From the NCBI GenBank assembly GCA_963715195.1, contig CAVQRT010000007.1:160001-224000 (forward strand): DNA of 64,000 nt, written 5' to 3'. Numbering within the stretch: the stretch's first letter is position 1; every line of letters starts with the position of its first letter. The translations under genes and the position numbers were made by a program. Of the stretch, positions 1-64,000 are shown one piece after another. The notes beneath the pieces are model-generated. The model saw nothing but the letters and a program-made list of their open reading frames with translations, ran no database searches and had not been told where the DNA came from. The stretch comes from Thermodesulfovibrionales bacterium. Its GTDB lineage: Bacteria; Nitrospirota; Thermodesulfovibrionia; Thermodesulfovibrionales; SM23-35.

Positions 1-135
1 AATTTCTTCTTTGACATATCCAGTGATTTTTTCAGCAGCTTCATTAAAATCAACGACCTTTCCCCCTTCATCTACAATCGTAAATCCAATGGGAAGATTC
101 TCTATGATTGTTTCATAAATCTGCTGTTTTTCCAT
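1..135 (-). CDS. PAS-domain sensor protein, N-terminus (runs off window edge)
   Basis: Hand translation from ATG at 135: MEKQQIYETIIENLPIGFTIVDEGGKVVDFNEAAEKITGYVKEEI, typical PAS start (..D..G.....N.AAE..TGY..EE). Confidence 0.8.
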   Translation of the reverse strand, partial: MEKQQIYETIIENLPIGFTIVDEGGKVVDFNEAAEKITGYVKEEI

Positions 136-329
136 AATCCTAGTTATAACCTACATCATTTTTATATTTTTTAAAAACTGACAACCGGAGGCACTAAACA
201 TTAAACAAAAAAAACTTTTTGCAGTGCGCATTTCAATATGGAATGCATATGTCAGGAATTACTCAATAATGTTCGTTCTTCAGAAAGGAAGCTATGAACA
301 ATACAAACTCTATATTGATAAAAAATTAC

Positions 330-560
330 TTACTCTCTGTCTAAGTCTAAGAAATCTAAAATTATCTGGATTCTGGTTTTCGGAAGACCGCTAAAAGCTT
401 TCTTCAAGTCGTCAACTGTATAATTTTTTCTGAGAAAAGTCATAACGTCTGTTCTCTCTTTCCAGCAATCGATAATTCTTTTGCAAGGTAATCCATCGTT
501 CATTAAAGAACAATAATCGAATTTTATTAACATACCTAATTGAGTGCAGTATATTTCCAT
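330..560 (-). CDS. small Cys-containing hypothetical protein
   Basis: 76-aa ORF with four Cys (YC..LG...F.YC......LPC..I..CW), co-oriented with USP genes. Confidence 0.65.
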   Translation of the reverse strand: MEIYCTQLGMLIKFDYCSLMNDGLPCKRIIDCWKERTDVMTFLRKNYTVDDLKKAFSGLPKTRIQIILDFLDLDRE

Positions 561-614
561 AGATCTACCTTCATTGATTGCACCACTCCTAAAGTCAGAT
601 TTTTTTACAATCCA

Positions 615-1529
615 TTATTTCTTCATCTTTGGAAATAATTCAGGATGAGTAACAACAACCACAGGGCATAGACACTGTGCAGTTAACTCTTCTACAGTAC
701 TACCTACATACCATCTTCTCTCTTCCTCTGTTGTATGAGACCCCATCACTATTAAATCTATATCCTTTTCGCTCGAGTATTTCTGAATTTCTACACATGG
801 TTGTGATCCTTTCCAAATCCTATATTCATTCCTTATCTTTTCTGGGATTTTGCAAAAATCCCTAAGCTTTTTATTCAAAGAAGCGATATCGACATCCGAT
901 TCCTTCTTGCCCGACTGGGAAATATTTAACACATGAAAAAGCAGAAGATTTGAATCATATTTCGTGGCCAATTTTATTGCAAACTCGACAGCATATTTAC
1001 AGGATTTAGAAAAATCAATACAAACCATTATATTTTTGAAATTAAGCCTTTCTTTTGGAGTGAGACGATTGACTATCATCGTAGGATGAGTGGAATGCAT
1101 AATCACATCTTCCACGGTATTTCCTATGGGAAGTCCGATCAATTCTTCCTCTTCTTCGATTTTCCCCGCATGGGGCCCAAGCACAATTAAATCTGCCCCC
1201 ATCTTCCTCGCCCTTCTCCTTATTTCTATGCTAGGCTTCCCATAAGCTATATCAATCTGGTAGTTGCCGTAAGGTTTCAGAGCCCCTCCACATTTGTTAT
1301 CAAGTTCCTGTTTCACTCTCTCTCTGTACTCTTGACTTGTAGCAGTGTCCTCACCTGTTTTGAAGTCTTTGACTGACTCCAATGGCCCGCACTCATGAAA
1401 ATAAGATGGTTCAAGAACATGCAAAACAAAGAGCCTCCCCTGATCTTTTTTTGCAATTTCCAAAGCGGTAACCACAGCTGCATCGCAGGCCTCTAACATA
1501 TCAGTTGCCGTTAACACTCTTTCAAACAT
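615..1529 (-). CDS. universal stress protein, tandem USP domains
   Basis: Two USP repeats (VLTATD..LHV..DLIVLG; IMVCIDFS..DLIVMGSH..GSTVE..CPVVVV); AAGGAGG RBS. Confidence 0.92.
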   Translation of the reverse strand: MFERVLTATDMLEACDAAVVTALEIAKKDQGRLFVLHVLEPSYFHECGPLESVKDFKTGEDTATSQEYRERVKQELDNKCGGALKPYGNYQIDIAYGKPSIEIRRRARKMGADLIVLGPHAGKIEEEEELIGLPIGNTVEDVIMHSTHPTMIVNRLTPKERLNFKNIMVCIDFSKSCKYAVEFAIKLATKYDSNLLLFHVLNISQSGKKESDVDIASLNKKLRDFCKIPEKIRNEYRIWKGSQPCVEIQKYSSEKDIDLIVMGSHTTEEERRWYVGSTVEELTAQCLCPVVVVTHPELFPKMKK

Positions 1530-1871
1530 TTTAACCTCCTTTTATTTAGTGAATTGTTTCTAATAACAGGAAATCGACAATTATCCGAATAATGATTAAT
1601 TCATAACCCCCATCCTTTTTTAAGGTTCAATAAATGAAGCGTCTTTCGATGAGTGAGATATCCTCCCTATCAGACGTTTGTTCACACATATAACATCAGT
1701 CGAAAACTTACAAACAACGCTTAAGTCGTGTATTATTAGCAACGTTGTTAAATTAGATTTTTCTAATGCTCGCATGTTTTTATAACGCTGTATCTAATGG
1801 AAGGCTACACATTAACGATTACTGATTTGTGATGTTGATTGTGTAACCATTCAAAATAGAATTGCAATATT

Positions 1872-2336
1872 TCAGCCCTCCTGTAAAGTACAGATATAAG
1901 GAATTCTTACCGTAAGCACTGGACAGGGTGCATATCTTATAACTTGTGACGCTGTACTTCCCAATAGAACTCTATTCAGCCCTTTTCTTCCATGTGATCC
2001 CATAATGATTACATCGATGTTGTTCTTTTTAGCGAAATTTATTATTTCTTCATATGGGACGCCTATGATTACATGGCGTTCTTTAACCTTAATGGCACTG
2101 AGTTCCTCTACCGCAAATTTATCAATCTCTTTTTTTGCATCTTCTTCGAACTTCTTGTACATCTCCTCCATTGCTGGATATGGAACATACCAACCTCCTC
2201 CTTTTACCACATCATAAATAACGTGAAGGAGATAAAGTTTTGCTCCATAACGCTTTGTCAGATCTACAGCATACGGCAGTGCTTGAGATGATCCCTCAGA
2301 AAAGTCTGTTGGGAAAAGAATGTTTTTAATTTCCAT
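1872..2336 (-). CDS. universal stress protein (UspA family)
   Basis: ILFPTDFS..LHV..DVIIMGSHGRKG..LLGSTA..APCPVLTV; ATG at 2336 preferred over TTG at 2342. Confidence 0.95.
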   Translation of the reverse strand: MEIKNILFPTDFSEGSSQALPYAVDLTKRYGAKLYLLHVIYDVVKGGGWYVPYPAMEEMYKKFEEDAKKEIDKFAVEELSAIKVKERHVIIGVPYEEIINFAKKNNIDVIIMGSHGRKGLNRVLLGSTASQVIRYAPCPVLTVRIPYICTLQEG

Positions 2337-2565
2337 GTCCAATTCCTATTCCTTTTCTTAAGGACATATCAACAACCTCCTTCATTTTCGTATCTCTCTT
2401 ATCATCAGTTTTTGAAATAGAACTCGGACTTTTTTCCACATTCAACTTTTCTTTTTTATATGCTCCAATAGCATCTTTTACAGTACCCTCAGCACCTGTA
2501 ATTACCTTATTTCCTGCAGCCTGCAAGGTCTGTAAGGCATTCGGTCCGACTTTTCCTGTTAGAAT
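2326..2565 (-). pseudogene. 5'-truncated NifB/NifX-family (FeMo-cofactor-binding-like) gene fragment
   Basis: Reads ILTGKVGPNALQTLQAAGNKVITGAEGTVKDAI right after an in-frame TAA; this is the C-terminal half of the family, with no start or N-terminus. Confidence 0.7.
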
Positions 2566-2882
2566 TTATTCCTTCGAGAGGAAAACCTCCCTTTTCGAGC
2601 CTGCTTTTTTCCATATATCTGCCTTTCCCTTGATTCCTACTTATTTTATTCTCTGTAAAGAATGACAGGCACCCTTTGGTAGGGAGAAACAGTTGGTGTA
2701 ATACTGGATCTTGTATGTAGGAAGATAGTGTTACTTGATTTATACTACTATAATTTTCTTGAGGTTGTCTCTTTCATCAAGAGAGAATTCAAACACCTCC
2801 CTAAGGCGTCTTTGAATAAAATCTATCAAAATATACTTAGCTTGTCAACTTAGTGTATAAATTGCATCTGTTTAATATCCAT

Positions 2883-2903
2883 CCCGATGACTAAAGCATC
2901 GGG
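2883..2903. repeat. REP/IS200-IS605-type hairpin (degenerate)
   Basis: CCCGATG-ACTAAAG-CATCGGG, 7-bp perfect arms around a TAAA loop. Confidence 0.4.
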
Positions 2904-3203
2904 GTATGAAATATATATGGTAATTAACAGGAGTCAGAAATGTTCGAAATGCGTCTTCTATGTGCATCATGTAAAAGAGAACTGTTTCTAAGAGGGTGAA
3001 CTCTATCATCTTTCGTTGAGGCACATGATATGAGAACATAAAGACCATCAGAGGTATGCCCAACCGCACATCAACAGGGTAAGGCAATCGTTAAAAGGTA
3101 AAGACAACTTTTTGCAAATAAGAGGAAAAATAGGGTGTAAAATTGGGAACATTATTACGATTTCATGACACTACATGTTATAATTCCCGTAAGTTATTGA
3201 TTT

Positions 3204-3278
3204 GCGGGCGTAACTCAGCGGTAGAGTGTCAGCTTCCCAAGCTGAAGGTCGCGGGTTCGAATCCCGTCGCCCGCTCCA
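3204..3278 (+). tRNA. tRNA-Gly (anticodon CCC)
   Basis: Cloverleaf: acceptor GCGGGCG/CGCCCGC, D-arm ACTC/GAGT, anticodon arm TCAGC-TTCCCAA-GCTGA, T-loop TTCGAAT, encoded CCA. Confidence 0.98.
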
Positions 3279-3376
3279 AACCAGTCTTTTCGTTTCAAAA
3301 ACTATCCGCAGCTTATCCTTTTTGTTTTCACTGAAACCGCTGAATTGTGTTCCTGCAGATGATCGCAATACATGAT

Positions 3377-4675
3377 CTATTTGACCTTGAAAGCCTCTGT
3401 CCCGATGAGGATGACAACAATTGCAGAAAGCACCGCTTTGAAGGTGGCAGCGATAACACCGATTATGAACGCCTTGCCTCCGGCCTTTTTGAGGTCGTCA
3501 AACGCAATGTTGAGACCGACACCTGCAAATCCCACCGCAAAGAAAATTTTCAGGAATTGCTTGCCAAAAATTGTCCTGTGCTCTTCTGTGAAAACACCGA
3601 ACTCATTTAGGGTAACCATTGCAAAAAACCCAAGTATGAATAAGGGGAACTTCTCCTTTATCACCTGCCATGTATGTATCTTTTCATGTCTGCCTGCAGC
3701 GGTTGCCTGTCTGATTACATAAAACCAGATACAATAAATGACGACAAGCGGAATAAACCCTACCCTGACTATGTTAATAATATTTGCAGTGAGGAGTGAA
3801 TCGTGACCGTACCAAGTTGCCGCAGCAACGAGTTGGGCCGTATTCAGAATTGCGGTTCCAACCCATGCCCCAAAAACTGGTTCAGACATTCCCAATGCCT
3901 TGCCAATATAAGGGAAAGTGAAAAGTGCAACTGTTCCGAAAAGAAGGATCGTTCCAACCGCATAAAAGAAGTCCCTCGGTTTGGCATTGACAACCGGGGC
4001 AACAGCAACCGCAGCGGAGACTCCGCAAATCCCTGTTCCAGCAGCCATAACCCCCATAAGGCCATCGTCTTGTTTCAGTCGTCTGCCGAGAATTGATACG
4101 AGCACGGTCGTGCCGAATATAAAAATAAACACCAGTATGAGAGCAAAAATGCCAACCTTGAGAAGATTGGACCATAAATAATATCCGCCGAGCAGGATAA
4201 TGCCTGGTTTAATAATGGGTCTTGCCAAGACTGCACCTGTCTGAAAGATTTTTGGAAGTCCGATAGTGTTTCGTATGATCATACCTCCCAATAACAGAAC
4301 GGCAACGTAGGTGAGCTGGAACTGAATCATTTTTTCTCCGAACCTGAATTTGAATGGTATTTCCTTCGCAATTACAAGAGTCGTGTAATCTTTCTCTTTC
4401 AGGAGGTAAGGCTTCTTGGGCTTTTCCTTTATTTCTCCAAGCTCGAAGGCTGCAAGCTTTTCCTGATACTTTGTCTCCCTTTCTGCTTTGTATTCAGCAA
4501 AAGACAAAAAACCCCCGCCTTCTCTTTGAGAAGCCTTCAGAATCTTTTCGCTCTCCTCGGAGTCCTTCTGCCATCTATGTATGGATTGATCCCATTGAAG
4601 AGCCAACCATCCGAGTATCATGCAAAGCATGAGCCCCGGAATATATTTCACAATACCATCATTTGTACCAGTCAT
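3377..4675 (-). CDS. YeiH / putative sulfate exporter family membrane protein
   Basis: Multi-TM; motifs GIILLG, AAGTGICGVSAAVAVAP, FGAWVGTAI..TAQ.VAA, K.FP.FILGF, GVGL. Confidence 0.9.
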   Translation of the reverse strand: MTGTNDGIVKYIPGLMLCMILGWLALQWDQSIHRWQKDSEESEKILKASQREGGGFLSFAEYKAERETKYQEKLAAFELGEIKEKPKKPYLLKEKDYTTLVIAKEIPFKFRFGEKMIQFQLTYVAVLLLGGMIIRNTIGLPKIFQTGAVLARPIIKPGIILLGGYYLWSNLLKVGIFALILVFIFIFGTTVLVSILGRRLKQDDGLMGVMAAGTGICGVSAAVAVAPVVNAKPRDFFYAVGTILLFGTVALFTFPYIGKALGMSEPVFGAWVGTAILNTAQLVAAATWYGHDSLLTANIINIVRVGFIPLVVIYCIWFYVIRQATAAGRHEKIHTWQVIKEKFPLFILGFFAMVTLNEFGVFTEEHRTIFGKQFLKIFFAVGFAGVGLNIAFDDLKKAGGKAFIIGVIAATFKAVLSAIVVILIGTEAFKVK

Positions 4676-4688
4676 ATTTCTCCCCCTA

Positions 4689-4844
4689 TTAAAAAAACAA
4701 TGATGGAAAGGTTTTCTGTGTAATTACTCCTGTCAGGCCGAGTACTACCGTGATTGCTGCCAATATCAGTACCCAGATATCTTCCTTTCTCTCAGCAGAA
4801 AAGACCTTTTTCGCTTTGTCCTCAAATTCCCTCGTGTCTGCCAT
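4689..4844 (-). CDS. 51-aa single-TM small protein (not in ORF track)
   Basis: AAAGGAGG RBS; MADTREFEDKAKKVFSAERKEDIWVLILAAITVVLGLTGVITQKTFPSLFF; ends 13 bp before YeiH start. Confidence 0.8.
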   Translation of the reverse strand: MADTREFEDKAKKVFSAERKEDIWVLILAAITVVLGLTGVITQKTFPSLFF

Positions 4845-4896
4845 TTCATCCCTCCTTTGACGGTTATTATGTCAATCAAACATCGATAATTGAATC

Positions 4897-5316
4897 TTAC
4901 TTCATCACAAGAACCGGCACAGGCGAACGCTCAATCAGTCTTGCAGTAGTGCTTCCAAAAGCAAATTTCCTTGCACCATGCTTTCCATGGGATGCAGCTA
5001 TGATCATGTCTGCGCCTTCTCTTTTGGCTGCCTCAACAATCATTTCAGCCGGGCTGCCTGTTTCAGTGAGAACCCTTGCAGAAACCCCTGCCTTCTTGAA
5101 TGCCTCCATGGCATATGCAGTGATAACCTTAGATTCCTTTGTCTGGAGTTCCCGGACAACGGTGCAGTCCATCTCTGTCAGCCCTATCGGACAGAAATCT
5201 TCGATGACATGAACGCAGATAATCTCTGTATCCTCTTTTTGTGCAAGTTCCACGGCCTTGTCGATTGCTTTTTGTGCAAAAGCGGATCCATCATACGCGA
5301 CAATTATCTTTTGCAT
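4897..5316 (-). CDS. universal stress protein
   Basis: KIIVAYDGS..GSPAE.I..ADMII.ASHG..FGSTT..SPVPVLV; AAGGAGG RBS. Confidence 0.93.
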   Translation of the reverse strand: MQKIIVAYDGSAFAQKAIDKAVELAQKEDTEIICVHVIEDFCPIGLTEMDCTVVRELQTKESKVITAYAMEAFKKAGVSARVLTETGSPAEMIVEAAKREGADMIIAASHGKHGARKFAFGSTTARLIERSPVPVLVMK

Positions 5317-5418
5317 CTTGCACCCTCCTTTCTCTATATTTTTTCAAGAAACTGTCCGCCTGTCAGACCGTCTCTATGGAAATCATCAAGCCGTTGTATG
5401 TGAGAGATGTCCCAATCG

Positions 5419-5937
5419 TTATGGGTTTAAAAATTTCAGCGCGATTACAACTCCTATCAATGCAAGAAGCCCAATCCCCTCAGCGAGGACGATTATTATC
5501 GTGATCCTTCTTTGAGACGGCGTCATCCTGAGCCAGAATCTGTCGAGGATCCACTTGATAATCCTGCTTTGTTTTTTCTCAAGGTATATATAATTCTTTA
5601 ACCCTTTCAACCAGTAAGGGAGATCTTCGTTCCTGAAAAAATCACCGGTTAAGGACAGACGAATTATTTCAGGTTTCATTTCATCAAGGGAAAACTCTAT
5701 TATATTTGAATCCATTATATAACAGATTCCTTTTTCCCGCATTTCAACCTGCAAACTCAATTGCGTGGTCTCATCAGCTCTGTCATCATATAGTACGAGG
5801 GAATATAGACCTTTTTCCTTGTCAGCAGCCTTGATCTCCTTGATATGCCATGATGGATTCAGCCTGAGAACGACGTCCGGTCTCAGGAAAAATTCTCTTA
5901 CCCTTTCGAACGGGGCGTTAATAGTAACAGGAGTCAT
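5419..5937 (-). CDS. hypothetical membrane-anchored protein, possibly SRPBCC/START-like
   Basis: N-terminal INAPFERVREFFLRP..LRLNP pattern, hydrophobic C-terminal helix; ATGA overlap with upstream USP. Confidence 0.6.
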   Translation of the reverse strand: MTPVTINAPFERVREFFLRPDVVLRLNPSWHIKEIKAADKEKGLYSLVLYDDRADETTQLSLQVEMREKGICYIMDSNIIEFSLDEMKPEIIRLSLTGDFFRNEDLPYWLKGLKNYIYLEKKQSRIIKWILDRFWLRMTPSQRRITIIIVLAEGIGLLALIGVVIALKFLNP

Positions 5938-6377
5938 CGTACAAAAATGGCCGGAATCCGTATTCTTTTGAAGATCTTCATCGGCAGGTTACAGGACCTT
6001 ACCCTTTCTGTGAAAGCTGTGAGAGGCCTGGCACCGAGTATCAGCAGGTCATATGAATGTTCGAATGTTTCCTTTATGATCTCTTCTTCGGGTGAACCGC
6101 ATCGTACGATAACATCGTATAATACCCCTCTTGAATCGGCTCTTGATTTGAATCCGGCTATTATATCGTCCGATTCCTTCCCGAGCTCTCTTTCGATATG
6201 ATTTCTGTATTCATTTCTCCCAACGGCATATATCTCATCCGCGAATTTCATCAGGTAAGGATTTATAACATGAAGGGCGGTAATATTTCCCTGGAATGCT
6301 TCGGCTATGTCGATGGCATAGTTGATTGCTTTTTCAGTCCACTGCTCTCCGTCAATGCAGAGAAGAATATTTTTCAT
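5934..6377 (-). CDS. universal stress protein
   Basis: Likely start MKNILLCIDG at 6377 (TGATG coupling to upstream gene); LHV, GSPEEEI, YDLLILGA. Confidence 0.88.
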   Translation of the reverse strand: MKNILLCIDGEQWTEKAINYAIDIAEAFQGNITALHVINPYLMKFADEIYAVGRNEYRNHIERELGKESDDIIAGFKSRADSRGVLYDVIVRCGSPEEEIIKETFEHSYDLLILGARPLTAFTERVRSCNLPMKIFKRIRIPAIFVR

Positions 6378-6946
6378 CACCGATCGTGTAATTTTTTCCG
6401 AACATGATAGAACCTCTGGAAAACCGTGATATGTGTCAGAACGAGCATTATCCAGAGAATCGGTACAATCCATCCCGTGAGCGTTGCAAAAATGAGAAGG
6501 ATTATTCTCTCGGGCCTTTCCATGATTCCCGTGTGGCATGATACTCCGAGGCCTTCTGCCCTCGCCCGTGCATAACTGATAAGGAATGCTCCGATTAATG
6601 TTCCGATGCTGAGGAAGGCACCGGTATGATCATGATTTGCAGCGAGATACCAGGCGATTGCAAGGAAAAGAAAAGCATCGGAGTATCTGTCGAGGAGAGA
6701 GTCGAGAAAAGCACCGAATTGTGTGACCCTTCCGGTTGTTCTTGCGACAATACCGTCGAGCATATCGAAGATGCCGCCGAACAGGATAAGAATTCCACCC
6801 AGTGTGGTGCTGTGGGGAATCGTGATGGCTGCACTGAGAGTTATGAGAAAGCCTGTTACGGTGAGGAAATTCGGACTTACCGGGATTCGTTTTGCAATCG
6901 ATCCGAGAGGAGCATCGAGAAAATGACCGAGCTTTGCACTCAGCAT
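6377..6946 (-). CDS. CDP-alcohol phosphatidyltransferase, probable phosphatidylinositol-phosphate synthase
   Basis: Signature DMLDG.VAR...T.FGAFLDS.LDR.SD, SYARARAEGLG, ERPER; abuts ino1. Confidence 0.88.
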   Translation of the reverse strand: MLSAKLGHFLDAPLGSIAKRIPVSPNFLTVTGFLITLSAAITIPHSTTLGGILILFGGIFDMLDGIVARTTGRVTQFGAFLDSLLDRYSDAFLFLAIAWYLAANHDHTGAFLSIGTLIGAFLISYARARAEGLGVSCHTGIMERPERIILLIFATLTGWIVPILWIMLVLTHITVFQRFYHVRKKLHDR

Positions 6947-8050
6947 TTACCTTTCAAGGGTCCCTTTTATGAAAGCCTCCACCATTGCCCGCGCCTTTTC
7001 ATCAGGAAACTGGATCATCGGATGCTTCATGAAATATGCTGAAGGTGAGATGAGCACGCCCCCTACTCCTCTGTCCCTTGCGATTTTACAGCACCGTAGT
7101 GCATCGATCACCACGCCTGCACTATTCGGAGAGTCCTCAACGGAGAGTCTCAGTTCCAGGTTAAGCGGGACACTTCCAAACCCTCTCCCCTCCATTCTGA
7201 GAAAACAAATTTTATTATCATGCAGCCACGGCACATAATCGGAAGGACCGATATGGATATGTTCATCACCGAGGGGTTCATTCATTTGCGATTGCACTGC
7301 CTCTGTCTTCGATATCTTTTTGAACCTGACCCTGCTTCTGTTCAGCATGTTCAGGAAGTCGGTATTTCCGCCAACATTCAGCTGGTAAGTGTTATCGATC
7401 CGGACTCCCCTGTCCTCAAAAAGTCTGGTTAGCGCCCTGTGAATGATCGTCGCACCGATCTGGCTCTTGATGTCATCCCCGATTACCGGTATCTTTCTCT
7501 GCTCAAATTTCCGTGCCCATGCTTTATCGGATGCGATAAAGACGGGGACACAATTGATGAGGCTCACGCCCGATTTCAGGCATGCTTCGGCATAGTAAGC
7601 CGTTGCTTTTTCGGAACCTACGGGGAGATAACTGATCAACATGTCGGCTCCGGTCTTCTTCAGGACCTGCACGATATTGGATGGTTTCTTTCTTGCAACC
7701 ACAAATCTCCTCTGCTCCGGATAGAGCTTCATCTGTGTTGACACCCCATCGAGGACATTTCCCATGAAAACCGGAGCCTCTAAATCGTCAAGATTCTCAG
7801 TGATCCTCTTTGTGCAATTGGGGGGAGCAAAGACAGCGTCTCTTAATGATTTGCCGACTTTCCTCTGATCTATGTCAAAGGCAGCAACGAAAGTGATATC
7901 ATCAGGCCTGTAACCGCCGAGTGAATAGTGCATGAGGCCGAGCGTCTTGTCGGGATGATTTTTTGCGAGCGAACGATAATATGCAACACCCTGAATCAAT
8001 GAACTCGCACAGTTACCGATACCCGCAACAGCAACTCTTATCTTTCCCAT
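6947..8050 (-). CDS. ino1: myo-inositol-1-phosphate synthase
   Basis: GIGNCASSL, SYLPVGS, GDDIKSQ.GAT, QLNVGGNTDFLNM, KKISKT, EDSPNSAG; start MGKIRV at 8050. Confidence 0.96.
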   Translation of the reverse strand: MGKIRVAVAGIGNCASSLIQGVAYYRSLAKNHPDKTLGLMHYSLGGYRPDDITFVAAFDIDQRKVGKSLRDAVFAPPNCTKRITENLDDLEAPVFMGNVLDGVSTQMKLYPEQRRFVVARKKPSNIVQVLKKTGADMLISYLPVGSEKATAYYAEACLKSGVSLINCVPVFIASDKAWARKFEQRKIPVIGDDIKSQIGATIIHRALTRLFEDRGVRIDNTYQLNVGGNTDFLNMLNRSRVRFKKISKTEAVQSQMNEPLGDEHIHIGPSDYVPWLHDNKICFLRMEGRGFGSVPLNLELRLSVEDSPNSAGVVIDALRCCKIARDRGVGGVLISPSAYFMKHPMIQFPDEKARAMVEAFIKGTLER

Positions 8051-8057
8051 ACTGTAT

Positions 8058-8468
8058 TCACCGTTTCTGAATGCGCTTGTATAACAACATGATAAGATCC
8101 TCAAGCTTTAGATTGAAGTCTTTCAGGAGGCTGTCCATCGATTCTTCGCAGTATTCAAGAAACCGTTTCCAGATTCTCTGCACCGTGTCCTTGTCGAGGT
8201 CCGATGCGTATGCTGTCTCCCGGAAACTCATCCCGTTTAGAAGATAACGGATGACCTCGCGTATTTTTGATTCCTTTGTGTGGAGACCGAAAAAGACTGT
8301 GTTTCTTCTCTCTGAAAATCTGAAATTGCAGGTTTTGCATTTGAGGAGTCTCCTGCGGTCTTTCCCATATCGATCGATAATGAATATATTGCCGAGGCCC
8401 TTTATTTTATGATCACTGCAGGTTTTATTCGGACAGAAAAAGTTGTCCATATCGAGAGAAATATTCAT
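8058..8468 (-). CDS. IS1-family InsA-like Zn-ribbon + HTH protein without DDE domain (putative regulator)
   Basis: FCPN..C...CKTC..RFSERRNT.FFGL..., GMSFRETA..SDLDKDTVQR; 136 aa; no InsB or terminal IRs seen. Confidence 0.75.
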   Translation of the reverse strand: MNISLDMDNFFCPNKTCSDHKIKGLGNIFIIDRYGKDRRRLLKCKTCNFRFSERRNTVFFGLHTKESKIREVIRYLLNGMSFRETAYASDLDKDTVQRIWKRFLEYCEESMDSLLKDFNLKLEDLIMLLYKRIQKR

Positions 8469-8503
8469 GTCAAGGTTATACCAGACGTCTCAGAGAAAGT
8501 CAA
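8469..8503 (-). promoter_or_regulatory. sigma70 promoter giving a probable leaderless mRNA
   Basis: TTGACT-17 bp-TATAAC (TG extended -10), then 6 nt, then ATG at 8468. Confidence 0.75.
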
Positions 8504-8540
8504 GCTCATTATCAATGATATGGGGACAAGAAGGAACCGT

Positions 8541-9614
8541 TCATGCTATGCGATTGATACCCACTTTTCGATACAACAGGGGAAAGTTCACATGCTCTGT
8601 GACGATATGCATACCGCGTTCCACTTTTTCCCTGTCACGCAACCTGAGCCTGATGGACAGTTTTTCCAATTTTTTTGCAACGCTGTAAGTGTCCTCCCGT
8701 ACCACGATCATCGGAATGTTCTTCTGCTCCGCTATCGAAAGGATGATCTCACTGGGATACAGGTCGCCGGTTAGGATCAGACAGACGGAACCTGATTCTA
8801 TGGCTGAAAGTTGAATATCAGACCGGTCGCCACCGACAATGACCGCATTATTGCGCATTTTTTTGAAATACTCGATAGCCTTGTCTACCTGCATTGCTCC
8901 GATCAGGAAATGTTCAACAAGGTTCGTGAGTTTATCGTGACAGCATAACACTTTCCCCCCGAGCATATCATTCAGTTCTTCTACGGTGACCGATCCGACT
9001 ATCGCATCATGAGGGATTACCCCGAGGATGTCTATCTTCTTGCGCTGAAGAAAAGGGAGGGTGTATTCATATGCACTTTGCTTCAGGTCCGCGGAGACTT
9101 TATTCAGAATAACGCCGAGAAACCGCTCTTTTAGGTCCTTTTTTGCCTGAAGCACATAATCGGCAATGTACTCGCCCTCGTATTTTACCACGAGAACAAC
9201 CTTCGCGTTGAGACGCTTGATGACCTCAAGTCCCTGAAGGCCAAGGTAACTTCCGGTATAGATGCTTCCATACCCGCCGATAATGACAATATCCTTGTTT
9301 CTGGATACTACTTCATGTGACTTCACAACCTTTGGCATGAGCCCTTTCATTTCTTTCCGATAACTTTTCACTTCAAGCTCCTGGGTGAGAACGACTGGGC
9401 ATAGTGCATGTAGGGGATCTTTCAGGTCAAGTGCCCGGTAAATGCGCCATGCATCATTGTCTGTAAGAATGTCGTTCACCTTTACCGGCAAGATGCCGAC
9501 CGGTTTTATATACCCTATGTTCAGTCCGTCCCTGATAAATTTGTAACCAAGCCCCATGGTTACGAGGGTCTTTCCGGTATAGCCTGAAGTTGATCCAATA
9601 TACAGAGAAACCAT
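8541..9614 (-). CDS. phosphotransacetylase N-terminal-family protein (BioD-like + DRTGG), no PTA catalytic domain
   Basis: ST..YTGKT, GY.KPVG, IGAM, VGGDRSDIQL.AIE, LILTG; GGAGGTGA RBS before ATG 9614. Confidence 0.88.
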   Translation of the reverse strand: MVSLYIGSTSGYTGKTLVTMGLGYKFIRDGLNIGYIKPVGILPVKVNDILTDNDAWRIYRALDLKDPLHALCPVVLTQELEVKSYRKEMKGLMPKVVKSHEVVSRNKDIVIIGGYGSIYTGSYLGLQGLEVIKRLNAKVVLVVKYEGEYIADYVLQAKKDLKERFLGVILNKVSADLKQSAYEYTLPFLQRKKIDILGVIPHDAIVGSVTVEELNDMLGGKVLCCHDKLTNLVEHFLIGAMQVDKAIEYFKKMRNNAVIVGGDRSDIQLSAIESGSVCLILTGDLYPSEIILSIAEQKNIPMIVVREDTYSVAKKLEKLSIRLRLRDREKVERGMHIVTEHVNFPLLYRKVGINRIA

Positions 9615-9615
9615 T

Positions 9616-11712
9616 TCAGTCACCTCCTATGGTAAAACGTGCATCGATTGCTACGAGGCCTTCTCCCCGGTCTTTTACCAGGAGGGGATTGATATCCGCC
9701 TCAACAATACGGGGGAAATCCGAAGCCATTTGTGACAAAACCAAAAGGGCATGTTCAATGGCTTCGATATCGACTTCGGCTTCTCCCCTGACTCCCCGCA
9801 GGAGGGGAAAAGACTTTGTCTCCCTGATCATTTCGTGAGCATCTTCTCTGCTCAATGGAGCGATCCGGAAAGCGACGTCCTTGAGGACTTCCACATAAAT
9901 GCCGCCCATGCCGAACATGATCAGATGACCGAACTGCGGGTCGCTGGTAATTCCCATGATGACCTCTTTTCCTTTCGGAACCATTTCCTGGATCAAAACG
10001 CCCTCAATATGTGCAGAAGGAAGAATATTCCTGACACGGGTCGTTATGTCGAAGAATGCATTTTTCACATCTCTCTTGGTGTTCAGATTAATTTTGACAC
10101 CGCCGATATCACTCTTATGGGAAATCTGCGGTGAGACGATTTTCATCACCACAGGGAAGCCTATTTCCCCGGCAGCGAAAATGGCTTCTCCCGGAGTGCG
10201 TGCAAACAGGCTTTTTGGCTGGGGGAACCCGTATGCATGCAGCACGTCGTGGACTTCCAGTTCATACAACCGGTCACGATTCTCTTCCTGTGCTTTTTTA
10301 AAAATATGAGCTGCTTTTTCCCGGTATTCTCCCGTTGCTGTAAAATGCCTCTCAGGTTTTTGAAGCCACAGGTGATACCGGTACATGGCATTCAGGGAAG
10401 TCACCATTTCTTCGGGATAACTGTAGTTTGGGATACCGTTTTTCAGGAGCAGTCTGGCACTCGCCTCAACGCGCATTTTCCCCATAAAGGATGTCAGTAT
10501 CGGTCTGTCAATCATTCGTGCAACATTGATCACGGCCTGTGCGGTTGCCTCAACGTCAATAACCGCAGTAGGAGTCAGCAGGACCATGACACTGTTTATT
10601 CTCTCATCCTTCAGGACTGTGATGAGTGTTTTTTCATACCGGTCTGCACCAGAATCTCCGAGGATATCGATTGGATTATAAAAGGAGGCAACAGCAGGCA
10701 GAAATGTCCTGAGCTCATCCACGTATTCCTTGTGGAGAGGAATAAGCTGAAGATTCGATTTGTCGCAGGCATCGGCGGTGAGGATGCCCGGCCCGCCAGA
10801 ATTGGTTATGATTGCCACGTTCGGACCCCGTGGAACAGGCTGATGAGCAAATGCAATGGCAAAATTGAACAGTTCGTTGAGCGTGTGTGCTCTGATGACG
10901 CCGCTCTGCTTAAATGCCGCGTCAAAAGCTGCTTCACGGCCCGCGAGTGCTCCGGTATGAGAGGAAGCAGCCTTTGCCCCTGAGGTGGTTATTCCGGATT
11001 TCAGAATAATGACCGGCTTTTTTCGCGATACCATGCGGGCAACCTCCATGAATTTTCTTCCGTCGCTCAGCCCTTCAATGTATCCTAAAATGACTTTTGT
11101 ATGATCATCTTCAGACAGGGCAAGCATGATATCCGTGTCCGTTATATCTGCCTTATTCCCCATACTGATAAATTTCGAAAATCCGATTCCGTCAGGGAGT
11201 GCACGATCGAGCACCGCGAGGCAGAGAGCGCCTGACTGAGAAAAGAAGCCGATGCTTCCCTGTGCAGGCATGCCGGCAGCAAATGATGCATTGATTTTCG
11301 AGTAGGTATCGATGATGCCCAGGCAATTCGGCCCGATAAACCTAACACCTGCCTGTTTTGCCTTGATGATCAGTTCATGTTCCAGCTTCAATCCGTCGGT
11401 GCCGCTCTCCCGAAACCCCGCCGAAATGATAATTGCAGAATCAATGTTTCTCGCTCCGCACTGGCCGATGATTTCGAGAACATTCATTGGCGGGACAACG
11501 ATGACTGCAAGGTCTATTTCTCCAGGCACATCGATGAGGGATGGATATGCCTTTTTTCCGAAAATCTCGGACGCTGCCGGATTAATCGGGTAAACCGTCC
11601 CGTCATAGCCATACTGAACGATATTCCTAAGAAGATCGTATCCTATCTTTCCGGGACTGCGGGATGCACCGACAACAGCAATGGATTGAGCGCGAAAAAA
11701 ATTACCGAGCAC
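9616..11712 (-). CDS. acetate/acyl-CoA ligase (NDP-forming), fused alpha-beta
   Basis: AVVGAS, GPNCLG, SQSGA, ASSHTG (phospho-His), NSGGPG, NPIDILGD, C-terminal ATP-grasp HKSDIGGV..DINP..DAR. Confidence 0.93.
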   Translation of the reverse strand: MLGNFFRAQSIAVVGASRSPGKIGYDLLRNIVQYGYDGTVYPINPAASEIFGKKAYPSLIDVPGEIDLAVIVVPPMNVLEIIGQCGARNIDSAIIISAGFRESGTDGLKLEHELIIKAKQAGVRFIGPNCLGIIDTYSKINASFAAGMPAQGSIGFFSQSGALCLAVLDRALPDGIGFSKFISMGNKADITDTDIMLALSEDDHTKVILGYIEGLSDGRKFMEVARMVSRKKPVIILKSGITTSGAKAASSHTGALAGREAAFDAAFKQSGVIRAHTLNELFNFAIAFAHQPVPRGPNVAIITNSGGPGILTADACDKSNLQLIPLHKEYVDELRTFLPAVASFYNPIDILGDSGADRYEKTLITVLKDERINSVMVLLTPTAVIDVEATAQAVINVARMIDRPILTSFMGKMRVEASARLLLKNGIPNYSYPEEMVTSLNAMYRYHLWLQKPERHFTATGEYREKAAHIFKKAQEENRDRLYELEVHDVLHAYGFPQPKSLFARTPGEAIFAAGEIGFPVVMKIVSPQISHKSDIGGVKINLNTKRDVKNAFFDITTRVRNILPSAHIEGVLIQEMVPKGKEVIMGITSDPQFGHLIMFGMGGIYVEVLKDVAFRIAPLSREDAHEMIRETKSFPLLRGVRGEAEVDIEAIEHALLVLSQMASDFPRIVEADINPLLVKDRGEGLVAIDARFTIGGD

Positions 11713-11767
11713 CTACCCTACCTTTGTGATAGATTTGACCAACTGATGACAACTGTGAAAAATAGTA

Positions 11768-11935
11768 TCAGGATTTCCTGCTGGTTTTGGAAAAAAACGG
11801 TGTCAGTTTCTTCGCTACGTTATCACTCCTGCAGTGCTCACAGGTTATTTTCGGTTTTTTCTCATATTCTCTAATGGACAAAAATACAACAAAATCTTTT
11901 TCACAGGCATTGCAATGGTATTCATACGCTGGCAT
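11768..11935 (-). CDS. FmdB-family zinc-ribbon protein, 55 aa (not in ORF track)
   Basis: GAGGAGG RBS; MPAYEYHCNACEKDF...TCEHCRSDNVAKKLTPFFSKTSRKS. Confidence 0.92.
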   Translation of the reverse strand: MPAYEYHCNACEKDFVVFLSIREYEKKPKITCEHCRSDNVAKKLTPFFSKTSRKS

Positions 11936-11991
11936 ACATACCTCCTCGCAAAGGAAATCATGAAGGTTATATCATAAAAGAGGAAGCAAAC

Positions 11992-13251
11992 TCAAGGGGC
12001 TTGCCCATCCAGGATGCCCCTGAGGCTCTCTTCCTGAACAGGACCGTAAACAGCAAGCGCAAGCATGTCCTTCCGTATAACAGACAGAGCAAGTTCTCTG
12101 ATTTGCTGCAATGTAATAGAATCGATCTCATCCATGATCTCTTTTGGTGAAAAATACTTCCCATGGTATATCTCCTGCCGTGCAATATTGTTCATCCGGC
12201 TGCTCGTTGATTCGAGTCCGAGAATAATATTTCCTTTCAGATGGTTTTTAGCCCGCTGCAGTTCCACGTCTGTAATGGTATCTTTCAGATGATGCATCTC
12301 CCCAAGGATGAGGTCTATGACTTCCCGGACTTTTTTCCTGCTCACGCCGGCATAGATGCCCCACAAGCCGGTATCGGAATACGAGGCGATAAAGGAATAG
12401 ATGGCATATGCCAATCCTCTTTTTTCCCGTATTTCCTGAAAAAGACGCGAGCTTACGCCGGCCCCCAGAATGGTATTTAAAGTAAACAGACAGTAGCGGT
12501 CCTTGCTTGCCTGATGGATGCCTTTGAACCCGAGACAGAGATGTGCTTCAGAGAGATCTTTGCCGAACATTCGCACCTTACTGTGAAAGCCCGGCGGTGC
12601 CCCCCTTTCAGGCTCAGAACCCCTTCTGAGCTTCCCGAGATTTTTATTCAGCATCGCAATGAGGTGTTCATGGTCGAAATTTCCGGCGCATGATATCACG
12701 ATATCCTTCGTTCCGTAATACTTTCTGATGTGTGCCATAAGGTTGTCCCGTGTGAACGTCCTGATCGTCTCTCTCCTGCCGAGCACAGGCTGTCCAATGC
12801 CTGAAAGCCCCCAGATGGTCTGGTTGAAGAGATCATGGATATAATCATCGGGTGTGTCCTCAACCATCTTTATCTCTTCCTTGATGATTTTTTTCTCTTT
12901 CTCGATATCCTCAGCAGGAAATACTGAATTCAGAAACATGTCTGTCAGCAGATCAAGTCCTTTTTCAAGGAACTCATCGAGCACCTTTACATAAAACGTC
13001 GTCGTTTCGCGCGAGGTAAAGGCGTTCAGTTCACCGCCCAGAGAGTCAGTTTCGATAGCGATATCTTTTGCGGTTCGTCTTTTTGTTCCTTTGAAAAACA
13101 TATGTTCGAGAAAGTGGGATATCCCGTTCTGTTCGGGTTTCTCATTTCTAGACCCGACTTTTACCCATATCCCGATAACGACAGACCGTACCCCCTTCAA
13201 TGACTCCATAACAACCGGCACGCCGTTTATGAGATATTCTTTCCTAAACAT
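11992..13251 (-). CDS. M16 family (pitrilysin-like) zinc peptidase
   Basis: HFLEH (HxxEH), NAFTSRE, SSRLFQEIREKRGLAY; usual position after pnp. Confidence 0.94.
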   Translation of the reverse strand: MFRKEYLINGVPVVMESLKGVRSVVIGIWVKVGSRNEKPEQNGISHFLEHMFFKGTKRRTAKDIAIETDSLGGELNAFTSRETTTFYVKVLDEFLEKGLDLLTDMFLNSVFPAEDIEKEKKIIKEEIKMVEDTPDDYIHDLFNQTIWGLSGIGQPVLGRRETIRTFTRDNLMAHIRKYYGTKDIVISCAGNFDHEHLIAMLNKNLGKLRRGSEPERGAPPGFHSKVRMFGKDLSEAHLCLGFKGIHQASKDRYCLFTLNTILGAGVSSRLFQEIREKRGLAYAIYSFIASYSDTGLWGIYAGVSRKKVREVIDLILGEMHHLKDTITDVELQRAKNHLKGNIILGLESTSSRMNNIARQEIYHGKYFSPKEIMDEIDSITLQQIRELALSVIRKDMLALAVYGPVQEESLRGILDGQAP

Positions 13252-13294
13252 GCTCTCCTCAAACAGTCAAGACGCTTTCTCTGTTGCTGAAATG

Positions 13295-13326
13295 AAAAAA
13301 GGGGATAGAGCAACCTAATCCCCCTT
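13295..13326 (-). terminator. intrinsic terminator after pnp
   Basis: Minus strand GGGGATTAG-loop-CTATCCCC followed by T6. Confidence 0.75.
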
Positions 13327-13347
13327 CCCGTTTTATGTCCATGGATC

Positions 13348-15444
13348 TTACTGCTCTTTTGAAATTCCCTTTTCCCGCAACGCCTCTTTCCTGGACAAAC
13401 GTACTCTGCCCATCTTATCGATCTCGATTACCTTCACCAGGATTTCGTCTCCCTCGCGTACCTCGTCTGTGACTTTTGCAATTCGCTTATCGGATATTTG
13501 GGATATGTGAAGCAGGCCTTCGGTTCCGGGAAGAATTTCGATAAATGCACCAAAATCGACGATTCGCTTTACCTTGCCGAGGTAGAGTTTTCCCATCTCA
13601 GCTTCTGCAGTAATACTGTTAATGATATCGATGGCCTTTTGGGCAGACTCGCCGTCAGGTGAAGCTATGTTGATGAGGCCACTGTCCTCTATGTCTATTT
13701 TCACCCCTGTTTGTTCGACGATTCCCCGGATCACCTTTCCCCCGGTTCCGATCACGTCACGAATCTTCTCCTGCTTGATCTGCAGGGTGTAGATCCTCGG
13801 AGCATACGGAGCAAGATTTTCCCGTGGTGCATGAATGCAGTCATTCATTTTTTCGAGAATATGCAATCTCCCCTGCCGTGCCTGTTCGATCGCGGTTTCC
13901 ATGATGCCGCGAGAAATACCGCCTATCTTCGTATCAAGCTGGAATGCGGTTATGCCCTTTGCTGTTCCGGTAACCTTGAAATCCATATCGCCGAGATGAT
14001 CTTCGAGTCCGAGAATATCGGTAAGGATCACAACCGTATCCTGTTCCTTGATCAGTCCCATCGCAATGCCTGCAACGTGCGATCTGATCGGGACTCCGGC
14101 ATCCATAAGAGCAAGGGAACCTCCGCAAACCGTTGCCATGGAGGAGGAACCATTTGACTCCAGGATATCCGAGACGATCCGAATCGTATACGGGAAATCC
14201 AATTTGGGAGGGATCAGGGATTTCAGAGCCCTCTCCGCAAGTATTCCGTGTCCTATTTCACGCCTTCCCGGAGACCGTAAGGGCTTTACCTCACCCACGC
14301 TGAAGGGCGGAAAATTATAATGCAACATGAAGGTCTTGTATGATTCACCTTCCAGCGAATCGATCTTCTGCTCATCATCAGAAGTTCCGAGGGTTACAAC
14401 CGTGAGGCACTGGGTTTCACCCCTGATAAAGAGGGCTGACCCGTGCGTTCTCGGAAGAATTCCAATCTCTGCACTGATATCTCTGATGTCTTGTGGTGTT
14501 CTTCCGTCAGCCCGTCTATTTTCGTTGATGATCATGCCACGGACGAGATTTTTTTCCGTCTCGTGGAACTCGTGCATAATATCCCTTGATATATCGTTAT
14601 CGGGTTGATTGAGCTGCTCAACCAGCTCCTTGAGTATCTCGTCAAGCGCTTTCTGCCTCCGCAACTTATCAGGAATTGATATCGCCGTTTTCATCTTCTC
14701 AAGGGACAATTCCCTGATGCGCTTTCTGAGTTCTTCATGAACAACCGGCACGGCAACGGCCCTTTTTTCTCTTCCGGCAATCGACCGAAGCTCTTTCTGT
14801 ACGATGCAGAGGCGCTGTATCTCGCGGTGGGCAACGTCCAAAGCCTCAAGGAGATCGGGTTCCGAAATCTCCTGCGCCTCACCTTCCACCATAACCACCG
14901 CATCCTCCGTACCAGCAACAACGAGATTGAGATCGCATTCCTCGGTCTCCCTGATGTCAGGATTGATTACGAAGGAACCTGCAATCCGTCCGATCCTGAC
15001 AGCAGCCACCGGGAATTTGAAGGGGATATCTGAAATGTTGAGGGATGCAGATATGCTGATAATACCCAGGATATCCGCAATATTTTCATCCCCGTATGAG
15101 AGGACATTGACAATACACTGCGTTTCACAGTAAAACCCTTCCTCGAAGAGAGGCCTGATAGGCCTGTCAATAAGCCGGGATGTCAGAATCTCCTTCTCTG
15201 AGGGTCTCCCTTCCCTCTTGAAAAAACCGCCGGGAATTTTCCCAGCCGAATAAGCCTTTTCCTGATAGTCTACGGTGAGAGGGAAAAAATCAAGACCTTC
15301 CTTCGGATTTTTATCTGCTACTGCCGTCGCCAGCACAACCGTATCTCCGTACTGGGCGACCACTGCTCCGTCAGCCTGTTTGGCAAATTTTCCTGTAGCA
15401 AGCGTAAGCTTTTTCCCGCGAACCTCAATTTCGACCGTGTGCAT
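13348..15444 (-). CDS. pnp: polyribonucleotide nucleotidyltransferase
   Basis: DFFPLTVDY, RRE.GHG, ESNGSSSMA, GDMDFKV, KH and S1 domains. Confidence 0.98.
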   Translation of the reverse strand: MHTVEIEVRGKKLTLATGKFAKQADGAVVAQYGDTVVLATAVADKNPKEGLDFFPLTVDYQEKAYSAGKIPGGFFKREGRPSEKEILTSRLIDRPIRPLFEEGFYCETQCIVNVLSYGDENIADILGIISISASLNISDIPFKFPVAAVRIGRIAGSFVINPDIRETEECDLNLVVAGTEDAVVMVEGEAQEISEPDLLEALDVAHREIQRLCIVQKELRSIAGREKRAVAVPVVHEELRKRIRELSLEKMKTAISIPDKLRRQKALDEILKELVEQLNQPDNDISRDIMHEFHETEKNLVRGMIINENRRADGRTPQDIRDISAEIGILPRTHGSALFIRGETQCLTVVTLGTSDDEQKIDSLEGESYKTFMLHYNFPPFSVGEVKPLRSPGRREIGHGILAERALKSLIPPKLDFPYTIRIVSDILESNGSSSMATVCGGSLALMDAGVPIRSHVAGIAMGLIKEQDTVVILTDILGLEDHLGDMDFKVTGTAKGITAFQLDTKIGGISRGIMETAIEQARQGRLHILEKMNDCIHAPRENLAPYAPRIYTLQIKQEKIRDVIGTGGKVIRGIVEQTGVKIDIEDSGLINIASPDGESAQKAIDIINSITAEAEMGKLYLGKVKRIVDFGAFIEILPGTEGLLHISQISDKRIAKVTDEVREGDEILVKVIEIDKMGRVRLSRKEALREKGISKEQ

Positions 15445-15713
15445 TACTTTCGTATTTCCAATCGCTCAATGACGGTCTTGTAGCGATCTTTATCCGATTT
15501 CTTGAGGTAGTCAAGTAATTTCCTTCTCTGGCTGACGAGTTTAAGAAGGCCTCTCCTTGAGTGGTGATCTTTCTTGTGGGTCTTGAAATGCTCTGTCAGG
15601 TAATTTATGCGCGTGCTGAGCAGGGCTATCTGGACTTCAGGGGAACCGGTGTCTGAATCGTGAATCCGGTAATCGCTGATGATGTTCAGTTTTGCTGTCT
15701 TGTCAATCGACAT
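15444..15713 (-). CDS. rpsO: 30S ribosomal protein S15
   Basis: [34 protein letters not shown]. Confidence 0.99.
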
Positions 15714-15842
15714 CTATTCACCGCCTTTCGAATGTTTTGTGCAATAGTTACGTTACCATAGAATTCAGGTATCTGTAAAGAAACAGACGATTTTGCAACA
15801 AGCTGTGTAATTTGCCGGATTGTGTCTATAAGGGGTCATAAC

Positions 15843-15874
15843 AAAAAATAGCCGGGCTCATCCTCGGCTATTTT
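15843..15874 (-). terminator. intrinsic terminator after ppdK
   Basis: AAAATAGCCG...CGGCTATTTT inverted repeat with T-tail on minus strand. Confidence 0.8.
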
Positions 15875-15896
15875 CAATGAAGACAATGAACTGTTT

Positions 15897-18566
15897 TTAT
15901 ACCGTAGATTTCGTCAGATCCTTCTTCATTTTCTCCTTAAGGGTAGCATGCGCTGCAGCGAGTCTGGCAATGGGTACACGGTACGGGGAACAGCTCACAT
16001 AATCAAGCCCTATCTTGTGGCAGAATTCGACGGATTTGGGATCCCCCCCGTGTTCACCGCATATCCCCATTTTCAAGTTCTTCTTTGTCTTTCTTCCCTT
16101 TGCAACAGCGATCTGCATAAGAAGTCCTATCCCCTGCTGGTCGAGAGAGATGAATGGATCGTTTTCGAGAATACCCTTTTCAACATAATAGGGAAGAAAC
16201 CGTCCTGCGTCGTCCCGCGAGAGTCCAAATGCCGTCTGTGTGAGGTCATTCGTCCCGAAAGAATAAAAATCAGCCTGTGTGGCGATCTCGTCCGCTGTAA
16301 TTGCCGCCCGTGGCAGCTCTATCATGGTCCCTACCGTGTAGATAATTTTTGTTTTATATTCCTTCTGAACTTCATCAGCGGTTCTAACCGTCAGTTCCCT
16401 CATCATTTTCAGCTCGTTCACGTGTCCGACCAGCGGAATCATGATCTCCGGTATTACTTTCACCCGTTGCTTCGAAAGCTCACATACAGCCTCGATGATT
16501 GCCCTTACCTGCATTTCATAAATCTCCGGATAGGTAATACCAAGCCTGCACCCCCGGTGACCAAGCATTGGATTGAACTCCTCCAACGACCTGTTTCGTG
16601 CCTTCAGTTTCTCAACGGGCGCCTCCATGGAGGTGGCAAGGGACCGGATCTCTTCTTCGGTATGGGGCAGAAATTCATGGAGCGGAGGGTCGAGGAGACG
16701 GATGGTAACGGGTAATCCCTTCATTACCTTGAAGATTTCCATAAAGTCGCTCTTTTGCATCGGGAGGAGTTTGACGAGAGCCTTTTTTCTTCCTTCAGTA
16801 TCATCAGAAAGAATCATTTCTCGAACGGCACTGATCCTCTCGGGCGCAAAAAACATATGCTCTGTCCTGCAAAGACCAATCCCTACAGCACCAAATTTCC
16901 GTGCAACCTCTGAATCATGAGCGGTATCGGCATTGGTTCTTACGCCGAGTTTCTGGTATTCATTAACCCATTTCATAAAGGTTCCGAAGTCACCGGTCAA
17001 TTCAGGCGTGACAAGCGGAACCTGCCCGAGCATAACCTCGCCAGTCGTTCCGTTCAGGGTTATGTAATCCCATTCCTTTACGGTGAGGTCATTGACCGTG
17101 AAATACCTCTGTACCTCGTTGATATTGATGGCACCGCAACCTGCAATACAGCACTTTCCCATACCCCGCGCAACAACAGCGGCATGTGACGTCATGCCGC
17201 CCCGCGCCGTGAGAATTCCCTGCGCTGCGTTCATTCCCCCGATATCTTCAGGGGATGTTTCTGCCCTCACGAGAATAACGTGTTCTCCTCTTTCCGCAGC
17301 CTTTTCAGCATCTTCCGCTGTAAAAACAACTTTCCCGACTGCTGCACCTGGTGAGGCGGGAAGGCCCTTCGCAACAACTGTTGCACTAGCTTTCGGATCA
17401 ATCATCGGGTGGAGGAGCTGGTCAAGCTGCTGGGGGTCGATCCTCAATATTGCCGTCTTTTTGTCAATGACCTTCTCTTTGACCAGATCTATGGCGATCC
17501 TGAGTGCGGCGGCAGCAGTTCTCTTTCCGACCCTTGTTTGGAGCATATAGAGTTTCCCTTCCTGCACGGTGAACTCTATGTCAAGCATGTCCTTATAGTG
17601 TCGTTCAAGTTTTTTATAAATGGTGTCGAGTTCCCGGTATGCCTTGGGGAGGCGTTTCCTAAGTTCTTCAATTCTCAGCGGAGTTCTGATTCCCGCGACG
17701 ACATCTTCACCCTGCGCATTGATGAGGCATTCGGCAAAAAATCTTTTCTCCCCGGTGGAGGGATCCCGTGTGAAACCGACTCCGGTTCCTGAATTCTCTC
17801 CGAGGTTTCCAAATACCATGGACTGAATATTGCAAGCGGTGCCGAGATTATCAGGGATTTCATTTAATTTTCTGTATTTGACGGCCCTGTCACCAAACCA
17901 TGAGCCGAAAACAGCATTGATAGCCTTACTGAGCTGTTCCAGAGGTTCCGAAGGAAAATCCTCTCCGGTATTTTTCCTGTATATCCTCTTGAATTCCTGA
18001 ACAAGGGTTTTCAGATCATCAGCCGTAAGCTCGGTGTCCAGGCGGACCCCTCTCTCCTCCTTCATATCTTCAAGCGATTTTTCGAACCTCTGCCTGTCAA
18101 CACCCATAACAATATTGCCAAACATAGTAATCAGCCTTCTGTAAGCATCATACACAAAACGTTCATTGTTCGTCTTTTTAATCAATGCATTGATCGTTGC
18201 ATCATTCAGCCCAAGATTCAGCACGGTATCCATCATGCCCGGCATTGAAAATTTAGCCCCTGAACGGACCGAGACAAGGAGGGGATTGTCAGGGTTACCG
18301 AATTTCATTCCCATCGCCCTTTCAACCTTCCTGAGATTTTCAAGAACCTGCTGCCACATTCCGGGAGGATATTTCTTGCCTGCTTTGAAATATTCGTTGC
18401 ATGCCTCTGTGCTAATGGTAAATCCCGCGGGTACCGGTATCTTCAGATTTGTCATTTCTGCAAGCCCTGCACCTTTGCCGCCGAGGAGGTCTTTCAAAGT
18501 TCCTTTTCCATCAGCCTTGCCGTTTCCGAAAAAGAAAACATATTTCTTGAGAGCTTTTTTAGCCAT
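15897..18566 (-). CDS. ppdK: pyruvate, phosphate dikinase
   Basis: LLGGKGA, SVRSGA..SMPGMMDT, GGMTSHAAVVAR, FSFGTNDLTQ-like YSFGTNDLTQ, GICGEHGG; start MAKK at 18566 after GGGAGG. Confidence 0.98.
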   Translation of the reverse strand: MAKKALKKYVFFFGNGKADGKGTLKDLLGGKGAGLAEMTNLKIPVPAGFTISTEACNEYFKAGKKYPPGMWQQVLENLRKVERAMGMKFGNPDNPLLVSVRSGAKFSMPGMMDTVLNLGLNDATINALIKKTNNERFVYDAYRRLITMFGNIVMGVDRQRFEKSLEDMKEERGVRLDTELTADDLKTLVQEFKRIYRKNTGEDFPSEPLEQLSKAINAVFGSWFGDRAVKYRKLNEIPDNLGTACNIQSMVFGNLGENSGTGVGFTRDPSTGEKRFFAECLINAQGEDVVAGIRTPLRIEELRKRLPKAYRELDTIYKKLERHYKDMLDIEFTVQEGKLYMLQTRVGKRTAAAALRIAIDLVKEKVIDKKTAILRIDPQQLDQLLHPMIDPKASATVVAKGLPASPGAAVGKVVFTAEDAEKAAERGEHVILVRAETSPEDIGGMNAAQGILTARGGMTSHAAVVARGMGKCCIAGCGAININEVQRYFTVNDLTVKEWDYITLNGTTGEVMLGQVPLVTPELTGDFGTFMKWVNEYQKLGVRTNADTAHDSEVARKFGAVGIGLCRTEHMFFAPERISAVREMILSDDTEGRKKALVKLLPMQKSDFMEIFKVMKGLPVTIRLLDPPLHEFLPHTEEEIRSLATSMEAPVEKLKARNRSLEEFNPMLGHRGCRLGITYPEIYEMQVRAIIEAVCELSKQRVKVIPEIMIPLVGHVNELKMMRELTVRTADEVQKEYKTKIIYTVGTMIELPRAAITADEIATQADFYSFGTNDLTQTAFGLSRDDAGRFLPYYVEKGILENDPFISLDQQGIGLLMQIAVAKGRKTKKNLKMGICGEHGGDPKSVEFCHKIGLDYVSCSPYRVPIARLAAAHATLKEKMKKDLTKSTV

Positions 18567-18758
18567 TCCGACACCCTCCCAATGTTTTTTGGATATTAGC
18601 ATACCTCACAACCCCGATAAATTCAATCCTCGCGGATGACATGAAACGTGTTCCCGATAAACCCAGGAGGCTTCCTGCAAGGAAGATTAATTTTCTTGAC
18701 TTAAATGTGCCGGTGCTTAAAAATACAGATGCAAAAGAGGAAGAGAAAGGAGCGAGAG

Positions 18759-19334
18759 ATGCAAAGATTAAGTATTTTTTTTATGACAGTTTTCGCGTTC
18801 ACTATTCTTAACGTCGCGTTTATTCATGCGGCGGACACGACTCCCGAAAAAGGAGAGGCTTTTCCTGAAATTACGATGCCCATACCAGAAAAAGATGCTG
18901 ATAAGGCATATCTCGGATTATCCGGAAAAGTAGAATTCAAGCTATCAGAGATAAAAGCCGATGTGCTCATTATCGAAATCTTCAGCATGTATTGTCCTTA
19001 CTGTCAGAAGGAAGCCCCGCTCGTGAATGATCTCTACCAGGCAATCGACAAGGACCCCGGCTTGAAGGAAAAGATCAAGATGATCGGTATTGGCGCAGGC
19101 AACACCCCTTTTGAGGTTGACATCTTCAGAAACCAATTCAAGATTCCATTCCCGCTTTTTGCCGATGACTCGTTCACTGTTCATAAGCGGGTTGGCGAAG
19201 TGAGAACACCGTACTTTTTTGTCCTGAAAGTGAACGCTGATAGATCGAATACACTCATCTATTCAAAAGTCGGAACCATACGGGACCCGGCTCAGTTCCT
19301 TAAACTCATTCTGAACGAAGCAGACTTAAAATAA
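18759..19334 (+). CDS. exported TlpA-like redoxin (CPYC)
   Basis: Signal peptide; IEIFSMYCPYCQ; cis-Pro TPYF. Confidence 0.85.
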   Translation: MQRLSIFFMTVFAFTILNVAFIHAADTTPEKGEAFPEITMPIPEKDADKAYLGLSGKVEFKLSEIKADVLIIEIFSMYCPYCQKEAPLVNDLYQAIDKDPGLKEKIKMIGIGAGNTPFEVDIFRNQFKIPFPLFADDSFTVHKRVGEVRTPYFFVLKVNADRSNTLIYSKVGTIRDPAQFLKLILNEADLK

Positions 19335-19347
19335 GGGAGGTATCGTG

Positions 19348-19944
19348 ATGGCAATCAATAGAAAAATTGCACCTTTCTTCGCGATTTGTCTATTCTTCCT
19401 TGCTCCGCAGGTCTTCGGTGCTTCAGAGCAGTTCAAAGGGATGGTATATGACACGGGAACTCTTACACCAGTTGACAGCATAGCAATCCTCAAAACCGGC
19501 ATGAAAGCTCCCGACTTCACGCTTCCATCCATATCAGGAGAGAAGGTTACCCTGAGCCGGTATCAGGGGAAAAAGAATGTCGTAATCTCTTTTGTCCCCG
19601 CAGCATGGACGCCTGTCTGTTCAGACCAGTGGCCTGGATACAATATAACGAAAAGTTTTTTTGATAAATATCATGCCGTTCTTCTCGGCATTACCGTTGA
19701 CAATATACCGACGCTGTTTGCATGGACACAGGAAATGGGAGGCGTCTGGTTCCCGGTGCTGTCGGACTTTTATCCGCACGGTGCCGTATCCCAGAAATAC
19801 GGAGTTCTTCGTTCAAGCGGAGTCTCCGAAAGAGCCCTGTTTGTCATCGACAAACAGGGACTTATCCGCTATATCGATGTTCATGATATTAACAGGAGAC
19901 CTCCCTTTGAAGCGTTAGTGAAGGAACTTGAGAAGCTTGAATAA
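19348..19944 (+). CDS. exported peroxiredoxin (AhpC/TSA, AhpE-like)
   Basis: KAPDFTL, PAAWTPVC (PxxxTxxC), LSDF.PHG, ERALFVID; signal peptide. Confidence 0.9.
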   Translation: MAINRKIAPFFAICLFFLAPQVFGASEQFKGMVYDTGTLTPVDSIAILKTGMKAPDFTLPSISGEKVTLSRYQGKKNVVISFVPAAWTPVCSDQWPGYNITKSFFDKYHAVLLGITVDNIPTLFAWTQEMGGVWFPVLSDFYPHGAVSQKYGVLRSSGVSERALFVIDKQGLIRYIDVHDINRRPPFEALVKELEKLE

Positions 19945-20503
19945 GAGACGTCTTACAATCCTTCTTGTATTTCTCTTTGCGTCTGCTTTTTCTCTGAGTC
20001 AGATATACGCGAATGGAATGTCGCTGCCGAAAGCTGGATATCTTCCGAAAATATTCTTTAAAGATTCTGCGTCAATCGAGGCGATGAAATACCTCGGGCT
20101 ATCCCGAAAGAAGAATTTCTCACTGGACGATATGCACGGATCACTTTTTGTCATTGAGGTATTCAACACTTACTGTACTACGTGTCCAAGAAATGTGCCG
20201 GTCCTGAACGATGTTTATGCTGCTGTCGAAAAGAATGCTGAGGAAAAGAGAACAATAAAAGTCTTCGGTATTGCTATCGGGAATACCGAAAAAGAGGCCG
20301 GGGATTATAAAACACGCCACAACGTCCTTTTCCCGGTATTGACTGATTACGATTTTTCAATCCATAGCACTTTGGGCAATCCAAGGGTTCCCTATACGCT
20401 CTATCTCAAAAAGACTGCAAAGGGATATCTTGTTGTCGACACTCATCAGGGTGTCCTCGATTCAGCAGTGGCCTTTCTGGAAAAAGTGCGCATGCTGAAT
20501 TGA
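19928..20503 (+). CDS. exported TlpA-like redoxin (CTTC)
   Basis: IEVFNTYCTTC, FPVLTD, VPYT; paralogous to 18759..19334; start uncertain. Confidence 0.8.
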   Translation: MRSLNKRRLTILLVFLFASAFSLSQIYANGMSLPKAGYLPKIFFKDSASIEAMKYLGLSRKKNFSLDDMHGSLFVIEVFNTYCTTCPRNVPVLNDVYAAVEKNAEEKRTIKVFGIAIGNTEKEAGDYKTRHNVLFPVLTDYDFSIHSTLGNPRVPYTLYLKKTAKGYLVVDTHQGVLDSAVAFLEKVRMLN

Positions 20504-20543
20504 CATGCTGTATTTTTTACAGCGCTGCCGGAGGAGGGAACAA

Positions 20544-21110
20544 ATGAAACGCTTTATCCTGATCGTATGCATGATCTTGTCTGCAGGGTGTGCCTCGTTC
20601 ACCGTCAATTACGATTTCGATCCTGAATCAGATTTTACCCGTTTTAAGACCTATGCCTGGTCACCACCCTCGGAAAAATCAACAATAAGCGAACTGTCAG
20701 CGAAACGCATTAAGATCGCTGTGGACAAGCAATTGGCAGCCAAGGGACTCACATCAGTGTCAGAGAATCCTGATATGTTTGTTGTCATGTTTGCAGGGAG
20801 GGAAAAAAGAGTCGATGTTCAGGAATGGGGTTATGGGTACGATGACCGGGATTACCGCGATAATATCTGGCATCCGGGAAGACCCCCTGTTTTGCCTGAG
20901 AGACGCGATTTTTTTGAATACCGGCGAGGGGTTGATTCCTATGAATACGAGGTCGGTTCGCTCGTGATTGATTTCGTCGATGCACACAAGAAGGAACTCG
21001 TATGGAGGGGAACCGCATCCGGCATCATTGATCCGAGCAAAACCGCAGAACAGATCCATAACGTAATCGCCAAAATGCTTGGGAATTTCCCGCCGCCAAA
21101 GGGACAATGA
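20544..21110 (+). CDS. DUF4136-like lipoprotein
   Basis: Lipobox SAGC; DFD...DF..FKTYAW; G.LVIDFVDA..KELVWRG; GGAGG RBS. Confidence 0.85.
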   Translation: MKRFILIVCMILSAGCASFTVNYDFDPESDFTRFKTYAWSPPSEKSTISELSAKRIKIAVDKQLAAKGLTSVSENPDMFVVMFAGREKRVDVQEWGYGYDDRDYRDNIWHPGRPPVLPERRDFFEYRRGVDSYEYEVGSLVIDFVDAHKKELVWRGTASGIIDPSKTAEQIHNVIAKMLGNFPPPKGQ

Positions 21111-21134
21111 ACAAACCTGGTCTGTTCAATACCT

Positions 21135-21497
21135 TCAATACTTCATTGCCTTGTTCGTACCGAAGAGGCTGCTGATCTGCAGGTGAACCTTCATGTTCAT
21201 CTGCGATGCTTTACAGTGGCTGCAAATGTAATTGAGGAAGTAATCATCTGACTTTCCGATGTTGACAGCGAGCTTTAATCCATTGTACGTAAAACTCTTT
21301 TCCCCGCTGCATGCCTGATGTCCGCAATAAAACCGGATGTCCGGTGTTGCGATGTTGAAAAAGGGCCCATCAATCTCTATTACGTCTTTGACGGAGCACA
21401 CTTTCCCGGGGGGACTTTTTTCGAGGAATGAAATCCACGAAACAGGACCTGCCTCAGAGGGGCGGTCTATTTGATGTAATAGCCGGATACCCGCCAT
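21135..21497 (-). CDS. hypothetical Cys-containing protein
   Basis: Possible ATG 21497 with AAGGA RBS inside DUF4019 3' end; C-x4-C and C-x2-C motifs. Confidence 0.4.
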   Translation of the reverse strand: MAGIRLLHQIDRPSEAGPVSWISFLEKSPPGKVCSVKDVIEIDGPFFNIATPDIRFYCGHQACSGEKSFTYNGLKLAVNIGKSDDYFLNYICSHCKASQMNMKVHLQISSLFGTNKAMKY

Positions 21498-21895
21498 TTG
21501 CCGTCCTTGTCCAGCATGGGGGTAATGGTCTCGATTGAGGATTTTTTGTTGGCAAAATATGTTTCGTATTGTATGACGACGTATTCGCCGTCCGGCGCTC
21601 CCGGCAAGCTTGTTGCATACTGCTTTGATTTTACCGTCCTTTTGACAACTTTGCCGAGAGGTTTTCGGACCGCGCTCAGGGATTGATGCCACAGCTCCTT
21701 GCTGAGAGCATCCCTGAAATAGTGAGCAGCTTCTTCCCAGCTCTCTGCGTACTTTCCATTATCGACCAATGTCAGCCATGCCCGGGATGCCTCAAGTGCC
21801 TTCTGCACAGCGTTCTCATGCGCAAGTGCCGGTATGCCTGAAACGAAAACAACCAGTACCGATAGTATGGCGAAAAAACTTTTTTTTCGGTTCAT
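21467..21895 (-). CDS. DUF4019-like exported protein
   Basis: A..WL.LVD.GKY.ESW, R.PLG, LPGAPDGEYVVIQY.T.F, WRVSGYYIK. Confidence 0.88.
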   Translation of the reverse strand: MNRKKSFFAILSVLVVFVSGIPALAHENAVQKALEASRAWLTLVDNGKYAESWEEAAHYFRDALSKELWHQSLSAVRKPLGKVVKRTVKSKQYATSLPGAPDGEYVVIQYETYFANKKSSIETITPMLDKDGKWRVSGYYIK

Positions 21896-21924
21896 TGCAT
21901 GATCTTTGCCATAAAGCGTTTCTA

Positions 21925-22101
21925 TTACTGACTGGTTTCAGTATGTTCCGGAATTAATGCTTCAGATTCCACAGGCTCAGATTCCACAGGCGTTGTGTCA
22001 CCTTTGCTTAACCGCTTCTGACGCTTTACTTCCTGCTTCTTCTGTCTCTTCAATTCTTTTTTTCTTTTGTCGCTTTTATACATACCTGAACGCTTTGCCA
22101 A
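21925..22101 (-). CDS. 58-aa basic small protein (not in ORF track)
   Basis: GGGGG RBS + TTG; MAKRSGMYKSDKRKKELKRQKKQEVKRQKRLSKGDTTPVESEPVESEALIPEHTETSQ. Confidence 0.75.
   Translation of the reverse strand: MAKRSGMYKSDKRKKELKRQKKQEVKRQKRLSKGDTTPVESEPVESEALIPEHTETSQ
21962..21991. repeat. perfect 15-bp tandem duplication
   Basis: TCAGATTCCACAGGC x2; in frame (PVESE x2) in the small protein. Confidence 0.9.
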
Positions 22102-22132
22102 AATGTCCCCCTAATTAATGAATAAACAGTCT

Positions 22133-22336
22133 TCAGTCTTTTTTGACCTGTCTTTTCAACCGTACCCCCTTCATTTTATTCTTCTGTGCCTGCCGCTGTT
22201 TTGTTTTCATTTTGACCGATGGCTTTTCATAGAAGACTTTTTTCTTCAGATCTGCCATGAGGCCTTCTTTCTGAAGTTTTCTCTTGAGAACTTTTAAGGC
22301 TTTTTCGAGGTCTTTGCCATCTACCTTTATCTCCAA
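22133..22336 (-). CDS. rpsU: 30S ribosomal protein S21
   Basis: LEKALK.LKRK.QKEG...LKKK.FYEKPS; TTG start overlapping RRM gene. Confidence 0.92.
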   Translation of the reverse strand: MEIKVDGKDLEKALKVLKRKLQKEGLMADLKKKVFYEKPSVKMKTKQRQAQKNKMKGVRLKRQVKKD

Positions 22337-22650
22337 CCGCCTGATCCTCTTCTTCCGGAAGACCTTCCCTGTCCGGACCTTCCGGCATCTCTTCCTCTTG
22401 CGGTCTGCGGCCGTGCTTCGCTTACGTTCAGAGTTCTTTCCATGAATTCACTGCCATTGAGCTCCGCGACAGCCTTATCTGCATCTTCATTCGAGGACAT
22501 CTCGACAAAACCAAACCCTTTCGGGCGTCCCGTCATGTTATCCATGATTATCTTTACAGACTCAATCTCGCCGAATTTCTCGAACAACTGGCGCACGTCA
22601 TCCTCACTGGCTCTATATGAGAGATTGCCTACATAAATCTTCTTTGACAT
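22327..22650 (-). CDS. RRM RNA-binding protein
   Basis: RNP2 IYVGNL, RNP1 KGFGFVEM, Gly/Arg-rich tail. Confidence 0.96.
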   Translation of the reverse strand: MSKKIYVGNLSYRASEDDVRQLFEKFGEIESVKIIMDNMTGRPKGFGFVEMSSNEDADKAVAELNGSEFMERTLNVSEARPQTARGRDAGRSGQGRSSGRRGSGGWR

Positions 22651-22839
22651 CGGTTCTCCTTCCGGTATCTTTGATATTGATGCTCTTTACCCTTTGCGGC
22701 AAATATCACAGGGATGAAAAAAGGCCTCCTTTCCTGCACACTGTTTTGAAGTTCAAGGAGTACATGTCATAAGAAATTCAGTAATGACTCAAGGACTTGC
22801 GACCTCAACATAACAAAATACTCCGTTCGCTCAGCGCTT

Positions 22840-22869
22840 AGCATAACACAGGAAAAAACTGGCAGTCAA
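22840..22869 (-). promoter_or_regulatory. sigma70 promoter of RRM-rpsU operon
   Basis: TTGACT-18 bp-TATGCT with TG extension; implies a leader of about 180 nt. Confidence 0.6.
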
Positions 22870-22934
22870 TTGCAGAAGATTTACAGAATATTCTTGTCAT
22901 GATTGTTTCCATTTCTTATACTAAGAATATTTTT

Positions 22935-23528
22935 ATGCAACAGGGAATTATAGAAAATCTTATTGCGCAGCTCACAAAGCTCCCCGGGATAGGAAGAAAA
23001 ACCGCTCAGCGGCTTGCCTTTTTTATTCTGTCGATGCCTGCAGAAGATGCTCGCGGACTCTCACAGGCAATAAACGAGGTAAAGGACCGCGCACGCTTCT
23101 GCAGGGTGTGCTTTAACATCACTGACAGCGATGTATGTTCCATCTGCGATAATCCCTCACGGGACAGGAGCAGGGTATGTGTTGTAGAAGAACCGAGCAA
23201 TATCCTTGTCATTGAGAGGTCGAGAGGGTTTGAAGGACTGTATCACGTTCTGCTTGGCGCCCTTTCACCGATCGATGGGCTGACTCCCGACAGGCTTAAA
23301 ATGAATGAGCTGATTGAACGGGTCAGAAACAACTCGATTCAGGAGATTATCATCGCAACAAACCCGAATACCAAAGGAGAAATGACGGCCCAGTATATTC
23401 GTGAGCTCTTGAAACCGTTTCCGGTTAAAGTGACACGGATTGCCTACGGGCTTCCCATCGGCGGCGATATCGAGTTTGCAGACGAAGTAACCCTCGGCAA
23501 AGCACTCGAAGGCAGAAGAGAAATGTAG
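22935..23528 (+). CDS. recR: recombination mediator RecR
   Basis: LPGIGRKTAQRLAF, C4 Zn finger, Toprim domain, RIAYGLP.GGD.EFAD. Confidence 0.97.
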   Translation: MQQGIIENLIAQLTKLPGIGRKTAQRLAFFILSMPAEDARGLSQAINEVKDRARFCRVCFNITDSDVCSICDNPSRDRSRVCVVEEPSNILVIERSRGFEGLYHVLLGALSPIDGLTPDRLKMNELIERVRNNSIQEIIIATNPNTKGEMTAQYIRELLKPFPVKVTRIAYGLPIGGDIEFADEVTLGKALEGRREM

Positions 23529-23577
23529 GGGGAGAGATGCGTCTCACGCAATGTATGCTTCTGGTTGTAAAGGTGTT

Positions 23578-24690
23578 CTATATCGATACAGGATTCCTAT
23601 ACTCCTCCGTTATAAAATGTTCTTCCTGAAAATTATTGTTCAGGAGAACACTTTCAAGAATCTTGTTTCTTTCTTCTCTCTGCTTTTTTTCGGTGCTCGT
23701 CTTAACTGAATTCTTCAGATAGAGGAAGGCTTCGGCGTACGAATCATCGTTTTGGTCTCTGAGGAAGGCATCTAGATCCTTTTCTTTTGAGACGCTTATT
23801 ACTTTCTTCATAAAGTCAGCATATTGAGAAGCCATGGCTGAAGGAGATGTCAAACGATGCTGATTCAGGGCAATAAAAGCCCAGAGACTGTAAATATTGT
23901 TTAATCCCTTTGCATATTTCGAGACTGCGGCATTGTGTGCTTCCATATTCAGAATATACTTTTTTGTGGACTGGAGTCTGTTTGCAAATGCAAGCTCATC
24001 AAAATCTACCACTGTCTCTTCCGGAGAATCATATTCTGCATAGAGATCATCAAGCAAGTCCTGGTCATAACCGAGAATGCGGTTCTTCAGAAGAACAGCG
24101 AGGAGTTCCGATATAAGCTGAACGTCTTTCATCCTCCTCAATCGCGCCTTGGTCGCGATACCAAACCGTTCCCATTCTTCCTGTTCTGCTTCTTTCTCGG
24201 CCACCCTGATAAACCATCCATCGTATCTGGCATGCCGCATTTCTTGACGCTCAAGCTTCCTCGAATTCCTGTTGAGCCGGTCAAACACCTCATTAATGAC
24301 TATGCTGTCTTCGATATCCATGAATTCGACCGGTAAAGCGTAGCGGAGAAACTGCGTATTCAGATCCAGATCATGTTCGATCTGCTTCCACTTTTTTCCG
24401 TTCAGCTTCTCGTTTCCATAATCCTTATCCATTGCGATAGCATTTTCAAAATATTGAATGACTGTTTCGAGGCGCTGTTTTCCGTCCACGACATGGTAGA
24501 TCATTCTTCCCTGTTCCGAATCGATTTCCTTATGGAGAAAGACGGCAGGGCTCGGGTAATTCCGGAAAATCGTATCGAGGAAGAATTTCCTGTCCTTCAA
24601 TGTCCAGACACTCCTCCGTTGATACGGAGGATCAAGATTCAGTTGACCGTTCTGATAGAGGTCGAGAAACCAGGTAATATCTCGTTTCAT
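23578..24690 (-). CDS. DUF262 (ParB/Srx-fold, GmrS-like) domain protein
   Basis: PPYQRRSVW, VVDGKQRL, VFDRLNR. Confidence 0.9.
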   Translation of the reverse strand: MKRDITWFLDLYQNGQLNLDPPYQRRSVWTLKDRKFFLDTIFRNYPSPAVFLHKEIDSEQGRMIYHVVDGKQRLETVIQYFENAIAMDKDYGNEKLNGKKWKQIEHDLDLNTQFLRYALPVEFMDIEDSIVINEVFDRLNRNSRKLERQEMRHARYDGWFIRVAEKEAEQEEWERFGIATKARLRRMKDVQLISELLAVLLKNRILGYDQDLLDDLYAEYDSPEETVVDFDELAFANRLQSTKKYILNMEAHNAAVSKYAKGLNNIYSLWAFIALNQHRLTSPSAMASQYADFMKKVISVSKEKDLDAFLRDQNDDSYAEAFLYLKNSVKTSTEKKQREERNKILESVLLNNNFQEEHFITEEYRNPVSI

Positions 24691-24727
24691 AACATTCTCC
24701 TTTTTTCACTGAAATTTCATGTATGCA

Positions 24728-26044
24728 TTATGCCGGATGTATCTTTTCACGCCATTTCCTGGCTTTACATAAAATCTCCCCCTCATCAGCGGTCAGGAGA
24801 TTTCTGTCGTTGATAACCATCTTCCCGTTCACCATGACAGCCTCTACATCCGAAGCCATGGCACTATACACAATATGAGAATAGATGTTATAAAGAGGCG
24901 TCATATGAGGCTTATTGAGATCCATTACGATAATATCGGCGATTTTCCCCTGCTCAATGCTCCCGATCAGATCACCGAGGCCTAATACCTCGGAACCCCA
25001 TCTGGTTGCCATCAGCAGGGCTGTTTTTGCATCGAGAACCGTCGGATCACTCGAGAGTGCTTTATGAATTTTTGCTGTGGTAGACATTTCACTCAGGATG
25101 TTCAGGTCATTGTTGCTTGCTGCGCCGTCGGTACCGAATGATATCTTCACGCCTGCGGACAGCATGGATACGACAGGTGCGAATCCTGAGGCGAGCTTCA
25201 AGTTGCTTTCCATGCAGTGAGAAACGCCCACCTTATGCTTTGCGAGGAGTTCGATTTCGTGGTCATGCAGCCATATGCAGTGGGCAGCCAGTACTGATTC
25301 ATCCAGAAAGCCGAGTTCTGCGAGATATTCAACCGGTCTCTTATGGTATCTGGCCATAACCTCCCCTACCTCCCACTGCGTTTCGGAGAGATGAATATGC
25401 AGGGGAACATGCAATATTTCTGCGAGGGTTTTAGATTTCTTCAGGGTCTCAGGCCCGCACGTATAGAGTGCATGGGGAGCGATGCAGGGGGTTATGAGTT
25501 CATCATCCTTCCATTTTCGTACGAACTGTTTGGCGTTTTCGAGATATTCATCAGCCGTCTGCGCAGAAACCGAGGGAAAATCGAGGATTCCGCTACCCAG
25601 GACAGCCCTCATGCCGATACGTTTTGATGACTCACCTGCAGCATCTTCAAAAAAGTACATATCATTATAGGTGGTGATACCACCCTTCAGCATCTCCAGA
25701 CATGCCAGCTCAACGGCATCGGAGACAAACGCAGGGCTCAACCAGGAATTCTCTGCGGGCCAGATATGATTATTCAGCCAATCCGTCAGCGGCAGATCGT
25801 CGGCTATCCCTCTGAAATATACCATTGCAGCATGGGTGTGCGTGTTAACGAACCCGGGAAGGACCACCTTTCCGGTTCCATGTAATATTGTTTGAGCAAG
25901 GTACTTGCCGGATATATCCTCGGAATCCCCGACATCAAGGATTTTATTGTCCCGTATCGCAACTGCGCCTTTTTCGATTACGGTAAGGGATTGATCCATG
26001 GTGAGGATATAATCGCCACAGATAATATGATCAGCCGGTATCAT
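24728..26044 (-). CDS. mtaD: 5-methylthioadenosine/SAH deaminase (amidohydrolase)
   Basis: PGFVNTHTH, PHALYT, HIHLSET, ESNLKLASG, GTDGAASNN. Confidence 0.85.
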   Translation of the reverse strand: MIPADHIICGDYILTMDQSLTVIEKGAVAIRDNKILDVGDSEDISGKYLAQTILHGTGKVVLPGFVNTHTHAAMVYFRGIADDLPLTDWLNNHIWPAENSWLSPAFVSDAVELACLEMLKGGITTYNDMYFFEDAAGESSKRIGMRAVLGSGILDFPSVSAQTADEYLENAKQFVRKWKDDELITPCIAPHALYTCGPETLKKSKTLAEILHVPLHIHLSETQWEVGEVMARYHKRPVEYLAELGFLDESVLAAHCIWLHDHEIELLAKHKVGVSHCMESNLKLASGFAPVVSMLSAGVKISFGTDGAASNNDLNILSEMSTTAKIHKALSSDPTVLDAKTALLMATRWGSEVLGLGDLIGSIEQGKIADIIVMDLNKPHMTPLYNIYSHIVYSAMASDVEAVMVNGKMVINDRNLLTADEGEILCKARKWREKIHPA

Positions 26045-26094
26045 TCAGATAAATTCGGGATCCTCGAATCCTTGTCCCCTTGAACCCATATCCT

Positions 26095-27114
26095 TTACGC
26101 CATTTCGATAAGTTTCTCAGCGATCTGGACAGCGTTCAGGGCAGCGCCTTTTCTCAGGTTGTCTGCAACGATCCACAGGTTAATGCCGTTGTCGATCGTT
26201 TCGTCCTCCCGTATCCTGCCGACATATGTTTCATCCGTACCGGCAACATCGATGGGTATGGGATACAGTTTTTTATCCGGTGCATCATATACGACTACAC
26301 CGGGGGCTGAAGACAGAATTGCCCTTGCTTCATCCGGAGACAACTTATTTTCAGTCTCGATATTCAAGCTTTCGGAGTGACAACGGAAAACAGGAACCCG
26401 AACGGTAGTCGCTGTCACCCTGATCGTATCATCTCCCAAGATCTTTTGTGTCTCATTCACCATCTTCATTTCTTCCTTGGTGTAACCGTTTTCAAGAAAT
26501 ACATCGATCTGGGGAAGGACATTAAACGCTATCTGATACGGGTAGACATTACAGGCCACTTCCTTGAAATTGAGGAGGTCCGTTGTCTGCCGCATGAGTT
26601 CGTCTATCGCTTTCTGTCCGGTGCCGGAGACTGACTGAAATGTCGTTACAACCACCCTTTTGATTTTTGCCGCGTCGTGGATCGGTTTCAGCACAACTAC
26701 CATCTGGATGGTGGAGCAGTTCGGATTTGCAATGATTCCCTTGTGCCACCTCAGATCATGCGGGTTCACCTCGGGGACGACGAGGGGTATTTCAGGGTCC
26801 ATTCTCCACTGGCTCGAGTTGTCGACGACAACACATCCTGACCGTGCCGCAACTGGAGCCCATATTCTTGATCTCTCTGCACCTGCCGAAAACAGTGCAA
26901 TGTCAATACCTGCAAACGACCTGTCATTGAGCGTTTCAACTGGTATAGTCGTATCTCCAAATTCTATATGTTTCCCTTCTGACCGTTCTGAGGCAAAGAG
27001 CCTCAGTGTCTCTATAGGGAACGATCTCGCTTCAAGCGTCCTGACCATCTCCGTTCCAACCGCACCGGTTGCTCCAACAACGGCTGTCACATATTTCCCC
27101 TTTTTTTTGAGCAT
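26095..27114 (-). CDS. asd: aspartate-semialdehyde dehydrogenase
   Basis: VVGATGAVG, DNSS.WR, ANPNCSTIQ, DNLRKGAALNAVQI. Confidence 0.97.
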   Translation of the reverse strand: MLKKKGKYVTAVVGATGAVGTEMVRTLEARSFPIETLRLFASERSEGKHIEFGDTTIPVETLNDRSFAGIDIALFSAGAERSRIWAPVAARSGCVVVDNSSQWRMDPEIPLVVPEVNPHDLRWHKGIIANPNCSTIQMVVVLKPIHDAAKIKRVVVTTFQSVSGTGQKAIDELMRQTTDLLNFKEVACNVYPYQIAFNVLPQIDVFLENGYTKEEMKMVNETQKILGDDTIRVTATTVRVPVFRCHSESLNIETENKLSPDEARAILSSAPGVVVYDAPDKKLYPIPIDVAGTDETYVGRIREDETIDNGINLWIVADNLRKGAALNAVQIAEKLIEMA

Positions 27115-27261
27115 AGAAGGATATCCTCCGTTCCGGGATGATGTCGTGAATAATGAATGACTTATTATAATCATTGACTCCGAAAAAACAATACCGGATG
27201 CGGATTGCTAATTCCCGTGAAAAGAAATTAAAATGGTCAATTATGTCAGTGAGGAGGGCGA

Positions 27262-28167
27262 ATGGGGTTTTTTGATCGATTGAAAGAGAGCCTGACAAAG
27301 ACTCGAAAAGGCTTTGTTGAGAAAGTTGAGACATTGTTTGCAGGACGGAAAATTGATGAATCAACACTTGAAGAGCTGGAGGAAATTCTGATCATGTCCG
27401 ATGTGGGAGCGACAGCGGCAGCGGATATTGTGACGGTCATTCGTGAGAAGGCAGGAAAAGGAGAGGCAAAGGATGTCGAGAGTGTAAAGGAGTTACTAAA
27501 AAGAGAAATGACAGACATGCTTGGGGATATGCAACCCATAGCAAATTCCGGAAAAAGCCCCTTTGTAATCCTTGCCGTCGGGGTGAACGGCGTAGGCAAG
27601 ACAACTACGATCGGAAAACTTGCCAGCAGATTTCACTCGCAGGGACTTTCCGTGCTCCTCGCTGCAGGAGACACCTTTCGTGCAGCAGGAATAGAACAGC
27701 TCGAGATATGGTCACAAAGAGCGGGCACTCAGATTGTCAAACACCAAAGGGGGTCGGATCCCGCGGCAGTCGCTTTCGATGCAGTTTCTGCAGCGGTGAG
27801 CAGAAACAGCGACATCGTTATCATTGATACTGCCGGAAGACTCCATACCAAGAGCAACCTCATGGAGGAACTGAAAAAGGTCAGACGCTCAATCGACAAG
27901 GCGATGCCCGGTGCCCCCCACGAGACCCTGCTGGTTGTTGATGCAACAACAGGGCAGAATGCACTCAGGCAGGCCGAGATGTTTCACGAGGCGGTCGGGA
28001 TTACCGGAATTGCCCTGACAAAACTTGACGGCACTGCCAAGGGTGGAATCATCTTTGCCATCAGAAAAGGGCTCGGGATTCCGGTGCGTCTTATCGGGAT
28101 AGGTGAAGGGATTGACGACCTCAGGGATTTTGAACCGAAAGAATTTGTAGAGGCACTTTTTTCATAA
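27262..28167 (+). CDS. ftsY: SRP receptor FtsY (NG domain, no long acidic region)
   Basis: [31 protein letters not shown]. Confidence 0.98.
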
Positions 28168-28236
28168 ATGTGAACTGATTTTTGTCCGGAAGGCTGAAGG
28201 ATACGGAAAATTCTTCAGATATACTGTGGTCTGCGA

Positions 28237-28410
28237 ATGAAATACCTCATCATCTTTTTTCTTATCATCATTTTGATCGGCATTCTTGCCAACCGTGAAC
28301 TTGCCAGAGACAGAAAGAGAATTAATCAGATGTTGAGGGAATATTCATTTAGAACTTATTCACCTGATGAAGACGAAGAGATTCATCCTGAAAAAAAAGG
28401 GGGAAAGTGA
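28237..28410 (+). CDS. 57-aa single-TM small protein (not in ORF track)
   Basis: MKYLIIFFLIIILIGILANRELARDRKRINQMLREYSFRTYSPDEDEEIHPEKKGGK; weak RBS. Confidence 0.55.
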   Translation: MKYLIIFFLIIILIGILANRELARDRKRINQMLREYSFRTYSPDEDEEIHPEKKGGK

Positions 28411-28415
28411 GCGGT

Positions 28416-29234
28416 TCAATGCTTCAGCAAAGCATTCCGCATGATGTCAACGTCGGGTTTCTGACCGGTCCACAATTCGAATGCCGATACACCCTGCCAG
28501 AGCAGCATGCCGAGGCCGTCAAAGGCGATACATCCTTTTCCTGATGCTACATCAAGAAGCCGTGTTTTTTTGTAGATAAGGTCATAGACAATCTGCCCCG
28601 GCCGCAAAGAGGAAGTATCGAGCGGCAGGGGATCATCATCTTTCAACCCTAATGGGGTCGCATTGATTATCATGTGATACTTTGCAAGAGCTGACAAATC
28701 ATTGCACAGCAGAGCATTATTCTTTATTCTATGTAAATCATCTGCAAGCTTCTGAACCCTGACTTTTGTCCGTCCGAACAGGGAAACGGATTTCACTTGC
28801 TGAACCAGAGCGTATCCCACGGCACGCGCCGCACCGCCTGCTCCGATAATAAGGATGTCCTTGTTTGCCAAATTGATCCTGTTTTCAGAGAGGGACTGCA
28901 TGAACCCTTTTCCGTCTGTGTTGTAGCCAGTGAGACTTCCTTCTGTGTTCACAATAGTGTTCACGGCACCGATGAAAGATGCCCCCGGATCAACCTGATC
29001 GAGGTAGCGAATCACGGTTTCTTTATGTGGTACGGTTACATTGATACCCCGGATATTCAGAGCCCGTATTGCCCTTATCGCATCTTTCAAATCATGAGGG
29101 CTGACGGGAAACGGGACATAACAGTAATCAAGCGAGAGCGCCTCAAAGGCCGCATTATGCATTGCGGGAGACAGCGTATGTTGAACCGGCCACCCGATTA
29201 TGCCGGTTATTGTTGTTTTCCCGTTGACACGCAT
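28416..29234 (-). CDS. aroE: shikimate dehydrogenase
   Basis: G.PV.HTLSP.MHN, NVTVPHK, AVNT, NTD, GAGGAA, NATPLG. Confidence 0.96.
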   Translation of the reverse strand: MRVNGKTTITGIIGWPVQHTLSPAMHNAAFEALSLDYCYVPFPVSPHDLKDAIRAIRALNIRGINVTVPHKETVIRYLDQVDPGASFIGAVNTIVNTEGSLTGYNTDGKGFMQSLSENRINLANKDILIIGAGGAARAVGYALVQQVKSVSLFGRTKVRVQKLADDLHRIKNNALLCNDLSALAKYHMIINATPLGLKDDDPLPLDTSSLRPGQIVYDLIYKKTRLLDVASGKGCIAFDGLGMLLWQGVSAFELWTGQKPDVDIMRNALLKH

Positions 29235-29243
29235 CACGGCTCC

Positions 29244-29951
29244 TTACAACAACCCGGACAGGGTATTTGTGAAGTATGCGTAATCATCAAAACACCGGTC
29301 CGGTTCAAAACCGTTGTATTCCCGGCATTCCGACCTGAAAAGGATGAACTTCATCCCTACTCTTTTTGCCCCGCTCAGGTCTTTACAGGGATTATCTCCG
29401 ACGTATATGCAATCTCCGGAGGATACCCCGATCTTTTCCATTGCTGCTCTGAACAGTCTTGGATCCGGTTTTTTGAATCCGAAGCGGGATGACAATATCC
29501 TTACCTCAAAAAACTGGTCCAGGCCGAGTTTTGCAATTTCCGGTTCTGCGTAAAGCCACTGGGCATCAGAAATAATCGCTGTTTTATAGCGAGCACTCAG
29601 AGCGAGGAGAACATCATAGATACCTTCATGAACCCTGAACTGTCGCATGGTGAGAGATCTGAAGAGTGTTGCGATATCCATGACATTTGTTTTTGTACTC
29701 CTTTTCTTTCCATATTTATTCATGATATTGAAAAATATTTTGTATACATCGACTTCCGGATGAACCTCCTTGCTCTGGTCAAGGTAATGCTGAATCCCTT
29801 CGAAATACGCCCGTTTCATTTCATCCGGCGCTATGTTGACCGAATGATAGCCAAGATAGCGTGACAGTATCTCATAGACATACGGATCATGCTCATCAGT
29901 CTTGATATCAATCAGTGTGCCGTAGAGATCAAAGAGAATCGCCTTGGTCAT
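29244..29951 (-). CDS. HAD-family hydrolase
   Basis: FDLYGTL, KPDP, YVGDN..KD..GA. Confidence 0.9.
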   Translation of the reverse strand: MTKAILFDLYGTLIDIKTDEHDPYVYEILSRYLGYHSVNIAPDEMKRAYFEGIQHYLDQSKEVHPEVDVYKIFFNIMNKYGKKRSTKTNVMDIATLFRSLTMRQFRVHEGIYDVLLALSARYKTAIISDAQWLYAEPEIAKLGLDQFFEVRILSSRFGFKKPDPRLFRAAMEKIGVSSGDCIYVGDNPCKDLSGAKRVGMKFILFRSECREYNGFEPDRCFDDYAYFTNTLSGLL

Positions 29952-29968
29952 ACAATATTATATCCTCA

Positions 29969-30661
29969 TTATATCCTCTCATTGTAGCTGGTGATGAGGA
30001 CCTGGTACCCTTCGTTTGCCAGTGTCTCTGCAAGGGAAACGGCATCTTCTCTCGCAAGAGACCTGCCGATCCTTACCCTGAAGAATGTACTCCCGTTCAG
30101 ATTAACTTCATGAATATAGACATCGCCGTATTTCAGTTCCAGAGCTCTTCTCAGACGCTGTGCATTGAAAAGGTCTCGGAATGATCCAGCCTGTATCGTC
30201 AATGCACCCTCCTGCGAGGCATATGCCACTTTTCGCATAAAAGAGGGATCTCTCCCCACATACTCAATCATTACTTCAGAGATTCCCGGTTCCAGAAGTC
30301 CGATATCCCTCGCAGCAGCGTATGACAGGTCAATATCCCTTCCGTCCACAAAAGGACCACGATCATTGACGAGGCAGCAGACAGACCTCCCGTTCGAGGG
30401 ATGTGTGACCTTAAGCTTTGTTCCAAACGGGTATTCACGATGTGCACATGTATAGGCATACATGTCGAAGGGTTCTCCCGATGAGGTAGGATTCCCGTGA
30501 AATCCGGGACCGTACCAGGACGCAATTCCGTATCCCGGTGCAGAACTGAGATGGTACGAAGCGCATGATGAGAGTGGGAATATGAAGAAGTGAATCAATA
30601 CGATAAATAAAAACCGCCTGAACCCTCGGTTTCTCAAGGATCTTAAAGGCGGATTATTCAT
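29969..30661 (-). CDS. rlpA: RlpA-family lytic transglycosylase (DPBB + SPOR)
   Basis: ASWYG, VNDRGPF, IDLS.AAA; C-terminal IQAGSF..RVRIG. Confidence 0.92.
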   Translation of the reverse strand: MNNPPLRSLRNRGFRRFLFIVLIHFFIFPLSSCASYHLSSAPGYGIASWYGPGFHGNPTSSGEPFDMYAYTCAHREYPFGTKLKVTHPSNGRSVCCLVNDRGPFVDGRDIDLSYAAARDIGLLEPGISEVMIEYVGRDPSFMRKVAYASQEGALTIQAGSFRDLFNAQRLRRALELKYGDVYIHEVNLNGSTFFRVRIGRSLAREDAVSLAETLANEGYQVLITSYNERI

Positions 30662-30718
30662 TATATCCGGAATAATGTTCCTTCCTGTCCTGTTGCAGAA
30701 TTGTGAATTACATGTCGC

Positions 30719-32056
30719 TTACAGAATATACCTGCTTAAATCCTCGTCCTTTACAATATCATTCAATTTTTCCCTTACATAGGTTCTGTCGATTCCCAGT
30801 TTTCCGTTCTTCTTTTCAGGGGCTTCAAAGGAAATATCTTCGAGAAGTTTTTCGAGCACGGTATGCAGTCGCCGTGCACCGATGTTTTCGGTTTTTTCAT
30901 TCACGCGGGCTGCGATATCCGCAATTTCTTCAATGGAATCCCCTGTAAATTGTATCGACACATCCTCCGTGAAGAGCAGTGCCGTGTACTGCTTTATGAG
31001 GGCATTGTAAGGTTCAGTCAGTATGCGCACGAATTCTTCCTTCCCGAGTGCATCGAGTTCAACCCTGATCGGAAATCTACCCTGAAGTTCCGGGATTAGA
31101 TCAGACGGCTTTGACATGTGAAATGCCCCTGCAGCAATAAAGAGGATATGTTCAGTCTTTACCGGCCCGTGTTTGGTGGTGACTGTTGTTCCTTCGACGA
31201 TGGGAAGAAGATCCCTCTGGACACCTTCTCGTGAGACGTCAGGTCCATGAGCGTGCCCTCTGCTCGCAATCTTGTCGATCTCATCGATAAAGATAATGCC
31301 GGACTGCTCTACCCGTTCAATCCCCTCACGCGTAACTTTATCGATATCAATGAGCTTGTTTGCTTCTTCCTGCTGAATGATCACCAGAGCTTCAGGAACT
31401 TTAACCTTTTTCCGTTTCGATTTTTCAGGGAGGAAATTTCCGAGCATCTCTTTCAGGTTGATTTCCAGATCCTCGAGTCCCACGTTCGAAACGACCCCGA
31501 AGGGGATAACCTTTTCCCTTACTTCTATATCAACGTACCGGTTATCCAGTTTGCCCTCTTTTAACTGTATTTTGAGCCTTTCGCGCGTTTCCCGCTGTTT
31601 TTCCCGCTCCTCTTCCTCGAGACCGCTCCGTGCAGTTTTCGGAAAGGGCAGCAAAAGGTCAAGCATACGCTCTTCGGCGAGAACCTTCGCCTTTTCCTGC
31701 ACTTTTTCCGTATGCTCCGTCTTGACCATCCCCATCGATATTTCGGTTAGATCGCGGATCATGGATTCAACGTCACGGCCGACATACCCAACCTCGGTAA
31801 ATTTCGAAGCTTCCACCTTTATGAATGGTGCGCGTGCAAGCTTCGACAGCCTTCGTGCGATTTCTGTCTTGCCCACACCTGTCGGGCCGATCATAATGAT
31901 ATTTTTCGGCAGGACCTCGTCGCGTAATTCCGGGGAGAGTCTCTGCCTCCTCCACCGGTTCCTCATGGCGATAGCAACTGCCTTTTTCGCCTTGTGTTGT
32001 CCGATGATATATTTATCCAGCTGTTCTACGATTTTTCGTGGTGTCAGATTATCCAT
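30719..32056 (-). CDS. hslU: ATP-dependent protease ATPase subunit HslU
   Basis: [32 protein letters not shown]-terminus. Confidence 0.98.
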
Positions 32057-32582
32057 TCAACTCCTCTATGATCACGTTATTATTTGTGTAAATACAGATG
32101 TCAGAGGCAATGCTCATTGCTTTCTCGACAACCTCCCGCGCTGAAAGATTCGTGTTTTCGATCAAAGCCCGTGCGGCCGCCTGTGCATAAGGGCCCCCGG
32201 AACCGATTGCGGAAACGCCGTCTTCCGGTTCAATGACATCGCCTGTACCCGAGAGAATAAATGTGTGTTCATGGTCGGCAATAATGAGAAGCGCTTCGAG
32301 CCTTCTCAGGATTTTATCGGTTCTCCAGTCCTTTGCAAGCTCTACAGATGCCCGGGTAATATTCCCGCGGTACGATTCCAGTTTGCCTTCAAACTTTTCG
32401 AACAGGGTGAAAGCGTCTGCCGTAGCTCCCGAAAATCCTGCGAGGACTTTTTCTCCATACATTTTTCTGATCTTGCGCGCATTCCGTTTCAGGACGGTGT
32501 TCCCCATAGTGACCTGACCGTCTCCACCTATGGCAACGTTTCCGCCATTCCTCACACAGAGTATCGTCGTCCCTTTCAGCAT
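32049..32582 (-). CDS. hslV: ATP-dependent protease subunit HslV
   Basis: GTTIL, GDGQVT, IGSGG, DICIYTN. Confidence 0.98.
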
Positions 32583-32661
32583 GGGTAATTCCTCAATAGT
32601 AACGAATTGTCAGGCAAAGATTCTATCCCGTCAATAACGTGATATTATAAACCATTTGGAT

Positions 32662-33537
32662 TCAATCTTTTTTTGCCAAGGGATGTGCCTTATCATATAC
32701 ATCCATGAGATGCGTTATGTCCAGATGCGTATACTTCTGAGTTGTTGAAAGCGATGAGTGGCCGAGGAGTTCCTGTATGACCCTGAGGTCTGCTCCTCCC
32801 TGAAGCAGGTGGCTCGCAAAGGAGTGCCGGAGCGTATGCGGTCCGATTCGCCCGTGGAGTGCTATCGCACGCGCATATTTTACAACAATCCGCCGCACCC
32901 CTCTCTCCGTTAATCGCTTCCCTGTCCTGTTCAGAAAAAGTGCCTCTTCATTCCTTTTGAGCAACATTCTCTCCACGATATATGATTTCATCGCATCGAG
33001 CGCCTTTGAACCAATGGGGACAATACGCTCTTTCTTCCCTTTTCCCCTGATCTTTACGAGGGATTCCTTCAGGTTCATATCGTCTGTATTGATTCCCGAC
33101 AGTTCACTCACCCTCAGGCCGCTTGAATAGAGGAGTTCAAGGATAGCCCTATCGCGGACAGGGATGAACCCGATTCCCTGGGGTTTTTCGACGAGGGAAA
33201 AAACATCATCAACTGAGAGGAACCTCGGAAGACGCTTTGGGACTTTCGGATTCGAAACGAGTTTCGCCGGATTGGTTTTCATATACCCTTCACGGTACAG
33301 GAATTTGAAGAAGGACCGGATGCTTGACAGGCGGCGGCTTACCGTTGTCCTGTTCAATCCCTTCTGTATCTGCGCCGCAATAAAACCACGGATATCAATG
33401 ACATCCAGACTATTGGGCATATCCCCGACGGATTCGGCAAACTCGTCGAGATCTCTTCTGTAGGCACGCACAGTATGGGACGATACACCCTTTTCAAGAT
33501 CAAGATAGCGGATGAATTTTTCGATGTAGTCTTTCAA
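32662..33537 (-). CDS. xerC: tyrosine recombinase XerC
   Basis: GLRVSE, GKG.KER, HTLRH, LGH, catalytic Y; xerC-hslVU synteny. Confidence 0.92.
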   Translation of the reverse strand: MKDYIEKFIRYLDLEKGVSSHTVRAYRRDLDEFAESVGDMPNSLDVIDIRGFIAAQIQKGLNRTTVSRRLSSIRSFFKFLYREGYMKTNPAKLVSNPKVPKRLPRFLSVDDVFSLVEKPQGIGFIPVRDRAILELLYSSGLRVSELSGINTDDMNLKESLVKIRGKGKKERIVPIGSKALDAMKSYIVERMLLKRNEEALFLNRTGKRLTERGVRRIVVKYARAIALHGRIGPHTLRHSFASHLLQGGADLRVIQELLGHSSLSTTQKYTHLDITHLMDVYDKAHPLAKKD

Positions 33538-33575
33538 TGAATATTATGTGTTCATCAAAAAGATAAATGAGAAAA

Positions 33576-33716
33576 GTGCAGGTATTTGATAAATTTTATT
33601 TTGATACCTTAGTGTACATCGAATTGATGATTTAGTGAATATTTTTATCCGGATAGTGATGATAGATATTTCAACCAAATCATCAAGTTAAAAAATTATG
33701 TACACGATGTCTGCAC
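33576..33716. repeat. long imperfect nested inverted repeat
   Basis: GTGCAG/CTGCAC, GTGTACAT/ATGTACAC, TTGATGATTT/AAATCATCAA nested arms. Confidence 0.7.
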
Positions 33717-33724
33717 CTTTACGG

Positions 33725-34660
33725 TTAGGGCTTGTCTTTGAGTACCGCCAAGGTCTTTTCGAGGCTGTCCATATCCTCAACATTGAAAACTGCTGCGGAT
33801 GCATCGATTCTCTTTATTAATCCTGACAGCACTTTTCCGGGCCCTACTTCCAGAAATGTGGTAATCCCGGAATCCATGATAGCCCTCACAGAATCCTCCC
33901 AGAGGAGCGGATGGTTGAGCTGGCGCACAAGTGATTTTTTTATTACCTGTGCATCGGTCAGGAACCGTGCATCGGCATTGCTGACAACGGGAACAGAGGG
34001 ATTGTTGAACACGATCGTATCGAGCAAATCCGACAGTTGCTGCGATGCCCCATCCATCAACCGGCAATGAGACGGAACACTTACGGCAAGAGGCACCGCC
34101 TTCTTTGCACCTGCACCCTTGCTGATTTCAATCGCTTCCACGACAGCTTCTTTTTCCCCTGCTATAACAATCTGCCCGGGGCAGTTATAATTTGCAGGTG
34201 CGGCATACCCTGACTTTACAGATAAGCAGATATCCGCAACCTTCCCTCTGTCAAGACCGAGAACCGCCGCCATTATCCCTTTCCCCTCGGGAATAGCTTC
34301 CTGCATAAAGAATCCCCTCTTTTCAGCAACCTTTATCGCATCGGAAAAAGATAATGCTCCCGCTGCCACAAGGGCGGAATATTCACCAAGGCTATGGCCG
34401 GCAACAACCGAAGGACTGATATCTTTTTCGCTGAGAACTCTGTGCAAGGCCATGCTTGCTGTGAGAATGCAGGGTTGTGTCCTGAACGTTCTGTTCAGTT
34501 CTTCGGCCGGACCGGAAAAGGATACCTGTGCTATATCGTAACCCAATGCATCAGAAGCTTCTGCGAAAGTTGCCCTCGCCACAGGGAAATTATCTGAAAT
34601 TTCCTTTCCCATTCCGACATACTGCGAACCCTGTCCGGGAAAGACAAAAGCAAGCTTCAT
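33725..34660 (-). CDS. fabD: malonyl-CoA-ACP transacylase
   Basis: FPGQGSQ, GHSLGE, AN.N.PGQ, EVGPG. Confidence 0.97.
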   Translation of the reverse strand: MKLAFVFPGQGSQYVGMGKEISDNFPVARATFAEASDALGYDIAQVSFSGPAEELNRTFRTQPCILTASMALHRVLSEKDISPSVVAGHSLGEYSALVAAGALSFSDAIKVAEKRGFFMQEAIPEGKGIMAAVLGLDRGKVADICLSVKSGYAAPANYNCPGQIVIAGEKEAVVEAIEISKGAGAKKAVPLAVSVPSHCRLMDGASQQLSDLLDTIVFNNPSVPVVSNADARFLTDAQVIKKSLVRQLNHPLLWEDSVRAIMDSGITTFLEVGPGKVLSGLIKRIDASAAVFNVEDMDSLEKTLAVLKDKP

Positions 34661-34662
34661 GC

Positions 34663-35856
34663 TCAGGATCCCCTGAATTCCCGTATTTTCTTGATCAGCA
34701 GCGGTACGATCTCATAGAGGTCTCCGACTATGCCATACGTCGCCACATTGAATATGGGAGCTTCAGGGTTCTTGTTGATTGCTATAATAACGTCTGATGA
34801 CTGCATGCCCACGAGATGCTGGACAGCCCCTGATATCCCGCAGGCAACATACAGTTTCGGACATACCGTTTTCCCCGTCTGTCCGACCTGATGCCTGTAA
34901 GGCATCCACCCGGAGTCAACAGCCGCCCTTGAAGAGCCGACTGCACCACCAAGGAGCTCGGCAAGCTCCTCAAGAAGTTTAAAACCTTTCGGGTCACCCA
35001 GTCCCCTTCCTCCGGAAACAATGATGTCTGCCTCCTGAAGATTCACCATGCAGTCTGATGTTTCTTTCACTGTCTGGAGAACCTTTGTACGTAACCGTAA
35101 TCCATCCGAGGTTACCTGGATGATATCCCCTTTTCTTGCTTCATCATACCCGCAGCGTTTCATCACCCTTGGCCTGACCGTGGCCATTTGCGGTCTGTAA
35201 TGCGGGCAGAGGATCGTGGCCATGATATTACCGCCAAAGGTAGGCCGTATCTGTAGAAGGTTTCCTGTATCCCTATCGATTTCAAGGGATGTACAGTCGG
35301 CGGTAAGACCTGTCCTCAGCCGTGCTGCAACCCGCGGGAAAAAAGAACGGCCGATCGGGGTTGCACCGGTGAGCACAATTTCAGGACGGTGCTGGAGAAT
35401 AAGTGAATGCAGTAATTGTGCGTACGGTTCATCATTGAAATGTTCGAAGACAGGATCAGTGGAGTGATAGACTCTGTCGGCACCCCATTTAATGAGCTCT
35501 TCTGCTTCTGCTGGCGCTGCGCCAAACAGAACTGCTGACAGGTCGGTAGCAAGAACATCAGCCAGCTTTCTTCCGATGCCGATGAGTTCATATGCAACAG
35601 AGGCGATCTTTCCCTCCCGCTGTTCCGCAAAAACCCATACGCCTTTATACGCATGGACATCTTCGGTGCCGGCCGGTGCTTCCCGTTGAACTTCGATAAT
35701 CGCTCCCTCCGGACAGATGCTGACGCAGGACATGCACGCCTCGCAATATTCGTTGATGAACGCCTTCCCTTCCTTCATCACGATTGCTTCAACAGGACAT
35801 GATGAGATGCATTCCCCGCAACCGTTGCATTTATCGGCATTGACAATTACAGGCAT
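34663..35856 (-). CDS. etfA: electron transfer flavoprotein alpha with N-terminal 2x[4Fe-4S] domain
   Basis: Two CxxCxxCxxxCP motifs; GLTADCT, RPTFGG, QVGQTG, GISGA.QH. Confidence 0.95.
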   Translation of the reverse strand: MPVIVNADKCNGCGECISSCPVEAIVMKEGKAFINEYCEACMSCVSICPEGAIIEVQREAPAGTEDVHAYKGVWVFAEQREGKIASVAYELIGIGRKLADVLATDLSAVLFGAAPAEAEELIKWGADRVYHSTDPVFEHFNDEPYAQLLHSLILQHRPEIVLTGATPIGRSFFPRVAARLRTGLTADCTSLEIDRDTGNLLQIRPTFGGNIMATILCPHYRPQMATVRPRVMKRCGYDEARKGDIIQVTSDGLRLRTKVLQTVKETSDCMVNLQEADIIVSGGRGLGDPKGFKLLEELAELLGGAVGSSRAAVDSGWMPYRHQVGQTGKTVCPKLYVACGISGAVQHLVGMQSSDVIIAINKNPEAPIFNVATYGIVGDLYEIVPLLIKKIREFRGS

Positions 35857-36629
35857 TTTATCCCCCTGAGTTCCTGTAGCAGTGCGTCAACCTGTTCTTC
35901 GGGTGTACCTTCGAGCATTTTTCTCCCTGAACGCGCATCAGGCGTAAAGATATTTTTCACCTGTGTCGGTGAACCCTTCATTCCAAGATCACTTTCGTCT
36001 GCCATGATGTCGGACTGGCCCCATTTCTTAATGACTGCCTTCTTTGCCGCCATCTTCCCCTTCAGGGAGGGCAGCCTCGGTTCATTCAGTTCCTTGACGA
36101 CCGTTAAGAGTACCGGAAGGGAGGATTCGACCACATCATATCCTTCATCCATAAGCCTTTGAACCTTTATGGATGTATCAGTGATTTCTTCAATCTTTCT
36201 TACGTAGGAAATATGAGGGATATCCAGAAATTCGGCTGTTTCAGGCCCCACCTGCGCGGTATCGCCGTCGATCGCCTGCTTCCCGCAGATGATGATGTCG
36301 GCGCCGATCTTCCGTATTGCCTTTGAAAGCGTAAACGATGTTGCCCATGTATCAGAGCCGGCAAAGGATCTGTCCGAGAGAAGAATCGCATCGTCAGCAC
36401 CCATGGCAATAGCGTCCCTGAGGGCCGTTTCAGCCTGAGGGGGTCCCATGGTCAGAACGGTCACAGATCCTTTCGCCCTTTCCTTGATATGAAGCCCGGC
36501 CTCAAGAGCGTTGAGGTCAAACGGATTAATGATGCTCGGAACACCCTCCCGGATCAATGTACCGGTCTCAGGGTTTATCCTGACCTCAGCAGTATCAGGC
36601 ACCTGCTTGATGCACACAACAATATTCAT
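35847..36629 (-). CDS. etfB: electron transfer flavoprotein beta
   Basis: CIKQVPD, NPFD, GKQAIDGDTAQVGP, NEPR. Confidence 0.96.
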   Translation of the reverse strand: MNIVVCIKQVPDTAEVRINPETGTLIREGVPSIINPFDLNALEAGLHIKERAKGSVTVLTMGPPQAETALRDAIAMGADDAILLSDRSFAGSDTWATSFTLSKAIRKIGADIIICGKQAIDGDTAQVGPETAEFLDIPHISYVRKIEEITDTSIKVQRLMDEGYDVVESSLPVLLTVVKELNEPRLPSLKGKMAAKKAVIKKWGQSDIMADESDLGMKGSPTQVKNIFTPDARSGRKMLEGTPEEQVDALLQELRGIKCL

Positions 36630-36756
36630 GACGAATCATCCTTTCGTGATAAGAAAATTTGCATATGAAGCGAATGTGTATTATACGACGGTAAATTTTG
36701 TGATGTAAAGGCAAACAACCTGTATACGTAAACTGTTGATCAAAACAGCATCAATA

Positions 36757-37491
36757 TTATTGTATCCCAATGCGAAAACGGTAGTTCATGTAGCTGAAGA
36801 TTGCCCCGTCAGGGATAATCTGTTCGAGTTTTAGTCCGTCGGATACATACTGCCCCTCTTTCATCGTCAGGCCGTTGACCCGTACTATTCTTGAAGCAGG
36901 ATCATCAGAGTACAGGAAAACAGAGAACCTCAAGTCAGGCAGCTTCTGCCTCAGGGAAGCAGGCAGTTCTTCAAGGCCATACAGCTTATTCGTATCGGGA
37001 GGCGGTATCTCCTTCTCAGGTTTCGGTCCAGAGAGCGCGTCAGCAGGAGATGCCTTCATGCCCTCCTGCTCGGTCTCTGTACTTTTTTGTTCAGGATGCT
37101 TTATGCCTTTTTTGTGTTCCCGCGGATTCGTGATGTCCTGGGATGAATTTCCGGTAATAGTCACCTCTTTCACGGGAATATGCTGACGTTCATCTGTTCT
37201 TGCTTGAGAAATGTTTTCTGTTTGGCTCTGCGTCAGATTCTGTGCCTGTGACTCATGAACCGCCTGATTCAATCGCTCCCGCTGTCCCGGAGTTTTCTGT
37301 GCGTACCAGATGCCAAACCATAATCCTGATACCAGGGTAATCACAAGCAATGTCCCTATAACCAGGGAAGACCGGGCAACACGGCCCTTCCTTTGGGGGT
37401 GAAGGTGGTCCTGAACAGTGAGCGGGTCGGGAATTAATGCACGTTTGCGCTCTCTTTCAGATTTTCTGAGTGCGTCAAGAATATACGACAT
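36757..37491 (-). CDS. gspB: general secretion pathway protein GspB/ExeB
   Basis: MSYILDALRKSERER N-terminus, TM, C-terminal YS.DP.SR...NG..EG. Confidence 0.88.
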   Translation of the reverse strand: MSYILDALRKSERERKRALIPDPLTVQDHLHPQRKGRVARSSLVIGTLLVITLVSGLWFGIWYAQKTPGQRERLNQAVHESQAQNLTQSQTENISQARTDERQHIPVKEVTITGNSSQDITNPREHKKGIKHPEQKSTETEQEGMKASPADALSGPKPEKEIPPPDTNKLYGLEELPASLRQKLPDLRFSVFLYSDDPASRIVRVNGLTMKEGQYVSDGLKLEQIIPDGAIFSYMNYRFRIGIQ

Positions 37492-37508
37492 GATTCTTCA
37501 TCCTCCTG

Positions 37509-39101
37509 TCACCTTGATAGGAACGGCTCGTTTGTGCCGGATTTATTCAAAATGCAAATAAAAGTCTGTGATCCGACAATGCCGTCAACCTCAAGACCTT
37601 CACTGCTCTGAAATTTTTTCACCCGCTCGACAAGCCCATCATGGTAGATATCTGCCGGATTCGGATTTTCCTGTATTCCGGATAGGCGTGTCATTTGATT
37701 GTCCAGCCACCGAACTATAGGTCCCTGGTTTCCTGGATAGATGCCTCCGGAATAGTATTTTGGGGCTCTCCACAGGAGCAGGTACTCTCCCTTCCATCTC
37801 TTTTCGATCTCTGCCGCCTCTACATTTCTTGGTTCTTGTCCGACCACAATAACAGCGCTCTGCCCTTTCATTTCTTTCAGGAAAACAAAATATTCTCTTT
37901 CCTGATTATCGTGGAGCTTCAATACCGCAGGTCTGTTGAGAATACGCAGCGTTTTCAGGTCACCCTTCTTTTCAAGACAACGGAGGTCTTCTTTCCAAAC
38001 AGACCTGCACGCATCATCCGGCTCCTGCAGGGAGAACGGAATACTCCACTCCTGAAAGAGAGCCCGGTATGCCAGCCCTTTGCTGCTTTCAACAGGTACT
38101 CCGACAGGCCAATCCAATGAATCAGGATTCTGTGCTGCGGTGCTTTCTGCCTCTTCTTCCGATGTGACGCTTGTTTCAAAAAGGAACAGAGGGGTTTTTT
38201 GATAATACCATGTTGCGGCGAGCGCTGTCCCGCAAATGATAAAGACGAGTGCTGCAATGCTCCATGTTAATGTTCTTTTCTGCTGAACTCCCGGCTTCCC
38301 AAGAACTTCTCCGGCGGCCCTGACTAATATCTTCCTGTCGACATGCAACTTCCCCAGCACATACGCTCCCAGGAGAGCACGATCGCATATGATATTGATC
38401 AGCCGAGGGACACCCCGACTGAGCGAATGAAGTTTCCGAATAACCGTAACCGGAAAAATGTTGTACGATGCTCCGGCTACGAAAAGCCGGTGATTCACAT
38501 ATGCACCGACATCTGTTTTTGATAGAGGTCCCATGTGATAGCGCGCCGTTATTCGCTGTGACAGCTGGGACATTTCAGGCCTTGAGAGCATATCCCTCAA
38601 CTCGGGCTGACCGATCATGACTATCTGGAGCAGTTTCTGCTCGTTGGTCTCAAGATTCGTCAGAAGCCTGATTTGCTCAAGTACATCCGGTTCGAGATTT
38701 TGCGCCTCATCAATGAGAAGGACTGTTTTTCTTCCGAGTGAATGTGCATCAAGCAAAAATGCGTTGATCACATCCACAAAAATCTTTACGCTGGTACAGC
38801 CAGTGATATACGGTATCTGCAATTCATCGCACACGGTTGCGAGGAGCTCTTCGGCAGTCACTTTCGGATTGAGGATGAGAGCAATGTTTACATTGTCGGG
38901 GATCTGCTCGAGGAAGCAGCGGCTGACGGTTGTTTTCCCGGTACCGACGTCACCGGTAAGCAGGACAAATCCTCCATCGGTATTGATACCGTACATGAGG
39001 TGGGCAAGGGCTTCACGGTGCTGCTCGCTCATGAAGAGATACCGGGGGTCCGGCGCAATCGAAAAAGGCAGCTCCTTCAAACCAAAATGATGGGTGTACA
39101 T
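37509..39101 (-). CDS. gspA: GspA/ExeA ATPase with peptidoglycan-binding C-terminus
   Basis: PFSIAPDP, GDVGTGKT, IDEAQNL, GQPEL, G.PR.IN..CD, FQ...GL.VDGIVG. Confidence 0.92.
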   Translation of the reverse strand: MYTHHFGLKELPFSIAPDPRYLFMSEQHREALAHLMYGINTDGGFVLLTGDVGTGKTTVSRCFLEQIPDNVNIALILNPKVTAEELLATVCDELQIPYITGCTSVKIFVDVINAFLLDAHSLGRKTVLLIDEAQNLEPDVLEQIRLLTNLETNEQKLLQIVMIGQPELRDMLSRPEMSQLSQRITARYHMGPLSKTDVGAYVNHRLFVAGASYNIFPVTVIRKLHSLSRGVPRLINIICDRALLGAYVLGKLHVDRKILVRAAGEVLGKPGVQQKRTLTWSIAALVFIICGTALAATWYYQKTPLFLFETSVTSEEEAESTAAQNPDSLDWPVGVPVESSKGLAYRALFQEWSIPFSLQEPDDACRSVWKEDLRCLEKKGDLKTLRILNRPAVLKLHDNQEREYFVFLKEMKGQSAVIVVGQEPRNVEAAEIEKRWKGEYLLLWRAPKYYSGGIYPGNQGPIVRWLDNQMTRLSGIQENPNPADIYHDGLVERVKKFQSSEGLEVDGIVGSQTFICILNKSGTNEPFLSR

Positions 39102-39113
39102 GGGACTATGTAT

Positions 39114-39509
39114 CTAAAACTGCGGCAAACCGGTTTTAGAAAGAATATGCAGATGAATCTTCTCATCTGTTTGAATTCTCCTGAAAAGATCTTCTGCAAC
39201 TTTTCTGATATTTTCTTCATCATCTGCTGCCAGGACGAGGCGGAACCTGTTGAATCCTGCACTGTCCCTTTCCCTTTTTCCGATGTCGAACAGTCTCGGC
39301 AAAAGTTCCTTCATCGAATCTGCATTGTCCACTGAATAAACATAAACCAAAAGCCTGTTGCCGATATTGATGTTGCAGAGAATATTGAGGCCGTCAAGAT
39401 TGACATTCTTTTTACATTCGATATGCTGAAATACTTCTTCAGGACATCCGCAGCCAAGGGTATTCTGGGCAAAGGCCTTGATCTTGTCATTATCCATGCT
39501 GAATTTCAT
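39114..39509 (-). CDS. hypothetical protein
   Basis: 131-aa ORF (LGCGCP.EVF, IGNRLL, GFNRFRLV) directly upstream of gspA. Confidence 0.7.
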   Translation of the reverse strand: MKFSMDNDKIKAFAQNTLGCGCPEEVFQHIECKKNVNLDGLNILCNINIGNRLLVYVYSVDNADSMKELLPRLFDIGKRERDSAGFNRFRLVLAADDEENIRKVAEDLFRRIQTDEKIHLHILSKTGLPQF

Positions 39510-39558
39510 ACTATCATTTCTACTCCTTATTTACAATACATCGGGCGGCTGAAAGTGA

Positions 39559-39587
39559 TTGAACCGCACACTTCCTTCCGCTATAAT
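39559..39587 (+). promoter_or_regulatory. sigma70 promoter of rpe-tkt-pgl (near-leaderless)
   Basis: TTGAAC-17 bp-TATAAT, ATG 8 nt downstream. Confidence 0.65.
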
Positions 39588-39595
39588 GGAATACA

Positions 39596-40276
39596 ATGAA
39601 GATTGTACCAGCCGTACTCGCAGAACGAGAGAATGACTTCTTTTTCCTGATAAAACAAGCTGAGGCATTTACAGACTATGTCCAGATTGATATTATGGAC
39701 GGGTTCTTTGTCCCTTCCCGCAGTATCTCTTCCGCCGCAATCAACAGGCTCAAGACAACCTTAGACTTCGAAGTGCACCTTATGGTCAAGCATCCTTCTG
39801 CCTACATGACCATGGTGGATCATCCCCGACTGAGAAAAGTCATCTACCATGTCGAGTCCGGGGTGGAAGACATCACGTTCATCCACCAATTAAAAGACCG
39901 CGGGTTGGCCCCGGGTCTCGCAATAAAACCGGGAACCCCGATTAAAGGTTTTCACCATTTGATAGAGCATGTCGACACCCTGTTATTCATGACCGTTGAT
40001 CCCGGTTATTATGGAAGCCCTTTCAAACCTGAAGTTCTGGATAAGATAAAAGAGACACGCTCCCGCTTCCACAATATCCTTATTGGAGCAGACGGCGGTG
40101 TATCGCTCGATAACCTTCATCTATTTATCAATGCCGGAGTTGACTATGCCTGTGTCGGAAGCAGAATTTTTCTTGGTGACAATCCCGGTGATAACTTCAG
40201 GGGTTTTTTGAAGCGAATAGAAGAGGAATATGGCCAAGAAGATAGTCACGAGGTTTTTCAGCCTGACAAGGAATAG
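39596..40276 (+). CDS. rpe: ribulose-phosphate 3-epimerase
   Basis: QIDIMDG.FVP, EVHLMV, MTV.PG..G, DGGV, VGS. Confidence 0.9.
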   Translation: MKIVPAVLAERENDFFFLIKQAEAFTDYVQIDIMDGFFVPSRSISSAAINRLKTTLDFEVHLMVKHPSAYMTMVDHPRLRKVIYHVESGVEDITFIHQLKDRGLAPGLAIKPGTPIKGFHHLIEHVDTLLFMTVDPGYYGSPFKPEVLDKIKETRSRFHNILIGADGGVSLDNLHLFINAGVDYACVGSRIFLGDNPGDNFRGFLKRIEEEYGQEDSHEVFQPDKE

Positions 40277-40304
40277 CGGAAAAGGAGGGAGTGGGGGAGA
40301 GAGA

Positions 40305-42143
40305 ATGACAACAATGGAACGATTGGAAAATATAGCAAGACTTATTCGCTATTATATTCTTACCTCAACAACGGCAGCGGGCTCCGGACATCCGACCTCA
40401 TCCCTCTCCGCTGCCGACTTAATGACCGCCCTTTTCTTTGGTGGAATTATGCGGTTCGACGCGGAACATCCTGAAAATCCGAACAATGACCGGATAATCT
40501 TTTCCAAAGGCCACGCATCCCCGCTTTTCTATTCCCTCTGGACCGTCGCCGGAAAAATTTCGGAGCAGGAACTGATGACAATGAGAAAATTCGGGAGTCC
40601 TCTGGAAGGGCACCCGACTGTTTCCTTTCCGTATACCGAAGCGGCAACAGGCTCCCTCGGACAGGGACTCTCTATCGGTGTGGGTATGGCGCTCAATGCC
40701 AAATACATCGATAAACTGCCTTACAAAACATTTGTTCTCCTCGGCGACAGCGAGATGGCAGAAGGTTCACAATGGGAGGCGATTCAGATTGCAGCATATT
40801 ACCGTCTGGACAACCTTATCGGGATCCTTGACGTCAACCGTCTCGGCCAGCGGGGCGAAACCATGTACGGACACAATCTTGACGCCTACCGGAAGAGGAT
40901 ATCCGCTTTTGGCTGGAAATCAATCGTCATTGACGGGCATTCTCTTGATCAGATCATTGTTGCCTATAGAAAGGCTCTCAGGTCAAAAGAGAAACCGGTT
41001 ATGATCATCGCAAAGACAATTAAGGGAAAAGGCTTTTCGTTCATTGAAGACAAGGATGGCTGGCACGGAAAGGCACTGAACAAGGAAGAATATGAACGGG
41101 GATTGATGGTGTTCGGTCCTGTTGATACATCGATCAGAGAACAACTTCGGAAACCCCTCAGAAAAAGGCCGGGGGAAACAGTCACTGTGAAACCGCCGGA
41201 TATTGCGTATTCCCCGGACAAGCCGGTGGCAACACGCAGGGCATATGGGAATGCGCTTGCGAGAATTTCCCCTGCATTTCCGGATATGGTGGTTCTTGAT
41301 GCAGAGGTCAGCAACTCCACCTTCTCCGGGATTTTCAATAACCAATATCCGGATCGTTTTTTCGAGATGTTTATCGCTGAGCAGAATATGGTCGGAACCG
41401 CACTGGGTCTGTCGCGAAGAGGGAAGATACCATTTATATCAAGCTTCGCTGCATTCCTTACACGGGCTTTCGATCAGATCAGGATGAGTCAGTATTCCGG
41501 TGCGAATGTAAAAATCTGCGGCTCCCATGCGGGGGTATCGATCGGTGAAGACGGACCGTCCCAGATGGGGCTGGAAGATATCTCCATGTTCAGGGCGCTC
41601 CTGAACAGCGTTGTGCTGTATCCATCTGATGCGGTTTCGACGGAAAGACTTGTAGAGGAAGCCGCCGGTCATCATGGTCTGGTCTATATCCGTACCACGA
41701 GGGCTGATACCCCGATTCTCTATAGCAATGATGAGGCATTTCCTGTCGGAGGCAGCAAACTCCTGCGAAAAAGCGATCATGACCGGTTGACCGTTATCGC
41801 TGCAGGCATAACCCTTCATGAGGCGCTCGCCGCCTATGGAGAACTGAAAGGCGCCGGAATCTTCATTCGTATCATTGATCTGTACAGCGTGAAACCGATT
41901 GATGCGAAGACTGTCACAGAAGCTGCGCACGATACCGGGGCGATCATCACTGTTGAAGATCACTTTGCAGAGGGCGGCATTGGCGAGGCTGTCCGGAGTC
42001 TCCTCAGCACAACACCAGTGCCGGTATACTCACTCGCTGTGAGAAAGATGCCGAAGAGCGGAAAACCGTTTGAGCTCCTGGATTATGAAGAGATTTCACG
42101 GAACTCGATCGTGAAAAAAGTCAGGGAGTTGACAGGAGAGTAA
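40305..42143 (+). CDS. tkt: transketolase
   Basis: SGHPTSS, SKGHA, GSLGQG, GDSE..EG, IAEQNM, GEDGPSQ; start MTTM 40305. Confidence 0.95.
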   Translation: MTTMERLENIARLIRYYILTSTTAAGSGHPTSSLSAADLMTALFFGGIMRFDAEHPENPNNDRIIFSKGHASPLFYSLWTVAGKISEQELMTMRKFGSPLEGHPTVSFPYTEAATGSLGQGLSIGVGMALNAKYIDKLPYKTFVLLGDSEMAEGSQWEAIQIAAYYRLDNLIGILDVNRLGQRGETMYGHNLDAYRKRISAFGWKSIVIDGHSLDQIIVAYRKALRSKEKPVMIIAKTIKGKGFSFIEDKDGWHGKALNKEEYERGLMVFGPVDTSIREQLRKPLRKRPGETVTVKPPDIAYSPDKPVATRRAYGNALARISPAFPDMVVLDAEVSNSTFSGIFNNQYPDRFFEMFIAEQNMVGTALGLSRRGKIPFISSFAAFLTRAFDQIRMSQYSGANVKICGSHAGVSIGEDGPSQMGLEDISMFRALLNSVVLYPSDAVSTERLVEEAAGHHGLVYIRTTRADTPILYSNDEAFPVGGSKLLRKSDHDRLTVIAAGITLHEALAAYGELKGAGIFIRIIDLYSVKPIDAKTVTEAAHDTGAIITVEDHFAEGGIGEAVRSLLSTTPVPVYSLAVRKMPKSGKPFELLDYEEISRNSIVKKVRELTGE

Positions 42144-42183
42144 TTCCTGATTAAAGGATTCTCATTGAAGTTTCCCGACACGG

Positions 42184-42945
42184 ATGAACATTCTCATAGG
42201 ACAAAAATTGGAAGATATAAGCATTGAAGCGGCCCGGTTGTTCATGAGCCTCTCAAGAAGGTACATCCGTTCATCGGGAAGATTTGTTACCGCCCTCTCA
42301 GGCGGAAGAACTCCGGAAAGATTATATGAAATACTTGCTTCAGACTACTATCAGAAAGGGATAGCGTGGAGTAAGGTCCACATTTTCTGGGTTGACGAAC
42401 GGTTTGTGGCTTCTGATCATCCTGACAGCAATTTCCGTCTCGTACAGGAAACTCTGTTGCAGAGCATCACCCTGCCCCAACACAACATACATCCAATCAG
42501 GACTCAGGGGGCAACAGCTTCCGTATCCGCAAAAAAATATGAAGCAGACGTCAAAGACTTCTTCAAAATCACTAAAAAGGATGTATTCCCCCGGTTTGAT
42601 CTCATCATACTCGGAATCGGAGAGGATGGCCATACGGCATCCCTGTTTCCGGGCAGCAAAAAGCTGGGCGACAGGGAACACCTCGCTGTTGCAGTACAAA
42701 ACCGGAAAACACAGCATCCGCGCATTACCCTGACGTTACCGGTTCTGAACAGCGCGCGGCATATCCTTTTTTTGGTTAGCGGAAAGAGCAAGGCACCGGT
42801 CATCAAAAAAGTGATTATACAGCGGGATGGGACGATTCCCGCGTCCCTTGTGAATCCATATGACGGGAAGTGTCATTATTTTTTCGATCAAGATGCAGGC
42901 AGTTGTCTTCTGAAAACGGGGGTGAAAAAACATGCCACACGCTGA
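42184..42945 (+). CDS. pgl: 6-phosphogluconolactonase
   Basis: LSGG.TP, DERFV, SN, G.GEDGHTASLFP, RITLT. Confidence 0.95.
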   Translation: MNILIGQKLEDISIEAARLFMSLSRRYIRSSGRFVTALSGGRTPERLYEILASDYYQKGIAWSKVHIFWVDERFVASDHPDSNFRLVQETLLQSITLPQHNIHPIRTQGATASVSAKKYEADVKDFFKITKKDVFPRFDLIILGIGEDGHTASLFPGSKKLGDREHLAVAVQNRKTQHPRITLTLPVLNSARHILFLVSGKSKAPVIKKVIIQRDGTIPASLVNPYDGKCHYFFDQDAGSCLLKTGVKKHATR

Positions 42946-43375
42946 ATCAGCAAGTACTATTTTCAAGTATGTAAAATACGCACACGGTCTTTTCAATGCC
43001 CTGGTTATTCTGCTTTTCCTCTATCAGGGATGGCTCGGCCTGAAGATCAGACAAAGCAGGGCAGCCGGAAATCCTCCTGATCTCCTGTTCGTTAAAAAGC
43101 ACAGGAAGTTCGGCCCTGCTCTGGCTGTCATGGGAATCTTCGGGTTTTTAGGAGGAATCAGTACGGTTTATCTGGATGAAGGAGCATTTTTTGAACACCC
43201 GTTGCATTTCATGACGGGATCAACCATTAGCGCTCTCATCATACTGACCTTTGTAGTTTCACGGAAAATACGGGGAAGAGAATCTGGATGGAGAACTATC
43301 CATTATGTCATCGGTATTGCAATCCTCACCCTTTATTTGTTTCAGGCTTATTTGGGCGTGAGAATGCTTTTTTGA
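42932..43375 (+). CDS. DUF4079-like His-containing membrane protein
   Basis: Four TM helices with His residues (AHG, KHR, HPLH, IHY). Confidence 0.7.
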   Translation: MPHAESASTIFKYVKYAHGLFNALVILLFLYQGWLGLKIRQSRAAGNPPDLLFVKKHRKFGPALAVMGIFGFLGGISTVYLDEGAFFEHPLHFMTGSTISALIILTFVVSRKIRGRESGWRTIHYVIGIAILTLYLFQAYLGVRMLF

Positions 43376-43809
43376 ACAACATCTGCCTTTTCCGAGGCAT
43401 TCTTCAGATCTTTTAGAAACGTCGTTGTAAGATCCTTCATTCGCTTTTCTGGAAGGAGAAAACCTCCAACGCTGCTCAGTACTCCTGAAAATGTTTCCTT
43501 GCTGGTAACGACGATACTACTTTCATGTTCTTGAAAGAAAAACTCATGGAAGGCGAATAGACCCTTTTTCTGTGCAGACCAGATGACCCGTTCAAACGGC
43601 ACAATATCATGAATTTTAATGTTGACCTTAATCGGAAATATGAACGGCCGGAAGCAGCACCTGATGTCCTTCCCATTCAACAGGCATTTGTCATCACAGA
43701 CGATCTCGCTCATAACGGTATTCCACTCAGTCCACCGGGTCAGGTCGGTGAATGTCTGCCAGACCTTCTCCATCGGTGCATTGATTTTTATGGATTCTTT
43801 AATGATCAT
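43348..43809 (-). CDS. SRPBCC family protein
   Basis: I.INAP.EKVW..FTD..RW.EWN; start uncertain (43809 or 43848). Confidence 0.8.
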   Translation of the reverse strand: MIIKESIKINAPMEKVWQTFTDLTRWTEWNTVMSEIVCDDKCLLNGKDIRCCFRPFIFPIKVNIKIHDIVPFERVIWSAQKKGLFAFHEFFFQEHESSIVVTSKETFSGVLSSVGGFLLPEKRMKDLTTTFLKDLKNASEKADVVQKSILTPK

Positions 43810-43952
43810 CTGAGATATATGATGTTCATTAGTAATCAATATTATCATATTTGTCCTCAGTCCTGTGAGCCATTATTTGATTTGGAGTAAAGGTTATGAG
43901 AAGAAGATTTTCGCTTGCAAGCACGGGAGATTCGGCATACAATATGGAGGTT

Positions 43953-44900
43953 ATGGAGAAAATCACAATCGGCATCAGTTCCTGTCTCCTGGGCAATACT
44001 GTCCGGTACGACGGGGGTCACAAGTGGGACCGCTACGTAACCGACACGCTCGGCGTGTATTTCGAATGGGTGCCGGTTTGTCCCGAAGTCGAGTACGGTC
44101 TTCCGATTCCGAGAGAATCATTGCGTCTAATCGGTGACCCGGCCTCTCCCCGTCTCGTTACCACAAGAACCGGTGTTGATCATACCGACGGCATGCTCAG
44201 ATGGGCGGACAAGAAGTTGAAAGACCTCGAACAGGAAGACCTCTGCGGATTTATTTTCAAGAGCAGGTCACCAAGTTCTGGCATCACCGGTATTAAAGTC
44301 TACACTTCTTCAGGAATGCCGAGCCACAGGGGAACCGGTATTTTCGGCGGGGCATTCATGCGTTATTTCCCACTTATACCGGTCATTGACGACGGTAGGC
44401 TTCATGACCCCCAATTGAGGGAAAATTTTATCGAGAGAGTATTTGTTTACCAACGATGGAAAGATTTTCTCAAAGGCAACCCATCGGTAAAAGACCTGAT
44501 CGCATTTCATGCGGAACACAAATTGCTGATTCTCTCTCACAGCCCCAAGCACCTTAGCGCTCTCGGCAAACTTGTTGCCGGGGCGAAAAAATATGACCGG
44601 AAAGAGCTCTTTGCAACCTATATTCAACTCCTGATGGAATGCCTCCAGCTTATCGGCACCGTCAAAAAGAACACGAATGTGCTCCTGCATATTGCAGGCT
44701 ACTTTAAACAGTCCCTGCCAGCCGACGACAAACAGGAATTGCTCGGGATCATCGAGCAGTACCACAGGAAATACGTTCCCCTGATTGTTCCCATTGTCAT
44801 TATGAACCATTACGTAAGGAAATTTGATGAACCGTATCTGCACAAGCAGTACTATCTCCATCCGCATCCGCTCGAACTGATGCTCAGAAACCATGTCTGA
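43953..44900 (+). CDS. DUF523+DUF1722 (YbgA/thiouracil desulfurase-like) protein
   Basis: GISSCLLG..VRYDG, VCPEV, KSRSPS, FH..HK, PHP.EL.LRNHV; GGAGG RBS. Confidence 0.9.
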   Translation: MEKITIGISSCLLGNTVRYDGGHKWDRYVTDTLGVYFEWVPVCPEVEYGLPIPRESLRLIGDPASPRLVTTRTGVDHTDGMLRWADKKLKDLEQEDLCGFIFKSRSPSSGITGIKVYTSSGMPSHRGTGIFGGAFMRYFPLIPVIDDGRLHDPQLRENFIERVFVYQRWKDFLKGNPSVKDLIAFHAEHKLLILSHSPKHLSALGKLVAGAKKYDRKELFATYIQLLMECLQLIGTVKKNTNVLLHIAGYFKQSLPADDKQELLGIIEQYHRKYVPLIVPIVIMNHYVRKFDEPYLHKQYYLHPHPLELMLRNHV

Positions 44901-44984
44901 GCGGGATTTGACATCGCAACTGTTTTATGTTTCTATAGCCCTCGCATATGATGGGTAAATCAATTTCTTAAAGGAGGATGTTTC

Positions 44985-45872
44985 ATGCGTAAAATTTTGT
45001 TGATTCTGGGAAGTCTCTTCCTGACGGTGCTGTTCATGCAGGCGAATGTTTTTGCTGAGGATGAAGCGGTTGTCGCAAAGATCGGCGACAAGAAAATAAC
45101 CACGAAGGATTTCAAGAGGATTACCGACTATTTCGACCTTGAGCGGCAGAAAATGCTCGAGACAAACCCCCAACTGAAAGAGACTGTTCTGAAGCAATTC
45201 ATCCAGAGCATTGTGATATCGGATCTGGCAAAACAGAAGGGATTTGACAAGAACCCCGAAATCAGGGAACAACTTCAGTTTTTCTCGGACAACTTTCTCG
45301 CGAATGAATATCTGAAGCGCGAGATAGCCGAAAAGATAACGGTTTCTGATGATGAACTGAAATCCTATTATGATACCCATACCGATGAATTCAAAGCCCC
45401 GGAGATGATCAAAGCACGGCATATTCTTGTGAAGGTTGAGGACACTGCTTCCGAGGATGAAAAGAAAAAGGGAAAAGAAAAGGCCGAAATGTATCTGAAG
45501 AAGATCAAGGAAGGCGAGGATTTTGCCAAACTGGCGTCGGAAGTCTCTGATGACCCCGGCTCAAAAGCAAAAGGCGGAGACCTCGGTTTTTTCCCGAAGG
45601 GAAGAATGGTTAAGCCGTTTGAGGATGCTGCGTTTTCTCTTAAACCAGGAGAGGTGAGTGGATTGGTAGAAACCCAGTTTGGTTTTCATATCATAAAAGT
45701 TGAGGAGAAAAAGGACTCGACGGTAGAGACATTCGATGCGGTGAAAGACCGCTTACGGCAGAAACTGCTACAGGACCGCATGAGAAAGGAAGTTACGGAA
45801 TTTATTGACAAGGCAATGCAGGACTCAAAAGCAGAGATATTCCCTGATGTTTTGATGGGCGGTAATAAGTAA
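44985..45872 (+). CDS. exported parvulin-type peptidyl-prolyl isomerase
   Basis: Signal peptide; ARHIL, S.D.GS..KGGDLG, F..AAF.L, GFHII. Confidence 0.94.
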   Translation: MRKILLILGSLFLTVLFMQANVFAEDEAVVAKIGDKKITTKDFKRITDYFDLERQKMLETNPQLKETVLKQFIQSIVISDLAKQKGFDKNPEIREQLQFFSDNFLANEYLKREIAEKITVSDDELKSYYDTHTDEFKAPEMIKARHILVKVEDTASEDEKKKGKEKAEMYLKKIKEGEDFAKLASEVSDDPGSKAKGGDLGFFPKGRMVKPFEDAAFSLKPGEVSGLVETQFGFHIIKVEEKKDSTVETFDAVKDRLRQKLLQDRMRKEVTEFIDKAMQDSKAEIFPDVLMGGNK

Positions 45873-45898
45873 GTCTTTTTTCCCCCCGACTATATCTG

Positions 45899-45930
45899 AC
45901 AAGGAACCCTGATAAACCAGGGTTCCTTGT
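45899..45930. terminator. terminator hairpin between convergent genes
   Basis: 13-bp perfect stem ACAAGGAACCCTG-ATAAAC-CAGGGTTCCTTGT. Confidence 0.8.
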
Positions 45931-45964
45931 TTCCTTCCCCTGTCTACTACTTACTGTTTAAAGT

Positions 45965-47119
45965 CTACCTCTTGGCTGCCTCTTTAATCAGTGCCTGACC
46001 GATGACGTTTCTCTGAATCTGATTCGTCCCTTCATATATCTGGAGGATCTTTGCATCTCGCATCATCTTCTCGACAGGATATTCCCTCATGTATCCCGAT
46101 CCCCCCATAACCTGCACCGCGTTCGTTGTGACTTTCATTGCCATGTCTGTTGCAAAAACCTTTGCCATGGCTGCTACCTTCGAGGCATCTTTGGCACCGC
46201 TGTCCATATACCTCGCGACGGCATATACAAGTGCACGTGATGCCTCTATCTCTGTTGCCATGTCGGCAAGCATATGCTGGATTGCCTGGAAACTGATAAT
46301 AGGATGACCAAACTGTACACGCTGGCGGGCGAACTTCACTGCTTCCTCGAACGCACCCTGCGCTATCCCCACTCCCTGGGCACCTACCCCAACCCGGGCA
46401 TTGTCGAGCGTCTTCATGGCCACTATAAAACCCAGTCCTTCCTTCCCGATAATATTCTCTTTGGGTATCCTGCAGTTGTCGAAGATCAGTTCCCGTGTAG
46501 AAGATGCCCGTATACCCATCTTTCGCTCCTTCTTTCCGAACAGGAAGCCGGGGGTATCCTTTTCGATAACGAATGCAGATGCACCACGTGCGCCTTTTGA
46601 TTTATCCGTCAGGGCGATGATCGTGTAAATTTCCGCCTCTCCTCCATTCGTTATCCATTGTTTTGTGCCGTTGAGAACATATTCGCTGCCTTCGAGCCGG
46701 GCAGTCGTCTGAATTCCTCCGGCATCGCTTCCGGCATTCGGCTCGGTCAAACCAAATGCAACAAGCCGCTTGCCGAGGGCTATCTCGGGCATATATTTCT
46801 TTTTCTGATCATCTGAGCCGAAGAGCAGTATCGGATACGTGCCGAGCGCATTTGCCGCATAGGTTGTTGCAACCCCAAGGCATGCGCGGGAGAGCTCTTC
46901 AACGGCGACGCATAATTCAAGGTTTCCCTTTCCGAGTCCTCCGTATTCCTCGGGAATAAACAGCCCAAAAAGATCAGCCTGTGCGAGAACATTCATGATC
47001 TCCCATGGAAACTCCTCTTTATCATCCAGTTCTTCCCTCACAGGGACGACTTTTTCCTCGGCGATCTGTCTCGCAAGATCTCTTATCATGACCTGGTCTT
47101 CATTTAAAAAATAGTCCAT
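45965..47119 (-). CDS. acyl-CoA dehydrogenase (butyryl-CoA dehydrogenase-like)
   Basis: FGLTEP.AGSD, K.WITNG, KMG.R.S, R.QFG, IYEGTNQIQR. Confidence 0.95.
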   Translation of the reverse strand: MDYFLNEDQVMIRDLARQIAEEKVVPVREELDDKEEFPWEIMNVLAQADLFGLFIPEEYGGLGKGNLELCVAVEELSRACLGVATTYAANALGTYPILLFGSDDQKKKYMPEIALGKRLVAFGLTEPNAGSDAGGIQTTARLEGSEYVLNGTKQWITNGGEAEIYTIIALTDKSKGARGASAFVIEKDTPGFLFGKKERKMGIRASSTRELIFDNCRIPKENIIGKEGLGFIVAMKTLDNARVGVGAQGVGIAQGAFEEAVKFARQRVQFGHPIISFQAIQHMLADMATEIEASRALVYAVARYMDSGAKDASKVAAMAKVFATDMAMKVTTNAVQVMGGSGYMREYPVEKMMRDAKILQIYEGTNQIQRNVIGQALIKEAAKR

Positions 47120-47260
47120 GCTTCATCCTCCACAGTAGGGTTGTGCTTCTGGAAGTTAATTCTAACATTAACAAAATGTCTTTTGATATACGAAATTATC
47201 CGACACAGCACGTTTTCAAAAAAAGAATATTTTGCAAAGCAATGGATAAGGAGGCTGGGA

Positions 47261-47647
47261 TTACAAAAAGCTCAGTGTACCGTCAAGGATCTTTAATCCT
47301 GTTAAGGCGGAAGTAACTTCACGATTATTGGAAACCCACATGACCTGTGCCTTGAGACTGACATCGTTGATGTTGATATCAACCGTATCAGCAAGAGGAA
47401 GAGACGGGCTGCCGAATATTTTCAGGCAGATTCCGTTATCAGAGACATCCATGGTGCATGCCTGAATGTTTTGGTTCTGATAGGTGAATAGCAAGGGGAT
47501 TTCTTTCTTCACGCGGGACTGTCCTCTTTTCTCCGGACCGTACTTGCCGCTGAAAAGAACTCCGCAATACGGACATGGCTTGAACTTCTCCACAGAAGCA
47601 CTGTAGGAATCTTTACTACACTTTGGACATGTCAACCGTAAGATCAC
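47261..47647 (-). CDS. PilZ-domain protein with N-terminal zinc ribbon
   Basis: CPKC/CPYC; RGQSR (RxxxR) and DVSDNG (DxSxxG). Confidence 0.82.
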   Translation of the reverse strand: MILRLTCPKCSKDSYSASVEKFKPCPYCGVLFSGKYGPEKRGQSRVKKEIPLLFTYQNQNIQACTMDVSDNGICLKIFGSPSLPLADTVDININDVSLKAQVMWVSNNREVTSALTGLKILDGTLSFL

Positions 47648-47812
47648 ACAAGGTCTCCTGCAGAGAATTCATTTGAAAGGACCGCTTACAGAATCATCGT
47701 CTCCTCGCCCATAACACTTTTACACGAAACAGAGAGATTTTACAATTACCCATAAGGCTGACATTTCAGACTATTTAGTTTGAAAGGAAGGGGAAACTTT
47801 CGTTTTAATACC

Positions 47813-48436
47813 TCAAATATGGCCGGGCCAGATCTTGTGTGTATAAAGAGCGAGCTGCAGCCTGTCCGAGACTCCAACTTTTTTAAAAATACGGTTGCAA
47901 TGTGATTTCACCGTCTGCTCAGTGATGGAAAGCTTCTGGGCTATTTCTTTGTTCCTGTACCCGTGACATATGAGCGACACGATCTCTTTCTCTTTTCTGG
48001 TAAGATCAATCCTACGGTCGACATGGGTCATATTGTAGAGAACGTCCTTGACCAGTTTGCGGTCAAGCCACAACTCCCCGGCATAAACCACTTTGACCGC
48101 TTTCCTGAGCACTCTGGAATCGGCATCCGGCGCGAGGATTCCGAAAACCCCCCTCATCAGCAATTCGGGAATCTGCCGCTCCGATTCAGAAAGCCACGAC
48201 CTGTCACTGATGAGCAGGATCTTCGACCCGCTGTCATTCGGGAAATCATCGGGGAAGGACCGGAATATCTTGAAATCTGCAAGGATAATATCAGGACTGA
48301 GTTTCAGAATCTCATCCACATCTGTACCTTCATCGAAGATGCCGATGATGTCAATTCCGTCGTCTTCCCTGAAGAGTTTCTTGATGCCTTCACCGAGAAG
48401 GTAACTGTGGCAGCCTATCGCTAAGCGTATGGTCAT
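47813..48436 (-). CDS. LuxR/NarL-family regulator with atypical receiver domain
   Basis: LT.KE.EI..L...G..NKEIA..L.I.E.TVK.H HTH; receiver lacks acidic pocket and Lys. Confidence 0.9.
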   Translation of the reverse strand: MTIRLAIGCHSYLLGEGIKKLFREDDGIDIIGIFDEGTDVDEILKLSPDIILADFKIFRSFPDDFPNDSGSKILLISDRSWLSESERQIPELLMRGVFGILAPDADSRVLRKAVKVVYAGELWLDRKLVKDVLYNMTHVDRRIDLTRKEKEIVSLICHGYRNKEIAQKLSITEQTVKSHCNRIFKKVGVSDRLQLALYTHKIWPGHI

Positions 48437-48439
48437 CCT

Positions 48440-48811
48440 TTATTCCTCAAAATAAGTCGCAGATGCAGACTCGGATTCCCAGACCGTTACACCGGAAAGG
48501 CTTACGGTTTCCTCTGGCAGTTTCTTTTTCAGGGAATCAAAGATCCACTTCGCAATATTTTCCGACGAAGGGTTTTTTTCGGTAAACGGGAAGATATCGT
48601 TCAAAAAACCGTGATCGAGTGGTTCAAGAACCTCGTCGGTAAGTTTTTTCAGATCATGGAAATCCATGGCAAGATCAATATCATTCAGCTTCTCTGCGAG
48701 GACATAGACCTGCACTTTCCAGTTATGCCCGTGAAGTTTTTCGCAGCGGCCCTGATACCCGCGCAACTGATGAGCTGCGGAGATATATGTCTCGATCATC
48801 AGTTCAAACAT
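48440..48811 (-). CDS. queD: 6-carboxytetrahydropterin synthase
   Basis: AAH.L, C..LHGHN, DF, LDH..LN, P.SEN, WES. Confidence 0.93.
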   Translation of the reverse strand: MFELMIETYISAAHQLRGYQGRCEKLHGHNWKVQVYVLAEKLNDIDLAMDFHDLKKLTDEVLEPLDHGFLNDIFPFTEKNPSSENIAKWIFDSLKKKLPEETVSLSGVTVWESESASATYFEE

Positions 48812-48820
48812 CTTCGGTAT

Positions 48821-49342
48821 TCAGGCCTTCTTTCTGAAAATCGATATGTAGGGCAGATTCCGGTAGTTATTGTCGTAGTCCAGACCATATCCGACGACGT
48901 AATGATTGGGGATGACATACCCGACATAATCCAGGGGGACATCGACTTCCCGGCGCTCCTTTTTGTCGAGAAATGTACAGATCTTCAGACTGAGAGGACC
49001 ACGGGAAAGGACCCTTTCCCGGATCTGATTGAGGGTGATCCCGGTATCCACGATATCATCGATGAGCAGAACATCCTTGTCAGACACATCTTCGCGTATA
49101 TCGTAATGAATCTTCACTTCACCCGATGTTTCAGACTTCACATAACTTGAGGCGAGAATAAAGTCAAGGGTAAGGGGGACTTCAATTGAGCGAACGATAT
49201 CTGAAAAAAACATGAACGATCCTTTCAAAATCCCCACCGCAAGCATTTTTTTCCCAGCGTAGTCTCTTGAGATCTCTAATGCCAGTTCCTTGACCTTTGC
49301 CTGTATCTGGCTGGTCGTCAGAAAGGGTTTCCCGATAATCAT
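48821..49342 (-). CDS. hpt: hypoxanthine phosphoribosyltransferase
   Basis: ILKGS, SSY, LIDDIVDTGIT, VVGYGLD, RNLP. Confidence 0.95.
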   Translation of the reverse strand: MIIGKPFLTTSQIQAKVKELALEISRDYAGKKMLAVGILKGSFMFFSDIVRSIEVPLTLDFILASSYVKSETSGEVKIHYDIREDVSDKDVLLIDDIVDTGITLNQIRERVLSRGPLSLKICTFLDKKERREVDVPLDYVGYVIPNHYVVGYGLDYDNNYRNLPYISIFRKKA

Positions 49343-49517
49343 GTCTGCTCCTTAAGGGTTTAAAATTGAAGGCTTACCGCAACAATGCTATGTACTATTA
49401 AATATAATTTTCTCCAAAAGCGCAAGTGATATCTGTGTTGCAGCCGCGTTCTCATGGAGTTCTCTCCGCAGGGATGAAGGTTCACGGACATGATGGTATA
49501 ATATGAACTACTATCCT

Positions 49518-52316
49518 ATGCCGGTTAAAGTCCTCCATACCCCCTTTGAGTACAAGAGTTCGACAAGAGAACTCTTCAACGAGGCATTAGAAAAAAAGCA
49601 CGGTCCGGACTACTCAAAAATACTCTACATTGCACCTGCCTCCTGGAAAATTCATGAAGCGCAACGGGTGTTCCATGCTGTTACAGGAGATTGTTACATA
49701 CCTCCCGTCATGATGACGCTGCCACAGTTTTCAAAGAGGCTATTCTCGCTCTATGAAAACAGAAAAATCGTCCCGCAGGCACTTGCGCCGGTGATACTGT
49801 CAAAACAGTTTCATAAAAGTCTCGGCTATTCATGTTTGATTGCCGACTTTGTACACGAGATGAAGCAGCACTATCCGACAAAGAATGTGGCAGCCATCAC
49901 CAGCGGCGTCAAGTCTCTGTTCGATCGTCGCGGAATACCTGAGGAAGTCTCATCAAGAACCATGGAAGCACTGACAATTATGGATCGCTATACGAATTTA
50001 CTTGAAAACTACACCGCTGCAGATGAGAACGACGCTATGGCAATGTGTCCGGGGATCATTCGCAGACAGAACATCAAATATGACTGTCTGATCATCGAAG
50101 GATTCATGGAACTGACCCCCTCAGAAGAGGCCGTTATGAAGGCGTTGATTGAGAACGCTGATGACACCGTTATCTCCATTCCATATAATCCTGATTATAA
50201 ATATATATCAAATAGTTATATTAATTCATTAAATAATAACTTTATAGTTAATACGGTTTATCTTGAGCATGAAAAGCGTCACATCAGCCTCGCTCATTAC
50301 CCCTATCCAAGTGTGGAAGATGAGATTGAAGGTATCGCGCGGAGCATCAAAAACCTGTTCATCGCGGGAACGGCAACCGATCTGGAAGAGGTTTATGTTG
50401 TCTTTCCCGAACTTCATGCCCGCTCAGACATGATCTCACGCGTTCTCAAAAAGTATGGCATCCCGTTCACTCTCACGTCAGGGAAGCCTTTAGCCTGCAC
50501 AAAACCGTACCTCGATCTTTTGGCATTGCTTGATTCGGTATCAAATGATTACCCGAGACTTCAGTTTTCTCAATTTCTTATATCACCTTATTTCAAGGCG
50601 CTCCCCTACTCTTTCAGGGAATATATTCCCTCTCTCTGCATTTCGTCCGGTTTTACAAAAGGAAGGACTGAATGGTTGAACCTTGTAAAACCAAGCCGGA
50701 ATGATTCGCGCAGGGAGTTCATCAGCAGCACAGCATCTCAAACCCTCGAAAAAGATCTTTCATGGGTTTTCAAAAAACTGACTCGCCTTGAATCCATATG
50801 CCGTAACTCAACCTTCAGCGACTACAGCGAAGCTGTCGTGAAGCTCCTGAATGATTTCGATTTCGACGACAACGGAAATCAGCCTTCTAATAACAAAAAT
50901 AAGATCATCGAGATAGTCAACGAACTCTCCCTTGCCGACAGATTTTTCAATCATGCACCAACAGATTTTCACAGCTTCACCGAAGCCCTGAAACACTGTC
51001 TTCTGAATTCACCGATGCCGGAACCCGAAACCACCGGTGTCCGCATTCTGCGTTTTACGGATGCATACGGACTGGAACCTAAACATCTGTACTTCGGGGG
51101 TTTGAGAGACGGTGATTTCCCGTCCAAGCCGGATATTGACCACCTCATGCCTGACAGTGCCAGGAAAGAGCTCGGCCTTGTCAATATGGAGAAATACCTT
51201 TTTCTCCAGAAATTTCAGTTCAGAAGGTTACTGTCATCCGCAAAGAATTATTATCTCAGCTATTCGGTCACAGAAGGAGATAGGCTTTTTCTGCCGTCAT
51301 CATTTCTGTCATGGAATGAAGGGATTACCAGAACGGTATACGGAATATTTTCGAAGGAAGAAGAGCTTATCCGGAAGAGCATCGCACTTCGTTCTTCGAT
51401 CATATCAGATATTCACACAACCGGTAAAAGAATTATCCGGAAAATGTTCGGAGAAGAATCTTCCATCCGGGTGACCGATATCGACGCGTACAGAACATGC
51501 GCGAGAAAGTTCTTCATCGAACGGGTCCTTTCCCTGAAACCGCTGGAGATCATACAGTTCGAGATAGAAGCATTAACACTTGGCACGATTGTCCATGAAA
51601 TCATGCAGGAACTGCTCTCGGAGCCATTTACAGATCTCAGTGCCCTTATTCTGAATGCCGGCAGGAAAATAGATGCTCTTCTGTCCCGGAAACCTCTCGA
51701 AGAATACTGGAAGAGAGTCTTGAAAGATACGTTCCTATCGATCCTTCCGGATATCTATGCAATCGAACAAAAGATAGCAGATGACGGATTTGTCTTCATG
51801 GGGGCCGAAGTGCCTGTAACAGGAGAGCTATTGGAGGGTATTACACTGAAAGGGAAGATCGACCGGATAGACAAGAAACTTGACCATGGAGACGTACCAT
51901 TAAACAGTGTATCAAAAAACTTATCAATCTCTTCATCGCCCGGTTCAGCCCTTTTCGAACTGATCGATTACAAGACCGGTGCAACCCAATTCAGCGGTTC
52001 GCAAATACTGTCACAGGGAGCAAACCTTCAACTATTGCTCTATGCCGCTTTGATGAAATTAAAGGGCATGCCTGTCGGGCGCGTGGGAATCTATTCTCTG
52101 AAAGACCTCTCCCTCACGTGGATCCCGAACAGAAAAGACAGAAAAGACGGCCGCACCCTTGAAGACTATATATCGGTATGCCTCCGGTTTCTCAAAGAAA
52201 CGGTTTGGGGGATGCGGAACGGGGAATTCCCGGCGCGTCCCCTGAATGACCAGACATGCAGGAATTGTCATGAAAGGCCTTATTGTCCATATATACAGAA
52301 AGCAGCTTTTTGTTAG
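49518..52316 (+). CDS. addB: AddB-like PD-(D/E)XK nuclease subunit
   Basis: Degenerate helicase body; YRTC..., G..VH, GKIDRID, IDYKTG, QL.LY, CRNC.....C (Fe-S staple). Confidence 0.8.
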   Translation: MPVKVLHTPFEYKSSTRELFNEALEKKHGPDYSKILYIAPASWKIHEAQRVFHAVTGDCYIPPVMMTLPQFSKRLFSLYENRKIVPQALAPVILSKQFHKSLGYSCLIADFVHEMKQHYPTKNVAAITSGVKSLFDRRGIPEEVSSRTMEALTIMDRYTNLLENYTAADENDAMAMCPGIIRRQNIKYDCLIIEGFMELTPSEEAVMKALIENADDTVISIPYNPDYKYISNSYINSLNNNFIVNTVYLEHEKRHISLAHYPYPSVEDEIEGIARSIKNLFIAGTATDLEEVYVVFPELHARSDMISRVLKKYGIPFTLTSGKPLACTKPYLDLLALLDSVSNDYPRLQFSQFLISPYFKALPYSFREYIPSLCISSGFTKGRTEWLNLVKPSRNDSRREFISSTASQTLEKDLSWVFKKLTRLESICRNSTFSDYSEAVVKLLNDFDFDDNGNQPSNNKNKIIEIVNELSLADRFFNHAPTDFHSFTEALKHCLLNSPMPEPETTGVRILRFTDAYGLEPKHLYFGGLRDGDFPSKPDIDHLMPDSARKELGLVNMEKYLFLQKFQFRRLLSSAKNYYLSYSVTEGDRLFLPSSFLSWNEGITRTVYGIFSKEEELIRKSIALRSSIISDIHTTGKRIIRKMFGEESSIRVTDIDAYRTCARKFFIERVLSLKPLEIIQFEIEALTLGTIVHEIMQELLSEPFTDLSALILNAGRKIDALLSRKPLEEYWKRVLKDTFLSILPDIYAIEQKIADDGFVFMGAEVPVTGELLEGITLKGKIDRIDKKLDHGDVPLNSVSKNLSISSSPGSALFELIDYKTGATQFSGSQILSQGANLQLLLYAALMKLKGMPVGRVGIYSLKDLSLTWIPNRKDRKDGRTLEDYISVCLRFLKETVWGMRNGEFPARPLNDQTCRNCHERPYCPYIQKAAFC

Positions 52317-52318
52317 CA

Positions 52319-55114
52319 ATGGAAAAATATCTTGATATCACAAAGAGCGTCATCATCTCTTCGCCGGCTGGTTCAGGGAAAACAGAGAAGCTTGCACGCC
52401 GCTACGTCAGCCTGCTGCTGAACGGTTCCCGAATTGAGGATATCCTTGCGATAACATTCACTGAAAAAGCCGCAGCCGAAATGAAGGAACGGATTCTGAA
52501 CATACTCGAAGCCGAGTATACGGGACTTTTTGTTCTGATCCGTGAGAAGGTGCCGTTCATGCGTATCTCGACAATTCATGCCTTTTGTCTCAAACTGCTG
52601 AAACGATTCTCGATCGAGCTCGGCTTTGATCCCAGCCTTGAGGTTATGGATGAATTCACTGCATCCACCCTGTGGACCTCATCCGTCTATGAAAGCCTCA
52701 TGGAGGAAAGGGACAATCCTGACCTCTTCTTTTCGATGATTGTCGACAGAGGCGTGAAGGGCTGGAACAGTCTCTTCAGGATCATCAATGAACTGCATAG
52801 CAGAAGGCCTCATCCCGAAATGATGATCAAAGAGGGTCATCCTGCCGTGGGCGAAGAGAAAAGAATCCTCACCTTGTATGCACGGTGTCTCAGCCGGTAT
52901 GCCGAAAAGAAACGGGAAAGACACCTTATTGATTTCGATGATATCGAAATGCTGGCTTATGACGCGCTCGTTAAAAACCCCCAGTGGCATAATATCCTCT
53001 ATTCCTTTGATGAGCACACTGACCACATTCTTGTGGACGAATTTCAGGATACAAGCTCACTCCAATGGAAGATTATCGACAAACTCACGGAGGAGTGGCG
53101 GTCCGGAACCGGCGCGAAGAGAGACAGGGGAGAAACACCGACAATCTTTCTTGTCGGCGATGATAAACAGTCGATCTATCTGTTCAGGGGTGCAAATGCC
53201 GGTGTCTTTCAGGAAGCCAGGACAAAACTCTCTGAATGGCTTGCAGATGAATTCTACTTTGAAGCGATGAAGGAGAACTATCGAAGCCTTCCGGAGATCG
53301 TCGATTTTGTCAACCGGCTTTTTACCCGCCTGATGCCTCCGGGACTTATTGAACAATGGCGAACAACCTATTCACCTTTCGAGGCCACACGAAAGGGAAC
53401 CGGTCATGTTGAACTCATCCTGCTTGCAGGAGAAGAGAGCATCAGGAAAAACCGTGAGCATGAGGCCACAGTTCTTGCACGGAGAATATCCTCACTGAAT
53501 ACTATTCACGAAGTCCTTGACGGTGAAATCAAGAGGAAGTGCATCTATGGAGACATGGCAATACTGCTGAGGAAACGTACCCACCTTACGGCATATGAAG
53601 ACGCATTGAGACTCCACGCGATACCATTTATCGTGGTAAAAGGCATCGGGTTTTATGATGAACCGGAGGTGGCATTCCTTCGGGAGCTCCTCTTCTTTCT
53701 CATTGACCCCTATGATGATCACAGTCTGTTCTGCCTTCTGCGTTCTCCCTTGTTCGGCATTGACTACGGAATCTTCATGAGTCTTGCTGATAAAGACAAA
53801 ACCCCGCTTTTGAAAAAGCTCGGCAGGGTCAAAAACAAGCGGATTTCCGGGGCCTACCGCATCATTTCCGGCTGGCTTGAGAGATCTGGAACAGCACCGT
53901 TTGCAGGAATCCTTGAAGACGCTCTGTCTGAAACAGAGGGATGGAAGTTTTTTGGAGAACCCCAAAGGCATGCGAATGTCAAGAAATTCATAGCAGTTAT
54001 CGAAGAGTATGAGTCCCAGGGATTGTCCGGTCTTGAAATCAGGGAGAAACTCATTCAATCGAAGACTCGTGAAGAGTCAAAGGCGAATATGAATACAGAG
54101 GGTATGAATGCAGTCCGGATTATGACAATTCATGCAGCAAAAGGCCTACAGTTTCCCATGGTGTTCCTTCCGGGACTGGATGAGAACACCACACCGAAAA
54201 GCAGTTCCATCGTTGTTGATGAGGATGAAGATGGTATTTATCTGGCATATGAGGACAATTCATTCACGAGGAAAGAGCATCATCATTTCCGGATCAGAAG
54301 AGAGAAAGAACGCGAAGAGGAAAAAAGACTCTTTTACGTTGCGGTTACACGGGCACAGGATTTCCTCTGCATGCTTGCTGCGCCGAAAAAAGGAAAGAGC
54401 CATTCCGGCAGATTGAAATATATCACCGATAACCTCGATTATCTGCCGTTGCTAAGGATATTGAAAGAACCTGACATTGATACCCTTGCCCGGCCATTTC
54501 ACCCTCCAGCAGATACTGCCCCTTCCGGACGGTTCTTCTCAGGGCCGCACTGGACCGATCCCCTTGCATACGAGCCACCCGTGAAGTGGCGCGATGTCAC
54601 GGAAGATCTCGATATCAGGGTGAAGCATGGAGACGACTGGGTATTGCTCGGCAGGATGTTTCACATCCTGTTCGAAGAGCTCTCCAGGGAAATTATTCCA
54701 TATGAAAACATTTCGGGCAGGGCATTATTTCTGCTCAGAAGCGAAATCCCGCATGAAAAACATGTCACGCACCTCCACGACGTTATTGAAAAAGACTTCT
54801 CAAAACTTGCAGGCTCCGGACATCTGAGAGACATTATCCTTCCGCAAAAGAATAGCTTCTCCGAACTGCCTTTTATTTTGGAAAAGGAACGCACGGTCTA
54901 CCGGGGCAGAATCGACAGGATCATTTTGAGGGATTCAAAAGTATATCTCTATGATTACAAGACCTTTCCAGCAGCTGAGAAGGAACTTCCGGAGCTGATG
55001 AATCACTACCGTTTTCAGATGGATATATACCGGTCCGCAGCAGAAAAGTTGTTCGGTATGGCTGCGAAGGGATATCTCCTCTTCACCCATCTTCCGCTGT
55101 TAGTGGAGATATAA
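52319..55114 (+). CDS. addA: AddA-like UvrD helicase-nuclease
   Basis: AGSGKT, TFT..AA.EM, DEFQD, GD.KQSIY.FR, NYRS, TIHAAKGL, YVA.TRA, GRIDR..DYKT. Confidence 0.87.
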   Translation: MEKYLDITKSVIISSPAGSGKTEKLARRYVSLLLNGSRIEDILAITFTEKAAAEMKERILNILEAEYTGLFVLIREKVPFMRISTIHAFCLKLLKRFSIELGFDPSLEVMDEFTASTLWTSSVYESLMEERDNPDLFFSMIVDRGVKGWNSLFRIINELHSRRPHPEMMIKEGHPAVGEEKRILTLYARCLSRYAEKKRERHLIDFDDIEMLAYDALVKNPQWHNILYSFDEHTDHILVDEFQDTSSLQWKIIDKLTEEWRSGTGAKRDRGETPTIFLVGDDKQSIYLFRGANAGVFQEARTKLSEWLADEFYFEAMKENYRSLPEIVDFVNRLFTRLMPPGLIEQWRTTYSPFEATRKGTGHVELILLAGEESIRKNREHEATVLARRISSLNTIHEVLDGEIKRKCIYGDMAILLRKRTHLTAYEDALRLHAIPFIVVKGIGFYDEPEVAFLRELLFFLIDPYDDHSLFCLLRSPLFGIDYGIFMSLADKDKTPLLKKLGRVKNKRISGAYRIISGWLERSGTAPFAGILEDALSETEGWKFFGEPQRHANVKKFIAVIEEYESQGLSGLEIREKLIQSKTREESKANMNTEGMNAVRIMTIHAAKGLQFPMVFLPGLDENTTPKSSSIVVDEDEDGIYLAYEDNSFTRKEHHHFRIRREKEREEEKRLFYVAVTRAQDFLCMLAAPKKGKSHSGRLKYITDNLDYLPLLRILKEPDIDTLARPFHPPADTAPSGRFFSGPHWTDPLAYEPPVKWRDVTEDLDIRVKHGDDWVLLGRMFHILFEELSREIIPYENISGRALFLLRSEIPHEKHVTHLHDVIEKDFSKLAGSGHLRDIILPQKNSFSELPFILEKERTVYRGRIDRIILRDSKVYLYDYKTFPAAEKELPELMNHYRFQMDIYRSAAEKLFGMAAKGYLLFTHLPLLVEI

Positions 55115-55126
55115 GATAGCATTAAC

Positions 55127-55281
55127 CCGAAAAGTACAGACATTCTCGCCCCACCGAATCCTCTGAGGCGGCTGAAAAATAATTCAACTCAATGATGTGT
55201 CAGAAATTCTCTCAACACTTTCGCTATCAGTCTATTTACGTTTTCGGAAATGGCAGTACGCAGAAACCTGAAGCCGTATTC
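55127..55281 (-). ncRNA. candidate structured small RNA (four-way junction)
   Basis: Four helices each with a G-U pair only on the minus strand; upstream ATGACT-16-TATACT promoter candidate. Confidence 0.4.
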
Positions 55282-55430
55282 TGAATCAGTATAACAGATT
55301 TTCCCCCAAAGTCATGACTGAGCTTACACGGCAGATGAACGGGGAAACATGCAGCAGGCAATCTCTATAAACTGCCTTCTTTTTACGCTTGTTATGAAAT
55401 CAGTCCGGAACCATCGTGCAACAAAAGAGC

Positions 55431-56120
55431 CTAGATGGTATTAACAAAAACCTGAATATTCTCTTTCTTCCTGATCTCTTCTGACACCCTTTCAGCTTCT
55501 GCCCGATTGAGAAATTCACCCAACAAAACGTTATACTGTTTATCTATGCCTTTCACGGAGAGTGTTATATATGCATTATGCCCGTAATCCGCAAGTTTCT
55601 TTCTCAATTCTTTTGCCTGAGCCATTTGCGTAAAGCATCCGGCCTGGACAACAAATTTATCTCTGGGAGGCTTCAGTGCAACTATTACATCGAGATTCTC
55701 CTTTTCCCTAATTTCTTTAGCAAGACGCTGAGCCTGTTTCACGTTCGTAAATCTCCCGATTAATACCCGGAATATTCTTTTCTCCTCATCAAATCCTGAA
55801 ACGGTTATATAACTCCCGTATCCCTTGTCTTCAAGTTTCTCCCGCATTGCCTGAGCATAAGATATATATTTAAATGCCCCGGCCTGCACGACGTATAAGC
55901 CCTCGGAAATCGGTTTGCATTGAGGGGACGGGAATGACGGTCCTTGTTTCGGATCATTGAGCGTTTCTGCAGATCGCCCCTCACGAGATGCAATGTTATA
56001 TGAGGCACATGATATGCAGAGGAGTATCGGAAAGATCAAAGCTCCCCGCGACAATTTTTTAAGAATCGGTGGAACATTCCGCGCCCAGAGGCATAGGAAC
56101 CCAACCTTCTTAGTATGCAT
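55431..56120 (-). CDS. double SPOR-domain (lipo)protein
   Basis: Two repeats of VVQAG.F...A......L...G...YI......V..G.F....A; probable lipobox ISC; start uncertain. Confidence 0.85.
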   Translation of the reverse strand: MHTKKVGFLCLWARNVPPILKKLSRGALIFPILLCISCASYNIASREGRSAETLNDPKQGPSFPSPQCKPISEGLYVVQAGAFKYISYAQAMREKLEDKGYGSYITVSGFDEEKRIFRVLIGRFTNVKQAQRLAKEIREKENLDVIVALKPPRDKFVVQAGCFTQMAQAKELRKKLADYGHNAYITLSVKGIDKQYNVLLGEFLNRAEAERVSEEIRKKENIQVFVNTI

Positions 56121-56222
56121 TACGTGCCTCCGTTTTTCGTTCTGAAGGATACCGGCTCAATGCGATTATCATGTATACCATTGATGGCATTTTTTGAACA
56201 TCATATCGCCCTGTGAAAAAAG

Positions 56223-56462
56223 CTACACTTTGTAGCGCTTGTACAGTTCGATTCTTGTCGGGCAGGAGCACTGGTAATATGAATGCTTTCTGCCCAATTT
56301 TTTGTAAGGGCATTGAGCGTATTGCGCCTTTTTCAGAAAAAGACCGTCTCCCTCAATATAGATGCTGACTTCGCAAAGATTCCTCTTTCCCTCCAGACAT
56401 TGAAACCCATACATGCACCTGGTAGTCTTTTGAAGGATAACATCGTTTATCCGGAAAGCCAT
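56223..56462 (-). CDS. small Cys-rich hypothetical protein
   Basis: 79 aa, six Cys, ends CSCPTR.ELY.RYKV. Confidence 0.7.
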   Translation of the reverse strand: MAFRINDVILQKTTRCMYGFQCLEGKRNLCEVSIYIEGDGLFLKKAQYAQCPYKKLGRKHSYYQCSCPTRIELYKRYKV

Positions 56463-56566
56463 GGTTGTTTTTTCCGATGATTGTTGATTGCAGAAATATT
56501 TAATATCAAACGAAATCAATAAGTCAATGACATTTCCGTGGGAGGCGCTCTACGGTCATCCGGTAA

Positions 56567-56761
56567 TCAGTTGACGACAGCGGGACGATCCTGCTGTTCT
56601 GAACTTCCCTTCAGATTCGTATCTCCTTTGCCGGTCAGCAGGGGATAATCGTGAATTAACTGCAGCACAAGCCCGTATCTTTCCCTAACGGATAAGGTGA
56701 GATACAATGGCGAATTCATCAATATGGAGATAATCTCTTTTACATCCTCTTGTCTCATCAT
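56567..56761 (-). CDS. small hypothetical protein under sigma54 promoter
   Basis: GAGG RBS; I..LM.SPLYL.LSVRER..L. Confidence 0.6.
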   Translation of the reverse strand: MMRQEDVKEIISILMNSPLYLTLSVRERYGLVLQLIHDYPLLTGKGDTNLKGSSEQQDRPAVVN

Positions 56762-56800
56762 ATACCTCTGCATTCGTTGTACTGATTACACCAAGGTATA

Positions 56801-56816
56801 TGCATACAATATGCCA
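56801..56816 (-). promoter_or_regulatory. sigma54 -24/-12 promoter
   Basis: TGGCAT-ATTGT-ATGCA (GG-N10-GC) with AT-rich tract upstream. Confidence 0.7.
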
Positions 56817-56964
56817 TTTTATAGATTTCATATCTAATTGTTTTTTCTGATAAAAATATGGATTAATTTATGTTCTCAATTAAGATTGTCAATTTGTGTC
56901 AGACTGGCAACCTCTTAAATACACCTAAACACCAGCCCGATGTCAACTGGGGCTGTGCACAGAA

Positions 56965-57861
56965 TTATCGCTTGATTTCTTTTTGCTTCCGCAGCCACCA
57001 GGCGTAATACCGCTCCCCCGCAGCCACACTCAAAACCGCCAGGCCCAGTCCAGCAATCACATCGACTACATAATGATACCGACAGTAGACTGTTGAAAAG
57101 ATAAGGGCAGCAACGATCGGGAGACAGACCCAGAAGAATCTTTTTTCAAAAAGATAGGCACAATAGAGCACAACAACCGTGACTGCTGTGTGTCCGCTCG
57201 GAAATGCGTCTCGCTTAATGCCTTCAAGCCTGTTCAGGACCTGCTGTACCGGCTCGGCAATCAGAAATCCGTGGAGCTCTTTTGTCTGCAGATGATCGAT
57301 CGTAAACCTCGGCCCGATCGCAGGGAACAGAATGTAGCCTAGATATGAGAGATAAAAACAGAATACGATCAGAAAAAGCGACCGTTCGAATGCGTCTTTT
57401 TTCCCCTTCGAGAGGAGGACAACTCCATAACCGACCGGAATAAAATAATATGATGTATAGGCTACCTGGAGCAGATCTGTCAGAACTGGATGGATAATCC
57501 TTTCGAGCAGTATGGTAGGATGATTGCCGAATATCAGATAATCAACCCTGATGAGCAGGGGATCGATATCACGGGGATTAATGGAGTGAACAACCCATTC
57601 AAGACTGTCAAATATCAATGCTATACAGATTACCGGAAAAATAAGATCATGGGAAATGCCGAGAAATTTCCCGTTGTTTTTGTACCTGGCAAGCAGCAGC
57701 TGAACTGCAACAAGTACCGAATAGAGGCCGATCAAAAAAGGCTGCTTCGGCAGGGAGTCGTAAAAGATACCGGTCAAGATCAGCAGGAAAAGAAGGAAAA
57801 GGATTGTGACGGTATCAGCAGGCCGCTGACGGGAGACTGCATTCGAGAGCCCCACCTTCAA
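56965..57861 (-). CDS. PAP2-superfamily membrane phosphatase/phosphotransferase (Aur1-like)
   Basis: FPA.GPRF, AFPSGH, STVY.RYHY.VD..AG. Confidence 0.88.
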   Translation of the reverse strand: MKVGLSNAVSRQRPADTVTILFLLFLLILTGIFYDSLPKQPFLIGLYSVLVAVQLLLARYKNNGKFLGISHDLIFPVICIALIFDSLEWVVHSINPRDIDPLLIRVDYLIFGNHPTILLERIIHPVLTDLLQVAYTSYYFIPVGYGVVLLSKGKKDAFERSLFLIVFCFYLSYLGYILFPAIGPRFTIDHLQTKELHGFLIAEPVQQVLNRLEGIKRDAFPSGHTAVTVVVLYCAYLFEKRFFWVCLPIVAALIFSTVYCRYHYVVDVIAGLGLAVLSVAAGERYYAWWLRKQKEIKR

Positions 57862-58346
57862 AGCTTGCGTAATGCCCTCGCAAGAGCTTTTTCTCTTTTG
57901 GAAAGCTGCCGCGGGTTTCCCTTCCTGCGAGGAGTGGCATCTTCATCATCGTCCGCTTCACCGCCATCGAATGACGGCTCTTTCCGTATGAGCGCACGGA
58001 GAAAATCTTCAGCCGGAGCAGGGATGGATCCCGAAGCCCATGCATGGTTTGCGATGTCCCTGTCCGATGAAACAACAATCCATTGACGGTTATCCGATGA
58101 TATAATGCGCTTGATGACAGTATCCGCTTTTTCGCCGACCCTGGAATAGATCACCTGCACTCCGCCGATGACCGACCGGGCCTCCTGCCCCTCCCCTGTC
58201 TTCCAGCCGTCAAAAACGACTGTTATATCGTGCCCTTTTCTTTTCCGGTAATCGATGAGGGATTCAATGAGCATCTCGCGTTGCCTTCTGAGATCACGGT
58301 GATAAATGCCTATTACATTGTACCCGTCGATGATGATTGATGAAAT
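57858..58346 (-). CDS. YacP/Rae1-like NYN-domain ribonuclease (probable ATT start)
   Basis: IIDGYN, VVFDG, E.AD..I, VVSSDR. Confidence 0.85.
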   Translation of the reverse strand: MSSIIIDGYNVIGIYHRDLRRQREMLIESLIDYRKRKGHDITVVFDGWKTGEGQEARSVIGGVQVIYSRVGEKADTVIKRIISSDNRQWIVVSSDRDIANHAWASGSIPAPAEDFLRALIRKEPSFDGGEADDDEDATPRRKGNPRQLSKREKALARALRKL

Positions 58347-58386
58347 GAAACACCTCCACAGATGACGCACATGTTATGCAATGATT

Positions 58387-59673
58387 TTACTCTATTTGTT
58401 TTCCCACGTCACGTTTCAGTTTTCGTATTTGCCCGATGCGCTGGATCATCGGGGGATGAGAGTAATAAAATGCAGCGTAGAGAGGATGCGGATGCAGGTT
58501 TGAGAGATTATCCTTCGAAAGCTTGATAAGTGCGCTTATCATGGAATCATTGTTCCCGGTCAGGAAAAAGGCAAACCGGTCTGCCTCCTTTTCGAACCGC
58601 CTCGAAATGAAGCTCCTGAGAGGGGTAAACGGGAATGAGATGATCCCTCCCAGGAATCCGAGAACGACAATTTTTGCGTAGAACGTTTCGTGCTGAATCA
58701 AGAAAAGATCCGTCAGAACATCCGTCCGGAATGTTAAGAATACTGCGTACAGGACGAAGAATGAAAGGACTTCCGTCGCTATGATCATTTTGAGAATATG
58801 CTTTTTCTTCCAGTGGCCAGCTTCGTGAGCGAGCACCGCAAGCATCTCGTCCTGATTCATGGTCTCAAGGAGCGTATCGTAAAGAATGATCCGTTTCACC
58901 CTCCCGATGCCGGAAAAATATGCATTGGTATGACGGCTCCTCCGTGAAGCATCCATTCTGAAGACCCTGCTTACGGTAATGCCGATCTTCTGGAGTATGC
59001 TGCGAATCTGTCCCACCAGCTCCTGATCTTCAATCGGTGTGAATTTATTAAAAAGGGGTTCAATGACATAGGGTGAAATGTACATCATAAAGAGACTGAA
59101 GACGAGAAAAAAACCCCAGACCCAGATCCACCATGAATCCGGATTTGACTGAACAATCCACAATCCCGCAGAAACCAGAATACCGGTAATGATTGTCGAG
59201 AGCATGATCGATTTAATAAAGTCTTTGAGCCATAATTTCGGTGTCATGGTATTGAATCCGTATGCATTCTCAATCCTGAACGTATGGTAAAGAGTGAACG
59301 GTACAGCAAGAAGCGTATTCACATAGCTAAGGATAAGGAAAAATAACAGTCCGGATACGATAAACGGCATGTGCAATGATGTAACCCACGAGTTATAGAG
59401 ATTCAGGATTCCCCCGAAGATAAACACGATGGTAACAAGCGTGCCGAACAACGATGAGATGAAACTAAATCGTGTCTTGTCTGTTTCGTAATCGAGAATC
59501 TTCTTGAGAAGTTCGGCGTTGACCTTTCCCTCAAGGATAGGGGGCACCGTCAGACCAAACTTCTTCATGTACCGGAAATTCAGATACCGGAGCAGGTATT
59601 CAAAACCTTCTTTCATCAAATATGCGATGAAGACGAGTATGAGCAATGATTTAAATTCAGCCGGAAAATGCAT
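58387..59673 (-). CDS. M48 family (Ste24-like) membrane metallopeptidase
   Basis: D.SRRS...NAYF.G, HEAGH, E.EAD.FA, SHP. Confidence 0.94.
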   Translation of the reverse strand: MHFPAEFKSLLILVFIAYLMKEGFEYLLRYLNFRYMKKFGLTVPPILEGKVNAELLKKILDYETDKTRFSFISSLFGTLVTIVFIFGGILNLYNSWVTSLHMPFIVSGLLFFLILSYVNTLLAVPFTLYHTFRIENAYGFNTMTPKLWLKDFIKSIMLSTIITGILVSAGLWIVQSNPDSWWIWVWGFFLVFSLFMMYISPYVIEPLFNKFTPIEDQELVGQIRSILQKIGITVSRVFRMDASRRSRHTNAYFSGIGRVKRIILYDTLLETMNQDEMLAVLAHEAGHWKKKHILKMIIATEVLSFFVLYAVFLTFRTDVLTDLFLIQHETFYAKIVVLGFLGGIISFPFTPLRSFISRRFEKEADRFAFFLTGNNDSMISALIKLSKDNLSNLHPHPLYAAFYYSHPPMIQRIGQIRKLKRDVGKQIE

Positions 59674-59692
59674 TCTTCGGGTTCATGTCTCC

Positions 59693-60508
59693 TTACCAGA
59701 CCTGCGCCATGCGGGAGATGCCCGCTCTGTCAACCAAGCGGATAGCTTCGTGCTCGCAGACTGACCTGCATATGCCACACCCGTAACATTTTTCAGGCTG
59801 AATGGAGCATTTCATATTCTGCCGGTCATAGGTGATTGCACCGAAATAACATCGCTTCAGGCACTCCCTGCAGCCATCACACGATGAATAATCAATCTCA
59901 GCAAGGTATTCACCTTTCCACATCAGTTTTCCAAGCTGCATTTTTATCTGAAACCGATATGCCATGCAATCTCTGTCGCAGTTGCAGAGCGCGGCAATGA
60001 ACGGTGTATTGAATGTCCAGAGACTGTGAGTCTGGCCTTCAGTATCAAGCTGCCGTATGAACGATTTTGCCTCCTCCGCACTCAATCTGTCGAAATCCCG
60101 AAAATCGGGGAGATCACGGAATATCGGCGTCAGGTCCATGCCGATACCGAAGCAGTACCTCTTATTTTCCCCTGTTGTCGCCTTCCGGCAAATGCAGGGT
60201 AGTCTCACCAGTGAAGAAAATTTATTCAGGAGAGACTCAATGTCTTCAACCGGTACGATCTGTCCGAAATGTGTTTTCTTCAGACGTCTCGTTACCCATG
60301 GATAAACGAGGAGGCGGTAAATACGGGGAATACGCTTTTTCCATGCATATGCGTGCTGGACTTCAACAGTCAGGGAGTGGTAAAAATTGGCAAGATACTC
60401 CCTCATATGCTCTTCCGAGTTGACCTGATGAAAAACCTCCCCGGAATAGTTTTTCATGTTTTCATACCATTTTTTCCCCTCGCCGTGCTGAATGCAAAAT
60501 TCACACAT
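59693..60508 (-). CDS. 4Fe-4S dicluster-domain protein
   Basis: MCEFC..HG, CICR, CNC..DC, two C-terminal CxxCxxCxxxC. Confidence 0.85.
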   Translation of the reverse strand: MCEFCIQHGEGKKWYENMKNYSGEVFHQVNSEEHMREYLANFYHSLTVEVQHAYAWKKRIPRIYRLLVYPWVTRRLKKTHFGQIVPVEDIESLLNKFSSLVRLPCICRKATTGENKRYCFGIGMDLTPIFRDLPDFRDFDRLSAEEAKSFIRQLDTEGQTHSLWTFNTPFIAALCNCDRDCMAYRFQIKMQLGKLMWKGEYLAEIDYSSCDGCRECLKRCYFGAITYDRQNMKCSIQPEKCYGCGICRSVCEHEAIRLVDRAGISRMAQVW

Positions 60509-60612
60509 GGGCTCCCCGGTGCTTATGCAATTAGTATATTTATTTTATATGGAACACTCCAAAAGAGCGAGGGAATTGATACCCGTATGGAGTGGCGGAT
60601 GACGAATACTGT

Positions 60613-62025
60613 TCAGATCAGGTATTCTGCGAGGTTAATCTTGTATTTGTTCGGATCAAGCGTCCTGACGACAGACCGGTAATAGTGCCCGCTTTCATCT
60701 TTTTCGGTCAGGCTGACGACCGGTCCTTTCGTTAGCCGCTCACCCTTATGATCAACAATGATCATAATCCGGGGCCTGTCAGGAAAGACGAGATCACTTT
60801 CATAGACGAGACCCAGCTCCCTTGTATCAAGCATCACGAGGGCTCCGATCGGGAAGATTCCTACCATATTCGTAAAAAATTTGAATAAGAGCGGATCAAG
60901 TTGTTTGCCCGCCCTCTCCATCATTATGCTCAGGGCTTTGTCAGGGGCAAGGGGGATCCTTGAATAGACCCGGGCAGACGTCATCGCGTCATACTGATCG
61001 ACGACGCTCACAATTCTCGAATACAGGTCGAGCTCGGAGTAGCGCCTGACCCTGGGATAACCGGTCAGATCAAAACTCATATGATGTTCAAAGGCGACGA
61101 TTGACGACCGAATGGCAGTTTGGTCAAACCCCTTCAGTTTCAACAGAGCTCTCACGCCCCACACCGGATGCCTCTTCATAAGTTTCCATTCATCTTCGGT
61201 AAAACTGGATGCTTTATTGAGGATCTCGCTCGGGATATCGATCTTTCCAATGTCATGGAACAGGGCAACCAGCCCCAATTCCGTCAGCATTTTTTTGTTC
61301 AACCCGAGTCTTTGTCCAAGTGCAACAGACAGTATACTCACATTGACTGAGTGATGGTAGGTATACTCGTCGTAATCCTTTATCGCGGTCATCCCGATCA
61401 GAAGGTTCTCCTCCTCGAGCAGATGGTCGACCATCTGCTCCACGATGCGTTTCGCTTTCCTGATGCTGACCTTCTCCCCCGCCTTGATCTTCTTCATGAC
61501 ACCCCTGGAAAAAGAGACGGCATTATAGTAAACTTTCTTTATGATCTTGCGGGTATCTTCCTGTTCTCCATCCTTGATTTTTTTCAACATATCGACGCGA
61601 ATCTTCTCCACGTCTGACATCATTTCGTAAATTGTTTCATAGGGGGAAGTGGAGAAGCCCGATGCAATAAAGGCCTTCAGAAAAACCTGGACATCCTGTA
61701 GTTTGATACCATCTAAAATAACAATTCCGCCGATCTCCCGTTTTTTGAATTCTCTCACGAGGTAGTCGAAGTTCAGAAGATGTTCAAGAGAATAGCGGAC
61801 CCGCACATCGTCGCAATAAAAATACTCCCCGATAAGCTCAAGGGTTATAGTCTTGCCCCCTGTTGTCAGATGGCTAATCAGGGCGATGAATTTCTCGATT
61901 GCCGTGGTCACGGCAATATTCCGGGGATTATGAATCTGTGCGTTCCTCAGAATGACAGACAGTTGGTTGATGATATCCTGTGCGCTCCTGAAGGTTTCTT
62001 TTTCTTCCCTATCGATCATGTTCAA
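60613..62025 (-). CDS. HD-GYP cyclic-dinucleotide phosphodiesterase
   Basis: YTY.HS.NV, HDIGK, HP..G, EHH....TGYP, D.YDAMTS.R.Y. Confidence 0.92.
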   Translation of the reverse strand: MNMIDREEKETFRSAQDIINQLSVILRNAQIHNPRNIAVTTAIEKFIALISHLTTGGKTITLELIGEYFYCDDVRVRYSLEHLLNFDYLVREFKKREIGGIVILDGIKLQDVQVFLKAFIASGFSTSPYETIYEMMSDVEKIRVDMLKKIKDGEQEDTRKIIKKVYYNAVSFSRGVMKKIKAGEKVSIRKAKRIVEQMVDHLLEEENLLIGMTAIKDYDEYTYHHSVNVSILSVALGQRLGLNKKMLTELGLVALFHDIGKIDIPSEILNKASSFTEDEWKLMKRHPVWGVRALLKLKGFDQTAIRSSIVAFEHHMSFDLTGYPRVRRYSELDLYSRIVSVVDQYDAMTSARVYSRIPLAPDKALSIMMERAGKQLDPLLFKFFTNMVGIFPIGALVMLDTRELGLVYESDLVFPDRPRIMIIVDHKGERLTKGPVVSLTEKDESGHYYRSVVRTLDPNKYKINLAEYLI

Positions 62026-63658
62026 GTTTTCTTATGGCAGCATGAACAAAGTCCTTGAGAAAATCGCTGCCCGACTCCTTCACAGCGTGAAGCTCGGGCA
62101 GCGCGTCATTCATTCCCAAAAGTCCGAGGGCGAACGCTGCACACGCCCTGTTTTCTTCGTTCCTGGCCCTGCCAAAAAAGGTTTTTTTTCTAAGCGCTGT
62201 CATGAGAAAATCAAACACTGTCTGATCCTTCCACCGGGCAAGGATTTCATAAAATGCCTTCTTCTCTTCGAAATCCTTTTCCCGGAAGGTTTTGTTTGAT
62301 ATCTTCTCGAGGATGATCTTTTTTGCCACTTCTGTGCCGATCGTGCCGAATGATCTCGCAGCAGCCATCCTGATCTCGGGGTCTGCGTCATCGAGACACT
62401 CTCTGAGGGTCTGAATGACTTCCTGGCCGCCCAGTTCACCAAGCGCCTTTATGCCTTCTTTCCTGACCCGGATATCACTGTGCCGCACCGTTCTGAGGAG
62501 ATATTCGGTTGCCCTGCGGTCAGCGATCTTCCTGAGGATGTAAATAATGTTCCTGACCAGATACCATTTCTGATCTTCAAGGCCTTTTGCGATCAACTCA
62601 ATATCCTTCTTACCGAGGACAATCAGCGCATCGATTACATGCTTCCGTGCGCGAACTGTTTTCAGTTCCCCGAGATACTGGATGAGTGGCCGAATGGCAT
62701 TTTTGTCAAGAAAACCGATAAATTCCTCGTAGACTTGATGGTCGATCTCTAAGGTGCTGTCGAGGATTTCAGCAAGATGACCAACGACCTCCTGCTGTCC
62801 GAGGTGCTGGGAGAGTATCCTGTAATAGTCTTTCCCGCTTTCTTTCAGCGACGGTTCTTCCATGATATCCCGTGTGCGTCTCATAATCTGTCCAACCAGC
62901 ACCAGGTCTCCGTGCCGTATGCAGAGAGAAATAGCATCTCTGATGAATTGAAATGTCTCGTTCACCTCTGCCTGCCTTTCCGACAGGTATACAAGCTCGA
63001 AGAGGATTGATATCAGCTTCTCCAGCTTTCCCGCGGAGTCCTTTTCCAGTTCTCTCACCAGCATCTGCAAGTCTTTGTCCGACAGCGGCACAACAGATAT
63101 TTCCTGCCGGTCATCCTCCTGAAAACCGTCCGTGTATGCCTTCATCAGCTCATTGACGTCGGTCGCCTGCTCTTTTACTTGCCGCTCAGCCCTTGTTTCG
63201 TAATCCTCTTCATCGATATCGACGAGAAAAGCCTCATCAACAACATAATGTATATTCTGGAAGTCTCTCTCCCATAGCAGCGTCACAACATCGTCGTCGA
63301 TCTCCTCACGTTCAAATTCTCGAGCGATGATTTTGAGGAATTCTTCGAGCTCATCACGGGTTAATCCTTTTTTGAATGTCAGTTCACGCAGTCCGTCCTT
63401 AAAGAAGAAGAGCGCAAGGTTATCTTCCTTCTCAGGATTGGAATAGATTTCTTCAGTTTCATGGCAGATGCTGTGCTGCCTTATCTGCAGCTTAAACTCA
63501 TCACGGTAATCAAGATACCCCGCAAAACGGGCATAGGCATCCTCAAGGGTTCTTATATAGATTGGGTTATTTTCAGGATACATCCTGATGTTCTTCTTTG
63601 CTTTGATGAGATTCTGGAGGATATCCTTTGCTTCCCGGATTTCTTCAGAAATTTCCAT
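62009..63658 (-). CDS. HEAT-repeat protein
   Basis: W.LVRN, D.RVR.E.I.AL, D.D.EIR.AA repeats; start 63658 or 63673. Confidence 0.85.
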   Translation of the reverse strand: MEISEEIREAKDILQNLIKAKKNIRMYPENNPIYIRTLEDAYARFAGYLDYRDEFKLQIRQHSICHETEEIYSNPEKEDNLALFFFKDGLRELTFKKGLTRDELEEFLKIIAREFEREEIDDDVVTLLWERDFQNIHYVVDEAFLVDIDEEDYETRAERQVKEQATDVNELMKAYTDGFQEDDRQEISVVPLSDKDLQMLVRELEKDSAGKLEKLISILFELVYLSERQAEVNETFQFIRDAISLCIRHGDLVLVGQIMRRTRDIMEEPSLKESGKDYYRILSQHLGQQEVVGHLAEILDSTLEIDHQVYEEFIGFLDKNAIRPLIQYLGELKTVRARKHVIDALIVLGKKDIELIAKGLEDQKWYLVRNIIYILRKIADRRATEYLLRTVRHSDIRVRKEGIKALGELGGQEVIQTLRECLDDADPEIRMAAARSFGTIGTEVAKKIILEKISNKTFREKDFEEKKAFYEILARWKDQTVFDFLMTALRKKTFFGRARNEENRACAAFALGLLGMNDALPELHAVKESGSDFLKDFVHAAIRKLEHDR

Positions 63659-63695
63659 GCCTAAAAGTATCACACCTCTCTCAAACGGTCAAATG

Positions 63696-63974
63696 TTAAA
63701 TGAGCAGGATTTTTCTCTCACGTGCAAAGTTCTTGAGAATCATGAGGGAGGAATTCAGCCTCTGGAGACGGATATTCCTGTGCCTGATTGCCCGGGTGTC
63801 ACCATGAGGGAATTTCTCACCGCGGATTTCTATCTGTGCTTTTGCGATCTCCTGATAAAGTCCTTTGAGCGATTCGCTTTCTATGCTCTTTAAAAAAAGT
63901 GGGTTGACAACAATATATCCCTCTGCGATGTCAAAGGCTGTCGCCTTAAAGCTTTTCCCCCGTATGGTCGGCAT
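63696..63974 (-). CDS. hypothetical protein
   Basis: 92-aa ORF co-oriented just upstream of HEAT gene. Confidence 0.7.
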   Translation of the reverse strand: MPTIRGKSFKATAFDIAEGYIVVNPLFLKSIESESLKGLYQEIAKAQIEIRGEKFPHGDTRAIRHRNIRLQRLNSSLMILKNFARERKILLI

Positions 63975-64000
63975 TAGTGCACCGCAGGGCGTATGAATAT

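Follow-up and report, generated by a model that had tools for sequence, protein, structure and literature searches.

A zinc-ribbon/HTH gene derived from an IS1-family element, and a relic of its left inverted repeat, as the likely regulator and predicted operator of an inositol-phospholipid operon in Thermodesulfovibrionia

The gene at the head of the ino1 operon in this Thermodesulfovibrionales genome is likely to encode the operon's own transcription regulator, which would act through a leftover transposon end. The window analysed here is a stretch of 64,000 nucleotides, and the operon and its promoter lie on the minus strand. According to the explanation that we favour, and that we consider fairly probable, the gene is the ORF1 of an IS1-family element from which ORF2 and the right end have disappeared, and its product binds a surviving inner portion of the left inverted repeat (IRL), likely repressing the operon promoter and thus its own synthesis. 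With moderate confidence we extend this explanation to a history in which the whole IS1 left end (inner IRL, promoter and ORF1) underwent a single exaptation, in an ancestor of a class-level clade in Thermodesulfovibrionia, and gave rise to an autoregulatory, stress-linked inositol-phospholipid cassette whose mRNA then changed from leadered to leaderless.

The regulator gene (8058..8468) ends at a TGA (8060-8058), 7 nt before the ATG of ino1 at 8050, and encodes 136 aa with a zinc ribbon and a helix-turn-helix (HTH), all of which agrees with the original prediction. The ribbon consists of the motifs C12-P-N-x2-C17 and C44-K-T-C47...RFSER; the codons of its four cysteines (8328..8435) are invariant in 26/26 orthologues and common to the ORF1 of insertion sequences. 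A further cysteine, C107, is invariant as well. The HTH (residues ~66-100, codons 8169..8273) is matched by Pfam HTH_28 in all 26 orthologues and contains a predicted recognition helix, DKDTVQRIW, that is likewise invariant in every one of them. An AF2 model of the protein (pLDDT 75.6) places strands at residues 28-52 and helices at 66-77, 82-88 and 93-109. A Foldseek search of this model against the PDB returned no match at E<=1e-3, only weak generic ones to HTHs of LuxR/NarL/sigma-4 type, and none of the solved structures was significantly similar in sequence, the best being the zinc domain of the ATCase regulatory chain (E 0.006) followed by sigma-H region 4 (E 0.04).

The ancestry of the protein becomes apparent from profile comparisons. 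The NCBIfam model transpos_IS1 (NF033558) matches 26/26 orthologues, all below its threshold (best 4.4e-6; 25.5 bits for the window's protein against a cut-off of 100). A search with the profile of the family gave 1649 matches at E<=1e-3, among them the N-termini of DDE_Tnp_IS1 proteins of ~245-385 aa (P0166, P0195, P0268 and P0173; E 1.5e-18 to 1.8e-14), of which P0195 and P0268 are above the Pfam cut-off for this domain, and P0166 and P0173 just below. With hhalign, residues 31-136 align to an IS1-family transposase from the same order (L039; probability 96.3%, E 1.7e-9), and the match stops where the DDE domain of that transposase starts. Together with the two-ORF relatives described below, these comparisons show that the 136-aa protein is a homologue of the N-termini of IS1-family transposases and of the ORF1 of intact two-ORF elements, as the IS1 ancestry proposed at the outset would have it. 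The expected resemblance to InsA itself held in part: IS1-family transposases match, but the curated Pfam models of InsA (Zn_ribbon_InsA PF03811 and HTH_Tnp_IS1) were unmatched at E<=1 by the window's protein and do not figure in the 25 families with most matches in the 26 members, and a classical IS1 transposase (L036) aligned in hhalign with a probability of only 8%. Judged by these profiles, the protein is kin to a divergent IS1 subgroup and not to classical InsA of the E. coli type.

Six of the relatives found in GTDB genomes (L127, L130, L132-L135) are non-syntenic and represent insertion sequences of ~1.2 kb with 25-nt inverted repeats, the pairs matching at 16-22 of 26 positions in all six. 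Their ORF1 shares 39-45% identity with the regulator in tblastn (46% to L127 in the alignment); an overlapping ORF2 is present in five and missing in L134, and three of the four scanned ORF2s exceed the Pfam cut-off for DDE_Tnp_IS1. A further 41 complete copies of related elements (1198-1209 bp) were found in metagenomes. These two-ORF elements (the six above and L136-L205) have the CPNxxC...CKTCNxRFSE ribbon in common with the regulator and, in the subgroup with TGTCCCC in its repeat, the KDTVQR helix, and their box-to-promoter arrangement is the same. In contrast to the regulator locus they possess a 5-nt tip of the inverted repeat (GGTnn), a right inverted repeat, an overlapping DDE ORF2, and a leader of 25-40 nt with a Shine-Dalgarno sequence. 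They are spread over several phyla, often on short contigs; 1-3 matches were counted per genome within their own MAGs, a number that is uninformative on copy number because assemblies collapse repeats.

The comparison with these elements also accounts for a conserved box, TGTCCCCATATCATTGA (8512..8528), which we regard as a relic of the inner IRL and as the predicted operator, at ~-60 to -44 from the predicted transcription start. Its consensus, TGTCCCCAyTTyATTGA, is asymmetric and lies 7-10 nt upstream of the -35 hexamer; it occurs in 26/26 orthologous loci and in 64 of the 65 GTDB loci that could be scored. The box aligns with the inner IRL of the IS relatives, in which the promoter follows at an equal distance, and this alignment shows that box and promoter are homologous to IRL and promoter of the insertion sequences. 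The original claim that terminal inverted repeats are absent was therefore wrong for the left end, since the box is what remains of an IRL. Paired terminal repeats are indeed not present: the left one persists in its inner part alone, its 5-nt tip is not conserved, and a search of both strands of the window and of the genome yielded no copy resembling a right repeat. The likewise predicted lack of a DDE/InsB frame is confirmed; no second ORF of this kind stands after the regulator at the locus, because ino1 follows directly. Among the IS relatives, helix and box vary together: KDTVQR goes with TGTCCCC in 14/14 loci and KD[A/G][V/I]NR with TGTCAC in 49/49, a covariation that amounts to effectively one evolutionary change because only two clades are involved.

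All three small repeats that had been pointed out in the promoter region, namely the palindrome AGACGTCT (8483-8490), the CTTGAC direct repeats (8469-8474 and 8499-8504) and TCATT-GAT-AATGA (8506-8518), are present in the window. They are not conserved in relatives, and we rejected them as operators; the conserved box overlaps the TCATT arm of the last one. The promoter spacer often has some dyad symmetry, but the sequences differ between relatives.

Several lines of evidence indicate that the regulator is a host gene. It is present once in its own 2.8-Mb genome (G000) and once in the genome of each relative, and among the 26 intact loci of relatives it stands directly upstream of ino1 in 24 and of the CDP-alcohol transferase gene in two. 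Of the GTDB loci (Thermodesulfovibrionia, Nitrospirota), 74 of 80 are syntenic (71 before ino1 and three before the transferase gene) and the remaining six are the insertion sequences mentioned above, so that the count is 74/74 once IS loci are set aside. Across genomes the regulator co-occurs and is co-oriented with the ino1 and transferase genes, and none of the six genomes without ino1 carries it; conversely, the box was not found upstream of ino1 in any of the six genomes without the regulator. In the phylogenetic tree, a branch with support 99/93 separates the 70 syntenic proteins from the IS copies. Synonymous sites are saturated among the orthologues, and dN/dS was restricted to the pairs with dS < 2 (28 of 325), for which the median is 0.079. 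The ORF, the promoter geometry and the 17-nt box are kept in 26/26 loci despite this saturation, and the conservation is therefore more than chance. These comparisons show a single-copy host gene of one origin under strong purifying selection, and the checks suggested with the original claim of domestication (copy number, fixation beside the ino1 or transferase gene, a dN/dS of ~0.08, a single clade) thus came out in its favour.

The same data bear on two other views of the locus. On the one hand, the gene could be a still mobile or recently inserted IS copy before ino1, and some sources do label its homologues 'IS1 family transposase' or 'transposase-like protein'. ORF2 and the right inverted repeat are missing, however, the box pattern occurs nowhere else in the window on either strand, and the gene is a single copy, keeps its locus throughout a class-level clade and groups apart from the IS copies in the tree; we regard this view as already refuted. 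On the other hand, the protein might be an inhibitor of transposition that binds and blocks the ends of arriving IS elements from its own subgroup, as InsA does in trans, and its location in the ino1 operon would be incidental. InsA prevails over the transposase in the competition for both inverted repeats (PMC12428005), related elements with the same type of box do exist in nature, and the search of the regulator's own genome revealed neither a second copy of the box nor, consequently, a related IS: the box is the sole exact site in the 2.8 Mb as well as in the window, and one further site appears only at two mismatches, which equals the control count. Nevertheless, the place at the head of the operon is kept in all 74 non-IS GTDB loci, the gene does not occur where ino1 is missing, and the distance between box and promoter is fixed. 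An immunity gene would need no such linkage to operon and promoter, and we consider an inhibitor quite improbable.

The promoter was correctly located in the original prediction as a near-consensus TTGACT-17-TATAAC just before the ATG. Its -35 hexamer TTGACT (8498..8503) is kept as TTGAC[A/T] in 26/26 loci, and 17 nt further an extended -10 element follows (TGG plus TATAAC, 8475..8483), which is kept as TATAA[A/C] with spacers of 17-19 nt. The -10 hexamer proper (8480-8475) is missing the final T, and a simple scan, for which a T at this last position is obligatory, overlooks the promoter. The ATG (8466..8468) begins 6 nt after the -10, and comparison with relatives places the predicted transcription start on or adjoining its A. 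Relatives have a single in-frame ATG after the -10 element, and the stop codon from which the frame opens is often the TAA within TATAAA. ATG is the start codon in all 26 orthologues and in 65 GTDB loci; L058 has only a GTG. The distance from -10 to start codon in the 65 scorable loci is 4-9 nt in 56, 10-12 nt in five, -1 in one and 26-66 nt in three; the last three are early-branching, and the two of them with leaders of 26-29 nt carry a Shine-Dalgarno sequence. The aligned loci thus show a conserved promoter-to-ATG geometry that leaves no room for such a sequence, and we infer that transcription from the A at 8468 or an adjoining nucleotide would produce a leaderless mRNA. The leaderless layout, as originally suggested, is in this way supported by the comparison of loci.

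How the regulator may work can be outlined from these elements. Zinc ribbon and HTH would contact the box at 8512-8528 in the way InsA contacts the ends of IS1, and occupancy of a site beside the -35 hexamer would lower initiation, which would amount to negative feedback on a near-consensus promoter. Indirect evidence for such contact comes from the uniqueness of the box in the genome and from the covariation of helix and box. The promoter repressed in this manner would drive the regulator itself, ino1 and the gene for an inositol-phosphate lipid synthase, and translation by 70S ribosomes would begin at the 5' AUG of the transcript. The regulator's stop codon (UGA, 8060-8058) lies inside the GGUGA that would serve ino1, whose start is 7 nt downstream, and this suggests translational coupling between the two genes; the corresponding GGTGA (8058..8062), read from the sequence as Shine-Dalgarno-like, overlaps the last sense codon and the stop of the regulator.

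Repression agrees with the near-consensus -35 and the extended -10, and with one relative (G004) in which the regulator ORF has been deleted save for the last ~30 codons, yet box, promoter, ino1 and transferase gene are intact, a single case that could be recent. InsA of IS1 represses a promoter that overlaps the IRL and competes with the InsAB' transposase at both inverted repeats (PMC12428005).

Alternatively, the ancestry could be the same and the sign opposite: a protein bound at the former IRL might recruit RNA polymerase and activate the operon, perhaps under stress. A site at ~-60 to -44 is bound by textbook activators more often than by repressors, so that the box lies upstream of the -35 in the usual place for an activator, and the neighbouring genes point to stress (Usp genes here, Hsp20 in 12 relatives). 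However, the core promoter is close to consensus (TTGACA, a spacer of 17-18 nt, a TG-extended or TATAAA -10) and promoters of this kind rarely need an activator; the relative without the ORF retains promoter, ino1 and transferase gene; and the ancestral InsA is a repressor (PMC12428005). Activation therefore appears unlikely to us.

The deletion in G004 could also be read as a sign that nothing but the captured IS promoter is of importance to ino1 and that the ORF is a passive fossil, serving as a spacer or for translational coupling. The derivation of the promoter from an IS end and the overlap of ino1's GGTGA with the end of the ORF would fit such a fossil. It is contradicted by the low dN/dS (~0.08) in the face of saturated synonymous sites, by the invariance of the four zinc-ribbon cysteines and the recognition helix in 26/26 orthologues, and by a length that is constant across >280 database clusters, and we consider it very improbable.

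The genes downstream fit an inositol-phospholipid operon. Myo-inositol-1-phosphate synthase is encoded by ino1 (6947..8050; Pfam Inos-1-P_synth 2e-35, NCBIfam inositol-3-phosphate synthase 4e-132). It is followed by a CDP-alcohol phosphatidyltransferase (6377..6946; assigned by Pfam) which is nearest to archaetidyl- and phosphatidyl-inositol-phosphate synthases, with scores slightly below the respective cut-offs (173 bits vs 180 and 146 bits vs 170), and by a universal stress protein (5934..6377; Pfam Usp) whose ATG overlaps the preceding stop (TGATG). A 172-aa protein without any family match (5419..5937), in ATGA overlap with the Usp gene, is probably encoded by the last gene of the operon, and a terminator-like hairpin is found at 5368-5354. 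In 12 relatives an Hsp20 gene stands between regulator and ino1, which together with the Usp genes here suggests that the operon is linked to stress. Contigs of three metatranscriptome runs, compared over 6300-9700, cover parts of ino1 (6841-7178) and of the DRTGG gene (8908-9201), and none of 8058-8540; short metatranscriptome pieces on ino1 at 7338-7387 come from other organisms.

Among known systems, InsA of E. coli IS1 is the closest parallel. Both proteins have an N-terminal zinc finger followed by an HTH, both end where a frameshift would lead into the DDE domain, and in both cases the promoter lies at a left inverted repeat bound by the protein or its ancestors, autorepression being predicted for the present locus. 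Here, unlike in IS1, ORF2 and the right repeat are missing, the gene is a syntenic single copy that would drive host genes, and its product belongs to a divergent subgroup with 1.2-kb elements, has 136 aa, compared with ~90 aa in InsA, and is predicted to be translated from a leaderless mRNA. Actinobacteria have dedicated regulators of ino1, such as the LacI-type IpsA, likewise a regulator whose gene is associated with ino1 expression; IpsA is unrelated in fold and origin and has no transposon ancestry, and the present host is a MAG of Nitrospirota (Thermodesulfovibrionia), not an actinobacterium.

The conversion of transposase DNA-binding domains into host transcription factors is well known in eukaryotes, in which transposase-derived proteins such as SETMAR/Hsmar1 still recognise their old terminal repeats. 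As in SETMAR, a DNA-binding domain would have been co-opted together with its cognate terminal-repeat site (binding being predicted here); the difference lies in the many dispersed sites of the eukaryotic protein, compared with a single site and a single operon in the bacterial case. Few bacterial cases of this kind are documented to our knowledge. TldR proteins, RNA-guided transcription factors of bacteria derived from TnpB (PMC10705468), are similar in being transposon-encoded proteins exapted as regulators of host genes. They differ in belonging to another protein family and in their RNA guidance, whereas the present locus would reuse the DNA-binding domain of a protein jointly with the transposon end that once belonged to it. 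Our literature search found no paper on this protein family, on an InsA-derived host regulator or on inositol regulation in this lineage.

If the favoured explanation, autorepression through the retained IRL, is true, a bacterial transposase DNA-binding module has been domesticated with its own terminal repeat as operator, as in the eukaryotic factors. The steps of such an exaptation would be preserved at and around the locus: mobile elements that share the protein and the repeat-promoter layout, early-branching leadered copies with a ribosome-binding site on the host side, a large leaderless clade, and a natural deletion of the regulator in one genome. The locus would moreover offer a directly testable pair of protein and operator, a candidate regulator of inositol-lipid synthesis in bacteria other than Actinobacteria, and a naturally occurring, conserved case of a predicted leaderless regulator gene. 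The module itself may have a wider history: a word search found no longer or fused forms of the 136-aa protein at E<=1e-3, and the exhaustive profile search found the zinc-ribbon/HTH module fused to HD, GNAT, TPR and XylR/AraC-type domains, which hints at its repeated recruitment.

The 136-aa predicted regulator encoded at the head of the inositol operon (8468-8058, minus strand) has a zinc ribbon with the motifs C12-P-N-K-T-C17 and C44-K-T-C47-N-F-R-F-S-E-R. A helix-turn-helix comes after it, and Pfam HTH_28 matches residues 71-110 of the protein (E 4e-6). Its promoter, on the same strand, consists of a -35 hexamer TTGACT (8503-8498), a 17-nt spacer with TGG at its end and a -10 element TATAAC (8480-8475), and the ATG (8468) lies 6 nt downstream of the -10. 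The palindrome (8483-8490), the GTCAAG direct repeats (8469, 8499) and the TCATT-N3-AATGA (8506-8518) that the original prediction placed around this promoter are all found exactly there. A simple promoter scan of the window did not list the promoter because the scan demands a T at the final -10 position; at four loci without the regulator (L031-L034), ino1 has a TTGACA-17/18-TATAA(A/C) promoter and a 40-60-nt leader, so that a -10 lacking the final T seems usual in this lineage. The regulator stop codon (TGA, 8060-8058, the last letters of GGTGA) is separated by 7 nt from the ATG of ino1 (8050, minus strand), whose identity follows from Pfam and NCBIfam matches. Closely packed behind it are a CDP-alcohol phosphatidyltransferase gene, nearest to archaetidyl-/phosphatidyl-inositol-phosphate synthases (173 bits; cut-off 180), a Usp gene whose ATG overlaps the preceding stop (TGATG), and a 172-aa ORF overlapping the Usp gene in ATGA. 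This last ORF (5419-5937, minus strand) has a C-terminal hydrophobic segment and belongs to no Pfam or NCBIfam family. Upstream of the regulator, on the same strand (8541-11712), lie genes for an ADP-forming acyl-CoA synthetase and a DRTGG/BioD-like protein; the latter corresponds to the N-terminal part of phosphotransacetylase-type proteins, and its gene keeps its place beside the regulator in most relatives.

The original prediction regarded the protein as a domesticated relative of IS1 InsA, a kinship that holds in a wider form. NCBIfam transpos_IS1 matches all 26 orthologues, though below its threshold (best 4.4e-6); ISL3 (NCBIfam) matches 19 of them, and 25 give a sub-threshold match to Pfam TnsD. 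When 1.84 billion representatives were searched exhaustively with the family profile, 1649 proteins matched at E<=1e-3, of which 369 reached E<=1e-10. Of the 24 long matches scanned, four (P0166, P0195 and P0268, 366-383 aa; P0173, 244 aa) are similar over their first ~135 residues and have DDE_Tnp_IS1 farther along, two above the Pfam cut-off and two just below. Within the same order, one genome encodes an IS1-family transposase (L039; DDE_Tnp_IS1 3.7e-7) that can be aligned with the regulator's family profile over residues 31-136 (probability 96.3%, E 1.7e-9), and the alignment stops at the start of the transposase's catalytic CDEIW segment. A classical IS1-type transposase (L036) aligned poorly with the same profile (probability 8%), and the Pfam InsA models appear neither among the matches of the regulator at E<=1 nor among the 25 families matched most often by the 26 orthologues; this places the kinship with a divergent IS1 subgroup and not with InsA in the narrow sense. 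Judged by these comparisons, the regulator is a descendant of ORF1 of such a subgroup.

The Zn-ribbon/HTH module also occurs (E 1e-15 to 1e-20) in long proteins with unrelated domains, namely HD_4 (P0150, P0168, P0232, P0236, P0238), GNAT (P0187, P0236), TPR (P0177), XylR/AraC-type (P0178), HTH_3 (P0248) and MinE (P0240); it is C-terminal in these proteins, but N-terminal in P0178. They may represent further independent recruitments, and part of them could be gene-calling fusions. In one genome of the same order (G120) the model of the classical IS1 transposase finds 19 matches, many of which contain stop codons; this looks like an IS1 expansion with decay.

Mobile relatives are found at six non-syntenic GTDB loci (L127, L130, L132-L135) from candidate Peribacteria, Anaerolineales, Desulfobacteraceae, Syntrophales and one unclassified bacterium. 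Their ORF1 (136-169 aa) is 39-45% identical to the regulator by tblastn (46% for L127 in a separate alignment), has the ribbon CPNxxC...CKTCNxRFSE in common with it and ends in ...ECQLDELWxFxKKR, with which the regulator C-terminus (K---LEDLIMLLYKR) aligns; the regulator thus terminates at the point that corresponds to the ORF1 end. An overlapping ORF2 of 203-239 aa follows in all except L134; among the four scanned, L130, L132 and L135 pass the DDE_Tnp_IS1 cut-off of 24.1 bits with scores of 35-42, and L127 scores 22.7. Inverted-repeat (IR) pairs matching at 16-22 of 26 positions bound all six elements (e.g. 3042-3066 / 4223-4247 in L132 and 3905-3929 / 5001-5025 in L135). L134 (981-1826), an 846-bp IS derivative with ORF1 only and both IRs kept (22/26 match), amounts to a mini element of the InsA-only kind. 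Scanning metagenomes with the six ORF1s added 80 loci, 41 of them with a right IR matching at no fewer than 19 of 25 positions and an element size of 1198-1209 bp. The left IR of the elements reads GGTnn-TGTC(C/A)CC(A/T)...ATTGTTA; 7-10 nt beyond it stands a -35-like hexamer, succeeded by a -10 and a 25-40-nt leader with a Shine-Dalgarno sequence.

At the ino1-linked loci a box, TGTCCCCAyTTyATTGA (8512-8528 in the window, minus strand), stands at the same distance from the -35 as in the IS elements. It is present at 26/26 orthologous loci, assigned by eye in L009 and L013 and directly adjoining the -35 in L026, and at 64 of the 65 scorable GTDB loci; the 5-nt IR tip, where cleavage would fall, is variable in host loci. 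The box is the sole exact site in its own genome; allowing 2 mismatches adds one more site, the same count as with the reversed-pattern control. Box-like sites elsewhere in the window do not rise above chance, and a right IR is therefore lacking. Genomes that lack the regulator also lack the box in front of ino1 (6/6 regions).

The regulator is present once in its own genome (2.8 Mb, 36 contigs). Unlike an active IS, its locus has no ORF2, no right IR and no multicopy status; each was tested, and membership in an active IS is ruled out. A word-based search found 286 matching protein clusters at E<=1e-3; among the matches listed (120 of 286), lengths are 130-144 aa and identities 68-99%, and those with names derive from Nitrospirota MAGs. 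An intact single copy occurs in 26 of 41 related genomes, its own included, to which G004 adds only a remnant; same-strand ino1 follows in 24 of the 26 and the CDP-alcohol transferase gene directly in two. Of the 35 related genomes with ino1, 8 are without the regulator, and none of the six without ino1 has it. The GTDB species-representative scan, which overlaps with this set, gave 80 loci, with ino1 following in 71, the transferase gene in 3 and another context in 6; the syntenic ones are assigned to Thermodesulfovibrionia/Nitrospirota. Median pN is 0.157 and median pS 0.86 (Nei-Gojobori, 26 orthologues), with synonymous sites saturated in 267 of 325 pairs; median dN/dS is 0.079 for the 28 pairs with dS < 2. 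Every one of the 26 orthologues retains the four ribbon cysteines, FSER, the DKDT..RIW helix and C107.

In a maximum-likelihood tree calculated from 81 rows (70 syntenic proteins, 6 IS ORF1s and 5 transposase N-termini; rows <110 aa or with X left out), a branch with support 99/93 sets the syntenic proteins apart from all others; because columns are few and outgroup branches long, only this split is used. The syntenic regulators appear to have had one origin and to have lost the leader afterwards. The deepest branches of their clade, L128, L129 and L131, have the start codon 66, 29 and 26 nt after the -10, respectively, and the leaders of L129 and L131 contain a Shine-Dalgarno sequence; L128 is without the box and its promoter call is doubtful. 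The leaderless mRNA of the original prediction fits the -10-to-ATG distances, which are 4-9 nt in 56 of 65 scored loci, 10-12 nt in five, -1 nt in one and 26-66 nt in three. The 65 are what remains of 74 syntenic GTDB loci after omission of six truncated, N-containing or anchorless ones, of L117 (contig without promoter region), and of L058 and L126, which have no in-frame ATG after the -10 by the anchor used; in L058 a GTG lies 4 nt beyond the -10, and L126 was left unassigned. Among the 26 relatives the frame often opens at the TAA within TATAAA, and there is no candidate start other than the ATG; M7 of the window's regulator is not conserved.

IS1 InsA represses a promoter partly overlapping the left IR and, via its Zn finger and HTH, occupies both IRs in competition with the transposase (PMC12428005). 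The regulator locus has kept just the three components of this ancestral autorepressor circuit, namely site, promoter and (predicted) binding protein. By analogy, it would work like InsA at its own left IR, and binding at the box would repress the regulator's own promoter. In the 63 metagenome loci with both features readable, the helix KDTVQR pairs with a TGTCCCC box (14/14) and KD[A/G][V/I]NR with TGTCAC (49/49), the host protein and box being of the former type; these types are two clades, and the pairing thus amounts to effectively one change. The regulator could instead activate the operon from the box, which at about -60 to -44 occupies a typical activator position, and for this reason we rate repression as probable and no higher. 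Activation fits less well with the near-consensus core promoter of the regulator loci, expected of a repressed rather than an activated promoter, and with G004 (L027, 1450-1610), which has lost the regulator ORF up to ~codon 105, start codon included, and keeps a remnant containing a TGA, together with an intact box, promoter, ino1 and transferase gene. Where genomes lack the regulator, a similar promoter (TTGACA-17/18-TATAAA) with a normal leader drives ino1. Together with the covariation, these features support binding and repression and prove neither; activation seems rather unlikely. G004 offers a ready-made natural 'knock-out' for comparison, and the function of the regulator is cheap to test.

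Our literature searches turned up no account of this regulator family and none of a host regulator derived from InsA. Among bacteria, the closest parallel found is TldR, which derives from TnpB (PMC10705468). In the present case ancestry, a retained (predicted) operator and intermediate forms are all visible in sequence.

In 12 GTDB loci (L078, at 4417-4860 and Pfam-confirmed, L097, L098, L103, L111, L112, L114, L116, L118, L120, L123 and L125) the regulator is separated from ino1 by an Hsp20/alpha-crystallin gene. Taken with the Usp genes downstream in the window, these insertions point to a link of the inositol operon with heat or stress response. In a genome without the regulator (L030), an Hsp20 gene (1858-2265) likewise stands directly upstream of ino1.
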